From assembly GCA_004431415.1 (NCBI GenBank), contig QPMI01000205.1:1-64000 (forward strand): DNA of 64,000 bases, in the 5' to 3' direction. The notes under the pieces are model-generated. The model was not told where the DNA came from. It saw only the letters and a list, made by a program, of their open reading frames with translations, and searched no databases. This stretch comes from Cyanophora paradoxa CCMP329 (Eukaryota; Plantae; Glaucophyta). Of the stretch, positions 1-64,000 are shown one piece after another; position 1 is the stretch's first letter, and every line of letters begins with the position of its first letter. Made by a program: the position numbers and the translations under genes.

Positions 1-3000
1 GGGGCGGCGTCGAGGTACCGGCAGGACTTCGACGAGCTGGAGCTGCTGGGGCGGGGCGGCTTCGGCTCGGTCGTGAAGACGCGCAACAAGCTCGACGGGC
101 GCTTCTACGCCGTCAAGAAGGTCCCTCTGCACCCCCGCGACGAGAAGCTCAACAACCGCACGGCGCGCCCCGGCCCCGCCCGCCCCGCCGGCCCCGCCGG
201 CCCCGCCGCGCGGCGCTGAGGGGGGCGGCCGCGCAGCTGCGAGAGGTGGTGGCGCTGTCGCGGCTGCACCACCAGCACGTCGTGCGCTACTACAGCTGCT
301 GGATCGAGACGGGGAGGCAGCGAGCTCCTCCCCCGCTCCACGAGAGAGGACGACGAGGATCCCACACCCTCCTCCTCCCCCTCCGTCCGCCCCCGCCCCG
401 GCGCTCCGCCCACTCCCCGCCCCGCCGCCCCTCACGCGACCCTGCAGGGCCCAGCCCGACGCCGCCGCGGGCAGGCGGGCCGGGGCAGAGCAGCAGCGGG
501 GCGGGCGGCGGGGCCGGCGGCGGCGGGAGCAGCAGTACCGGTGGGGCACGGACTCGCTGGACAAGCTCATCACCTTCGAGGAGCCGACCTCGGCCCCGCG
601 GAGCTCGGACAGCGACGACGCCGACGCCGACGAGGAGGACGACGAGACGACGAGGACGAGAGAGGACGAGGAGGAGGACGAGGAGGAGGAGAGGAGAGGA
701 GGAGGAGAGCGGGGCCGGGGCGCTCGTCCAAGCGGCACAGCCGTGCCTCTACATTCAGATGGAGTGCGGGGGGGGCGGCGGGCGGGGGCCCGCGGGCCTG
801 CGCGCCTGCTGAGGAGGCGGCAGGTACTGCGAGAAGACGCTGGGGGACGTGATCGCGCGGGCGCAGGCGGGGGCGGCCCTCGAGGACGGGGAGCGCTGGC
901 GCATGCTGCGCCAGATCCTCGAGGCCTCGCCCACATCCACAAGTGCGGGTCATCCACAGGCCCGTCCTCCCGCTCCCCGATGTCCCCGCCGGGCGGGCGC
1001 CGAGGCGTGCGGGCAGGGACCTGAAGCCGGCGAACGTCTTCATCGCCCCCGACGGCGACGTCAAGGCCCGCCCGCCCCGCCCCCTCGCCCCGCCCGCAGC
1101 GGCCGACCCGGGGGGCGGGGGCGCAGATAGGGGACCTGGGGCTGGCGACGCAGGGCTGGGGGGCCCCGGGAGGAGGGGCCCGGGAGCGGGAGCGGGGGGA
1201 GAGCAGCTCGGCTCCTCGAGCTCCTCGGAGTCGCCTCGGAGGCGGCGGGGACGCCGGGGACGAGTGGGGCGGGGCAACCCGAACCAGCACACGACGGGGG
1301 TCGCACGGCCTCTACCGCGCCCCCGAGCAGGAGCGCCGCCGCGCCGAGCTCTACGACGAGCGCGTCGACATCTCTCGTCCGCCCGCCCGGACGCTGTCGC
1401 CGCGCGGACCTGCACGCGGCTGACAGGAGGGGGCGTGCGGCAGGCTGGGGATCATCTCTCGAGAGTGTGCGTGCCGCTGCACACGGGCACGAGCGGTATA
1501 CGGTGCTGCGGGACCTGCGGGCCGGGCACCCCCGCCCCACTTCCAGCGCGACTTCCCCAGCAGGCCCGCCCGGCGCCGCCCGGGCCGGCGCCTCGTGGGC
1601 GGCGCTGAAGCGCGGGGCAGGCGCGGATCGTGGCGTGGTGCATGCGGAAGCGGGCGCGGGAGCGGCGACGGCGCGCGAGCTGCTCCAGTCCGACCTCCTG
1701 CCCCCAAGATGGAGGACGGTGCGGGGGGCCGGGCCCCGGGGGGCGCCGCCTGGGCGGGCGTGACGGGCGGCAGACTACCTGCGGGAGGCGCTGCGGGCGC
1801 TGGCGAGCCCGGAGTCTTCCCTCCACGCTCGACTCCTCGCCGCCCTCTTCTCCGGCCCCCGCCCCCGCCCCGGGCCGCCGCCTCCCCGGCCCCTTCCACG
1901 CCGCCCCGCTGCCGCTCCCGAGGCGGCGGGGGCGGCGGACCGGGGGCGCGGGGCGCTTCGTGCGCGCTCGGAGGCGCTGGTGCGGCAGCCGCGCCCTCGA
2001 CGCCATCGTCGCCGTCTTCGCGTGCGCCGCCCCGGCCCGCCCGCCCCGCCGCCCGCCGGCACACCTCCGAGCGGGCCGGGCGGCAGCGGACGGGGCGACG
2101 CTGCTGCACTCGCCGGCGCTGGAGCCGCGGGGGGCGGGGGCCGGGCGGAGGAGGCTGAGGACGGGGCCGCCCTCGTCATGGACTGCAACGGCGAGATCTT
2201 CGCCCTCCGCCCCGTCCGCCTCGCCCCGCCCGCCCCGCCGGCCCGGCCCGAGCGGGAGCGGTGGGGCCAGGACCTGCGGCGGCACTTCGCGCGGCACGGT
2301 GGTGCGGCACGGCGTCTCCTACACGAAGCGCTACGAGCTCGCCAGCGTCTACCGCAAGGCCCCGGGGCGGGGCCCCCCGGCCCCCGCCCTCCAGGCCTCC
2401 TTCGACATCGTCACCCCGCCCTCCGCCGCCCCCCTCGTCCCCGGTGCGCCCCGCCCCTCCCGCTCTCCGCCTGGACCCCGCGCTCAGTGGGCGGGGCGGG
2501 CAGACGCGGAGGCGCTGGCGGTGCTCCTCGCCGTCGCCTCCGAGTTCCCCGAGGCCGGCAAGGCGCGCCCCCGCCCCGCCCCGCCCCGCCCCGCCCCGCC
2601 CCACCCGCTCTGAGCCGCCCGCCCGCCCCGCAGGTGACCATCCTCGTTAACCACACGGGCCTGCTGCGCGCCTTCTGGCGCCGCTCCGGCCTGCGAGGCG
2701 CCGAGTCGCGGGCGGCGGCGGCGGGGGCGCTGCGGCAGCTGCACCAGGCGGGGGCGAGCTGGTCGGCGGTGCGGCGGCAGCTGCAGGGCGGGCTGGACCT
2801 GCCGCCGGCCGTCCTGCAGCGGCTCGCGCTCGCGGCGGTCTCGGGCCCCTCGAGGAGATGCTCCCGCGCCTGCGCGGCCTCTTCGCGGCCCCCGAGGGGG
2901 CGGCGGGCGGGGCGGGGGCGGCGGGAGGAGGGGGAGGGGGCGCTGGGGGGGTGGAGCGGGCGGTGGGGGACCTGTCGCTGCTGCTGCAGCACGCGCGGGC

Positions 3001-4330
3001 GCTGCTCGTGCCCCCGAGGCCCTCCACCTCGCCCTGGGCGCCCTGCCGCCCCCGAGGACGGCGAGCCCGGCGCGGGGGGCCTCCTCTACGAGGGCCTCTT
3101 CTTCCTCGCCCTCGCCCGCCACCCCCACGCCGCCCCTCGCCCCGCTCGCCCCCGCCCCCTCCGCGCCCCCCGCACCCGTCTCCTCCGCCTCCGCCCCGGG
3201 CACCCCCAGCCCTCCTCCTCCCTCCGCCGCCTCCGCGTCGCCGGCGGGAGCCCCTCGCCACCGGCCCTGGCGCCGCATCGGCCCCGGGGCGGCGGAGGGG
3301 GCCAGAGGCCAGCGGGGCGGCCCGGGGCGGCCCGGGGCGCGCGGGAGGGCCACGGGGCGCGGAAGGGCGTGTGATCATCGCGGAGGGCGGCCGCTACGAC
3401 CCGCTCCTCGCCCACGCCCACGCTCCGCACGGCGCGCCCCGCCTGGGGCCCGTCCCGGGGCGGGGCTGGGCGCGGGGCCGGGAGGGCCCGCGCGCGGTCG
3501 GCTTCGTGCTGCACGTCGAGCGCCTCCTGGCCGCCGCGCACGCGCACACCGCCCGGCCCCGCCCGAGCGACCGCCCCACGTGAGGCCCCGCCCCGCCGGC
3601 CCCCCCCCCCCCCCCCATCCCCCCCCCCCCCCCCCCCCCCCCCCCCCGAGTCGCGCTGAGCGGGGCGGGTCAGGCGGCGGGGGCGGCGGGGGCCGGGGAG
3701 GGCGACGGGGCGATCTACGTGGTGACGACCTCGACGTGGGACCGCCTCGCCATCGCTGCCGAGCTCTGGGCCGCCGGCCTCCCGCCGCCGTCCGCCCCGC
3801 CCGCCCCGCAGCCCGCCCCCGCCACGCCCCGCGCCGCAGTTCCTGTACACGGAGACGTCGGACATCCGGGAGCAGCTGGAGGCGGCGGCGCGCGCCGGCG
3901 CCTCCCACGCCGTCGTCGTCAAGGGCGCCGCGTGCGCGCCCCCCGCGGCCACGCGAGATGGGCGGGGCTGAGTGCGGGGCAGGGCGGACCGGGTGAAGGT
4001 GCGGGCGCTGCAGGGCCCGCGCCACGAGCTCGACATCCCCCGCGGCGACGTCGCCCGCCACTTCGCCGCCCGCCCGCCCCCGGCCCGCCCCCGCCCAGGC
4101 GCTTCCCGCCCCGCCCCGACGAGGAGGCCAAGCGCGCCCCCGACGCGCCCCGGCCCGCCCGCTTCGGGGCCGCCCCCCGCCCGCCCCGCCGCACCCGCCC
4201 CCGCCTCCACCAGCAGCGCCGCCCCAAGCCCTCCCGCGGCCGCCCCGCACACGCCTGAGCCCGACCTTCCCCGGCTCTCCACCCCGTCCAACCCCCATCC
4301 GCACGCGCCTCCCCCGGCCGTCTGTAATCG
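1..4330 (+). CDS. GCN2: eIF2-alpha kinase GCN2 (5'-truncated by window, multi-exon): kinase domain followed by HisRS-like domain
   Basis: Exons encode [78 protein letters not shown]; downstream HisRS-like motifs [36 protein letters not shown]. 3' end approximate. Confidence 0.88.
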
Positions 4331-4409
4331 TACGCGTACGTCCAATGCACGCATGGCTGCTGCGAGAGAGGGAGAGAGGGGCAGAGAGGGAGGGCAGGGA
4401 AGGCAGGGG

Positions 4410-5183
4410 CTAGAAGTGCGCGTCGCCGCCGGGGCCGGCCGGGGACGGCTGCGAGCCGCCGCCGGAGCCGCCGAGCTTGATCTTGATCTTGAGGCGAGGC
4501 CGGTCTTGACGGGGGCCGGGGCGGCGGCGGGCTGCTCGCCGCTGGGGCGCGGCGGCTTGGCGGACTTGGTCTTGACGACGAGGCGGCGCACGCCGCTCGG
4601 GGCCGGCTGGAAGGGCCCCCGCGTGCCCCAGCGAGCCCCCGCCGCCGGCGCCGCGATCGCCGCCGACGTCGGCGCCGCCCGCACCGCCGTCGGCGCGTAG
4701 CCGCCCCCGAGGCCGCGCGGCGGCCTGCGCGGCGGCCGCCTTGGCCGCCGCCTTGGCCGCCGCCTTGGCCGAGACCTGCTGCTGGCTGCCCCCCGCCCGC
4801 CCTGCGCCGCCGCCGGCTGCTGCTTCGGCGCCGCCTGCGGGGCCGCCCCGCGGAGGAGAAGAGGGCCCCGCGGGGGCGAGGGGGCGGGGCCGCGGCTGGC
4901 GGCTTGGGCGGGGGCACGGGGGCCGGCCCCGTGATGCCGGCGGCGCGGTTGCGGGCGCGGCGCTCCTCGAGGACCTTGACCTTGGCGGCCTCGATGGCGT
5001 CGGCCTCGGCCCGCGAGCGCCGCCCCCGCTTCTTGGCGATCGGCTTCCCCTCCACGAGCACGGCTTGCCCTCCACGAGCACGTGCCCGAGGCGGTCGTAC
5101 GTGATCTGCACCTCAGGGCCCCCCACCTCCTGCCACATCTGATCCGCCACCGACCGCCCCGGCCCCCGCCCGCCCCCGCCGAG

Positions 5184-5215
<32 letters not shown>

Positions 5216-6847
5216 GGCGTTCGCCGCGTGGGAGGGGGCGCCGACGGAGGGCCCGTGGAGACGCGGGGGCGGCGAGGGCGTGGGCGGCGTGGGCGGGGGC
5301 CGGGGGGCGGCGGGCGGGCGGAGATGGCGGCGTAGGAGGGCTGCACCGGCGGCTGCGGCAGCGGCTGCAGGGTCTGCGGCAGCGTCGCCCGCAGCGCCCC
5401 CTGCGCCGCCACGAACTCGCGCACGCGCGCCGCGTTGCGGAACTCCTCGGGCACGGGGGGCGGGGGCGCGTCGGGGGCGCCCATGGTCAGCCTGTGCACC
5501 GTGCCGCACTTCTCGCACAGCGTCGACGCCCTGCGCGCCCCGTCGGCCCACGCGCCCCGCGCCCTCGGGGAGGAGCGAGAGGGGGCGGACCCCCACTTGC
5601 CGAGGAAGGCGATGGGCTTCTCCCGCGAGCCGGGGGCCCCGCAGCCGAGGCAGTGGGAGGGGGCGGCGCGGGGGCCGGCGGCCTCGGCGCGGGCGCGGCG
5701 CTCGGCCTCGAGGACGGCGAGCTCCTCCTGGGAGGTGAGGGCGAGGACCTGCTCGACCATGCCGGGCCCCAGGTAGAAGCGGCCCTTGCGCGCGTAGCGC
5801 CGGTACCCGCTGTTCAGCACCGCGCTCGCCCGCGTCTGCTCGATCACGTACGTGTTCCGCCGCTTCGAGCTGCGCGCGGCCCGCTCGGCGGGGGCCGAGG
5901 GGCGCGCGGGGCGGGCCACGGGGGGCGGACCGGGCGACGGCGGTCTCGAACTCGACGGTCTCGTGGAGCTCCTGGCGGGAGAGGCGGTCGAGGGCCGGCT
6001 CCCACTGCGCCACCTGGTCGTCCTCCCGCAGCAGCCGCTTTCGCTCCACGTTCCCCGGCAGGATGAACTCCTTCTGCTCCTTGGCCACCTGCGCGCCGCC
6101 CCGCCTCAGCGCCGCCCCGCCCCCGGCGCCGCCTCCGCGCGAGGGGAGGGCGCACCGCGTGCTCGTTGAGCTGCTCGCGGATCTGGATGGCGATGACGTT
6201 GGCGAACTGGCCGCCGAGGCCGAGCTCGGCGGCCAGGTGCTTGGCGAACTCCTCCGGGCTGTTCCGCGGCTCGCTGCAGTCCCACTCCACCTGGTCCAGC
6301 AGCACCACGTCCCCGACCCGCGCCTCGATCTGCCCGCCCCCTCGTCGGCCGCCGATGCGGCAGCGCCGGCGGCGGACGCGGCGCGGCACCTTGATCAGAT
6401 GCCTGTCCTCGCCGCGCGCGGTGGGCACGAAGCGCTTGGAGCTCTTGTACTCGTTCAGCTGGTTCGTGATCGACGCCTTGATGTACTCGATGAACTCCAC
6501 GGGCAGGCGCTCGTCCTCGACGAGTGTGAGGGCGAACTCCTCCGGGGACATCTCGTCCTGGATGTTCCACAGGAAGCTGTCCTTTAGCTGACGTGTCTTG
6601 TCCGTGCTCATGATGTCGAGGCGGATTGGAACGAGGTGGTCCGCGAACCTGCACACCCCGTTCGAAAAGCGGGTGGCGCTGCGCGAGCGGCGGCCGCGGA
6701 CAGCCCGCACCGCGTTCGCTTGACCGGAGGCTCCCAGTTGTCGCTCCGACCGGGCACCCTCTCGAGCCTGCGCGGCGAGGCGTGAGAATGCGGTCCTGGT
6801 CGCGGTTGCCACGCGACCGAAACGCACTTCACCGGTTGCTTCTGCAT
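4410..6847 (-). CDS. SNF5: SNF5/INI1/Sfh1-family chromatin-remodelling subunit with C-terminal C4 zinc-finger-like extension
   Basis: LVPIRLDI..QLKDSFLWNIQDEMSPEEFALTLVED and LLDQVEWDCSEPRNSPEEFAKHLAAELGLGGQFANVIAIQIREQL are the two SNF5 repeats; followed by QWEPALDRLS. Ends approximate. Confidence 0.85.
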
Positions 6848-7038
6848 CGCGGCAGAAGCTCGGCGCGGCTCCTGCAGCTGGCCGCAACTGCGAAGCGCGC
6901 GTCTGCGCCGTACCCCTCTGTCGCTTGGCCCCCGGGTCGTGGCTTGAATTTTTGCGCTTTTTCGCGCTGCCGGCCGCCGCTGCGCGCGAATTTGACAACC
7001 GGCGCGGGCGGATCCCGCGGCCGGAGTCCGCATGCACA

Positions 7039-7677
7039 GATCATGATCATGATCATGCATATGACATGCGTATCATGTTCCTGAGTAGCATCGCGCGCGC
7101 TGACAATTGCGCGCGTGCACGTGCTATCGCGCGCCCGCGCCGGGGATCTATATATCGCCGCGGCGCCGACGTCGCGTAGCACGTAGGTCGTCCGAGTCGT
7201 CGTCGACGACGACGTAGGTCGAGATCTAGATGATCATGAGCTCCGCCGGGCCGGGCCCTTCACGCGTACGGAGACGAATTCGAAGCTGCCGCCACCAGAC
7301 AAATTTTTAAGGGTGCCGCCGGCGTCACGCAGCACGCCGCCACCGCCGGTGCCTTCGCCACCATATGCATGCATATGCCTGCGCATATGCGCATGCCCAT
7401 GGCCAGCGTCGACGTCTTCGAATTCCCGCACCCCGGCGGCCCGGCGGCGGGGCGCTCATGATCATGATCATGATCACTGAGTCATGATCAGCCTGGCAGC
7501 GGACCGGAGGAGATCTGGCCGGCGGCGATCGCGAAGAGCTCGGCCCCGGTGTGCTCGAGCTCGGCAGGACTAGGAAGAAGAGGGGGGGAGGCCTACTAGG
7601 CTAGAAGCTTAAGGCGGGGGTGGGGGCGGAGCGGGCCTGGATGATCATGATCATGATCATCATGGCATGATCATGAG
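7039..7677. repeat. Clusters of self-complementary (ATCATG)n hexamer repeats in intergenic DNA
   Basis: gatcatgatcatgatcatg at ~7039-7058, ~7456-7475 and ~7640-7677. Confidence 0.75.
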
Positions 7678-8459
7678 GCCCGGCCGCCGGCGCCGACGTC
7701 CTCCCACGAGATTTCCGCCGGGCCGGCACCAGCCTGGCAGCTGCTGACTCAGTGAGCCCCGGCCCGATCGATCGAGCCGGCCGCCACCGCCACCACCACC
7801 TCTGAGGCCCCCCCGGGCCCCCCGCCGCCTCCGTCTTAAGCTTGCATGTTGACGTTGTTTCTCAGGTTCTGTTTGCCCCTGAATAAAATATTCCGAACTT
7901 CGACATTCGGACCCGGGCCGGGAAGTTCATGATCAGTGATTATATATCCTTGACGTTCAACGTACTACGGTACTCTCTCTCAACAACGCCTCAGGCCTAT
8001 CATAGAATAGCTACGTATACGTAGTACGGTACCAGCTGCAGCTAGGCTAGGCTATTGAAATTCTTACTTCAAAGCTACCAGGTGCAGGCCTAGGCCTGGG
8101 GGGCCTGCAGGCCAGCCGCAGGCCTATAGCTAGGTCTTTTAAATCAAATTCAACGACTGTCAATAAGTTATGATATACACCGTGGAAACTTGAAGGCCAA
8201 AAAATACACTTCACTAATGCCTGATTATTATTTTTAGTCAGCGACTGTGACATGTATACTACGTATACACTGATATTCGGATCTCGGAGCTTTCAGCTAT
8301 GCCACGGCGCGTGTGAGCGTCTCGACTAGTACGGCAAAAGACATTCGAAAAATTCCTGTGGATCATTGAATCCGGAAAAGTCTGGAATTCTGAGAAGGCG
8401 CCATGAAATCTGAAAGGGGCTCTGAAAGTCTCGGGGAATGCCTCCCTCGCGGCGATTGA

Positions 8460-11163
8460 GTGATGAAGCGGAGCCGCCGAGTCCGCGGCCGTCTTGACGG
8501 CCCGGCGGGCGCGGTGGGGCGGGGAGGAGGCGCCGGGGGCGCGGGGGGCGGCTCAGCGTGCGCCGCCGGCGGGGGCGACCTCCTTGATGTCCGAGAGGCG
8601 GAACTGGAGGTAGTCGAGGAGCTCGCGGCTGGGGGCCACCTGGCGCCCGCGGTCCGTGCGCCGTCCCTCCGTCCCGAACGAGCGCACCGAGTGGAGCACC
8701 TGCGCGCCCGCCTCGGGGGGCGCCCCGGGGGGCGGGGGCGGGGGCCGGGGGGCGGGCGGACGACTGTCTGGGCGGCGGGGTCGTGGCTGACGACCGTCCC
8801 CTCGTAGCGGATGTCGGAGCGCGAGATGAGGTTCACCCGCGTGCCCGGCCGCGCGGCCCCCACCGCCTCCGGCCCCCGCGCGGCGGCGGGGGCGGGGGCG
8901 GGGGGTGGGAGGCCGGGGGGCGGGCGCTCGTGGGGGTGGTGGGGCGGGCCGTGCGCGACGTGCGGGTTGATGCTGGGGTGCGGCCCGTGCGCGCCGTGCG
9001 CCGTCTGCGCCGCCACCGCCAGGCTGCTCGTCAACGCCGCGAAGGCCCGCGCCCGCGCCTCCGCCACCCGGGCGCCTCCCCGCCCGGCCCGCCCCGAGCG
9101 CCCCCGGCACCGACCAGTCCGCGCTCGAGATGGGGCTGCTCCCACGCCCCCCCCCGCCGCCGCCGCCACGCTCGCCTGGAAGGCCGCCGCCGCCGCCTGC
9201 GCCGCCGCCGCGGCGCGCGAGTTGGGCTCGCCGGCGGCGCCGGGGCCCCAGAGGGCGCCGGGCTCGAGGGGCCCCTCGTGGCCCTCGTGCACCGCCGCCT
9301 GCGCCGCGAGCATCGCCGCCAGCCGCTCCACGTCGAACGCTGCGCCCCCGTCACTCCCGCGCCCGCGCCCGCGCCCCCGAAACCCCCCGCACCCGGCTGT
9401 GGGCCCCCTGCCGCATCCGCTGCCCTGCCCTTGTTGTTGTTGTTGTTGTTGTTGTTGTTGCTGCTGCTGCTGCTGCGCGTGCGCAACTGCTGAGGAGGTC
9501 AGGTCGCGATGCGCGGGGGCGCGGGGCGCGGGGCGGGGCGGGCGCACAAGCGCCGCCGAAGAGGGCGCCGGCGGTCTGAGAGGCCGGCACGAAGGGCGGC
9601 GCCGCGGCGTTCGGGATCGCTGTCGGGGAGGGCCGGTGCGAGCCGGGCCCTGGGGGCCCGGCGGCCGTGGCGGAGGACTGCTTGCGCGTGAGCTCGAGGG
9701 GCGCGCGAAGGGTCCATGCGGGGCGGGGCGGGGGCGGCGCACGAGGCGGAAGATGGTGGGCGGGGCGCGCTCCGAGAGATTCCCGCCGGTGACCAGTTGC
9801 GCCAGCGTGAAAGGCGTCGCTGCGGGGCCGGCGCCACGCTCGGCCCGACGCGGCCGGCGCGGGGCGGGGCGGGGGCGGGGTGGACCCATGGAGAGGACGC
9901 CGGGGTTGGAGAACTGCACCGCCGGCTCCGGCACCGAGAAGCTCAGCCCCTCCGTCGCCTGCGCCGCGTCGGGCGGGGCGGCGCGGGGCCGGTGGGGCGG
10001 GGAGGTACCTTGAGCGCGCGGACCACGGCGCCGCGGGCTTCGAGCACCGCGTAGGGGTCGCCCCGCGCGCTCTCCACCCCCGCCCGCGCCTCCAAGCACG
10101 CGTCTCGGAGCGACCTGCCGCGACGTCAGGCGCCCCGCCGGGCCGGAGAGGAAAGGGGGCTGGCTCGCCCGCACCCGAGCGCCCGCTCGATGTCTGCTTT
10201 CCGGTCGCCGATCTCCGCCACCCAGCGGTTTTGGATCTGATCGAGCGCGTGTAGGAGCTCGTTCCGTCTTCGGGTCAGCGGCTGCAAGATCTTGGTCCAG
10301 TACTCCTCGATCTCATGCCGCACGTTGGCGCAGCTCTCCAGCCAGGTGCTCTGAATCCCATTCGCCGCGCTGACGAAGCGCTCCAGCTTCTCGAGGAGCG
10401 CTTGCGCGGCTCGAACACGCCCATCAATCTCGATTTTCGCCTTGTGCGACGCCAGCTGCAGTGGCTGGAATGCGTGGCTGATGCATATGTCAGCTGCAGT
10501 GACAACGCCGAGAACGCGTCAGAATCGTGCTGACCCGACATGGATCTCATCCTCAGAATAACACTCGCGGCAGAGAGGCGCTTCCATGCACTCGCAAAGG
10601 AGGTCGAGAGGCTTGCCGTGGGAGGCGCAGTGCTTCCAGATCGCCGGCTCCGCGTCCTGCGCAGGGCCGTTCGATGACGCGCGTGAATCACGCGATTCTA
10701 GCACGCAAGAGTCCCAGTTATGGTGTCGAATCTGTGCGTACGCGCCTCCCTCGCACAGGTGTGAAAAGGGACGAGCGCAAGTACGGACCACATCTTCTTG
10801 TTTGAGCGTTGAAGCGTTGTCTTCCTCCTTCTCAGATGATGATGATGATGATGATGATGATGATAATGCGCGAAGCATCTCACGCAGGGCAAGGTTAGGG
10901 ACGAGAGCTTGTTCATCCCGACAAGCGGGGGTCGCCGTTCCACAACTCGGGCACGTAATAACCGCGTCCTGAGCCTTCGCGCCTGTCAAGGGCGCGTTAA
11001 TACCTCGCTGACGCGAAGCGGTGACGGTGACAGCGAGCTGGGCCTAACCCAATGTGAGGACGCATCCGGCGTGGAGTGAATGCCCGCATGCAGGCAGGAG
11101 AACCGCGTCAAGCCCGAGGGGCTCCTCGCACAGCGCGCAGGGCGGTGCGCATGCGGGCGGCAT
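8460..11163 (-). CDS. TRIM/RBCC-like protein: RING-H2, B-box, coiled coil, polyQ/RGG low-complexity region, C-terminal LSM14/Scd6 Sm-like domain
   Basis: ATG at 11163: MPPACAPPCALCEEPLGLDAVLLPACGHSLHAGCV, spliced to ..ITCPSC..ALVPNLALREML; B-box CASHGKPLDLLCECMEAPLCREC; coiled coil 10126-10323; GTRVNLISRSDIRYEG..VLHSVRSFGTEGR..LLDYLQFRLSDIKEV at ~8575-8845. Confidence 0.7.
9431..9476 (-). repeat. (CAG)n(CAA)n polyglutamine-coding microsatellite
   Basis: ttgttg...ctgctg run on the + strand. Confidence 0.85.
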
Positions 11164-11498
11164 TTTTGGGGGATACAGGAACTCAAACTTGAAGCCTGGC
11201 TTGGCAACGGTTTGTTTGACGGCTAGCCGTGGCTTGAAGCTTGCTGGACTTCACGGTCGAAACTTTAAGGCGGCACGGTCGCGCATGCGGCTGCACGCAT
11301 GCCCCGACCCAACCCCAGCTGCAGTGCAGGGCAATCGATATCCAACCGTGAAAGTGGCACGCGCAGATAATGAGATCAAAGCACACGAATTCGAAGCCTA
11401 TAGCTAGCCAAAGAACGCATGGGATGCAGGTACAACTACAGGAAAGCAACTCGGCAAACGAAAGAAAAAGCGAGACTAGAGTACGCGCCAGCTCGCGC

Positions 11499-14400
11499 TC
11501 AGGCGTTGAAGTCGGTGATGTCGTCGTACAGGTCGGGGGACTGGATGGCGGCGCGGACGCGCTTGTGGAGGAGCTGGGTGGCGCGGTCCGAGGGCCAGTC
11601 CTCGGCGAGCGGTCCGAGGATGCGGTCGGCGCCGGTGATGTCCGTGTTGAGGAAGGCCTCGAGGGCCTCCTGGTAGCGCGAGCAGCGGGCGAGCTGCGCC
11701 GGCGAGGCCCGCTCCCGCTCCACCACCACCTCGTACAGGTCGCACGCCTCCGTCTTCCCCTTCAGCAGCACCCGGTCCACGAAGCGCGTCAGGTACCGCT
11801 CCCCGCACGCCGCCTTCACCTCGCTCGTGCACAGCAGGCCCGTCCCGTAGTGCTTGTTCAGCGGCTCGAGGCGGGCGGCGGTGTTGACGGTGTCGCCGAG
11901 GGCGGTGTAGGAGAGGCGGGAGGAGCAGCCGATGTTCCCCACGAGGGCCTCTCCCGTGGCGACCCCGAAGCGGACGCCGAGGGGCGGGATGCCGTAGGCG
12001 TGGAGGCGGGCGTTGACGCGCTCGAGGTCGCGGCGGGCCTGCAGCGCGGCCTCCACGGCGCGGCGGGCGTGCTCGGCGAGGGGCGCGGGGCGGTTGAAGA
12101 GGGCCATGACGGCGTCGCCGATATACTTGTCCACGGAGCCGCCCGAGCGGTGGACGGCCTGCGAGACGGCCTCCATGAAGCCCTGCAGCATCACCACCAG
12201 CTGGTCCGGGCCCAGCCGCTCCGTGAGGCCCGTAAACTGCGCGCGGGCCCCGGCGGCGTGCGCGGTCGGTCTGGGCGGGGCGGGGGGCAGGGCCGGGGCC
12301 GGGGGGGCGCGCACGTCGGCGACGTCGGCGAAGAGGACGGACTGCGAGTCGGGGCGGGCGGGGCGCGTCAGGGCGGGGGGAAGGGCTCGGGGCGGGGCGG
12401 GGCGGGGCCGGGGGCGGGGCGGACGACGTCGGTGAGCTCGAGGCCGACGACGGCCTCACGGCCCGTCCGCAGGAGGTAGGCCACGACCTCCTGCGGCACG
12501 TACTTCCGGAACGAGCGCACCCCGGCCGCCATCGCCCGGAACGCCCCACCACCTCCCGCACCTCCCGCACCCGCCCCCTGCCGCCAGTCTCGTCAGAGAG
12601 CCGCGCCGGGCCCGCCCGAGCCAGCCGCGCGCACCGATCCACGCGAGGAGGCCGCGGGGCGCGTCGGGGACGCCGCCGGGGCCGCCGCGGGCGTCGCCGG
12701 GGCGGCCGGGGCCGCCGCCGGCGAGGTAGGCCGCGGGCGCCCCGAGGGCCACGCGGGGGCCGTCGGCACCACCGCCTCCCCCTCGAGGGAGGGCCCCAGG
12801 GAGGACGGCCTGCCGCCCGCTCAGCGGGGCGGGGCGGGGCGGGGCGGGGCGGGGGCGGGGCGGGGCGGACCGGGTGACGGCGGAGCGGACGGAGGAGGCC
12901 CAGGAGGAGGTGCGGCGGAAGACGCCGGAGAGGCGCCCGCGCACGCCCGAGGCGGCCGTCACCGTCGAGCGCACGCTGCCCCGCATCGAGCCGCCCTCGG
13001 CCGAGCCGACGACTCCGGCGGCGGCAGCTGCCCCGGCAGCCCGGCGAGGCCCGTCGGCGCCGCCGCTCGGCGCCCGGCGGCGGTGCGGCCGGCGGGGCCG
13101 GCGGGCCGGAGCCGGCAGGGGCGGGGGGCCGGCGGGGGCGGGGGCGGGGCCGGCGGGAGGTGGAGCGGGGGCAGCTTGACGGAGAGGGAGCGCGGGGCGG
13201 GCGCCCCGGGGGCGCGGCCTGTGGCGGCAGAAGCAGCAGCGCCTCCGGCCCGCTCTCCTCCCCGCCGCTCGCCCCCGCCGACCCCGCCCCCGCCCCGTCC
13301 TCCCCCAGAGGCACCACGTGGGACGCGCCTGCGTCGGCGGCGGCGGCGGCGGGTGCGGGGGCTTCCTCGGGCCTCGCGCGGCGGCGAAGGCGGAGAGGGA
13401 GGCGGGCCGCGGGGGAGCGCCCTCGGGCCCCGCGGTGGCGGCGAGGTCCTGCGAGCGGGGCCGGGCCGGCCTCTCCCGCGCCCCCGCCCCTCCCGCATGG
13501 ACTGGGAGCGGGCGGCGGGGGCCTGCGGGGGCGCGCCCCCGCGGGGCGCGTGCCGCGCTCGGTGGCGCTGCCGTCGCCGTGCCGCTCGGGCCCCGCGCGC
13601 TCCGCCGAGTCCTCGGGGTCGTCCGCCGAGCGCCGGCGCGGCAGGCGGCGGGCCGGGGCGCGCGGGCGGCCGCGCCCGGCGGCTCGGCGTCCGAGTCGGA
13701 GGCGGCCTTGGTGTCGTCGTGGAAGCGGATGCTCGTCGAGCGCGCCAGCGCCCCTCCTGCGCCCCGCCCCGCCCCTCGGAGGCCGAAGGCGAGGGGGAGG
13801 GGCGGGGCGCGCGGACCCTTGTCGCGGCGGCGCGCGGTGAGGCAGGAGCGGGCGGTCTCGGCGCCGGCGTTGCGGTTGACGATGGTGACCTCGGGCTCGC
13901 GCTCGGGGGCGCGCTCGCGGGCGGTGCGCTGCAGGCGCGTGCTCGCGAGCGCGAGCAGCTGCCGCACCGCGTCCGCCGCCTCGGGCGCCGCCTTCTCCGA
14001 GCCGGCCGCCGCCCCGAGGGCCACCAGCGACAGGCGCGGGGGGTGCGCGGGGGCGCCTGGGGCTCCCACAGCGAGCCCAGCGCCGCCGCCACCGCCGCCC
14101 TCCCGTCGCCCTCCGCGACCGGCGCCCGCGCCTCCGCGGCCGGCGCCGGCCCCGGGGACGCCCGCTTCTCGTCGGGCTGCGCCGGCGCCGCCACCGGCGG
14201 GGGCCCGGCCTGGGACGGTCGGTGATGATCGAGGCGCTGGTGCCGGCGCTGGCCGGCCCGAGCGGCACTACCGCCGCCGCCGCCGCCGCCGCCGGGCGGA
14301 GCCCCGCCGTGTCGTTGAGAGGCGGGCTGCGGCGCCCCTCGGCCGACTCGCGGCGCTTGCGGGCGAGCCTGCGGAGGCTGCGGAGCCACTGCCTGAAGCC

Positions 14401-15800
14401 GGGGTTGCCGCGCAGCGTCGCCGGCCCGGGCTTCTCGCCCTCGCCGGCCTCGCTGCCGGCCACCAGGGCCCCCGCCGAGGGGACCCCCGTGGGGGACGCC
14501 CCGCCCGCCAGGCTCCCCGAGCGGCTCAGCAGCGTGGGGCCCCCGGGGAAGAAGGTGCTCGACGCCGGCCGCTCCTTGGGCCCCCCGGGGCGGGCGGCGG
14601 CGTGCGGGGCGCCCGGGGCGGGAAGGCGGAGGAGGAGCTTCATCTGGTGGGAGAGGCCCTGCAGGGGCGCCCCGACCGCGTGGCCCACCGCGCCGGCCGC
14701 GAGCAGTGCGAACGCCACCCACGCCGCCAAGAAAGCGACCCCTGCCACCGGGCCCTGCCGCAACCCGCCCCGCGTCCGCGGTGGCGCGGCGGTGGCGGGG
14801 GACGGCGGGGCGCACCTCGGGGCGGGACTGCGGCAGCTCGCCCGACGGGACGAGCAGCCAGACGCTCCACGCCGCCGGGCCGAGCCGGCGGCGGGGCGCC
14901 AGCGCGCCTGCAGCCGCCTGCTCGCGTACTGGGCGGCGCCCTCCTCCCAGACCGCCGCGCCGGCCCCCGCCGAGGCGGCCGCCTCGAGCTCCCGCGCCCG
15001 CTGCAGGATCTCCGCACCCGGCGCCTCCCCAGCGGCGGCCAGCAGGCGCCCCGCCCCGTCGAGGAGCCAGGCGCGGGAGCCGGCGGTGGGCAGCGTGGCC
15101 TGCGTAGCGCGTGAGGCCGGCGCGGGCGCTGCGCGGCGCCGCGGGTGCGGAGCGCACGGAGAGGAGCGGGGGAGGGCCGCGAGGCGGAGCTCGAGGCGGG
15201 CGGCGCCGACGGCCTGCCCGCCGGCCCCAGCAGGCGGCCCAGCAGCGCCCCGCATCGTAAAACGGTCCGTCTGCTGCCCCGTCAGCGGCTCGCACGGCGC
15301 GGGGGCCGGGCGGACGCACCGGCGGCGGCGAGGCCGCTGGCGAGCCAGTCGGGGGCGAGGTCGGCGGGCGAGGGCGGGCCCGCGTCGGGCGGCCCTGCGA
15401 CGAACTCGCCGCCCTGGAGCGTGTACGACACCGCCGGGCTCCCCTCGACTGCGACGCGCGCGGCCGGCGCCGGCAGGAGGTCCACTCGGAGCGTCCCCCG
15501 CCTCGGGGACGCGAAGGCGAAGGTCACAGAGGAGACGGCGCCGCCGGCTGCCGCAGAAAGCTGGTAGGCCACCCGAGCGAGGCGCGGAGGGGCTGCCAGA
15601 GCGTCCTCGGGTTGCCTTTCGGTGGCGAGCAGCACGGCGGCCGCGGACGAGCAGGAGCCATCCACCAGCGCGCTGGCGTGGTTTGTTGCACTGAGAGTGA
15701 GGCTAGACTGGCTTGTCGTGCCGCCGCTGCGGCTGGAGAACGCGCCGTAAACCTGCGAGCAAGCGAGCGGGTTAGCTCAAAGAGGAGATGAAGGGCCATT
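11499..15800 (-). CDS. Membrane class III (bacterial IIIb-like) adenylyl cyclase with extracellular sensor region and TM helix
   Basis: RSFRKYVPQEVV, VLFADVADFTGLTE, VDKYIGDAVMALF, NIGCSSRLSYTALGDTVNTAARLEPLNKHYG, VLLKGK; upstream TM segment VAFLAAWVAFALLAAGAVG. 5' end uncertain. Confidence 0.85.
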
Positions 15801-16504
15801 GCAATTGCGCACCGCCCACGACACGGCCACAGGAACGGCAGCGGCAATCAGCCCTAAAACTGACAAGGCCAACCAGAGCGACAAGCCTCCTTTCTGCACC
15901 TGGTGCCCCCGGTTGCTGGGGTGTACTCTAGCTCCGCGCATGCTCGCGCCCCCGGCGCTCGCTCATTGAAACATGCTGCCAGTTTCAACGCAATCAGCTT
16001 CCCGACTCGGGCCGCGGAAAGGCCAATGCCCGGCGTGTCACGGGCAGCGGATCTGCTGTTGCGGGCGAATGTCGCAAGCTTCAAGCCTTGCCGGCAGAGT
16101 GCTGGAGCCCTTGATCTGGCACTTAGCCGCCGCTCTACTGATGCCCCGCTGACGAGCTGGCGGCGCTCGGCCCCTTGAGCTCGAAATGCATGCGCCGGCA
16201 GTTACTGGAAGTTGGCGAACGAAGTAAGTTTACAGTAATGGGTACACGAGCTCCGAGGCTCGCGCGCCGGCGTGGTACTTACGGCGCGCCGCGCTACCTT
16301 CGAACAGAACAGCCTCACTTGCTCCTCGGCATGCCGGCGCGGCCCCTCTGCGCCGCGGATCAATTCTCGCCGCGCTTTCCAATTGCAAGTTGCCGCAGTG
16401 TGGAGCGGCCGACCGCGGGTCGGTTCGGCAATGCGAGTACTGCGATACTGCCAGAAGCCTCTCCTCTCGTAACACACAGAAGCGCACAATCACGAGAAGG
16501 CGCG

Positions 16505-17767
16505 TCAGCTGGGAGCGGCGTCCATCGGGGCCGGCTCCTCCCCCGTACCTACAGCGACAATGCCGGCAGGGCTGGACGACGCCTGCTCGTCCGCAGCGCT
16601 GTCGGTCATCGCCTGCTCGTCGCTGAGCGCCGCCTGCGCGGCCGCCTCCGGAGGGCCGGCCGGCGTCTCCGGGGCGGGGTTTGCGGGGCGCGGCGAGTCG
16701 GCGACGGTGCCGGCCGCGTCGGCGGAGGCGGCGCCGAACGAGAAGCGGGGGTCGGACTCGACGGCCGAGCCGCCGAACTCCATCTGGTCCGGGAGCGGGA
16801 GGGGCGGGAGGGAGGTCGGGAGGGGCGCCCCGCCCCCGCCGGGCCGCACGGTCATCGCCCCGCTCAGCAGGCCGGCGCTGAGGGCGTTCACGGACTCTGC
16901 CGCGTCCAGGTCCATCGCCTCCGCAGCCTGGCGGCGAGCGCGTCGGCCCGGGGCGCGGGGCGCGGCGGGCTCGTCGGGGGCCCGCACCTCGCCGTCGGGC
17001 CGCGTGTCGGGCTCGTCGGGGCCGATGCCCGAGGCGGCGCGGCTCGCCTGGGCGACCGAGCGCGGGTCGTCCAGGTTCACCTTCGCCGGGTCCACCTTCG
17101 GCATAGTTGTGCTCACGGATAGCAGCTGCGCGGGAGGCATTCGGGGAGCACAGCGGCAGCGGGAGCATGCATGATGCACCTTATCGAACGCGAGCAAGAG
17201 CTTCCTAATGTTCTTGTAGTGCCGGTCGGGCGCGAGGAGCAGCTCGCACAATCGCTGTAGTGTGAACGGGGCGCTGCGGGCGTGTTCAGCTGGGCCCGCG
17301 GGCGCGCAATCTGCCAGGAAGCACCCGCGGAAGCCGTCCAATGCGACAAGCAGGCGCTCAGCAAACTCCCGGAACGCCCGATCATCGAGGCCGCCATCGC
17401 TGAACCGGCCGCGGCATTCGCCGAGAACCTACGCGTGCCAAGGTGAGGAATGCGCCGCAAGAAGCCAATTTGGAGCGGGCCTGTTCGAGCTTGTAGGCGA
17501 GCAGCTTCTTCAGCGGGGGCCAGTCATAGCTGCGCCACACCCGCGGTCAGGGAGCGGGCGCAGTTGCCATCCTGAACAGCATCACCATGTGAAGCCGGTT
17601 TGTGCGGCAGCGTTCAAAACGGCCTGGAGTTTCTCATTCCACTGCTTCTGCTCTTGTCGCACAAACTCTGCGGGCGGCGTTTGAGCGCGTAGCAGCGGTG
17701 CGACATTCCGCCGGGTCGCCGCACCCTGCAGCGCGTCCTGCGCGTCCTGCGAGAAGAGCGCGTTCAT
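16505..17767 (-). CDS. PPP4R2: Protein phosphatase 4 regulatory subunit 2
   Basis: APFTLQRLCELLLAPDRHYKNIRKLLLAFDK signature, N-terminal AAQTGFTW..W motif, acidic low-complexity tail. Confidence 0.85.
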
Positions 17768-17981
17768 GTTTCGCGGTTCTCTCGACGACCCTCAATTCGC
17801 GTATCCAAAATGCCTCGCGCGAGCGTGCCAGTGAAGCTGCAGCTGTATAAGAGGCGCCGCCGGTGCGCGAGGGCTGCCGAGGACCCTACCCGTCTTTAGT
17901 CCGGTACCCGTCTTCCGGGCTTCTGAGCCGCTCCTCGTCGTCGCTTTGCTCGTTGAGGGTTCTCTTGTGTGATAAGGCAAA

Positions 17982-20019
17982 ATGGAAGAGGAGTATGACT
18001 GCATCGTGCTCGGCACCGGCCTCACGGAGTGCATCATCTCCGGCCTTATGTCCGTCGAGGGCAAGAAGGTCCTCCACATGGACCGCAACAACTACTACGG
18101 CGGCGAGAGCGCGTCGCTGAACCTCAACCAGCTGTTTGAGAAGTTCCGCGGGAAGGGCGCGCAGCCGCCGCCGCAGCTCGGCTCCAGCCGCGACTACAAC
18201 GTGGATCTGGTCCCTAAGTTCATCATGGCGGCAGGTACGAGCGCTGTTGCCACGCGGCGCGGCGCGAGGCGGCCGCGCCGTGCTCAACCATTCGGCGCTC
18301 CTGTGATTCATACTGGGGCACGGGGCGCAGGCAACATGGTGAAGATCCTGATCCACACTGATGTGACGAAGTATTTGGAGTTCAAGTCGGTCGATGGCAG
18401 CTACGTGTACCACAAGGGCAAGGTGTACAAGGTCCCGGCGTCGGACGTGGAAGCGCTCAAGTCGTCCCTCATGGGCCTCTTCGAGAAGCGCCGCGCGCGC
18501 AGCTTCTTTATCTACGTGCAGGACTGGGAGGAGGGCAACCCCAAGTCCCACCAGGGCGCGCCCCGCCGCCGCACGCGGAGGCAGGGCGCGCTCATTGCGA
18601 TGCGCGCGCAGGGATGGATCTGCGGACGACGCCCTTCAAGAAGCTCGTCGACCACTTCGGCCTGCAGCCGGACACCGTCGAGTTCGTCGGCCACGCCATC
18701 GCCCTCCACCGCGACGAGTCGTGCGCTGCGCCCGCCGGCCCCGCGCCGCGCGCCGCCCCGCCCCCGCGCCGTCGACGGAGGGAGCAGCTTCGAGAACGCG
18801 CCGGCGCTGGACACGGTGATGAAGATGCGGCTCTACAACGAGTCGCTGGCGCAGTACCAGAAGTCCCCCTACATCTACCCCCTCTACGGCCTCGGCGAGC
18901 TGCCCCAGGCCTTCGCCCGGTCCGCCCCCGCCGCCCCCGCCCTACCGGCCGGGCGGGACCGATGGCGGGGCAGGCTGAGCGCGGTGCACGGCGGCACGTA
19001 CATGCTTAACAAGCCCGTCGACGAGATCGTGTACGACGAGAAGGGCCAGTTCGTGGGCGTCAAGTCCGAGGGCCAGGCGCGCCGCGTGCTCGCCGGGGGG
19101 GGCGGCGTCCGGCGGCGGCGGCTGACGGGCGGGCAGGTGGCGCGGGCCAAGTTCGTGGTGGGCGACCCCTCGTACTTCCCCAACAAGGTCCGCAAGAACG
19201 GCAAGGTGCGGCCCGCCCCCGCCCCGCCCCGCTTCGGCGCCCCCCGCGAGGCCGGCGCCAGGTCGTCCGGGCCATCTGCATCCTCAGCCACCCCATCCCC
19301 GACACGAACGACTCGCTCTCCTGCCAGGCGCCCCCGGCCGCGCCGCCCGCCGCCGCGCACCCTCGTTGCTCACGGCTGGCCCCCGCGGCGCGCAGATCAT
19401 CATCCCCCAGAAGCAGGTCGGGCGCAAGTCGGGTGCGCGCTGCCGCGGGGCTCGCCGCGCGGGGGCGGGGGCCGAGCGACGCCGGCGCAGACATCTACGT
19501 GGCGTGCGTCTCGTACGCGCACAACGTGGCGGCCAAGGGCAAGTTCATCGTCCTATGCAGGCGCGCCCCGCCCCGCCCCGCCCCGCTCCTCGGGAGGTCC
19601 GCGCGGGGCCGACGGGGCGGGCGGGGGCAGCACGACGGTGGAGACGGCGAACCCCGAGGCGGAGCTCGAGCCGGCGTACAAGCTCCTCGGGGCCATCGAC
19701 GAGAAGCGCGCCCCCGCGCCGCCGCGCCGCCGCCGCCGGCCTCGCGCGGGGCCTCACACGGCGCAGGTACGTTACGGTGTCGGACACGTACGAGGCGGCG
19801 GGGCCGGGGACCGAGGACCGCGTCTTCGTCTCGCGCTCGTACGACGCGACGAGCCACTTCGAGACGACAATCGACGACGTCCTCGACCTCTACCGCCGCA
19901 TCACCGGCAAGACCCTCGACCTCGACAAGACCATCCGCCAGGTCCGCCCTCGCCCCGCCCCGCCCCGCCCCCGAGCCGCCCCTCAGACCCGCCGGCAGAT
20001 GCCGGACGAGGGCCACTAG
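17982..20019 (+). CDS. GDI1: Rab GDP dissociation inhibitor (12 exons inferred)
   Basis: [89 protein letters not shown]. Confidence 0.97.
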
Positions 20020-20222
20020 AGCGCCGTCGCGTCGGCCTTGGGCCGCACTGCGCTGCTGCCGCGCGCCAGCTGCGCATGTACTGTAATGAATCGTTCACGC
20101 ATCGCACCAACGGCCCCGGCCCACTCTCTCTCCACCCTCTCTCACACGATGCATGCTCTCCTGAAGTACACCGGTCGTACTCTGCACAGGCCGGGGAGGG
20201 CTCCGGGCCGCGTGGCCCAGGG

Positions 20223-20996
20223 CTAGAGATCTGGGCAGTCCTCCGGCCTGACATCGAACGGTTTGTGAGGGATGACGCTCTTCTTCTCCACGTCCCTCGG
20301 TAAAGCTTTTCGCATGTCTGCGGGAGGAGACAGTTGTCGCAGAAGCCTGCCGAAGCCTTGGAGGAACGCAACCGCACGCACCGAAAGCGTCCTCCTCGCC
20401 TGAATAGTAGCCCAGGACTCTGCGATATTCCGAGTAGCCGAATTTCTTGTACATTCCTATTGCGACGGCGTTGGAGACTCGCACAAAAAGGTCCACGAAG
20501 TAGCCCTTGTACCTGCGCCGCGGTCAGCATCCGGCAGAGACGGCCGCCCGCTCGAATCGCCAGCTTACAGCTTCTCCGACACCTCCTCGAGGATGCGCAT
20601 CATCTTGTCAGCAAGATGCAGCCGCCGGTACTCGGGTGCGACTGTCAGCGCCGTGACATGCCCGTGCCAATTCTCGCCCTGCCCCTCCGCCTTGCCCATG
20701 ACTGCGAGCGAGGATGCGTCGGTGCAGGCGCGTCGGGCGCTCGCCAGCGCGTCGATCGCTTCGCGCGCACTGTAGCTCGTAAGCGTGCCATTCGGCGCCT
20801 CCGCGACGACGAAGTAGTCGGGCCAGCGTGCCAGGTAGCCGAGGTAGAAGCTGAGGTTATACTGGCGCGGCACATCGATCAGCCAGCGGCGCGGTGCGCG
20901 AACACGGCCCTCACGCACTGTCTCCGTCAGCTTGTCGAGGTTAATGTTGTTGAAGCGGAACAGGTCGTCGCAGGTGAATCGCCGGAGCGACGTCAT
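20223..20996 (-). CDS. NAA20: NatB N-terminal acetyltransferase catalytic subunit (Nat3)
   Basis: MTSLRRFTCDDLFRFNNINLDKLTET, WHGHVTALTVAPEYRRL, VDLFVRVSNAVAIGMY, MRKALPRD; TAG at 20223-20225. Confidence 0.96.
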
Positions 20997-21752
20997 CCTT
21001 GCAGCTTGCCAGGCGCGCCTCGCCTCGAAGCTGCAGTTTTATAATTAGTTGGGCTCGCTGCGAGGGCTAGCAACGAAGGCCACAGCACGCCGAGCACGCG
21101 TACCCCAAAACCAATGTGACCTGTACCCCAACGCGGGAACGTGCGGAGGTTACTTTAATTTGTTCTCGAGCCTCGAGGTTTGTTTTTGTGCTATCGAGCG
21201 TTTTCTGTGCTCATTTGGACTCTCCGATTGGTCGTTTTCCGATGGGGCCTCTGCACCTCGGTCGCAAGCTCTTTTTTTTGCGAGGGAGGGCGTCACGCCA
21301 TGAGCGTAAGTTGGCCCGTATGTTGGCCGTAAGTTGCCCGTAACCCCCCCTGGATGAAATTGGGGATGCTCCGAGACTTGATCCGGGTCCCCTCCCTGAA
21401 GCTCCCTCGCGCAAGGTGCGCTCCGATCGCGCAACAGCAACGTAACAGACGAACAGCAGCGCTAGCTAGTCCGTCTTGATCGAGCTGCCATATGCATATA
21501 TGCGCGTACTACGGTACGACGCGACGGCGACCGGCGCCCCAGCAGAGAGCAGCATCAAGCGGCCGCGCACGCGTACTAGACTCTGAGAACGGGGCCGTCA
21601 TCGCCGAATCGGCGTTCGTGCCGTTGCGTGCGCCCTGCGGAGCAGCGCAGCCTCGCGGTGCGCCGGCGCGGCGGTTACTATAGCGAAGTTAGATCGATAT
21701 CCAGAGTGCGCGTACGCGTGGCAGCCGCGGTCGAGCGGCCCTCCCGCGGAAG

Positions 21753-24700
21753 ATGGCCACGGCCCAGGCGGTCGGCAGCGGGGGGAGGATTGAGGCGTTT
21801 ATCCCACTGCGGCTGCTGGCGGACAAGCGCGCGCTCGAGCAAGTGACGGAGCTCGACCGCGGCGTCTCCCTCATCACCCTCCCTGGCGCCGCGCTCTTTA
21901 TCGACGGTGAGGCGTGCCCCAGGCGCCCTAGACGTCTCCTGCGCGGTATATATCCTATCATGGCGCCCCGCCGACGCGCGTTTGATTTCTGCTCGCATAT
22001 ATGGGCATGTGAAAAATTAACGGCAGTGTCTTGAAATTAATCTTGGCGCAGTGGGCGGCTTCTCTGCGATGGCGCGCAGCTTCACGCGCTCGGACAAGGC
22101 CGTCGCCGCCGAGAAGGTCCGCCCCCGCGCAGTCCACGCCGAGGCGCGCTCGGCGGCGGCCCGGCTCGGGTGCGATGGGGAGGGCGGGGCGGGGGCAGCT
22201 CTCGTCGACGCTGAACGAGTACTTCGAGCTGCTCGTGTGCCGCCTGCACTCCCACCACGCCGAGGCCCGCCATGCCCTCTCCCGCCCCCCGCCCCGGGCC
22301 CGCCCCGCGCCCCCCGCCCCTGATCGACGGCGCGCGTGTCGCGAATCAGGTCCTCTTCTACGCCGGCGACGCCGGTCCGTGCGGCGCCGGCCGCGCCGCC
22401 GCCGGGGCCGCTGAGGGGCGGGGGCAGTGGTGGCGTTCATCCCGAGCGGGGAGGGTGTGCGCTCGACGGCGGAGGCGTGCAAGCGGGCGCTGGCGGCGGC
22501 GCTCGAGGTGCGCGCCATCGACTTCGAGCGCAACGGCCAGCGCCTCTCCGTCCACACCGGCCTCGGCGTCGGCGAGGCGCGCCCGCCCCGCCCCGCGCCG
22601 ACCGCCTCGGGCTCAGCGGGGCGGGGGCAGATGGAGGTGCACGCGGCGCGGGCGGGCCCCGGGGCCGTCACCTCCCTCTACACCGGCGACCTTATCCGTC
22701 AGGGCCCGCCCCGCCCCGCCCCGCCCCGCCCCGCCCCGGGGCCGGCACGAGGCGGGGCGGGGCGGGCAGTGTGCGAGGCGCTCTCGGAGTCGAAGGGGCG
22801 GGACATCGTGCTCTCGCGGGAGGCGGCGGCGCTGCTCTCCCCCTCCCGCCGCCTCGCCGTGCAGCCGGCCGGCGACCACTTCCGCCTCGTCTTCCCCGCC
22901 AAGCCCCCCACGTGGGACCCCCTCCCGGGCCCCCGCTGCTCCTGCAGCGCCGCCCTTGGCCCCGACGCCCCCGCCGCCCTCGCCGCCCTCGCCGCCCGCC
23001 CCGCCTTCGACCCCGCGTGCCTCGCCCCGGCGGCGGCGCCCATGCTTCAGAGCGTCTGGGGCGAGATGCGGCCCGTCGTCGTCCTCTTCGGTGCCGCCGG
23101 CGCTCCGCGACGCGCCGCCCCCGGCCGCCCGGTGTGACGCGCGCCCCGCAGCGTCGTTCCCCGAGCTGGACGCCTCGCGGGGCGGTGGCCTCGCCGCCTG
23201 CGAGCGCTTCGGGGAGGTGCCGCGCCCCCTCCCGGCCCCTCTCGCCGGCCTTGCCGAGGCGGCGGCGCGGCAGGTGGCGCGCTCGGTCTTCCGGGCGGCG
23301 GAGGAGTGGGGCGGCAGCGTGAACAAGCTCTTCCTCGACGAGAAGGGCGCGTCGGCGCTCGTCGCCTGGGGCCTCCCCGGCGGCTACACCCACGAGGGCC
23401 CGCGCCCGCGCCCCCCCCGCCCTCCCCCCCGCCGGCGCCTCACGCGCGGGGCGCGCAGACGACGGGGAGCGGGCGGTGCGGGCGGCGCTCGCCCTGCAGG
23501 CCTACTTCGCCTCCCGCGACGCCCCCTTCGTCTGCGGGGTACCCGTTCCCTCCCCCCGCCCCCGGCGGCCCCTCCCGCCCTCACCGGCCCCCAGATCAGC
23601 GTCGGGCGGACGTTCTGCGGCCCTCTCGGTGCCCCCCCGCCGCCGATCCCCCCGCCCCGCGCCCTCAGCGCCCCCCGCCAGGCTCCTCCTGCCGTAAAGA
23701 ATACGCCCTCATGGGGTGCGATCACCCGTCCCCCTGCGATGTACCCAGGCGGGGCCGCGCACTGAGCCAGCTGCGCGCAGGGACAGCATCGTGCGCGGGG
23801 GACGGGGCTGAGCGGGGCCACCGGGTGGGCGGCGCCTCTGACGTCGACGGGGCGGGGCCAGATCCTGGCGGCGCGGCTGATGACGGCGGCGCGGGGCTCC
23901 AGCGACGCGCGGCAGCAGGCCCTCTGCGACGCCGCCGTCGTCGCCGCCGCCACCGCCCGCGGCCGCAGCGCCGTGCGCCGCCCCGCCCCGCGGCCGAGGG
24001 GACGCCCCGAGCCGACGCCGCCGCCGCAGACGCTCGCCTTTGACCCGCTGCCGCCGATCTACGCCAAGGGCTTCGAGAAGCGCGCCCCGCGCCGCGCGCC
24101 CCCGCCCGCCTCGCCCTCACGCGCCCGCGCGCCCGCAGGCCCGTCGCGGTCTTCCGCCCGCGCGTGCAGGCGGAGCGGCCGGGGAGCGCCGGCGGCGTCT
24201 CCCGGGCCTCCTCGGCCGGCCCGCGGGGCCGGGCGCGCTGCCTGGGGCGGGACGGGGAGATGGAGCAGTGTGCGCGCGCCGTCGAGGCGGCCGCCGGCGG
24301 CCGCGGCTCCACCATCGTCATCGAGGGTCCGCCCCGCCGCACGCGCGCGTCGAGCCTTCCAGAGGGGCCGCCCTCGAGCTCCGGTCCGAGGCCCGCGCCG
24401 CGCAGGGGAGGCGGGGTACGGGAAGACGGAGCTGGCGCGCGGCGTGCGGCGGCTGTGCGCGGCGCGCGAGTTCGCAGTCCTCCGCGCCGCCGCCGAGGCC
24501 GTCGAGGCGCGCCCCGCTCGTTCCCCCTGCCCCGCCCGGCGCTGCCGCTGAGGACGGCTGCGCGCAGCAAACGACGCCGCTGTGGGCGCTGCGGGCCATC
24601 CTCCGCTCCGTCGCCCCCGCCTCCTCGTGCGCGCCGCCTCGGAGCGCCGCGGGGGCGCGGGGCCTGAGTGCGCGGGGGCCGGGGCAGGGCGGAGGCGCTG

Positions 24701-27700
24701 CGGGAGGCGCTGGCGGGGCGGGGCCTCCTCACCGACGCCGACTGCCTCCTCCTCTGGGCCGCCCTCTACGGTGCCCCGCCCCCTGCGCCCCAGAGACACC
24801 CCCCCCCCGCCCCTCCGGCGAGCCGCCTGGGCGCAGGGGAGAAGCGCGCGGGGGCCCACCAGGCGGCTGCCGCCGGCGCGGGGGCGGAGCGCGGGGAGAC
24901 GGCGGCGGAGGGGAAGGCGGGGATGAACCGGCGGGGGAGCTACGCGGGGCGGCAGGGGGCGGGGCTCGTGGGCGTGGGCCTGCTCTCTGAGGTCGGGCAC
25001 GCGCTGGCGCGGCTGGTGGAGAGCCTCGCCGGCCCCCGCCGCCGCCCCGTCGCCCTCTTCTGCGAGGACCTCCACTGGGCCGACTCCGCCAGGCCCGCCC
25101 CCCCGGCCCCGCCGGCCCCGCCGGCCCCGTCCGGCCCGCCTCTGACGCCGCGCGCGCAGCTGGTTCGTGCTGCGGCTCGTGCGCGACATCGCGCCCCGCC
25201 TCCTCGTGCGCCCGGCCCGGCCCGCCCCGCCCCGCCGCACGCCGGCCCACGGGGGCGGCAGCTGGTGATCACGGCGCGGCCGATGCCGGCGCCCCCGCGC
25301 GACTACCTCATCCTCTCGGGGGGCGCCCCCTCACGGAGGACGACCGGCCCCCGAGCCCCGGGCCGGCCGCCCCCACCCAGGAGCCCGAGCCCGAGCTTGC
25401 CGCCGACGGGCCGCGCCCCTCGCGCCGCTCCCTCGGAGCGCGCCCCTCCCTCGGGGCCCGCCCCTCGCTCGCCCCGCCGGAGGGCCTCGGGGAGCGGCGC
25501 CTGTCGGCGGCCTCGGGGCGCGGGGCGGGCCTGCTGACGGAGTGGAGCGCGCCGCTGGGCCCCGCGGGGAGGGCGACGCTGGAGCCGCTGGGCGGGGCGG
25601 GGCGGGCCTGCGGGCGCTGCGGCGGGTGCCGCAGCGGGCGGTGGAGGTGGCGCTGCTGCGGCTGCAGCCGCTGCCCCGCGAGGCCGCCGCCGACCTCCTC
25701 CACGTGCCCCGCCCCCCGCCTGCACCGCCCGGCCCCTGCTGACGGGGCGGGGGCAGGGGCTCTCGGAGGAGCTGGGCGTGGCGTGGCAGGCCGGCGCCGT
25801 CGACGTTGTCCTCCGCAAGGCCGCCGGCGGTCCGCCCGCCCCGCAACCCGCCCCGCCCCCGCCCGACGCCCCCCGGCCCGCAGTGCCCCTCTACATCGTC
25901 GAGCTCTGCCACTCGGTCGCCAAGGGCGGGGGCGGCGCGGGGGCGGCGGAGGGCCCCGCCCTGCCGGACACGATCCAGCAGATCGTGCTCTCGCGCATGG
26001 ACAAGCTGGACGCGCCCGCGCGCCTCGTCGTGCAGCTCGCCGCCGTCATCGACACCGGCTTCACCCTCGACGCCCTCACCGCCGCCCACCCCGCCGGCGA
26101 CGCCTCCCGCGGCCCGCCCCCCGCCCCCTCTCCCTCCCCCCGTCCCTTGACGGCGGCCTCGGGGCGCGCAGAGGCGGTGAGGGCGGCGCTGCGGACGCTG
26201 GCGGAGCTGCGGCTCGTGCGGGCGGGGCCCGGCGTGGCGCTGCTGCCCGGGGAGGGGAAGGAGGGGGAGGGGGAGGGGGCGGGGTGGCCGCCCCCCCGCG
26301 CCCCCTTCTACTTCGCCCACGCGCTCGTCCGTGACGCCGTCCACTCCTCCCTCACCGCCGCCCAGCGGTGCCCCCGCCCCCGCCCCGGCCCCCTCGCCCA
26401 CGCCGGGGCCGAGGCGGGGCGGGCCCCGCGGCGGGCAGGCGGGAGGTGCACGGGCGCGTGGCCCTTTTCCTCGAACGCGAGGGCGACGGCGACCCCGCCC
26501 TCCTCGCGTCCGCCCCCCGGCCCCGGCCCCGCCCTCCCCCGGCCCCGCCCCGCCAGCCGAGGCCGGGGCGCGCGGATGCGCAGGCTGCACTGGCGGCTGG
26601 CGGAGGACTTCGAGCGGGCGCTGCACCACCTGGTGCGGGCGGCGCGGCGGGCGATGGAGGCGAACGCGCTGGTCGAGGCGCGCCGCCTGCTCGCCGAGGC
26701 CGTCTGCGCCGTCGACGACCTCCGCCTCGCCGGGCCCGCCACCCCGTCCGCCCCGCCCCCGCCCGCCCCCTCCCCTGCGCCGAGGTGCCGGCGGGGGCAG
26801 GCGGCTGCCGGGGCGGCTGCGGGCGTCGGCGGGGGTGCCGGACACGGCGGCGACGCTCTCGGCGGCGCTGCAGCCGCGGCCCGAGGCTTACGCCAAATAC
26901 GCCCACCTGAGAACCCTCGCGCTGCGCGACTGGGCCTACTGCGAGTACTACTCCGGCCGCCACGAGATCTGCCTCGACGCTTCCGTGCGCCCCGAGGCCC
27001 CTCGACCCTCGCCCCTGCCCCCCCCGCCCTGGAGGCGAGCAAGCGCAGATGGCGTGCGTGGCGGGGGTGCGCTGGCCGGTGCCGACGCGGGACCTCTCGC
27101 CCTTGGGCCTGCTGAAGATGGTGGGGCGCGTCCTCAAGATCGTCTCCGGCACGCCCCGCTCCGCCAAGCGGCAGCAGGCGGCCCCGGGGGAGGAGCCCCT
27201 CGCGGGGCGCGCGTACGGGGCCCCCGAGCGCCCGGCTGCCGACCTGCGCCGCGAGGAGGAGTTCGCCGCCACCGAGTGCTACGTGCGCCGCCCCGGCCCC
27301 CGCACCCGCCCCCCGCCCCGACCCCGGGGCCGACGCGGGGCCGGGGGCCGGTGCGCAGATCATCGTCGGGTGGGCGGCGTTCAAGACGACGGAGGAGGAG
27401 AAGGGGGCGCACGCGCTGGCCCTCGGCATGTCGACTGCGCTGCTGGGCATGACGGCCGCCTACTCCTGCGAGGTCGAGCACTGGAGCCACGGCCGCGGCA
27501 CCTGCTGGTTCGCGGTTTTGCTACACATTCTCGGAATGCACAAGCAGTCAGCGCGGTTCATCCAGCAGGGTCCGTTCCCGCCCCGCCCCCCGCCCCACCG
27601 CCCCTCGCCCCCAGAATCCAGGAGCCTCGAGCTCGAGCGGGAGCGAGCGGGGCGGGCTGGGGCAGCGCGGGAGATGGGGGAGCGGCTGCGGGATGAGCGG

Positions 27701-29316
27701 GTGCTCGAGGCGACGCACTCGGCGGGGGGCTACATCGACTGCTACGCCGGCCGCTTCGAGTCGGCCCTCCGCAACTTTGACACCTCCGTCGAGCGCTACC
27801 TCGGCTGGTCCAACCCCATGTTCGTGTACCCCTCCACCTACGCCGCCTTCGTCTGCGTCATCGTCGTGAGCGCCGCGTGCACCCGCCCCCCCGCGCCCCC
27901 TCCCGGCGCCGAGCCTCCTCGCGATCGCCCAGGGGCGGTTCCGGGAGGCGGAGGAGCGGGCGGCGGCGCTGGAGGAGTACCTCAAGCGCGTCGGCCTCGA
28001 CGACTACTGTGCGCCCTTCCCTCGCCCCGCCCTCCCCCGCGCTGCCCTGCGAGCGGCGCCGGCGCGCGCAGCGCGGCTCATCATGGCGATGGTCCTCGGC
28101 TTCTCCGCCATGCTCCAGGGCCGCGACGAGGTCCGCCCCGCCCGCCCCGCCCGCCCCGGCCCCAGCGCGCTCCGTTTCCGCTTTCCGCCCCGCCCCGCCC
28201 CGCGCCGACGGCGGCCGCCGCGCAGGTGGCGGGGTCGCTGCTGGCGCGCATCCGGGGGGCGTCGGAGGCGTGGTGGATCGGGACGTCGGGCACCATCCTG
28301 CGCGGCCTCTACGCCTGGCGCGCCCGCGGCGACTGGCGCGCCATGCACGAGGCCACCGCCCAGCTCCTCGCCCTCTGGCGCCGCGACTTCGACGCCTCCT
28401 CCTGGCTCCTCACCCGTCCGCCCCGCCCCGCCCCGCCCCCGGCTCCCGCGCGGCGGCCCGACCGGCAGCGGGCCCGGGGGGCGCGCAGTGACGGTGGCGG
28501 CGATGGCGGACTTTGCGCAGTGGCGCGAGGGGAGACGGCCGCCCGCCTCCGCGCCCTCGAGGTGCCCCGGCCGGCCCGCCCCCGCCCCTCCGAGGCCCCG
28601 GGGGCGCAGGAGGCGAGGGCGGGGGCCTCGCTGGGCTGCTTCGGGCCGAGGCTGCGGGGCACGCGGGTCTCGCCGCGGGGCGCGTACGGGGAGGAGGCGG
28701 AGGAGCCCGGGGCCCTGCAGCGGGCGCGGGCCGAGGCGAAGGAGGCGGCGGCCTTCGCGCGCGACGTCGTCGGCATGCTCGAGCGCACGCACAAGCGCTT
28801 CATCCCGCCCTCGGCCCCTTCGTCGCCCTCGCCCGCGCCGAGCGCCTCGCCGGCGCCCCGGTCCGCCCCGCCCAGCCTGCAGCCCGCCCGCCAGCCCTGC
28901 CCCACCGGGCGCGCTGACGGGCGCCCCTGCTGGCGGCGCAGCGGGCGAAGGCGGTGCGGGGGGCGCTGGAGGGCTTCCGGGCCTCCGGGGTGCGCCCCTA
29001 CGAGGTCCTCGCCCTTGCCCGCCTCGCCGACGCGGAGGCCGACCTCGACCCCGCCGCCGCCGCCGCCGCCCGCGCCCACGCCGAGCGCCTCGCCGCCGAC
29101 ATCGGCCTCCGCCTCCCCGCCCTCGACGCCCCCGCCTCGGGCCCAGCCCCGCGGCCGCGCCCCCGGAAACCGATACATCTCCCTCTACGTCTAGATCTGC
29201 AGCTGAGCGCTACCGGTAGCTCGCCGCCGCGACCCGCGGCGCTCCCGGGCGCCCTCGCCCGCCTCGCCCGAACCAGAATTCTGGTTTCAATTTGCGCCAG
29301 CCGGTTGCCAACCTGA
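21753..29316 (+). CDS. Soluble adenylyl cyclase (ADCY10)-like: two cyclase domains, STAND P-loop NTPase, TPR-like tail
   Basis: LFIDVGGFSAM, LNEYFELL, FYAGDA, VNKLFLDEKG, LAARLM, GEAGYGKT (Walker A), FCEDLHWADS (Walker B), LPDTIQQIVLSRMDKL, FAHALVRDAVH. Many short introns and apparent sequence errors; end approximate. Confidence 0.85.
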
Positions 29317-30495
29317 CAACGTTAACATATGCCTAATCGCCGGGCCGGGGCCCGGATGTTAGTGCTTGAAGGACTTCGGCCGGGAGCTCGATCGCGAGCG
29401 TCACGGCGTGGCCCGGCGGGGCCGGCGGGGCGGGGCGCGCGCGCGCGAGCCCGCGCCGGCCCGGCGGCCCGGCTCGAGCGCTAGCTCCCGGCGCGGCGCG
29501 CGCGCGCCAGCCTACGACCGCCGCTCCGCGCCGCGGCGCCCGAACTTCGGAACGCCGATCTGTATCGCGATCGCGAAGGCTGCGCGCGCATGCACTAACG
29601 CTAGCGCTCCACCGCCGGGCCGTTGGCTGCGCATGCGCGGCCAGGGCCAGGAGTCAGTGAGCTCGAGAGCGCGCAGCTGAGGTCCTGACTGCGTATGCGG
29701 CCCCGTACGCGTCACTCGCTGCAGCTGCAGCTGGCCATGGGCCCCGGGGCCCAGCATGCGCAGCGCCGCGGTGCTGGCAGCGCTAGCTGCAGGCCGCGGC
29801 GCATGCATATATACGCTGCATGCAGCTCTAGGCAACCGGCCGCCGGGCCAGCTGCGCATGCAGGCCAGCGCTAGCGGCTGCAGGCCCGAGCTCGAGGAGC
29901 GTTTACGTACGCGTCTGAATCTAGATCTGCACTAGCTAGCTGCGGCAGGAGTGTGCTGCCGGTTAAACTTGAAACGTTACCAGTGCGACGCTGGTGCTCA
30001 TGATCAGGCTGGCGCTGTCCGTGGTGCCATGATGGTGCGCCGGCGGCGGCCCGGCGGCCCGGCGCGCTCTCAGGAAGTCGCCTCCCTGCGGAGCCGAGCC
30101 GGGCGCTCAATGATCCCCGGGGCCGGGCCCGGTACGGTCGTAAACGGTGCTCATCGTCGGCTATTTCTGGCGGTGAGCAGTAGGGCATCGGTCCTGCCTG
30201 TGTACCCCTGACCGCCGGTCACGTGCAGTCAATCGGCGATTATTATTCTGTGTAACAGTCTGTGTAAATTTAAAAATTCGAACCAGAACGGTCAGTCTCT
30301 ATGTTAAAGAATTTTACTTTTAATCAAGTTCAGATCTATGCGCGCGCACCCCCAGTGATCGAGTGCTTGCGCGGGGCCGTAACCGTTTTTTTCGCGAGGA
30401 GTGCTCGAGTACCTGTGCGAGGAGGCCAGAGGGATCCCGCCCAGCGCCCCATCCAGTCTCACAGCCGGCCGGCCGCGATTCCAGCGACCGGCGCA

Positions 30496-33325
30496 ATGGA
30501 CAGCAAACGCGTCCTCCTCTGCGCGATCTTCCTCTGTGGACTGGCCGGACGCGCGTTCGCGGCCGGAGGTGGTGGTGGCGGCGGCTCGAGCAGCAGCGCT
30601 TCCGCAGAGACAGGTGGGTCTCGCTCTCTGGCAACGAAGGAATCTCAGTCACCTAGACCCCGCCCGCGCAAAGCCCCGCCTGCGCTTGGCGCGGCGCCAA
30701 AGTTTCCCCCCCTCGCGATCTTTCCGGGCCGCGGCTAACTCGTCTCTTTCGCGATTTACGACCTGTTTGAACATCAGTTGGTGCGTAAACGCAGTTTCGG
30801 GCGCGGTTTGAGCGGCCACCCGCGGCTACTAACTGCCGCGCGCCTCGCAGATCTCGCTCGTGTGTTCCAATGGATCGACTTCGCCTTGTGCGCGAGGCTT
30901 CTTTGTATTCATTTCCGACTGTTTCTGAAGTGCGGCGTCCTCCCCCCGCAGCATGTGTGTCGGTATCATCGGGTTCTTGGCCATTTGGTGAGTAACGTCT
31001 TCTGGCCATCGCCTCTCCTTCCTGCCCATCGTTTGCTGAACTTGCGTCGATGTTTCCCGCAGGATCTGGTGCGCTTTTACCGAACTGCCGGAGCCGGCCA
31101 GTCACTTTCGAGGTAGCACGTTCGCTGACTATGTCCCTCTCTTCATATCAGGCACGGCCATCGCGAATACGTGAGTGCTTCAGTTCCTTACTACGAGTTT
31201 TGTCTACTTTGCTGATCCCACCGCGCAGTATGTGTACGCACGATTTGCTCTGAGCCCCGCAAAGGCCGGTCTTTCGGTTTCTCACGTTGGTTTTCCTTCG
31301 TTCAAACAGATTCAACTTCCTGGTCAGTGAGCCTAAGCTCGCTTCGTGGTTTGCGGCTGAAGCCGCCCTCAGGTCGTGCTCATCGCGTCTCAAGCGTACC
31401 TGCTTATCGCACTTGGCGAGGGTTCCATTGACATCAACGGCAACCAGTGTGCTCTTTTGTTGGTTCCTAGACCCGCCGAGCCTCACGACCGCGCAGCGTG
31501 AACTGGATTCGCTACCTCGATTGGTCCATCACGACCCCCATGCTTGTCATCGATCTGATGACAATCGCCGACGCGTCGTGGTCTCGCAAAGTTCTTTTCG
31601 TGCGTGGCTTTGCGGTCACGCGGTGTTTTCGTCGCTTATGTTGCCCCGCAGTGCGTGATCGACTGGCTGATGATTGCGACCGGTTTCGCCGCGGCGCTGA
31701 TGGCGGAGCCGAACCGCTGGATCCTCTACGCTTTCTCTTGCCTGTTCGAGTTCATCCTCCTCGTCGGTCTCTACAGCTACGTGAAGCCGACCATCGAGGC
31801 GCTCCCCGACAAGAAGTCGGCCTTCCTCTTCAAGATCTCCGTCGTCGTGAGCGCCTCCGCCTCCCGCTTTTTTAAGTTCCTCGTGCCGACGACCCCTACA
31901 GATGTTCTTCGCCGCCTGGACCGTGTTCCCCATCGTGTGGGCAGTCGGGTGCGCCGCCCCCTTGGGCCGGCGCCCTGGAGCGGGCCGCGCGCTCACGCTG
32001 GAGCAGCCCCGAGGGCAAGCACCACCTGAGCCTTGCCGGTGAGGCCATCCTGCACGCGGCGGCCGACCTGGTCGCCAAGGTGCTGTTCGGCTTCATCTAC
32101 ATCAAGATCGAGGACGAGAAGCACGCGGCCGAGGTCGAGGAGGAGGCGGCACGCGAGGTCGAGATCTTCATGGACCGCACCGGCGAGCGCTACGTCAAGC
32201 TCACCGCCGGCGCCGCCATCGACGATGCCGGCACCATCAAGCTCCACCCCCACAAGCTCAACAAGAAGTGCGGCCGGCGAGGCCCTGGGGCCGTGGCGGC
32301 TGGTGCTGAGCGGGGCGGGGCGCAGGATCAAGGAGTCGCACGAGGCCAAGGACAATGTGCACAAGCACCTGCACCCTCACGAGATGCACGGCCCCGACGG
32401 GCACCACGCCCACGACTCGCACCACGGCCACCCGATGCCGACCGGCATGCAGACGCCCCGCATCCCCATGGACCCCGTGGACATCGGCCCGCACAACATG
32501 GCCGAGACCCGCGGCCACATGACGCCGTACGGAGCGAAGAGCGCGCCGATGATCGTGGACCTCACCTCGATGGGCCAGGCGCGCAACGTCGTCGTGGACC
32601 CGCACGGCCCCGGCACGCCCCGCGCGATGGCCATGAACCCCGGCCGCCTCGAGCTCCACGACGCCTCGGAGGTCCGCGTCGGCGCCGACGTCTACGTTCT
32701 CGGCCCCAGTGCGCACCCCGCCCCGCCCCGGCGAGCCCTGATTGGCCGCCGCCCCGCTCACCGCCCCGGGCAGACGGCGAGAACGAGATTTGCCGTGTGA
32801 TCGGGCGCACGCCCGACGGGCGCCGCGTGCGCGTGCGGCGGTACATGTACGCCAAGGACGTGACCCGCGGCGCGCCGCGTGACTCGAAGCTCCTCTTCCG
32901 CTCCAACGCCGTCGACCTCGTCTCCGTGCGCGACGTCATCGGCTACTGCCAGGTCGTCCACATCTCCGAGGTCGACGACCTCGACATGTACGCCTCGGTC
33001 CACGACAACTGGTACTTCAAGGACAGCTGTGCGCCGCCCCGCCCCCGCCGCCCCCGCGCCGCGCCCGACTCACCGCCCCGTCCGCGCAGTCGACGTCAAC
33101 AGCCAGCAGATCGCCCCGTGGCGCCCGGGCATGGACCAGGACGAGTTCGACGGCCCGTACGACGGCCCGAACGACGGCTTCGGCGGGCGCCCGCCCTCGC
33201 GGCCGGGCTTCCGCAACGACTTCGGCGGCAACGACTACGCCGAGCCCCGGCGCAGCTTCAGCCGCGGCCCCCAGATGGCCCCCGTCAACGGCGGCTCCAT
33301 GACCCCCCGCCGCAACTACATGTAA
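30496..33325 (+). CDS. Microbial (type 1) rhodopsin with N-terminal signal peptide, His-rich linker and C-terminal BAH-like domain
   Basis: Helix B VVLIASQAYLLIALGEG; helix C WIRYLDWSITTPMLVIDL (D-T-D); helix D DWLMIATG; helix F WTVFPIVWAVGPEG; helix G EAILHAAADLVAKVLFG with retinal Lys at 32077-32079; BAH-like exons ~32650-33115; stop TAA ending 33325. Confidence 0.9.
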
Positions 33326-33732
33326 GGGCGCATAAACTCTTCTTCCTTTGTTAGGGTTTCTTCGGGATAGGGGTGGTCCAGCGCACGTGCAGGGTTCAAA
33401 AATCGTGTGCTGTGTGTACAAGCTGTTCCTTGTGAGACAGGACGTAGTCGTAACTCCTTGATCTTATTTGAGGTTTCATCATTTTTTCATCAAGGCTGAT
33501 TTATACATATACCTAAGCGTCTCCGGAGATTATGAGGCCAGGATGGCTACAAACTCCTGTCGATTCTCAGTTGTTACTTTGAGCTCTTCGGGCATCGTCC
33601 CGCTTGCCTCAAGTTGTCCATTTTTATGTGCAGTAAGTAGCGTTTTCGCCCCTCTCGTGTCAGCCGACGCGCAATATAATCGAATAGACTAGTATTTTGC
33701 AATCCCTGGTGGGGCCGCATGCGCTCAGTGCA

Positions 33733-33738
33733 CACCTA
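33733..33738 (+). repeat. Left target-site duplication CACCTA
   Basis: Identical hexamer flanks the element at 44950-44955. Confidence 0.9.
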
Positions 33739-33981
33739 AAAAAATGAGAGTACCCCCATCAGGGTGGGCCCGCCCTCTTTGCCACCCTCAACCCCCAAAC
33801 CCACCCCTCACTCACCCACTCCAGCGCCTTCCCAGCCCTCATTCTTTCCCACTCTCTCGCTACGTCTACCGCCCTTCTCTCCCTCTGGTCTACCTCCCCT
33901 TCCATCCAGCAACCGCTAGGTAGTATCTGGTGTCTAGGTCGATCGATAATGCAAAACGATATAGCAGTGAATTGAGGCGGG
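33739..33981 (+). repeat. Left terminal inverted repeat (~243 bp; similarity extends to ~34008 beyond a ~30-bp indel)
   Basis: AAAAAATGAGAGTACCCCCATCAGGG... is the reverse complement of 44707-44949, with about three inner mismatches. Confidence 0.93.
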
Positions 33982-34052
33982 CCCCCAAACGCGCCGGTCT
34001 GTGAATCAGCGATCTGACACCTATGAGTGAGGTTGCCTAGAAGCTTGGAGAT

Positions 34053-34463
34053 CTTGGACGTGAACTTTTGTCCAAAGTCACTAGGCGACCTTGGACGTGA
34101 ACTTTTGTCCAAAGTCACGAACTCCAAAACGCCACCCAAGTAAACTAGCAATTCGTGCAGGCGTCTCCTATAGTGCAAACGAGGCTATACTAGAGGTCGG
34201 ATCGTGCAAAACATGCGTTGGGATGTGCCAGCAGGGTTGAGGATCTTGGACGTGAACTTTTGTCCAAAGTCACGAACTCCAGAACGACACCCAAGTCAGC
34301 TAGCAACTCGTGCAGACGTCTCCAATAGTGCAAACGAGGCTATACTAGAGGTTGGATTGTGCAAAACATGCGTTGGGATGTGCCAGCAGGGTTGAGGATC
34401 TTGGACGTGAACTTTTGTCCAAAGTCGCTTAGCGACCTCTGGACGTGAACATTTGTCCAAAGT
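34053..34463 (+). repeat. Subterminal array: five copies of TTGGACGTGAACTTTTGTCCAAAGT (fifth slightly variant), two embedded in a 155-bp tandem duplication
   Basis: Cores start ~34053, 34090, 34245, 34400, 34439; 155-bp units 34090-34244 and 34245-34399. Confidence 0.9.
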
Positions 34464-34494
34464 ACTTGTGGACATGCCTCGAAGTTTTTTAAAA

Positions 34495-34850
34495 AATAGA
34501 TATAACCTATGGGCATTGCCCAGAAGTATTAAAAGAATAGATATTACCTATAGGCATTGCCCAGAAGTATTAAAAGAATAGATATCACCTATGGGCATTG
34601 CCCAGAAGTATTAAAAGAATAGATATTACCTTTGGGCATTGCCCAGAGCGCCGGACCGCCGGGGCATACATGGTGAACTGTATAGGCGCCCGTCTGCGCC
34701 GCCACTACCCTTGTCTGGTTGGTTCACTGTCGATTGTGCTTCGGGCCTTCGGGTCCTTCGCCTTTCGTCATAACCGTACAGCCGGCTTGGGCGTGTCTTA
34801 TACATACTCTTCTTCTAATAGATATTACCTTTGGGCATTGCCCAGAAGTT
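34495..34850 (+). repeat. 41-bp tandem repeat (x4, plus a fifth copy at ~34817) with TGGGCATTGCCCA near-palindrome
   Basis: AATAGATATTACCTATGGGCATTGCCCAGAAGTATTAAAAG units start 34495, 34536, 34577, 34618. Confidence 0.9.
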
Positions 34851-34880
34851 ACTTAATATATATTAATACTTCTGGACATT

Positions 34881-34999
34881 GCCAGCATAGAAGTTTAGAA
34901 ACTAATATTTCACTTTTATGCCAGCATAGAAGTTTAGAAACTAATACTTCACTTTTATGCCAGCATAGAAGTTTAGAAACTAATACTTCACTTTTATGC
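34881..34999 (+). repeat. 39-bp AT-rich tandem repeat x3
   Basis: GCCAGCATAGAAGTTTAGAAACTAATACTTCACTTTTAT repeated three times. Confidence 0.9.
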
Positions 35000-35053
35000 T
35001 AGCTTACTGTAATTCGACCATTTTTCGGGTAAGACTTTCTCTGCGCCACTCGG

Positions 35054-35701
35054 TCACTCCCAGCGATGCCGGAGCCCTAGCTTAGTGAAGCCGCTCAGCA
35101 TTGGCTTGTACTCGATCGCCGGCCCGACAGGATCAGCACTGCTAGAGGCGATGCGCAGGATCGATGCGTTAGCTACAGGCAGCTCGCTAGCATTCTCATC
35201 GACCTCAGGGATCGCAACGATCGTCTTGGCAGGAACAGCAGCTGCAGGAGGGGCAACCTTCTTCTCGATCTTTGTCTTCGTGATCGGTTCATTTAAAATC
35301 TTGTTTTCCATCTTAGTCTCAGCCGCGATGCCAGCTATAAGGTCACTAGCTCGCTTCTTTGAAACTGTCTTAAGACCGGTCACAGTTTTAATGAAATACC
35401 TGCTACGATTAGCCGTCTCTGAGATGTACAGCGGCCCATCGTCAGTATCCTTTAGCTTGCTAGTCTTGGTCTTCTTAGTCCGCGAATTCGGGATCTTATC
35501 AAGAATAGCGTTCTCGTCGGCGGTAAGAGCGTAATCGATGGATGCACCCTCACCGCCACCAGCGCGACGGACTAGCGGGTAAGCACCAGTATCACCACTC
35601 AAGAACTCGATGTGATTCTTCTTAGTAGGGCTGGAAGCGACTTCAAGCTGCGGAGTGCGCAGCCGAGACTGCATGTCTGTCGACTTCTTTCGCGGAGGCA
35701 T
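35054..35701 (-). CDS. Polinton hypothetical basic protein (215 aa), possibly a core/DNA-binding protein
   Basis: Intact Lys-rich ORF starting MPPRKKS (NLS-like), directly downstream of the minor capsid gene. Confidence 0.6.
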   Translation of the reverse strand: MPPRKKSTDMQSRLRTPQLEVASSPTKKNHIEFLSGDTGAYPLVRRAGGGEGASIDYALTADENAILDKIPNSRTKKTKTSKLKDTDDGPLYISETANRSRYFIKTVTGLKTVSKKRASDLIAGIAAETKMENKILNEPITKTKIEKKVAPPAAAVPAKTIVAIPEVDENASELPVANASILRIASSSADPVGPAIEYKPMLSGFTKLGLRHRWE

Positions 35702-35727
35702 CTTTTAACTAAGCAGTGGGAAAAAAC

Positions 35728-36624
35728 TTATGCGAACGATCTGTCGAAGGGGACGTACTCGCTGGCTGCATTCTTAATTGCGGATTTAGCAGCAGCAGAC
35801 GTGTAAGAGACATCCTCGATATCGAACTCTAGCACGAACGAGAACTCTGTGTTTGTGACAGCGTCTGTTCCATTATGATAGCGCAGCGATATGTCAAGTT
35901 CAGACAGCTCAGCGTTTCGATCGAAGCCTGTGACGGGAACACGATCCTCAGATGTGAACTTGATGAGCTCCCCGAATTTTGAGTCGATGTGAATCTTTGC
36001 GATCGAGCCCGTTGTATAGGGGTTAAGTGTCAAGATCGGGCCTTTGATCTGCTGAATGTACAGGAACAAATACGTGTGATAAAGTAGATCAACTGGCATA
36101 TCGCTGAACAGCTCGTACGAATATTGTACGCCATCGATTGTCTCAGGTGTGTCAAGCTCACTGGAAAGGTCACTGAGAGTCTTCGCAAACCCGAGCAGGT
36201 TCGATAGTTCGGCCGATGTGAAGCTCAAAATAAAGTCCGCTTCACACAGGAACCTAAGCCGCATTGAGATCTCTTCGAACTGAACGACGAACTTGCGCTG
36301 ATAAGTAGTTCCGCCGTAACTATACTGCTGGGTTTTAAGAAGCGTGCTTAGATAGTTTGCAAGGGAGGTTGGCGTATAGACTCCGGGCTTGAAAGTGTTG
36401 GCACGTGTTTTCTCAACGCCAGAGGGATCAAGGGTGCCGGTGATAATTGCGGCTTGTGTGGACAGGTTGAACATGTTATGAAACAGTTCTAGCGAATCAA
36501 CTCGCACCGACTTTACATTAACGAGGGGCCTTGGGAGATTGATCTTGAAATTCGAGGACGTGCCTTCGAACCGGTCCCTAGAATCGACATTTACGCGGAG
36601 CTTCATCTTTACAACAATATGCAT
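35728..36624 (-). CDS. Minor capsid (penton, single jelly-roll) protein
   Basis: N-terminal VNVDSRDRFEGTSSNFKINLPRPLVNVKSVRVDSLEL..NMFN and C-terminal LSELDISLRYHNG..EFSFVLEF, typical of Polinton/PLV mCP; start 36624 or 36606. Confidence 0.8.
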   Translation of the reverse strand: MHIVVKMKLRVNVDSRDRFEGTSSNFKINLPRPLVNVKSVRVDSLELFHNMFNLSTQAAIITGTLDPSGVEKTRANTFKPGVYTPTSLANYLSTLLKTQQYSYGGTTYQRKFVVQFEEISMRLRFLCEADFILSFTSAELSNLLGFAKTLSDLSSELDTPETIDGVQYSYELFSDMPVDLLYHTYLFLYIQQIKGPILTLNPYTTGSIAKIHIDSKFGELIKFTSEDRVPVTGFDRNAELSELDISLRYHNGTDAVTNTEFSFVLEFDIEDVSYTSAAAKSAIKNAASEYVPFDRSFA

Positions 36625-36650
36625 GAAAATTTTCTGGTCTATAATAGCAA

Positions 36651-37879
36651 ATGGCGCAAGCAGGAACAACTCTAAAGGAGCTCCTCACTACCAAAGGTTC
36701 AAGCGAACTTTATTTATCCCCAGGTCTCACTGTCGGTGTCAGCCCCAAGTTCAAGCCTTTCCTTGAAACGATCCGTCCGCGAGGCAACTCGTACGGCTTC
36801 GCGCAGACTGCCGCTTTCGACCTTCCGCGCAAGCAGCTTCTAAACGGTGTCTCGCTATACTTTAAGGTCAGCGTCGCTGGCGGAGCTGCCGCCTCGGTGC
36901 TGCCTAATGGCGCTGGTGCATTTATTGAAAACGTGCGCTTTGTTCATGGATCCTTCAAGATGGTGATCCCTGGAGACTGGCTCACTGTGAACGCGCTCAT
37001 TGATAATAGCGTTGCGTCCGCCCAGGCTTTTGCTAGCAGCTACGGCTTTGGAAAGGACGCGGCTCTTGAGATTCTCGATGCGAGTCGCGAGTACGTACTA
37101 AAGATCCCCTCCCAGCTCTGGGACAATTCGTACTTCCCGCTGCTCGCACTGGCTGACATGCCAACCGTCGAAATTGACTTCCGTTCGGCTGGCGTGGTTG
37201 GAACTGTCGCTAGTGCTGTTGCAACTCTAACGGATTGTGCCCTGGTTTGCCAGTTCGTGAATATCCTAGCGAAGAGGCTGAGTCTATGCTTAAATCTGCA
37301 AACGAGAGCGGTGGTATTCGAATTCCTTTCACCGAGATTATTTCAAAGCGCTCGAGGCAGTTAAAGACTGACGACGCGGGGAATGCAGTCGAAATCTCCC
37401 TTGCCAACGTCAGCGGCCTTGTGCACGCGATCCTGATGACAGTGCGTAATGCGAATCACCTGGGCACTCGCAATCACAATTCATTTGCTGGCAACGGAAA
37501 TGCGCTGAAAATCGATTCGTTTGAGATCATGCACAACAACCGAACTCTCGACATCAGCAATAAGCCAATCTCTGGGTTTGTATCATCGTGCTATCACATT
37601 CCAACTCAATACCGCGGTGCAACCACTGGCAATTCAGCCCTTGGCTTCGAGGACGGAAATGTCTATGGGATTGTGCTTTCGAAATCTGGCAAAGACTCAC
37701 TGCATAACGCTGTCCTCGGCTACACAGACTTCTTTAATTCCAGCAGCAGCTACTGCTCGCTAACTGTGACCGGCTGCACAAACGCAGCGCCAGCAGTTGT
37801 TGACTTCCACGTCCTGCGCCACAATGTTCTCGTAATTAACTCGTATCAAATGTCAACTCTAAAGGTAAGTAACTTCTAG
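36651..37879 (+). CDS. Major capsid protein (double jelly-roll), split by a 1-nt frameshift near 37265
   Basis: FDLPRKQLLNGVSLYF, GAFIENVRF, FPLLAL..TVEIDFR, DCALVCQFVNI; restoring one C (ATC CCT AGC) joins it to the downstream frame for ~409 aa; lies between mCP and ATPase. Confidence 0.8.
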
Positions 37880-38595
37880 ATGGATATCAAACTGTTTGAT
37901 CCTACAGAAATAAAACTGCCTAAACGGTTCTTGTTTGTCGGCCCCACCAACTCGGGAAAAGCACCTACGTTAAACACGTATTAAATGCAGTAGCTCCGCA
38001 GCTAGACGATATCTTCGTATTTAGTACCACAGCATTTACAGAACAGTGGGACGACACGACTCGCTCAAACAATATTCACGAAGAATGGGATCCAGTTTTG
38101 GTTGAGAGTCTTCTAGAGCAACAAAAAGAAAGGCGACGCAAGAAAGATGAGCGCAAGATTGCAATCGTTCTAGATGATTTGCTCGATAATGACCTTGTGA
38201 ACGTCCACAGCGACCGATTAATGCAAAAGCTTTTTACTAGTGGGCGTCATTATAACATGAGCCTTTTTGTAACCACTCAACGTCTTTGTGGAATCAGCCC
38301 TACAGTTCGAAGGAATTGCGAGTACGTCTGTTTCTCATCAATTCTCTCAAACGTTAAAGAGTTCAACTGCGTTTTCGACGAATACAACGCCGGAGCGACT
38401 CGAGCAAATCTAATGCGTCTTTTCGTTGAATTGAATCATTCGTATCAGGTTTTGATATATGAAGCTGCGACCGCGGACCGCGTTTATTCTGTTGACAAAT
38501 CGTCTGGAACGACTTCGGCTCTATTGCGCTTTGTGCGCGTAAAAAAGCAGCGCGATCAAAAGTCGGTAGCCAAGGCTGTCGCAACAACCAGCTAG
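37880..38595 (+). CDS. A32/FtsK-like genome packaging ATPase, 1-nt frameshift in Walker A (A-run ~37957-37960)
   Basis: FVGPTNSGK[ST] Walker A, IVLDDLLD Walker B, LFTSGRHYNMSLFVTTQ..ISPTVRRNC; ATG directly follows the MCP stop. Confidence 0.92.
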
Positions 38596-38746
38596 TATAT
38601 TCCGGTTTCGCTGAGGCAATCCACAGGAACGATGTGCCCTTGTAAATGCCGAACGAAATCAGATGATCAGGCGATTCGTGAGTTCTTCCAGGCCAGCAGT
38701 CTTCGAGATTAAACTCTTCCTCTACCGTTTCGAATTCGAGTTCCAT
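38363..38746 (-). CDS. Small protein with FGxYKG..PEY..WL motif (DUF3820/ExoX C-terminal-like)
   Basis: LISFGIYKGTSFLWIASAKPEYTSWLLRQPW; overlaps the ATPase 3' end convergently. Confidence 0.55.
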   Translation of the reverse strand: MELEFETVEEEFNLEDCWPGRTHESPDHLISFGIYKGTSFLWIASAKPEYTSWLLRQPWLPTFDRAAFLRAQSAIEPKSFQTICQQNKRGPRSQLHISKPDTNDSIQRKDALDLLESLRRCIRRKRS

Positions 38747-38807
38747 TAAAAAAATAATCAGCAGACAAGCTGCCTCGGCTGCGCCCAAGGGGTGTTATTC
38801 CCTTCAT

Positions 38808-39338
38808 TCAAACCTGTGGGAAGTTCAACCGCAAGAATGGTTTGTCCTCTTCGCTGGTATGTTCCAATGCATATGCATCGCGAGCACGAGCTGCAGCCTC
38901 TGCTGTTTGAAACAGACCGATGTGCTTTTGGCGGTCATTTATCTTATAGTATGCTTTCCATTTACCATGTTGCTGATGGAAGCTGACGCCAATGTATCCT
39001 GAAGTGTTATCTCGCCGCTGTCCACGATTCAAATTCTGTTGACGAGCTGTTGCTAAACGGAGGTTGTCGTGACGATTGTCTTTTGGATCGTTGTTGATAT
39101 GATCTAACGTCAACCCATTCTCAAGATTGCCACTGATGAATGTATGCAAGTACACGCTCTTTCCGTTGATTTTGGCTCGAGCATATCCATTGTCCAAACT
39201 CCAGCGAAATCCCAGCACACGCTCAGCATCATCGTGTGACACGAGAGCGTAGGCGACGATGACTTTGCGTCGATTGCGAATTCCTATCAGCGGGATCAAA
39301 GCAGTGCCCTCTGGTACATCAGGAACGATAACCTCCAT
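38808..39338 (-). CDS. HNH endonuclease fused to AP2 DNA-binding domain
   Basis: VYLHTFI..TLDHINNDPKDNRHDNLRLATARQQNLN (HNH) plus NTSGYIGVSF..KWKAY..KHIGLFQTAEAAARARD (AP2). The ORF is open up to 39407. Confidence 0.93.
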   Translation of the reverse strand: MEVIVPDVPEGTALIPLIGIRNRRKVIVAYALVSHDDAERVLGFRWSLDNGYARAKINGKSVYLHTFISGNLENGLTLDHINNDPKDNRHDNLRLATARQQNLNRGQRRDNTSGYIGVSFHQQHGKWKAYYKINDRQKHIGLFQTAEAAARARDAYALEHTSEEDKPFLRLNFPQV

Positions 39339-39469
39339 CTGCGCAGCGAGCTGCTTGTCTGCGACTTTTTTGTTACATCTACAGATTGCATTATCTTTAA
39401 GCCTCAAAAGTCGCGCTAATTTGTCTTAAAAGGATTTATGTCTCTTATTATTGAGAGACAAGCCGAACA

Positions 39470-39814
39470 ATGACTTCTGCAATTACTGCGGATTGCGCTG
39501 CGGTTAAACGTGGCCGTGGGCGACCTCCTAAGGTTCGTCTTTTAACAATGGAGCCTTATCAGCCGAAGAAGAAGGGTCCTAAACCGATCGAGGTCACCCC
39601 GGAGATTTTAGCAGAGCGACGCAGAAAGAATGCTGAACGCAATCGCAAACTGCGCCACACGAACGAAACATACCGTTTGAAACAGCTTGCCATCACAGCG
39701 AAGTATCGAGCTGAGAATCCTGATCGGATCCGGGAGTACCACAGGAATGCTATTGCGCGTAGATGCCTCGCGAAGAGCGGAGCTTCTGTAGAGCTCGAGG
39801 TGATGCAGCTTTAG
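39470..39814 (+). CDS. Small AT-hook/basic helical DNA-binding protein
   Basis: KRGRGRPPK AT-hook, followed by basic helix ERRRKNAERNRKLR. Confidence 0.65.
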   Translation: MTSAITADCAAVKRGRGRPPKVRLLTMEPYQPKKKGPKPIEVTPEILAERRRKNAERNRKLRHTNETYRLKQLAITAKYRAENPDRIREYHRNAIARRCLAKSGASVELEVMQL

Positions 39815-40700
39815 CACCTGCTCGTAGCTTTGGCTCCCCTGCAATCTCAAGCTTCTTGAGCTCTCGATACTGCCGGCTTTGGCCGCTGTATTTTTTCGTT
39901 TCGATCAAACCCTCACGTCTCAATCGTCTCTGCTGTCGCATTTGCACTTCTTCTTTTTCGATTCGTGTTTGAGGTGCAAGCTCACGCGGTTGACGTATTT
40001 CCGATGGTTTAACACGTCTAGAAATTTCCACACCCTGTTTCGTAACGAGTCGAACACGGTTCTTATCAGCGCCAGCAACTATGTACGTCTCCTTGCTTGG
40101 CTTTGTGGTTCCCTTCGCAAAAACGCTTGGCTTCGGCTCGAGAACTTGCACTTCGGTCCCTGTGCACGGTATGTTCGAATTGTCTCGTTCAATATCGTTC
40201 TGTCGCTGTCTAACTTGATGCAGCTGCTCGGCTACCTGTGTATTTTCCCGCATCCACTTCGGTGAGTGCTCCCCGCCGAAAGAGCTGTGGGCTGTTTCAT
40301 TGTACGCCTTGACAATTGCCGGCAAACGTGAGAGGAAATGCGGGGAGCCACGAGCTTCTGTATCAGTCTGAATCAGTGCTCGCAATGTCCTCGCGAACCT
40401 GTCGATAATTCCCAGCTTGGAGCCTTTTGAAATGTGATCATCCTTAGCCACATCAGTATGCATTTTCAACGAGTTCTCTTCAGCCATTTCCCGAATTGCC
40501 GCTGTGTTGAAGCCGTTGTCTCCTGAAAAGCCCCATATTCCAGGTAGCTGCTCGATCATTTTTGGAAGCTGCTTAAAAGTCTCGAGCTTACGTACCACAG
40601 CGAAACGGGTTGCAATCTCGACCGCTGCGAACAGGCGAAATCTCCCAATGAACAGCACGTCAATTTGCCACGCACCCGGTGGCGCAGTAATCTGGTACAT
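39750..40700 (-). CDS. Retroviral-like (rve) integrase of Polinton type
   Basis: WQIDVLF (D1), FSGDNGFN (D2), LGIIDRFARTLR (third acidic residue), IVKAYNETAHSS, SH3-like GTEVQVL..VFAKG..SKETYIV; fits the 6-bp TSD. Confidence 0.88.
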   Translation of the reverse strand: MYQITAPPGAWQIDVLFIGRFRLFAAVEIATRFAVVRKLETFKQLPKMIEQLPGIWGFSGDNGFNTAAIREMAEENSLKMHTDVAKDDHISKGSKLGIIDRFARTLRALIQTDTEARGSPHFLSRLPAIVKAYNETAHSSFGGEHSPKWMRENTQVAEQLHQVRQRQNDIERDNSNIPCTGTEVQVLEPKPSVFAKGTTKPSKETYIVAGADKNRVRLVTKQGVEISRRVKPSEIRQPRELAPQTRIEKEEVQMRQQRRLRREGLIETKKYSGQSRQYRELKKLEIAGEPKLRAGAKAASPRALQKLRSSRGIYAQ

Positions 40701-40709
40701 CGTTGTAAA

Positions 40710-43700
40710 TCAGGCGCGATTTTTATAATGGCCAATCGCTCGGGTGTTGATCCCGTCAGTCTCGAGGAAGCGTTTGGTATCAAGGGGATGGAGAGCCTGG
40801 CGCGAGGTTCGTTGTAAATAAATCTCATGTTGTTTCGAGCGGAAACCGAGAATTCCTTTGATGTCATACGATTGCTTTTCTCCCTCTTTAGGACAGACGC
40901 ACCGGAGGAATACATCCCTTGTGAGTCTGTTGTAGTACGTCTTTTGAATACCCTTGCATACCTGCTTGTCCGTGCAATCTTCACGCGAATAATAGTAAGA
41001 TTTCGGCCGGTTAGCGATCCACTCTGTCATTTGCAGACCATGGAGCTCATCCTTGAATAATCCCGGAGTTTTCCCCATCGATCGTAGAGCTCGAACCTCA
41101 TCGGCTGTCATGCCATCGAAGAATCGATGTGTCTCTGGGTAGTCGCTAACATCCAGCTCATGCTTGATTGAGCGTAAATCAGCATAGATATCTTTGGTGC
41201 GAACCTCGATGATGAGACTGTCAGTATCCGTACCTAATAGTGTCAGCCGCTGGCCCCAAAGCGGCTTGAGCACCTGGTAGTAAAAGCGGTACATGTGCAG
41301 CTTGGAAAGTTCGAGGATGACGAACCCGCAGTAGATAGGTTTGTTCAGATTGTACTCACTTTTGCGCTTGGAAACGAATACAAGGTTCTCTTCGTACATC
41401 ACCACCTGCTTCAACCGATTTGGTTCGCTGTTGATCTTCACCAGACGGTCTCCCGAAGTCACAAGCTCTGAAAAGCAGTGCTTTCTCACGTTCTCCATCG
41501 TCTTTCCGAAGACACTGTTGTTCATCAACTTGTAAAGGTCCTTCTGGTATGTGAACTGCGATTCTTTACGTTTTTGAGTATTGAGATCTATGAAACGCCC
41601 TAGCCATGCGCTTTGTTCGTACGATAGGACCCGATGGATGTTGGTTACTATCATTCCCAGTGACGTATAGAGCTGAAGCAAGCGTCCATCAACAACATAA
41701 TTCTTTTTTGGAAGCAGATTCGGAACGAGCTTTGGAGTTCGTTCAACTGAGGTAAGCTTCTCGTCGTTAATCATATCCTGTTGTCTCGTCGTCGTACATG
41801 AGCCACGATTCCTTGTGTGTTCGGTAGTAGTTAGACATGCATGTAGACTGTGAGACTGTAGGCTCAACAGCGTGGGTGTATTTGTTGAACTTTATGCTCA
41901 AATATTTGTTCTCAGCTTGTGCGTAGCGTTTTGAGATCATTGAGATTCCGCCCCTGATCCCCGATTCTATAAATCTGTGCATATCCTGCTGTCCCTCGTG
42001 AAAGAGCTCGAGCTTCACTCCAGTGTGCTTAAGTGCTGCCTGCCAAGCAAATCCCGGCGATGACATAAAATAGCTAGGATCTAGGCCATACGTTTCAATA
42101 CACGTATCGCGATAGTTTTCGAACACGTCCGCTAGTAACGTGATATCTGTCATCATATACTCCATTGTATAGTCTGATAGCATTCTGCAGCCGAGCTCTC
42201 GCCAAACATCCTTGGCATGTGCGTACTCATCTTTCGAGCATTTCTTCTGTTTAAGCTGATTTTTGAAATAACGACGTGCAGGTAGTTTAGTCTCTTGAAA
42301 GCGAGCCCAGCTCGTCATGTAATCATAAGGGTAAATGCCTTTGCCTGTCATCAGCTTGAACTGAGTCTCGTCCAGATGCAGCGAGCGCGTGATCTTCTTC
42401 TTTTCCGCGGGCAGAGCCTTTGCTAGTTCGTCCAAGCTTGCATTCAAGTGCTGAGCCGAGTCGCGTAGAACGTAAATTCCATACTTGAACTGCGAAATTC
42501 GCTCGCTATTCTGAAAGAACTGATCGAATTTTATCGAAAGGAGACTCTGCGGGCGGAGCCGGCGTTCGAGCCCCTTCTTCACCTTCTTTTTCTGCTCTGG
42601 GGTCATCTCACGTCCACCGTACTTGCTTTCAAACTCGCTTTCGACATGTGCTTGAAACTCCTTCCAAACTGCTAAACGGCGATTATAGCCAGATGCTAGA
42701 GCGCGCACGAGCAGGTGGAAGTCAAATCCTCGACCATTGTGCCAGAATATTGGAACGGCTGCTGCCTTTGCGCGACGCCGATTGCACGCTCTGCAGGCGG
42801 CCCCGAGGTATCGTCCAGAATCGTGGCAGTGATCGCGGTGCTTGTCTTTCGCATCCTTGAACGTGTCCGTGCACATGTAGCACTCGGTCCTCGTTTGAAA
42901 ACGCTGCTCCTCTTCCTGAGTCATCTGGATTGGTGCAGTCTCTCGCAAGAGCTCTCGAAATTGTGGTTCCATTTCGTCCAACCATTGCACGAACTTCTCA
43001 GCGCAGTCCTCGCTCTCCGAACCCATGTATTTGAAACAAAATTGTTCACCTTTCGAAGATACAACCAGACAGCCGACTGAAGCAATCACATGCACACCTT
43101 TCTTTTCGGTCTTTCCACTAATGCAGGGAATCGGCATTGTAATCGTCTCTGAATCAGCATATCCGACCAGACGTTGCCGGATTGAGTACTCATAGTTAAT
43201 AAACTTCTGGATGTGGGCTCCTTTTCTAGGCAGAACATCTCTCGCATGCTCGTCTCGATCGAGGCAACGGTCATATTTAAGATGATTCTCAAACGCAGCA
43301 CCTGAGCTAAAACCTGTTTGACACGCAAGACAATAGTGTTTGGCGGGAGAATCATGTTTTCCAAACAGACGTGAGATGTTCTTGATCCAGAGATAATGCC
43401 CTACATCATTGTCGCTGCCTGCAGGTACATACAAGATTGGTATTGCGTCTTTTGCTGCGCTGATATGGATTGGTACAATGTCCTGTTCATCTAATGCTGT
43501 CGTATAAATACATAGGTTTACGTTGTTAGCCTGCTCGAACTTTTTGAAAACCTTTGAATCTAGCGGGGTGGGAAATGTGAGCATAGTGCAGTCTAAAGAG
43601 CTCTCATACGGTCGATAATGACAAGCACTGCGTGAATCCTGGCCCGGTCGTAGCGCGTGCTGAGCTGCAAGTACAGCATACTTGAAGCATTCATTGTTCG

Positions 43701-44532
43701 GAGCATCGATATTGATGAGTGCCTGCTTCTCCACAAGCCACCGCGGGAGTATGAACCTACGTCCACGACCACCCATGCGGCGGAAGTATCGCACAGTTTT
43801 AAAGACCAGATGTATCCATGTGTCGAAAACTGAGGAATCCCTGCTTTTCTCTGTCGCAAGAATGTCTAGTTCTTCCAGCTGTGAGCGCAGAGCAGTCTCG
43901 ATGCTTGCCCCTGGCTCGATGCGATCGAAACGACGATGCTCAATAATGATTGCAATTGTTGTATCAGTCTCTGGCTTTCTGTATACCGCTAATCCAGAGA
44001 TTTGTAGTGCAATGCCCATTCTTACCGCCTCTGCAAGATTTACCTGGGCGCTAACGAATGCTATTGCGTTCTGTTTGAAAAGTTCGTTGTTCTCAAATCG
44101 GGCTTGCATCGAGGTTACGCGGCCAGAACCGCGAGGCAATTGGTATTTCCACTCCGCATATCGCCCGTCAAGCGCTGTAGTCGTATTGCTGTCATTGATT
44201 TGAACATCATCTCCACCGTCAACCTCAGGTAATTCTGAGAACCCTCGAACAATGTCGGCCTGGCCCTCAGCAATCGCTAGCTCTAGTCGACGACCTGACA
44301 CAGGACGCGCTGACCTAGGAAGTCTTGCAAGTTCGTTCAAAAGTGAAGCGTACTTTTCCAAAGTTGCAAACCGTGTTCTCGACCCTTGTGCTGAAATTCT
44401 AATCAATTTATTTTTGAAAGCTCCATGTATGACGCGTCGATTATACAATGAAATCGCGAGCGCTTCGATCTGGTCTTTGATTCTGGCCAACCGGAAGCGC
44501 CGAGTCGCTGCATTATTTTGGGTAACGTCCAT
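40710..44532 (-). pseudogene. Protein-primed family B DNA polymerase (Polinton type, endonuclease-VII-like Zn insert), disrupted at ~41785
   Basis: LINIDAPNNECFKYAV, ExoI YADSET, CYMC..RDHCHDSGRYLGAACRACN, ExoII HNGRGFDFH, KGIYPYDY, ExoIII YMMTDITLLADVFE, IRGGIS, motif B KLMNNSVFGK, motif C TDTDS; motif A breaks off after LMYDDE with a frame change. Confidence 0.9.
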
Positions 44533-44706
44533 TGGAAGTATATATCACAATTTTTTTGCTTGTTCCAAACGCAACTTCACATAGCAATATTGGAAAGGGA
44601 TCTCTTTAAGACAAAATAAGAGAAACCTCAATTGCGGTGACCCGTTGGTGATTCAAAGACCGGCGCGTTTGGGGCTCGAAGAGCAGGAAGCCTTCTGGCT
44701 GACGCT

Positions 44707-44949
44707 CCCGCCTCAATTCACTGCTATATCGTTTTGCAATATCGATCGACCTAGACACTAGATACTACCTAGTGGTTGCTGGATGGAAGGGGAGGTAGAC
44801 CAGAGGGAGAGAAGGGCGGTAGACGTAGCGAGAGAGTGGGAAAGAATGAGGGCTGGGAAGGCGCTGGAGTGGGTGAGTGAGGGGTGGGTTTGGGGGTTGA
44901 GGGTGGCAAAGAGGGCGGGCCCACCCTGATGGGGGTACTCTCATTTTTT
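44707..44949 (-). repeat. Right terminal inverted repeat
   Basis: Ends ...CCCTGATGGGGGTACTCTCATTTTTT; reverse complement of the left TIR. Confidence 0.93.
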
Positions 44950-44955
44950 CACCTA
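44950..44955 (+). repeat. Right target-site duplication CACCTA
   Basis: Matches 33733-33738. Confidence 0.9.
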
Positions 44956-45227
44956 TAGCGAAGTGCACCCGGGAATGAGGGCCGGGGAGTCGGGGACCGC
45001 GCTGCCGCTGCCGGCCACGGCCGCGGCCCCATGCCGCAGTGCAGCCGGCAGACCCCTGCGCGTGCCTGCAGCTTGCAATTGAGAGCGGCGCGTCCTCGAG
45101 TCCTGACGTCGGCCCTGGCGCCGGCAGCCGTGTTGGCACCCCGAGTCCCCTGGAAAAGGGCGCGAGTTCGCGGCAGGGTCGGGGTAGGCGGGATGTGCCC
45201 GGGCTTGTGGAGGGAGGGGGCCGGGGG

Positions 45228-46283
45228 TCAGCGGGGGTAATAGTAGATGGAGGCGTAGAGGGCGGGGTCGGTGGCGGGGAGGAGGAGAGCGCAGAAGCCG
45301 GCGATGCCGGCGAGGAGGAGGAGGCGCAGCACGGGCCGCTCCCAGATCGCCTCGAAGTCCGGGAACCCCATGAAGCTGTGCCCCAGCTCGGAGGCCGGCC
45401 CCCGGCCCCCGGCCCCCGGCGGCGCACTTGCAGAAAGCGTGGGCGAGGACGGCGGCGGCGAGGTGCCCCGTGCGCAGGAGCAGGAAGGTCGAGTAGGCCC
45501 CGAACAGCGTCGTGTAGAAGAGCTGGAAGACCACCTGGCCCCGCCCCCGCCCCGCCCCCGTCGCCGGCGGCCCGGCCGCCCGCACGGGAGCCCCGCACCG
45601 TGGCGATGGCCGAGGCGAGGGAGTAGCGCCCGCCGCCGGAGCGCCGGATGTGCTCGATCACGTGGTGCGCGTGCGCGATGCCTGCGCGGGCTCAGGCCGG
45701 CAGCGGGCAGCGCGGCGTGTGGGCGCGAAGGCGGGGCACCGAAGAAGAGGGGGCAGACGGCGATGATGGTGCCGCGGGAGAGGCCGGCGGCGAAGAGCAG
45801 GGGCACCATGCAGGCGCGGAAGACGACCTCCTCCGTGATGGGGCCCACCACGAGGTTCCGCATCGCGTACACGTCGAGCTCCTCCAGCCAGTTCCACGGG
45901 TCGAAGCGGCTCCCGAGCTCCGGGTGCGCCTCCCGCAGGTACTGGTACGACGTCACGCGCAGGGCAAGCGGTCCCGCGAAGAGGGCGACGGTGGGTGCAA
46001 GAGGGAGCCAGAGGGCCAGACCCAAGCCCTCGCCGTGCAGCCCGAGCCAGCGGCCCAGCGTGGCGTCGGGGTCCCGCGAGTCATCGCCGAACCACCGCAC
46101 TACGAACGCAGCGACGAACGACGACGCGATGACGCTGATGAACCGCTGCTTGACTTCCGCCGGGTCGTCCCTCGCGCGCAGGGACCGCCCGCGCAGGGAC
46201 CAGACGTAAAGGCTCGCGACGTAGACGAGCGCGAGGAGCACGCAGGCGCCTACGGCCCCGAAGGGCGTTGCTTGGATTATCAT
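45228..46283 (-). CDS. RCE1: CAAX prenyl protease 2
   Basis: RDDPAEVKQRF, RNLVVGPITEEVVFRACM, FFGxAHAHH, FQLFYTTLFGAYS, VLAHAFCxFMGFP. Confidence 0.93.
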   Translation of the reverse strand: MIIQATPFGAVGACVLLALVYVASLYVWSLRGRSLRARDDPAEVKQRFISVIASSFVAAFVVRWFGDDSRDPDATLGRWLGLHGEGLGLALWLPLAPTVALFAGPLALRVTSYQYLREAHPELGSRFDPWNWLEELDVYAMRNLVVGPITEEVVFRACMVPLLFAAGLSRGTIIAVCPLFFGAPPSRPHAALPAAGLSPRRHRARAPRDRAHPALRRRALLPRLGHRHGAGLPCGRPGRRRRGRGGGGARWSSSSSTRRCSGPTRPSCSCARGTSPPPSSPTLSASAPPGAGGRGPASELGHSFMGFPDFEAIWERPVLRLLLLAGIAGFCALLLPATDPALYASIYYYPR

Positions 46284-46485
46284 GGCCGCAGCCGGGCGGG
46301 CGCCGTCGCTGTTCGTGGCGGCCTGTGCGAGGCGAGGCTGCGCCCGGACCGATGACGTGCGAGCACCGCTGTACGTGCTCACGGGAAGGCTGAAGCTCGC
46401 AGCAGTGGGCCAGCGGCTGGCGTTCAAAAAAAGGTCGGGGTACAGCGGGTTAACCGTCGCAACCCGCCAGAGCCTCATTTCATCT

Positions 46486-47711
46486 ATGGGCCAGAAGGAG
46501 AGCAAGACAGACTCGCACGAGATCCCCGGTGAGCTTATGCCCGCGCCGGACGCGGAACGGGACTCAACGGGGCGCGCAGTGCACGAGCTGTCGAAGCAGC
46601 TGCGCATCCTTGTGCCACTCGTGGCGTGCGGCGACATAGATGCTCAGCGCACGGCGGCGAACACGCTGGCGAACCTCGCAGTCCACGGTGGGTTTGCTTT
46701 AGCTTGACGGCCTGCGCATCTGACCATGCTCTTCGCTCAGAGCAAAATCGCGTCACAATCGTCAACGAAGGAGGCCTGCTACTCCTCATACCGCTGACAA
46801 AGTCGACGGACCCCGAAGTTCAGAGGCTTGCCGTGCACTGCTTGGCCAACCTGGCCGTGACCGGTGGGTTGAGCTTTCTATGTCGCTCAGCAGTGCGCGC
46901 TCAAACTGAGGATCCGCGTTAGCGGACAATCGCGTGAAGATTGTGGACGAGGGCGGCCTCATCCCCCTTATCCGCGTCTCGGAATCGCAGAACCACGAGG
47001 TCAAGCGCCAAGCTGCCAAGGCTCTAGCTAACCTAGCTGTGAACGGTGCGCGCCCCGCACTCTGATATCCGAAGCTAGGGCATCGAACCGCGTGCTCCAC
47101 AGCGGAGAACAAGGTCAAGATCGCGCAGGCTGGCGGCATTCGCGCGCTCATCAATCTTGTGATGGTTGACAATGTTGCTGTGCAATGTGAAGCCGCCGCG
47201 GCGCTTGCAAACCTTGCTGTGAACGGTGCGCTGTGGCTCGCGCTTAGATTGGCACGCGGGCTGACTTTCGCGCGCAGACGAGTACGAACTGCAGATCGTG
47301 CAGGAAGGCGCATTGGAACCCGTGCTGAGGCTCGCCAAGTGCACAAACATCGAGGGTCAACGGCAAGCCGCCCGCGCACTCGCCAATCTTTCTGTGAACC
47401 GTGCGCCTTCACCGTCCCCGCCGAGCTTGGCGCCGAAGCAGCACCGATTGACCCTCGCACGTGCGACGCTCAGCTGTGAACAAGGAGAAGCTGAAAGGTC
47501 TTGGGGGCATCCAGGTCCTGCAGGACCTGCTCAAGTGGGCCTTCCCCCCCCCCCCCCCCCCCCCCCTCCCCTTCCCCCTCCCCTCCCCCCTCCCCTCCCC
47601 CTCCCGAGCGGGATGCCGCCCTCTCACCCCTCTGCAGGAGCGAGGACCCGAAGGTCCAGCGGCAAGCATTCCGCGCGCTCTCCAACCTGGGGGTGGACCT
47701 GTCTGGACTGA
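46486..47711 (+). CDS. Armadillo-repeat protein (Vac8-like) with putative N-myristoylation site
   Basis: MGQKES start; repeated exons xQRxAAxALANLAV..N+VxIVxEGG. Confidence 0.8.
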
Positions 47712-48367
47712 ATCCCCCGCCGTAACTTCGCTGCCTCTATGGAAGCAATACAATGCTCCTCAGGATGGGCCATGGTGTGGCTGCTGCAGCTGTCACGGGG
47801 GAACTTTAGCTGGCTTCCTTTGAGAATCTTCCGGGCAACCCCCTTCCTGCAAGTGCCTGGCCAGAACACGCAAGCACTGCGGCATGCACACTTTCGATCA
47901 TGCTCGCACTCACCCCTGGCCCGGCCCCTTCCACATGTTCTCCACCGTGGCACGTCCGGATCCCGCCAGCTGCAAAGCCTACCGGCCGCGGTAGCTAGAC
48001 GTTGCCAAAAGGATTCAGAATGCATACAACTTGTCAATACGGTTACGAGCTCGAGAGGGATGGGGGGTCATTAGGGACAGCGGTCTGTGGCAGGCGCGCG
48101 CAGGTGAAGACTGCCGTGGGGGCCGGGCTGCCGGGCTTCGAGGATCCCCGCCCCGTTGAACATCCGGAGCTCGCGTTCGGCGCTCGGCGCTTTTTGAGCA
48201 AACATCGGCCCCATGGCTCCGAGTGCCCACTGCAGGGCCCGGCGTCGTGCGGCCTGCCACGCGCTCCAATCCTCGATCATAGCCTCTTGCTGGCTAGACG
48301 TCAGGCGTTGTTGACGGCGAACATGCAGACCAAAAATAAGGATGCGCACTGAAGAGGACTGCAGGCT

Positions 48368-48868
48368 TCATGAAGGAGGTGGAGGCGCCCTCGCCGGCGC
48401 CGAGCTCGCCTCCGGAGGGCCGGCCGGCGTCTCCGGGGCGGGGTTGGCGGGGCGCGGCGAGTCGGCGACGGTGCCGGCCGGCGCCGGAGCGCCGTGCCCA
48501 AAAGTTGGCTTCCCAGGGATGGGGCGAATAACGTACTCGAGATCGGTCTGCTCCAGAATGCGCTGCGGGCAGGAGCGAGTGAGCTGCGACCAAGCGGCGC
48601 GACGCGCGGCACGACTCGCCTGGCGCTCCACTTCCGGGTCGAACTCGCGTTTTCCGGTGACTGTTGTGAGGAACATAGGGTTTAGGAACACGGGGTCGAG
48701 CTCGCCGCCCTGCCGGCGCTGCGCCGCCTTCACCGCCATGTCGGTGGGGTTCGAGCGCGCCGTCACGCGCTCATAGCGGTCTTGCCGCAGGTACGCCAAG
48801 GCGAACGAGGCGGCGACGGTGCAGCCCAGGAACGGCAGCCCGACGCGGAGGAAAGGCCGGTCGCCCAT
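48368..48868 (-). CDS. COX16: Cytochrome c oxidase assembly protein COX16-like
   Basis: PFLRVGLPFLGCTVAASFALAYLRQDRYE..EFDPEVE..DLEYVIRPIPGKP. Confidence 0.7.
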   Translation of the reverse strand: MGDRPFLRVGLPFLGCTVAASFALAYLRQDRYERVTARSNPTDMAVKAAQRRQGGELDPVFLNPMFLTTVTGKREFDPEVERQASRAARRAAWSQLTRSCPQRILEQTDLEYVIRPIPGKPTFGHGAPAPAGTVADSPRPANPAPETPAGPPEASSAPARAPPPPS

Positions 48869-49030
48869 GCGAGCGGTGCGCGCTTGCGGGAGCGGGGGAG
48901 ATGATTGCTTGACTTGCAGCGGAAGGACTTGCGGCTCTTGCGCTGCGGCGCTGGCAGGTGCAACGTGTACTAAGGTGTAACTTAGGTGTTGGCGCGCCGG
49001 GTACGCTACTCTTGGGGGCTCGGTTCTGCG

Positions 49031-50568
49031 ATGCTCTTCGCCTTCGGCCCCGCGGCGGGCGCCACTGTGCGGCAGACCGCGCCGGCTGTACCGCACGTGA
49101 AACTCTGTCAAACGCCGCCGACCCGCGGAGTAGTCCCGCAGCCGCTCGCACGGCAGTTCGTCGGCCAGCCTCTGCAGCGATGGTCGTGCCGGACGCACGC
49201 TTCGCATCTGTTTGAAGTGCGTCGGCCCTGCCTGCTCGCCCTCACTCGCGCCTAACGCGTCGCCCCAGATCCGGTGCAGCGGCAGCGGGCCGGTCGAAGA
49301 GCCCCTCTACACGCCTGGCGCGCACCCGCTGGTGTCTGAGCGCGCCTTTGCGAGCAAGGAAGACATGCTCGAAGCGAAGAGGGTCCGCCGCAGCGCGTCT
49401 CCGCGGCTGCTTTGCAGCCGCAGGTCACGCCCGCGCGCAGGAAACGAAGAACAAGCTGATGCAGAGCAATGCGAAGATCAGATTAGACGGGCTGAAGTGC
49501 GCTCTCCTCAAGATTGAGCCCGCTGTACCTCTGACCTAGGAGCGGCGCTCGCAGCGAGCTGGACAACCTGCCGGCGCAGCTCGCGCTAGAGATCATCGAG
49601 GAAGTGCTGGCGGAGTGCCCGATGGAGCTCAACCGGTCCCAGATCATGTATGCGCTGATTAACTTGACGCGGCGGAACGAGAACGCGATGCGGACCATCC
49701 TCCGCGTGCTCGCGGAGGACAAGGATTACAGCGTGCGCGCCGCTGCCGCCGGCGCGCTGGGCTACATCGAGGACGACTCCGGTGCGCCCCTGTCGCTCGA
49801 CTCGAGGCTCTCTCGGGGGTGGCGCGCTCCGCGGCTAGGCGCGATGAGCACGCGGCAGCGGAATATGGCCGTGCTCGGTGGGGCGCGGCGCTGAGGGGGC
49901 GGCGGCGGCAGCGGTGGAGGCGCTCATCCGGTGCTACGCGGAGGAGGTCCACTGGCTCGTCCGCTACTCGGCCAGTGCGCGGCGCCGGGCCCCAGCAGCG
50001 CTGCGCGGGGCCTCGCCTCATGCGGGGCGCGCCCGGCGGGGCGGCAGTCGTGGCGCTGGGCAACCTGAAGTCGACGCGGGCCTTCGGCTTCCTCAAGCGC
50101 GCCCTCGACCAGGTGCCCCCGCCGCCACACCGGCCCCCGCCTCCTGCCCCCCGAGCCCCGCCCCGCAGGAGAACGTCGAGAACAGCACGGACACGCTCCT
50201 GCAGCAGTCCCTCATCTCCGCCCTCGGGGAGATCGGTGCGCGCGGGGCGGGGCGGGGAGGGGCGGGCGCGAGGTGCGGAGCGAGGCGGGGCGGGGCGGCA
50301 GGCTCGGTGGACGCGGTGGACGCCATCCTGCGCTTCGCCGGCTCCGGCGACTTCATGGCGCGCCCCGGCCCCGCCCCGCACCTCCCGTGGCGGCCCCGCG
50401 AGCCGCCGGGGCGCGCGCAGGTGCGGGTGCGGGTGGCGGAGGCGCTCGGGCTCCTCCCCACCGAGCAGAGTCTCTCCGCCCTCAAGTACCTCGAGAAGGA
50501 CTCCAACGACTACGTCTACGGCGCCGCCGCCGCCGCCCTCAAAAAGGCCCGCCCCGCTGCCGCAAGCG

Positions 50569-50617
<49 letters not shown>

Positions 50618-50729
50618 CTCCTGCCGGGGCTCATGATCAGCCTCGTGCCGCGCGCAGGTGACGGAGGACCTCACGAGGAGCGGCGTGCCGCCCCGGCCCG
50701 ACTCCCCCTCGGGCTCCAGCAAGGTCTAG
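49031..50729 (+). CDS. nblB: Plastid-targeted NblB-like PBS-lyase HEAT-repeat protein
   Basis: Transit peptide MLFAFGP..QFVGQPL..IRC|S; mature part [11 protein letters not shown], WLVRYSAxVALGNLK, ISALGEIG, ILRFAGSGDFMVRVRVAEALG..SLSALKYLEKDS, closely resembling cyanobacterial NblB. Confidence 0.8.
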
Positions 50730-50829
50730 GCTAGGATAGGTCCCGCCCCGCCCCCCTGCTCCTCTCCTCGATGAAAGCACGAAACTTGAAACCGACCCGC
50801 TCTAGCACGAATGCGGGCCCGCGAGCTGG

Positions 50830-51848
50830 CTACTGCGAATCGGACTCGGAGGCGGACTCGCGGGCGGCCTCGAGGTCCGCCTCCTCCTCGCCCTCGGAGG
50901 CCTCTCCGGGCCCCCCGGCGACGGTCGCGGCGTTCATCTCCAGAGTGAGCTTGATGCGCCCGAGCCGGAGCTTCGCGCGCCACGGGCCGAGGTACTCTGG
51001 GGCCTGCCGCCCGCGCGAGTAGGCAGCGACGGCTCGAAGAAAGCCGGCAACCTGAAGAGAGTCGGCTGCGGAAGCCGCGGGAAAGCCGAGGGGGCGCGGC
51101 GCCCACCTGTTCGCACGCCTCGGAGGCGAGGGACGGCTCCCCAGCCGGCGCCTCCGCCGATGCAAGGAGCGACTCGACCGCCTGCGCCTGCTCCAAGCTG
51201 CGCGGAAGGAAGCCGTCAAGGCGCAGCGGAGGTCGGGGTATGCGAGGGCGGCGCCCACCTCACGCGATTCAAGTCAAACGCCTCGCCGAGCTCAATGAGC
51301 TCGCCCAAGCACTGCCTGGTCTGATCCCACGCGAGGCCATCGACGGCGGTAGAGCGCCTGAGAAGAATGTAGAGCGCCTGCACCACCTTCCGCTGGCGCG
51401 CGTTCGGCTCGCTTAGTCCTCGCAGCTTCGCTATGCCGGCCACGCTCAGGTTGTCGAGATTCGCGAACGCCGACTCGCGCAGCCGCTCGAGGCTCTCGTC
51501 CGCCGCTCGCAGATCTGTTGCAGATCTCGTCCGCCGCTCGCAGATGATAGATACGCTACAATTCTAACCGCACCGCTCTGCAAGCGTTCAATCTGCTGGT
51601 CGAGCGCGTCCAGCCTCGCCGCCTTGCCCGCTGCGCGCTCATGAGCCCGCGCCCAGCCTCCCCGCCTTGCCCGCTGCGCGGCGGGCCCAGTACGCACCGC
51701 TCTGGAGCGCAAGCTCACGCATTCGCTTGCATGTCGCGCAGGGAGCCAGGAGCTCTTCGGGCGCCAGGCAGTCGAAGACGCCGACGACGAGCTGCGGGTC
51801 AAGCACAGCTAGGTTTCCCAGCGCCGCGTGCGGATCTTCGGCCGCCAT
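50830..51848 (-). CDS. F-box protein with coiled-coil/helical C-terminus
   Basis: LDPQLVVGVFDCLAPEELLAPCATCKRMRELA..YW F-box pattern at the N-terminus. Confidence 0.65.
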
Positions 51849-51932
51849 TTTTCGCGACTGTCGAATGGGCTTCGTGGTCCTTCGAAGTCGTCGGTTCGAC
51901 TCTGGGTGGAGGCGCATAGCGAGCAGGTTTCG

Positions 51933-54783
51933 ATGCGCGGCTGCGTGCTGGCGCTTCTGCTCGTCGCGGCGCTGGCCGCGACGGCGGTCGCGGTGCGCGT
52001 GTCTCCGGAGGTTCTACAGCTGTCGAAGTGCGGCGCGGCGGGAGTGCTCACGTTGCACAACGACGGGAGCGCCGCTCTGGCCGGCACGGCGGCCGCCGTC
52101 GCACCAGCGCCGTGCTGGCTGAAGGTTGCCAACGGCGGCAGCTTCTCCGCGGAGCCGAACGGGACGGCAACCGTAGGCTATTCAGTAGATTGCAGCTGCA
52201 TCCCCGCCGGCCAGCACTCGCTGAGCGCCGAGATTGCCTTCGATAGCGATTCAAAGGGCTATAAGCGCGTCGCGGTTCCAGTGTCGTTGAAGTGCGACGT
52301 TTATCCCGTCGCGCTTGCCACCGTCCTGGTCAACGGCCGCCAGCACGCCCAGAATGCCTCCGTGCGGGTGCGCACTCTTTTCAAACGAAATGCCGCGGGT
52401 GGAACCGCTGCCAGGCCTCCGCTTGCCTCACGCGGGCTCGCAGGCGCCCGTCAACGACATCTCCATCACCGCGTCGAAGAGCCTAGTCAACAGCAGCGAA
52501 GAGACGGCCTTTAAGTTCCTTCAGGTGTCGGGGCCGACGGTGCCGTTCGTCAAGTCGGACGAGGCGACGATCCGCTTCGAAGGCGGCATCCAGGAGGCTG
52601 GCGTCTACGTCTTCGTCCTGCGCGCGTCCGTCGGCGAGCGCTCCAGCGAGCAGACCGTCACAGTCACTGTCGCGGCGCCGGCGCTTATGGTGCGCGCTGC
52701 GCGGGCTGCTCGGAGCTCCGATTCTAACACGCGCGTCCCAGCTGGCGCGGGTGCACCTGAAAATCATGGCCCCGTTCGACTCCTTTAACAGGCGCTTCCA
52801 GGATGAGACGAAGACCAAGTACGCGCCGCGTACTCGGCAGCCCGGCAGCCCCGCTGACCGCGCCGCAGGTTCATCGGGCAGCTGGCGGCGATCTGCAACG
52901 TGACGGACAACCGCATCGTGGGGCTTGAGCTCTCGCCCGGGAGCGTGAACATCGACTTCAACGTCCTCCCCCAGGCGAACGACCCTGTCGAGGCCATCGT
53001 CGACCGCATCGCCGTGCGCCCTCCTTTCCTTTTCCTTCCTTTCGGGCCGGTCCGACTCGCCGTGCAGGCGGTGCCCCAGGAGGAGATCCTGGCGCGGCTG
53101 CGGTACGCGGTGATCGAGTTCGGGGTGAAAGAGATCGAGGCGACGGACCCGAGCATGACCGTCGTGCGCCCGCGGCCCGCGCCGGCCCCCCGCGCCGCGC
53201 CGGCGCCGACCCCGCCGGCAGCCGGCGCTGGAGGAGGACGTGCGGTCGACGCAGATCTCGTCGCGGATCACGGGGACGCAGTCGATCGTCGTCGCCGGGG
53301 TGGCCGTCGGCTCCATCTTCATCGCCCTCTTCGCCATCGGCGGCCTCGTCGTCTGGATCGTCCGCAAGAAGTTCCCCCCGAGTGCGCCCCCGCCCCGCCC
53401 CATGCACCCTGGCCGGGGCCCCGCTGAGCGCCGCCGGGCAGACAAGAGCAAGTTCCAGACGGCGCAAGCGCGCGCCGAGGCGCGGCTGCGGAACCTGGCG
53501 AGCTCGTCGCCGTCGCCGCCGCCGGGCGAGCCGTCGGCGACCGGGGACGAGGAGGCGCCGGTCTTCCGCCCCTCGATCGCCAAGTTCCAGGCGACGAAGG
53601 AGGGCCCCGCCGGCTCGCACCAGCCGGCCGCCGAGGCGCCGAGCATCAAGCTCCTGCCCCCGGGGCTTATGCGCTCGGACGACGACGCCGCCGAGGGCGG
53701 CGTGCCGCGGCCGCCGTCGGCCAGCGGCGGCGTGCCGAACCCGCCCTCGCTGCGGGGCGCGCCGCAGCCGGCGCCGGCCTCGAACCACACGAGCCCGCAG
53801 CGGGCGCCGGACGCGGACGCGCCGCGCAGCGCGATCAACATCCTCTCCAAGCTCGGCGACTACGACGACGAGCCGACCCTCCCCGTCCCGCGCCCCGTCG
53901 CCGCCCCCGCGCGCCCGCCCTCCGCCGGCGCCGCCGCGGCCGGCCAGGCGGCGGTCCAGCGCACCGGCTCCACCGGCCAGCTGCAGCAGCAGCAGCCGGG
54001 GCCGGCCGGCGCCCCCAGCAGCAGCAGGCGGGGCCGGGGCAGCAGCGGGTGCAGATGTACCTCCCGATGCCGCAGCTGACGCCGCAGCAGTACGCTGCGC
54101 TGCAGGCCGGCCAGGAGCAGGTCATCGACATCCCCAACCCGGTCCGCCCCGCCCGCCCGCCCCTCCCCGGCCTCCCGCCAACCGCCCCGGCCGCAGATGG
54201 GACGGTGCAGCGCCTGATCATTCGGCCACGCGTCCTCCCCGCCCGGGGGCCGCCCAGCCGCCGCCGCCGCCCCTCCGCCGCCCCCTCGGAGCAGGCGCCG
54301 TCCGCGGCCCGCCGGCAGCGCAGCAAGCCCCGGCGCCTGCCGCGCCGGTCAGCCCTGCCCCGCCTGCCCCTGCCGTGGTCGCGGACGCCGCCGCCGCCGC
54401 CCGGCCAGCGGCCGTGGCACCGGCACCAGCGCCCGAGGCGGCGCCGGCACCGCAGGCGGCCCGGCCCGGCCCCGGCCCCGCCCTCGGCCCCGGCCCCGGC
54501 CCCGGCCGCGCCCGTCGCGCCGGCCCCGGCCGCGCCCGTCGCGCCGGCACTGGCCACTGTGGCGAAGGCTGCGGCGGGGCCAGCGGGGGCGGCGGGGGCG
54601 GCGGGGGGGCTGGCGTCGAAGCTGGAGGGGGGCCCGACGGAGGCGGAGCTGCCGCTGGAGGAGGCGGAGATCTCGCTCGAGGAGCTCCAGGAGATCGCCC
54701 GCCGCCTCGACGACGTCGCCCCGCCCCCCGCCGGGCCCGCCCCCGGCCCCGCCCCCACCGGCCCCGCCCCGCCCCCTTCCTAG
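51933..54783 (+). CDS. Single-pass membrane protein: signal peptide, beta-rich (Ig/PKD-like) ectodomain, TM helix, Pro/Ala-rich tail
   Basis: MRGCVLALLLVAALAATAVA signal; FLQVSGP..GVYVFVLRAS..QTVTVTV PKD-like; TM IVVAGVAVGSIFIALFAIGGLVVWIV followed by RKK. Confidence 0.65.
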
Positions 54784-54972
54784 GTAGTCCACCGCGCAGA
54801 CAGAACCGCAGTCCCAGTTCAATTTACCTTGACCATGTTGCATCATCACCTTCCGCGGACGAGGAAGGGAGGGGGGGCGGGGAGGGCGGGCGGGCGGCGC
54901 TCAGCACGCTTCGTCGCACTCTTTGCGAATGTCCTCGGGGCCGTACCCCGCCGCGAGCCTTCGGGGAGGCCG

Positions 54973-57020
54973 CTACCAGATGAGCGCGGGCGGCAGCAGC
55001 GCGGAAGGCGGCGGCGCACCGCTTGAACTTCTTGAGGGAGCAGGGGTACGGGCAGTTCCGGATGGCAACGAGGCGGTGCTGCGGCGAGTCGTCTGGGACG
55101 GCGTAAGCGCCGCGGGGCGGTCCGGGGCTGAGCGGGCGGCGAGCCGCGCACAGCGCGGCGCGTAGTGCACCTGCGGCGTCGATCGCGAGATTGTGAAGGG
55201 AAGAGACGAGGGAGGGGGCGCGGGGCGGGGCGCACGGAGACGTGGGCGTAGTGCGGGGTGTGGCGGTGGTAGACCTCGAGGAGCAGGTGGGCGCCCTCCT
55301 GCGGCGGGTCTACAGAGCGAGCGGTGAGCGGCGCGCGGCAGCAGCGACAGCGGTGGCGGCGGGCGGGCCGAGGGCGGGGCCGATGAGCCCCACGACCGAG
55401 TGGATGTTGAAAGCGTCCTGCGGCGAGGGGGGCGCCCTCAGGGCCGGCAGCGGGCGGCGGACTCGACGAGAAGCGCACGGCGACGTGTGCCTCGACGCGG
55501 AAGGTGCCGTTCACGTGCGCCTCCTCCAGCCGCCGCGCCGCCTGCCCCGCCCGCGTCGGCGCCAGGGCCGCCCGGAGTGGGACCGAGGGAGAAGGGCAGG
55601 GGAGCACCTCCTGGAGGAGCGGGGCGCCGGCGAGGGCCTGCAGGTCCTCGTTGCGCGCGAGCTCGAGCCGCTGGCGCGCAGAGGGTGCCCCTTTAGGGGC
55701 CGCAGGGAGCGCTGCCGCGAGGGCCGCGGCGCACCGCCCAGCTGGCCACGGAGCAGGCGTTGAAGTGGAGAGCGCTCACGTCCTCGCCCGGCGCGAGCTG
55801 CGCGCGGCCGCCGGTGGGCGCGCAGCGGGGCGCGCGGCGGCGGCGCGCAGCCGGGCGGGGCCGCGCCTTCAGCGTGGTGTCGGGCCCGAGCACGGGGAGG
55901 CCCTCGCGGTCCTCGTAGTTCATCAAGTCGCAGAGGGCGATGAGGCGCGGCAGCCCCAGGGCCGAGTCCAGGAGGTCCACCCCGCTCAGCTCCTGCGCGC
56001 ATGCGCAGGGGTCGCCAGAGCAAGCGATGCGCATGCGTACGCGGCGAGCGGACGCTGAGTCGGTGGAGGAGCCGCCCGTGCGTCTGGAGGACGGCGCGGG
56101 CGTCCTGCGCCCCGGAACGCTTAGCTGCGGTAGCACTGGAAGGCTAATCTTTGCGTTGATTACCTGGGAGGAGAACACTCGCCGCGCGATGCAGTCCGCC
56201 TTCTTGCAGTAGCCACCGAAGGGGCTGCAGCACTCGTGAGAAGGCACAGGTTTTCAGCTGCAGCTGCAGGAGATCTAGAGGCGCCGGACCTGCGGTTGAG
56301 GTAGTCTTCGGCGAGAGGCTTCGTGCGCACGCTGACGGGCTGGACTCCTCGCAGCCACCCCTCGCCGTCATAGACGCCCGCCCCAAAGCACTGCGACCGA
56401 CGCCGCGGCAGTGTCCATTAATTTGGTGCGCACCGCGCTCGCGACTCCCGTCCGCGGCACCTGCCCGCTTAGGATGCTCTGCTCCCGGTCCTCTGCGTGA
56501 ACGACAAACTTGCCAGCGAAGTACGATTCGTTCAGCACCCTCCGGTCCTGCGAGATCTCTTCAGCTCATCCAATTTTCCGGCGTATCTCCGGATCCGCGT
56601 GCGGACCAAAATGTACGAGCGCCGCATCTCCTTGCCGAGCGAATACATCGTCTGGCAGCCTGCGTGGAGAGCGTGACCTGGAGCTAGCGCGGCCGCCGTC
56701 TTCAATACACGTTCACCTTCGGCAGTGAGCGTCGCCGGCCCAGGATTAGGGCACGGGTTCGCGTCGCCTGGCGGCATGTTGCAATCGGTTCTGCGAGAGA
56801 TCTCATCGAGGGCGCGAGGTGGGCGCGGCGCGCAGGCGAACCCGGTCCCCGCGGTGATCAGCGCAATAACAGCCTTCGGACCGTGCACGTACGGTGGTAT
56901 GGCGGGCTGCAGAACGTCACCCGCGTGCCGATCGAGGGCGCGCGCGGGCTGCAGGGCGCCCGCGCAGGCGACAAGCAAAAACAGGGCGAGGAGAGGCGCG
57001 CGCGCGCTCTGCTTGGCCAT
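54973..57020 (-). CDS. Secreted protein, possibly a degenerate histidine acid phosphatase
   Basis: Signal peptide MAKQSARAPLLALFLLVACAGA; ATLTAEGERTMYSLGKEMRRSY and HLLLEVY resemble branch-2 His-phosphatase segments, but no RHGxRxP motif is seen. Confidence 0.4.
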
Positions 57021-57132
57021 GGCTGCGATCAGGGATTCGCTTTCTGAGGACGAGAGCGAGCTGACGGTTGCTGCTTGGAAGATTTGCCGAATTCGAAGCT
57101 GTCGGAAGCTCAGGAAGCCGGGTACTCGAAAC

Positions 57133-58066
57133 ATGGCCGGCCCAGCGACCATCCAGATGCACCCGCAGACGTACGTGTCGCCGGCCTCGGTGGACGAGCA
57201 GCCGGCCGACATCAACATGAGTGTCTTGAAGCGCTGGCTTTACGACCGCGACGCGCTAGAGCGCGAGATAGCAGCGCTGACAGCCGAGCTAGAGGCGTCT
57301 CCAGTTGGCCTGCGCGGGAACCTGGTCAGCTGCGCGCTCACGTGCACCCGTAGCGCGCGTCTCACACGATAGCAGCTCGACGCGGAGGGGTTCCCGCGCA
57401 GCGACATCGACATTCCTGCCATCCGGGTGAAGCGCAATCGACTGTACGCTAGCTCAAGCGCGCCGCACGTACGCGGCGAGCTGACCGGCCCGGATTGCGC
57501 AGCGCGATGATGCATACGGATCACAAGGTTCGCTCACTCGTGTGCGGCGCAGTCACTCCTACTTAGCGCACGAACAGATTATCTCGAAGAAACTGGAGGC
57601 CGGCATGGTGGAGCTTCACGCGAGGACGAAGAACGCGCCGCTGCAACCGAGCGGCTCGGCGAGCGGGTCGCTGGAGGGGCCGAGCTCCTCGAGCGGGCCG
57701 GCGGGAAGCGCGCAGACCATGCAGCCTACGCCCTCGTTGCAGTCCTTCGCGAGGATCGACCAGGTCTTCCCCAACAGCCCGGGCGCGGAGGCCGGTTTCG
57801 CAGTTGGCGACACTGTGTTTAGGTGCGTGCATGTTCCGGGCCCGCCATCGCGGGGCGCTCCGTCCCAACAGGGACCGTGCGCCGCCAGATTCGGAGACGT
57901 CGAGAGGTCGGGCGGGCTCGCGGCAGTGGCGAGGCTCGTGGGGGAGAGGGCCGGGCAGCCGATCGAGGTCCTGGTCAGCCGGTCGGGAATGGAGCAGCGC
58001 GTGGTCGTCACGCCGCACACGTGGGAGGGCCGCGGTCTGCTCGGCATCCACCTCGTCCCGCTGTGA
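57133..58066 (+). CDS. PSMD9: 26S proteasome assembly chaperone p27/Nas2 (PDZ)
   Basis: GLRGNLLDAEGFPRSDIDIPAIRVKRNRL, FARIDQVFPNSPGAEAG..GD, TPHTWEGRGLLGIHLVPL. Confidence 0.93.
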
Positions 58067-58119
58067 AATGCAGTAGCATGTATTTGGGGGAGACGCCGGG
58101 GATCGAGGGGTCGGGGGGG

Positions 58120-61100
58120 GGGTCAGCGGGAGCCCGTGCCGTCCTTGGCGGAGCCCGTGAATGAGGGGTTCCGCCCCCCCGCCCCTCTCCTCTGCGCCGG
58201 CACGGGTCAGCTGCAGGGGGGCCGGGGATGGTGCGCCGGGGACGGCGCACCGGGTCCTCCACGGTCGACTGCGCGACGCTGCCCATCGGGGGGTACGGCG
58301 CGGCGGAGGCGCCCATGCCGCTCACGCCCATGGGGCCTGCGGGGGGTAGGCGTGAGAGGGGCCGGGGCGGGGCTCGGGGCGAGGGCGGCGTACCGCCCAT
58401 GCCCATGGCGCTGCCCATCATGACGGACTGGGCGGGGCCCGCCCCGGGCGGCTTCTTGCCCTTGAGGGGGTCGATGACGCCGACGGTCGGGTTGGCGCGC
58501 CCGAAGACCTTGTTGTAGTTCGTCTCGCGGTTGACGAGCTCGAGCTTGAAGTAGCGCAAGTCGTCCACCGCCTTCTGCAGCGCCGCGTCCTTCTGCACGT
58601 TGTCCTGCGGCGCGGCTTGCTCGCGGCCGGCGGGGCGGGAGGACGGGGCGGCGGGGGCGGACGGCCTCGAGGAAAGCGATGCGCTCGATGTCCTCGGGGC
58701 GCGACTCGCGCGCCAGATACCGCTCCTCCAGCTCCCCGTACCTGCCAGGCCGTCGGCGGCGCCCGCAGCGGCCCCGCCGCCCCGCCCCGCCCCGCCAGGC
58801 CCGGCCCCGCCGCGGCGCACTTGGACTCGAGGATGCGGTACTTGTCGTCCATGAGGGCCATGTTGCGCCCGAACTCGCCCTGCAGCGCCTGCATCTCCTC
58901 CACGTGCTTCAGCATCTCCGACTCCATCTCCCGCCGGTGCGCCTTCGACTGCGCCCCGCGCGCCCCCGCAAGCGTCACCCGCCGCCGCCGGCCCCCGAGC
59001 GCTCCCCGGCGCCCTGCGCGCGCTTGGGGCGCACGGCGGCCTTGCTCTTCTTCTCGAAGTCCTCCTCCATGGCCATCTTCGTGGCCGCGAACTCCGCCCG
59101 CGCCTCCCCCAGCGACGTCCGCAGCGCGTCCTTCTCCGACTGGCCCCCTCTCAGCGCCGGCGGGGCGCGGCGGGACGCGGCGGAGGGGGCCCCACCTTCT
59201 GCTGGGCGATCTCGGCCTCGAGGGCGCGGGCGCGGGCGGCGGCGCGGGCGCCCTCTTCTCGCAGCGCATCCATGCCGGCCTTGTGCTCGCCCGTCAGGCG
59301 CGCCACCTCCGCGTCGAGCGCGGCCTTGCCCTTGGCCGCCTCCGCCTTGAGGGCCGCCCGCTGGGCCTCCTCGGCCTCGCGGATGGCGGTCGAGAGGCGG
59401 GAGGCGGCCTCGCGCTCGCGGGCGGCGAGGAGCTCCTCGTGCTTGCGGACGAGCTCCGAGGTGCGCGCCTCCTGCTCCCGCGCAAGCCGCGCCATCTCCT
59501 CGCTGTGCTGCCGCCGCCCCGCCTCCCTCTCCCGCTCCGCCTCCTCCCGCGCCCGCCGCAGCGCCGCCTCGGCGTCCCCGCTCAGCTCCGCCCGCAGCCG
59601 CGCCGCCTCCGCCTCGTGCCGCCGCCGCGCCTCCTCCAGCGCCGCCCCGTGCGCCGCCCGCAGCTCCTCCACCTGCGCCCGCCTCGGCCCGGCCCCGCGG
59701 GGCGGGCGGGGGGGCGCGGCGCCTGCTTCGCGTGCGCCGCGGCGGCCTCGCGCGCCGCCTCGCGGCCTGCTCCAGCTGCCGCCGCGTCTCCGCGAGCTCC
59801 CCTCCAGGCCCGCACCTGCGCGGCCGCCCGTCGCCTCCGGGGCCGGCCGGGCCGGGGCGGGGCGGAGCGGGGCGGGCGGGCCTGGCCGTTGAGGAGCTCC
59901 TCGGAGCGGCGCTTCTCGGCCTCGAGCTCCTGCGCGAGCTTCCGCGCCGCCGCCTCGTGCTCCGCCTTCAGCCGCGCCATCACGTCCGCGCTGCTCCCCT
60001 CCAGCTGCTGCCGCCTGCCCGCCCCGCCCGCCCTCAGCGCCCCGCCCCGCCAGCGACGCGGCGGCGGCGCACGTGCGGCGGAGCTCCTCCTCGTGGCGGG
60101 CGCGGAGGGCGGCCAGCGCCTCGGCGCCGTCCGCCTTCTCCCGGTCGAGGTCCCGCTGCAGCTTCTCCCCCTTCGTCTGCGCCTCCTTCGCCGCCCCCTG
60201 CGCCCCGCGCCTCGCACGGGCCGCCCCGGGGGCGGGGCGGGGCGGGGCGGGGCGGGCGGACGCGGGCGGTCTCGAGCTTGAGCTGGAGGTCCTGGACGAG
60301 GGCCTCGAGGGACTTGACCTTGGCCTCCAGCTGCCGCACGCTCTCCTGCGCCTGCTGCAGCTTCCCCTGCAGCTCCTGCTGCGCCTTCCCCGCCTCCCCC
60401 TGCGTCATCCGCCGCGCCTCCTCCAGCTCCGCCACCCGCTTCTTCCACGCCTCCACCTGCGCCGCGTGCTCCGCTGCCGCCTCCCGCGCCGCCTGCTGCA
60501 GCCGCCCCTCCCGCTCCCCCGACTCCTTCTCCAGCCGCGCCTTCGCCTCCGCCGCCTCCGTCCTGCGCGCCCCTCAGCGCCCCGGCGCGGCGCGGCGCAG
60601 CGCGGGGCGGGGCGGGTCGGGGGCACCGGAGCTGCTGCTCCTTGGCGCGGAGGGCCTCGGCGGCGGCCTTGTCGCGTCGCTCCATCTCCCCCTCGAGCTT
60701 CCCCCGCTCGTCCGAGAGCGCCTTCGCCGCCGCCTTCTGCACCTCGTCCAGCCCTGCGCGCCCCGTCGGCGGCTCCTCTAGAAGGGCGGCGGGGCGGGGC
60801 GCGGGCGCGGGCCCTTGTCGTGCGCCTCGTTGAGCTCCTTGACGCGCTTCTCGTGCTCCTTGCGCATGCGCTCGAGCTGGGAGCCGAGGTCGCCGGTCTT
60901 GGCCGTCGCCTCCTGCCGGGCCGCCTCGAGCTCGCGCGCCAGCCGCTCCTTCTCCTTGTTCGCGGCGTCGAGCTGCCTGCGCGTCGACTCGAGCTCCTTG
61001 GCGCCCTCCGTGAGCAGCACCGCGTTGCTCTGGATCACCGCCTCCAGCCGCACGATCTGCCGCACCGTCAGCCGCGGCGCCGGCGCTGCAGGGGGCGCGG

Positions 61101-62650
61101 GCGGGCGGGCGGGCGGGGCGCCTCGTCGCGGGCGCGCTTGATCTCGCGCTCGGCGGCGGTCAGCTGGTCGCTGGCCTGCCCGCCCTGCCTCTTGGCCGCC
61201 TCGAGGGCCTCCGTGAGGGAGCGGACGCGCTCGTCGAGCTCGCGCTCGCGCTTGCCGGCCCCCTCGAGGCGCCCGTGCAGCTCCGCGCGGTCGGCCTCGG
61301 CGTTGCTGCGCTGCGTCTCGCTCGTCTGCAGCTGGAGGCGGATGCTGTTCAGCTCCGCCTCCTTGGACTTGAGGAGGATCTGCATCTCGGCGGTGCGGTC
61401 GCCGGCCTCGCCCATCATCCGCTCCACCTGCTGCTTCAGGCCGGCGATCTCCGCCTTCTGCTCCCGCACCGTCCCCTCCAGCTCCCCGACCTGCCCCGCA
61501 GCTCAGCCGCAGCCGCCGGGGCGCGAGGGGCGGGGCGCGGGGCGGGGACCCGCTGGCGGAGGGCGTCGGCGTCCTTGCGGGCGGCCTGCTCCCGGGCGTT
61601 GGCGGCCTCGACCTCCCCCTCCATCTTCGCCTGCAGCGCCGCGAGCTTCTGCCGGAACTCCGCCTCCTGCCGCGCCATCCCCTCCGAGCTCGCCCCCGCC
61701 AGGTCGCTCCGTAGCGCGTCCAGCGCCCGCTGCGCAGCGTCCTGCTCCTTCTTCAACGCCTCCGCCAGCCGCTTCCGCCCCTCCGCCTTCTCATTCTCAA
61801 GCTGCGCCATCAGCTCGTTCCGCAGCCGCTCCTGCTCGTCCATCTGCTCCTTCAGCATCTCGTTGTACTTCTTGTTGTGCGTCTTCACGAGGTTGTCCAC
61901 CTCCATCTGATGCGCCTTGCGCAGGTTCTCGGCATTGGAGCTGTTGGCGTTGTCCATCATCTTCGTGAGGTCCGCGAACTGCTGCAACCGGTCGCCGAAG
62001 TCCCGCTTCGCGTCCTCGAGCTCCCTGCGGCGCGCAGCGACACTCGCACGGGCGCAGTGGCATGCGGAGGAGCCTCGCACCGCGTCAGCTCCCGAATCTT
62101 CTTGTCCGCCTCCAGCTTGACGCGATCCTGCTGGTCCTTGACGCGCTTTTTGAAGTCCTCCACGTCGCGCAGCGCCTGTGCCTTCTCTGCATCTTGCTGC
62201 TTGATGTACTCCTGCGCGGTGTAGACGGACGGGCGCCTTAGCTACGCGGACGGGATGCGGAGCCGGCCGCACCGCCAGCTGCTCAGTAGCTTTAGCCTGC
62301 TCCTTTCTCAGCTCAAGCTGCTTGCGGAACTCGTTGATCTTTGTGTACGCGTCCTTCAATATCTGCGCGCGAATGTCAGCCGAGCGCGGCTGCGCGTGGC
62401 CGAGCGCACCTGATCGATTTCGCCCTCGTAGGCATCGGACAGGCCCTTGAGCTCGTACTCATGCTCGTCATTCTGTACATATGTGCATGCAGCGCGAGCT
62501 GAGCGTGCGCTGCGCGTGGCCGGCCGGGCGACGGACCTTCGTGTTGAGGTGGTAGATGACCTTCGTTAGCTGGGCAATTTTCTTGGACATCTTGTGATGC
62601 AAGTCGGGGAAGATGTTCTCGACGCCATCTCCGCCGCCCTTGGACGCCAT
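58120..62650 (-). CDS. FAM184: FAM184-family long coiled-coil protein
   Basis: N-terminal DLHHKMSKKIAQLTKVIYHLNTKNDEHE; C-terminal RESRPEDIERI..YFKLELVNRETNYNKVFG..VGVIDP. 3' end approximate. Confidence 0.88.
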
Positions 62651-62921
62651 CACACTGCAGCCGCTTGTCTCGAGGGGTACGTGAGAAACCAAAACAGGGG
62701 AGGTCTTCCAAAGGAATCCGCCGCCGGAGTCCAGCGTGCAATCCCAACACAGCGACCTTAGCTACAGCTATTGCGTTCCTAGTGGGGCGCCCCCTTTGTC
62801 AGAGCGTGAGAGCAGGCGGCAGTGCGCGAGAAGGGCCACAAGCAGGTTTTAGACGCTCCTGTGGTGCAACTGAGCTACACAGCGGCGGGGCGCAGCGGTG
62901 GCTGCGCGACTGCCAACAGCC

Positions 62922-64000
62922 ATGCAGCCGACCGGGGCCGTGAAAGTCGTCCAGCATGTGAAAGTCGCGCAGGAGCTTTACAAGCCTTTCAGGGAGACGA
63001 ACATCGCAGAGCGAGATAGGCACATAGGTCAGTTACCCGTGCCCTGCCCCCTCGGCTTCCGCGGCGGCCCCGCCCGCTGCCTCCTCCTCAGCCCAGCCCG
63101 GTCGCGGCCGCCGCGGCGCCTCGTAGCTGGGAGACTAACGCGGTTGCAGCCACGGAGCCGACGTACACCACTCTTAAGCACGACCGGATCCACTGGTTAC
63201 GAGACGGAGCCGGCAGGTCACTCGGCAAGGCGGAGCGCTTTCGTGAAGCTCGGCCGCTACCTGCGACGGACGCGTTCTACGATATTGACACGGGGCCCAA
63301 GCGCGGCGTATCTCGATCCGTAGGTGCGAACACGGATCTCGATCCGTGGGCGGGGCCGTCGTGCCGCTCGGCCGGGGCTGAGGGGCGGGCCCGAGCGGCG
63401 CCGGAGGATGGTGGGGGGCGCGGGCGGGTTCCCCTACGGGGGCACCCGCTTCCCCCCCCCCACCCCCCCACCCCCCACCCACCCAATTGCCCCCCACCCC
63501 GCCGCCCCTTTCCCAGCCCCCGCCCCTCACCCCACCTCCAGAGGTATCGGGTGACTCCGCGACGGGCTTTAGATCCGAGGCTCCTCGACAGTACGAAAAG
63601 GTTGGCCGCGTGCTGATCGACAGTTCTGCTCATCTGACGCAATTGGCAGAGAGACGATCACCCGTGGGTCGGGGTGCGCTCGAACGAGCGCAGCGCGCGG
63701 CAACTTTAGGCTGGTAACCCGCGCCCGGCAGCCTGGGAGCTACGACCCGAAGCCCGTCGAGCGGCCGCCCCTCGAGCAGCTTCCTACGCCGGCATTTAGA
63801 TCTGGCAGCTCCCGGCTCACGAAGCTGCCCCGCATGCACGGCCCGACGTACTCGAGGTCCGGTGCGCGTCGCAAGATTGACGGCGCGGGACTGACCTAGC
63901 GGACAGCGTGGACGCAGATAGAAGGCACTGGGTGAGGAGAGGATTCTCACAGCAGGAGTGGAATGCGAACGGGCGGTCATTCGGAAAAGACATGCGCTTT
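62922..64000 (+). CDS. Hypothetical multi-exon protein (probably runs off the window)
   Basis: ATG-led exon MQPTGAVKVVQHVKVAQELYKPFRETNIAERDRH with a downstream GT donor, head-to-head with FAM184; no family recognised. Confidence 0.35.

What the first reader, a model, noticed from the sequence alone, without database searches (positions are those of the whole stretch)
30496..33325. Microbial rhodopsin fused to a C-terminal BAH-like domain
Seen: after helix G the frame continues through two GT-AG introns into LELHDASEVRVGADVYVLGPNGENEICRVIGRTPDGRRVRVRRYMYAKDVTRGAPRDSKLLFRSNAVDLVSVRDVIGYCQVVHISEVDDLDMYASVHDNWYFKDS.DVNSQQ. Established: this follows the BAH pattern (vrvGD.Vyv, icrI, vrvrwy.r.ed, elfrS..D.v.v..IigkC.V, d.fy...yd). 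BAH is normally a chromatin/protein-interaction module of nuclear proteins, whereas the well-known modular rhodopsins carry kinase, cyclase or PDE effectors. Inference: a light-gated protein-interaction or membrane-to-nucleus signalling module, or a scaffold role for the tail. I cannot exclude that the architecture has been noted in other algal rhodopsins.
Basis: partly seen in the sequence, partly recalled or inferred. Interest (0 to 1): 0.85.

Follow-up and report, generated by a model that had tools for sequence, protein, structure and literature searches.

The report
Algal rhodopsin fused to BAH domain
In the alga Cyanophora paradoxa, a light-absorbing membrane protein that looks like a proton pump is made in one piece with a BAH domain, a type usually found in chromatin proteins. 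The pairing is real, but a 2023 survey already listed it, and the domain lacks the pocket that reads histone marks.

Summary
Window 30496-33325 (+) is a 16-exon Cyanophora paradoxa gene, public EukProt model tig00000865_g5067.t1, 596 aa. It encodes a signal-peptide-like N-terminus, a 7-helix microbial rhodopsin, a ~165-aa linker, a BAH domain and a low-complexity tail. The rhodopsin scores 136 bits against Pfam Bac_rhodopsin and carries the DTD motif and the Schiff-base lysine. The linker is His-rich and poorly conserved.

Spliced RNA contigs from three studies run from the 5' UTR to the 3' UTR, so both domains sit on one mRNA.

The BAH call rests on several weak but concordant results:
- Pfam E about 6e-6, just under the curated cut-off.
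- A match to a canonical BAH-PHD protein.
- MTA1 BAH as the best hit of a two-paralogue profile against solved structures.
- BAH folds leading two structure searches.
- Protein-language-model neighbours that are mostly BAH clusters.

The architecture is not new. PMC10865886 (2023) lists CyapaRh2 and CyapaRh4 as Rh+BAH, and this gene is CyapaRh4. This scan already followed up the paralogue on other DNA (s1-517460), with the same conclusion.

New here: the methyl-lysine cage residues are replaced in both paralogues, and the linker is long and unconserved. The BAH is therefore more likely a docking or positioning module than a light-gated effector or histone-mark reader. Function is untested.

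The parts
30396..33694 (+). Extent of the mRNA as seen in spliced RNA contigs (5' UTR about 100 nt, 3' UTR about 370 nt).
   Evidence: X4 record 7 spans 30396-33652, X9 record 8 spans 30472-33625, and X1 record 3 reaches 33694.
30496..33325 (+). Coding sequence of 596 aa in 16 exons: 30496-30613, 30778-30780, 30851-30887, 30952-30987, 31063-31068, 31152-31170, 31229-31233, 31310-31322, 31373-31446, 31497-31599, 31652-31846, 31902-31948, 32007-32267, 32326-32708, 32774-33028, 33090-33325.
   Evidence: exon-by-exon match to P0001, exon lengths sum to 1791 nt, all introns GT-AG. One search gives the RNA joints.
30496..30564 (+). N-terminal hydrophobic segment that looks like a signal peptide (aa 1-23, ...GRAFA|AGGG). 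It implies entry into the secretory pathway with the N-terminus outside or in the lumen.
   Evidence: Hydropathy peak at aa 4-26 and a predicted helix at 3-25. The cleavage site is my inference from the -3/-1 rule. The paralogue has a similar segment.
30859..32106 (+). Microbial (type-1) rhodopsin domain, aa 44-252, seven helices, interrupted by introns 3-12.
   Evidence: Pfam PF01036 E 1.6e-39, 136 bits. Solved-structure matches up to 97 bits. Seven predicted helices spanning 42-268.
31519..31554 (+). Helix C motif D112 / T116 / D123 (DTD), in RYLDWSITTPMLVIDL. These correspond to bacteriorhodopsin D85 / T89 / D96.
   Evidence: Direct reading of the sequence and the alignment to MrHR. The motif is defined in PMC7541481.
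32077..32079 (+). Schiff-base lysine K243 (AAG) in helix G, within DLVAKVLFGF. D239 corresponds to bacteriorhodopsin D212.
   Evidence: aligned with the retinal lysine of MrHR.
32107..32659 (+). Linker, aa 253-417: an extension of helix G, a short hairpin, then a His-rich segment (19 His) with low confidence in the model. Contains intron 13.
   Evidence: 15% identity to the paralogue against 40% for the rhodopsin and 37% for the BAH. pLDDT about 30 over aa 286-417. No Pfam family.
32660..33103 (+). BAH domain, aa 418-523 (Pfam envelope 422-521), split by introns 14 and 15.
   Evidence: Pfam BAH E 6.3e-6 and, on the exon alone, 2.6e-6. BLASTP E 5e-13 to the BAH-PHD protein P0004. MTA1 BAH is the top hit of the paralogue profile against solved structures. 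Foldseek and VIA-align top matches are BAH domains. 27 of 30 ESM Atlas feature hits are BAH clusters.
32785..32847 (+). Positions equivalent to the aromatic cage of methyl-lysine-reading BAH domains: E438 (32785-32787), R456 (32839-32841) and M458 (32845-32847). None is aromatic.
   Evidence: Alignment to P0004's VNWYYRP motif. The paralogue has E / R / L at these positions. Cage residues W667 and Y669 of BAHD1 are described in 10.1101/2021.03.11.435004. The E438 equivalence is my inference from the usual BAH sequence pattern.
33104..33322 (+). C-terminal low-complexity tail, aa 524-596, rich in G, P, R, D and F, predicted disordered.
   Evidence: Composition and 31% identity to the paralogue. 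pLDDT below 50. No Pfam family.

Best explanation
This is CyapaRh4, a nuclear gene of Cyanophora paradoxa. Shown: one mRNA encodes a rhodopsin followed by a BAH domain. Inferred from sequence: a signal-peptide-like N-terminus inserts the protein into the endomembrane system or plasma membrane with the N-terminus outside and the C-terminus in the cytoplasm. The 7-helix domain binds retinal at K243. It carries the full proton-pump residue set (R109, D112, T116, D123, D239, plus E221 and E231 at the positions of the bacteriorhodopsin release group). It most likely works as a light-driven outward proton pump like bacteriorhodopsin or the cyanorhodopsins. The BAH domain hangs on a flexible, poorly conserved tether of about 165 residues and lacks the aromatic cage. 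My inference is that it is not allosterically driven by the photocycle and does not read methylated histone lysines. Instead it acts as a protein-docking module that positions, clusters or scaffolds the rhodopsin at a particular membrane site. It would serve the same role in the paralogue CyapaRh2, whose rhodopsin has lost the proton donor (D-S-C).
For: Single transcript: spliced contigs in three studies against an unspliced DNA run. Rhodopsin: Pfam 136 bits, the DTD motif and the lysine, and motif meaning from PMC7541481. The closest solved relatives are ion pumps: MrHR, CyR-II, SyHR and bacteriorhodopsins. BAH. The BAH is conserved between old paralogues almost as well as the rhodopsin core (37% against 40%), while the linker is not (15%). 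The linker gets low model confidence, pLDDT about 30. The cage W-x-Y is R-x-M here and R-x-L in the paralogue. The same BAH is attached to two rhodopsins with different helix C motifs (DTD and D-S-C), which argues that its role does not depend on the transport chemistry.
Against: There are no functional data. Some DTD or DTE rhodopsins, such as Neurospora NOP-1 (from my own knowledge), are slow-cycling and do not pump. The structure models rest on a two-sequence alignment (pLDDT 61 and 47), so low confidence in the linker is weak evidence of disorder. Cage-less BAH domains such as Sir3 and Orc1 bind nucleosomes, so loss of the cage does not exclude chromatin binding. Both BAH Pfam scores (26.5 and 27.4 bits) fall below the curated cut-off of 30.8. 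The signal peptide was not called for this protein in PMC10865886. No partner protein is known.
Confidence: 0.5

Rival explanations
1. Light-gated signalling module, the first reader's view and mechanism (i) of PMC10865886. Photoactivation of the rhodopsin changes the conformation or accessibility of the BAH, which then binds or releases a signalling partner.
For: Other modular rhodopsins (histidine-kinase, cyclase and phosphodiesterase rhodopsins) work this way; this is established knowledge. The paralogue lacks the proton donor (D-S-C), as sensors often do. The BAH is conserved in both copies.
Against: The linker is about 165 residues, 15% identical between paralogues, differs in length between them, and gets low model confidence. 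No conserved coiled-coil or rigid connector was seen. This copy keeps the full pump motif.
Confidence: 0.15
2. Chromatin tether at the nuclear envelope. The protein resides in the inner nuclear membrane or ER, and the BAH binds nucleosomes without a cage, as in Sir3 and Orc1. This would be analogous to the lamin B receptor, which combines a Tudor domain with a multi-pass membrane domain.
For: All characterised BAH domains matched here come from chromatin proteins. Cage-less BAH domains of Sir3 and Orc1 appear among the structural matches (Z 6.2-7.0). The signal-peptide route gives access to the ER and nuclear envelope. A short basic NKKIK motif is noted in PMC10865886.
Against: There are no localisation data. 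The discussion in PMC10865886 says these rhodopsins carry no nuclear targeting sequence, although its own Table 2 lists NKKIK for CyapaRh4. The BAH is close to neutral in charge (17 D/E, 15 K/R). Only two proteins with this architecture were found, in one species.
Confidence: 0.12
3. The BAH and tail are cleaved off the membrane anchor and travel to the nucleus, like a membrane-tethered regulator. This is mechanism (ii) of PMC10865886.
For: The long exposed linker would be accessible to proteases. BAH domains are normally nuclear.
Against: No cleavage motif or conserved site was seen in the linker. The free fragment would carry no DNA-binding or effector domain. There are no protein data.
Confidence: 0.05
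4. The BAH is a decaying remnant of an old domain-shuffling event with no present function.
For: Pfam scores are below the curated cut-off. The cage residues are lost. There are very few relatives in 1.84 billion representative proteins.
Against: The BAH is 37% identical between paralogues whose linker has fallen to 15%. The reading frame is intact across two introns and is expressed. The charged replacements at the cage positions (E and R) are conserved in both copies.
Confidence: 0.08
5. Artefact: two neighbouring genes wrongly merged by gene prediction or by transcript assembly.
For: RNA contigs are assemblies, and a contig across two genes does not by itself prove one transcript (caveat printed).
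Against: The frame is open and continuous across all joints with no stop. Three independent studies give the same joints. The contig lengths fit one 1791-nt coding sequence plus UTRs. A paralogue on another contig has the same architecture.
Confidence: 0.02

Closest known systems
CyapaRh4 and CyapaRh2 of Cyanophora paradoxa, listed as 'Rh, BAH' in PMC10865886 (Biophys Physicobiol 2023)
   Same: This gene is CyapaRh4: the listed NKKIK motif is at aa 304-308. The paralogue P0003 is CyapaRh2: it contains the listed SFSEDGRKLRVRRFLRARRMARVQ and VRPP strings.
   Different: The paper is a domain survey. It gives no transcript evidence, no analysis of the cage or linker, and a putative role ('transcriptional regulation') inferred only from the domain name.
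Cyanobacterial rhodopsins: Mastigocladopsis halorhodopsin (MrHR), Synechocystis halorhodopsin, cyanorhodopsin and cyanorhodopsin-II
   Same: These are the best solved-structure matches of the rhodopsin domain (89-97 bits). Most cyanorhodopsins share the DTD motif and pump protons (PMC7541481).
   Different: They are bacterial, about 230-260 aa, and have no signal peptide, C-terminal linker or BAH. The margin over haloarchaeal bacteriorhodopsins (77-85 bits) is small, and no tree was built.
Enzyme rhodopsins and other modular rhodopsins (histidine-kinase rhodopsins, rhodopsin-guanylyl cyclase, rhodopsin-phosphodiesterase, bestrhodopsins)
   Same: An N-terminal rhodopsin with a C-terminal cytoplasmic module on one polypeptide.
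   Different: In those proteins the module is an enzyme or a channel, coupled through a short structured connector. Here it is a non-catalytic BAH behind a long, unconserved linker.
Methyl-lysine-reading BAH domains (EBS, SHL, AIPP3, BAHD1, BAHCC1, TNRC18, ORC1, DNMT1 BAH1)
   Same: The same fold by predicted-structure matches, with Z 6.5-7.9 and 80-100 aligned residues.
   Different: The cage W-x-Y is R456-x-M458 here. The protein is a membrane protein, not a soluble nuclear factor.
Cage-less BAH domains that bind nucleosomes or partner proteins (yeast Sir3 and Orc1, MTA1, Rsc2, polybromo)
   Same: MTA1 BAH is the best sequence-profile hit (E 0.0086) and the top hit of the unbiased fold search (Z 7.7). 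These domains act as protein-interaction surfaces without a methyl-lysine pocket.
   Different: All of them sit in chromatin complexes. No membrane-anchored example is known to me.
Cyanophopsin 1 and 2, the cyanelle-envelope opsins of Cyanophora (Frassanito 2010, 2013; proteome in PMC4510345)
   Same: Same organism, and also microbial rhodopsins.
   Different: They are different genes with long N-terminal extensions and no BAH. The helix-C strings of this gene and its paralogue are absent from the held cyanelle proteome tables.

Membership tests
Microbial (type-1) rhodopsin, Pfam PF01036 | Profile match above the curated cut-off. | tested here: met
   136.1 bits against a cut-off of 24.6, E 1.6e-39, profile positions 4-219 of 224. 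Single exons also pass the cut-off.
Microbial (type-1) rhodopsin, Pfam PF01036 | Seven transmembrane helices with a retinal-binding lysine in helix G. | tested here: met
   Seven predicted helices spanning 42-268 and matching hydropathy peaks. K243 aligns with the Schiff-base lysine of MrHR.
Outward proton-pumping rhodopsins (bacteriorhodopsin / cyanorhodopsin type) | DTD motif in helix C (acceptor, Thr, donor) together with the Arg82 and Asp212 equivalents. | tested here: met
   D112, T116, D123, R109 and D239 are read directly from the sequence. The motif is defined in PMC7541481.
Outward proton-pumping rhodopsins (bacteriorhodopsin / cyanorhodopsin type) | Light-driven proton transport. | not testable with these tools
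   Needs heterologous expression and pH or current recording.
BAH domain, Pfam PF01426 | Profile match above the curated cut-off (30.8 bits). | tested here: not met
   26.5 bits, E 6.3e-6 for P0001. 27.4 bits, E 3.3e-6 for the paralogue. 27.8 bits for the central exon alone. The matches are significant by E-value but below the gathering score. The database's precomputed annotation does list PF01426.
BAH domain, Pfam PF01426 | Sequence similarity to a canonical BAH protein. | tested here: met
   P0004 (BAH 52.6 bits plus a PHD finger) matches at E 2.8e-4 across 1.84 billion proteins, and at BLASTP E 5e-13 pairwise. The paralogue profile's top hit among solved structures is MTA1 BAH, E 0.0086.
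BAH domain, Pfam PF01426 | BAH fold. | tested here: inconclusive
   The model has mean pLDDT 61, about 80 in the core. About 44 of the 50 best Foldseek matches are BAH domains, but the best E is 7e-3 and TM-scores are 0.35-0.48. VIA-align Z is at most 7.9, with BAH giving the longest alignments and Tudor/chromo barrels tied on Z. Consistent with BAH, but the scores are moderate.
Methyl-lysine-reading BAH subclass | Aromatic cage, including the W-x-Y of the W[FY]YRP strand. | tested here: not met
   R456-Y-M458 here and R-F-L in the paralogue, against W-Y-Y in P0004. The cage role of W667 and Y669 in BAHD1 is shown in 10.1101/2021.03.11.435004.
Enzyme rhodopsins | A catalytic effector domain (kinase, cyclase or phosphodiesterase) after the rhodopsin. 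| tested here: not met
   No Pfam family other than Bac_rhodopsin and BAH (plus a DUF3933 match at E 0.38, below its cut-off) in 596 aa.

The most novel reading that the evidence does not exclude
A retinal protein of the nuclear envelope whose cage-less BAH grips nucleosomes in the manner of Sir3 or Orc1. It would tether chromatin to a membrane that is energised or sensed by light. This would be a lamin-B-receptor-like link between a rhodopsin and the genome, found only in glaucophytes.
Probability: 0.08. Interest if true: 0.9.

Novelty: already known. Interest (0 to 1): 0.38.

Why it matters
A rhodopsin joined to a chromatin-type domain is unusual among modular rhodopsins. In 1.84 billion representative proteins, the search here detected it only in two Cyanophora paralogues. 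If the BAH proves to be a docking module, it would show how an early-branching alga positions a proton pump. It would also offer a small natural targeting tag for optogenetic tools. If it binds chromatin, that would be a new kind of link between light and the genome. As it stands, the architecture is published but untested. This report adds transcript proof, the loss of the cage, the nature of the linker, and the contrast between the paralogues (DTD against D-S-C).

Tried and rejected
- **Full-length profile search.** The two-paralogue alignment run through the search for homologous proteins returned only the query itself. The 8000-candidate limit was probably swamped, I suspect by low-complexity words from the disordered tails. 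The search on the C-terminal region also found only the query.
- **Metagenome and genome scans.** The metagenome scan and both scans of bacterial and archaeal genomes chose over-specific peptide patterns and confirmed nothing. I could therefore not test the cyanobacterial affinity of the rhodopsin with a tree, nor look for environmental relatives.
- **Paralogue locus.** The look-up of encoding contigs had no record for the paralogue, so I had no DNA for it and could not compute dN/dS.
- **BAH segment alone against solved structures.** phmmer gave only chance hits to arabinofuranosidases.
- **P0002.** This 2039-aa chicory protein scored E 5.5e-19. It is a tandem-repeat protein whose 16 weak partial matches add up. 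I rejected it as a relative; it has no Pfam family.
- **Cyanelle-envelope location.** The proteome tables of PMC4510345 list Cyanophopsin 1 and 2 but contain neither helix-C string of the two Rh-BAH proteins.
- **Neighbouring ORFs upstream (22-30 kb).** None has a Pfam family.
- **Frassanito 2010 paper.** It is not held in the library.
- **Joined exons.** I never joined exons into a typed or scripted protein. Whole-protein analyses used the public model P0001 by id, after checking it against the window exon by exon.
Full report
**What is in the sequence.** The window is very GC-rich, up to about 83% in 2-kb bins. The finding spans a multi-exon gene on the + strand. Three-frame translation shows a signal-peptide-like start and then rhodopsin helices spread over short exons.

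I searched the exons one at a time, by reference. Pfam gave:
- Bac_rhodopsin on 31498-31599 (28 bits) and on 31652-31849 (28.7 bits).
- BAH on 32773-33027 alone (E 2.6e-6, 27.8 bits, profile positions 32-105 of 121).

A region-restricted search with the mechanical ORF 32080-33351 returned a public gene model, P0001. P0001 is EukProt EP00741 Cyanophora paradoxa, tig00000865_g5067.t1, 596 aa. I then checked that model against the window exon by exon. There are 16 exons that sum to 1791 nt. Every exon of 6 nt or more translates to the expected stretch of P0001; the 3-nt exon, and the 5-nt exon at its corrected coordinates, rest on their AG/GT flanks and on the length accounting. All 15 introns are GT-AG.

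**One transcript.** I laid four public runs on 30300-33700. Three runs from three different studies (X1, X4, X9) each hold one contig of 2.0-2.2 kb. These contigs run from the 5' UTR (30396) to the 3' UTR (up to 33694) with the introns removed. The removed introns include the three after helix G: 32268-32325, 32709-32773 and 33029-33089. The DNA-like run X15 holds the whole stretch unspliced.

The runs are labelled RNA only by a guess. However, spliced sequence that is absent from the DNA run can only come from RNA. In X4, the 118 nt between genome positions 30613 and 31372 equal the sum of the small exons in the model. That sum includes micro-exons of 3, 6, 5 and 13 nt. So the refutation condition 'transcripts end or stop before ~32650' is not met.

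**The rhodopsin.**
- P0001 scores 136 bits against Bac_rhodopsin over aa 44-252.
- Helix C carries D112, T116 and D123. This is the DTD motif of bacteriorhodopsin (acceptor, Thr, donor), as defined in PMC7541481.
- R109, W113, W209, D239 and the Schiff-base lysine K243 are present.
- E221 and E231 sit where bacteriorhodopsin has its proton-release glutamates. This last point is my own alignment from knowledge of bacteriorhodopsin.
- The best solved relatives are cyanobacterial pumps: MrHR and its proton-pumping mutant at 92-97 bits, cyanorhodopsin-II at 93, cyanorhodopsin at 84-90, and Synechocystis halorhodopsin at 89. Haloarchaeal bacteriorhodopsins score 77-85 and Acetabularia rhodopsin II scores 81. 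The margin is modest, and I could not build a tree.

A hydrophobic N-terminal segment (aa 4-26...AFA|AG) looks like a cleavable signal peptide (the cleavage site is my inference). With the usual type-1 topology, this puts the C-terminal extension in the cytoplasm.

**The BAH domain.** The evidence is individually weak but points one way.
- Pfam BAH gives E 6.3e-6 (26.5 bits) for P0001 and E 3.3e-6 (27.4 bits) for the paralogue. Both are below the curated 30.8-bit cut-off.
- An exhaustive HMMER search of 1.84 billion representative proteins with the central exon found only four proteins: the gene itself, the paralogue P0003, a canonical BAH-PHD protein P0004, and a repeat-protein artefact (P0002). 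P0004 scores 52.6 bits against Pfam BAH and matches here at BLASTP E 5e-13.
- A profile of the two paralogues ranks MTA1 BAH first among solved structures (E 0.0086) and also picks up DNMT1 BAH.
- An AlphaFold model from the two-sequence alignment has mean pLDDT 61, about 80 in the beta core. About 44 of its 50 best Foldseek matches are BAH domains, though the best E is only 7e-3.
- VIA-align gives Z up to 7.9 to EBS, SHL and MTA1. In the search that does not depend on Foldseek, MTA1 BAH is first. BAH domains give the longest alignments, with Tudor and chromo barrels tied on Z.
- 27 of 30 ESM Atlas feature hits are BAH clusters, with a top score of 0.93.

I accept the domain as a divergent BAH.

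**What kind of BAH.** Methyl-lysine-reading BAH domains use an aromatic cage that includes the W-x-Y of the W[FY]YRP strand. Mutating W667 or Y669 in BAHD1 abolishes H3K27me3 binding (10.1101/2021.03.11.435004). Aligned to P0004's VNWYYRP, this protein has VRRYMYA, so W becomes R456 and Y becomes M458. The paralogue has VRRFLRA. The upstream cage tyrosine position appears to be E438, conserved as E in the paralogue; that equivalence is my inference. So the canonical cage is absent in both copies and is replaced by conserved charged residues.

**The paralogue and the linker.** P0003 (tig00000849_g4760, 854 aa) has the same architecture. Identity between the two copies, by region:

| Region | Identity |
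|---|---|
| Rhodopsin | 40% |
| BAH | 37% |
| Tail | 31% |
| 165-aa linker | 15% |

The linker also differs in length and composition. Here it has 19 His, whereas in the paralogue it is rich in K, S and P. The full-length model has low confidence overall. It shows seven helices, a short hairpin, pLDDT of about 30 from aa 286 to 417, the beta-rich BAH, and a low-confidence tail. The paralogue's helix C reads D-S-C, so it has lost the proton donor.

**Interpretation.** A domain kept through deep paralogue divergence is functional. Three observations argue against direct photocycle-to-BAH coupling of the kind seen in enzyme rhodopsins:
- It sits behind a long, unconserved tether.
- It is attached both to a pump-like rhodopsin and to a donor-less one.
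- It lacks the methyl-lysine cage, which also argues against histone-mark reading.

I therefore favour a light-driven proton pump, or in the paralogue a slower-cycling relative, whose BAH serves as a docking or positioning module. My confidence in this is about 0.5.

The rivals, with my estimates, are:
- light-gated signalling, 0.15
- nuclear-envelope chromatin tethering through cage-less nucleosome binding, 0.12
- a vestigial domain, 0.08
- cleavage and nuclear transfer, 0.05
- a merged-gene artefact, 0.02

[quoted passage not shown] It tabulates them as 'Rh, BAH: transcriptional regulation' and sketches possible mechanisms. Its motif strings identify this gene as CyapaRh4 (NKKIK, aa 304-308) and P0003 as CyapaRh2. 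No other paper in the library links rhodopsin and BAH.

The known cyanelle-envelope opsins, Cyanophopsin 1 and 2, are different genes. The helix-C strings of the two Rh-BAH proteins do not appear in the held cyanelle proteome tables of PMC4510345.

This scan had already followed up the paralogue on another piece of the genome and reached the same reading (s1-517460). I saw that note only after making the cage analysis myself.

**Verdict.** The architecture is already known but functionally untested, and interest is moderate.

Noticed in passing
window 30778-30780, 31063-31068, 31229-31233, 31310-31322: The 5' half of the gene has four micro-exons of 3, 6, 5 and 13 nt, plus a 19-nt exon at 31152-31170. 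All are flanked by AG/GT. They are required by the public model and by the length of the RNA contigs. A 3-nt exon (TTG) is unusual.
   Followed up: partly
window 30614-33089 (introns 1-15): Intron GC content jumps from 0.50-0.69 in introns 1-11 to 0.83-0.90 in introns 12-15. Exon GC rises with it. The step lies between the helix F and helix G exons, not at the rhodopsin/BAH boundary. The cause is unknown.
   Followed up: no
window 32107-32659 (aa 253-417): The linker has 19 histidines in 165 residues, for example HKHLHPHEMHGPDGHHAHDSHHGHP. The paralogue has no such run. It could bind metal or buffer protons near the cytoplasmic face of the pump; this is speculation.
   Followed up: no
rhodopsin domain, window 30859-32106: The closest solved rhodopsins are cyanobacterial: MrHR, cyanorhodopsin-II and Synechocystis halorhodopsin. 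This is a lead for an endosymbiotic origin of a glaucophyte rhodopsin. No tree was built because the genome scans failed.
   Followed up: partly
paralogue P0003 (tig00000849_g4760, not in this window): The second Rh-BAH protein has D-S-C in place of DTD in helix C. It also has a roughly 300-aa repetitive tail rich in G, S, R and P, with repeated units such as GREQESRSPQLGGGG.
   Followed up: partly
window 33733-44955: A block of about 48% GC begins roughly 40 nt after the 3' end of the mRNA. I did not examine it.
   Followed up: no
window 30589-30762: A low-depth (2.9) unspliced contig in run X1 covers the exon 1 / intron 1 boundary. It is probably pre-mRNA or trace DNA rather than an isoform.
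   Followed up: no
P0002 (Cichorium endivia KAI3510545.1): A 2039-aa tandem-repeat protein reached E 5.5e-19 against the BAH exon only because 16 weak partial matches were summed. It is a warning about repeat proteins in phmmer tables.
   Followed up: yes
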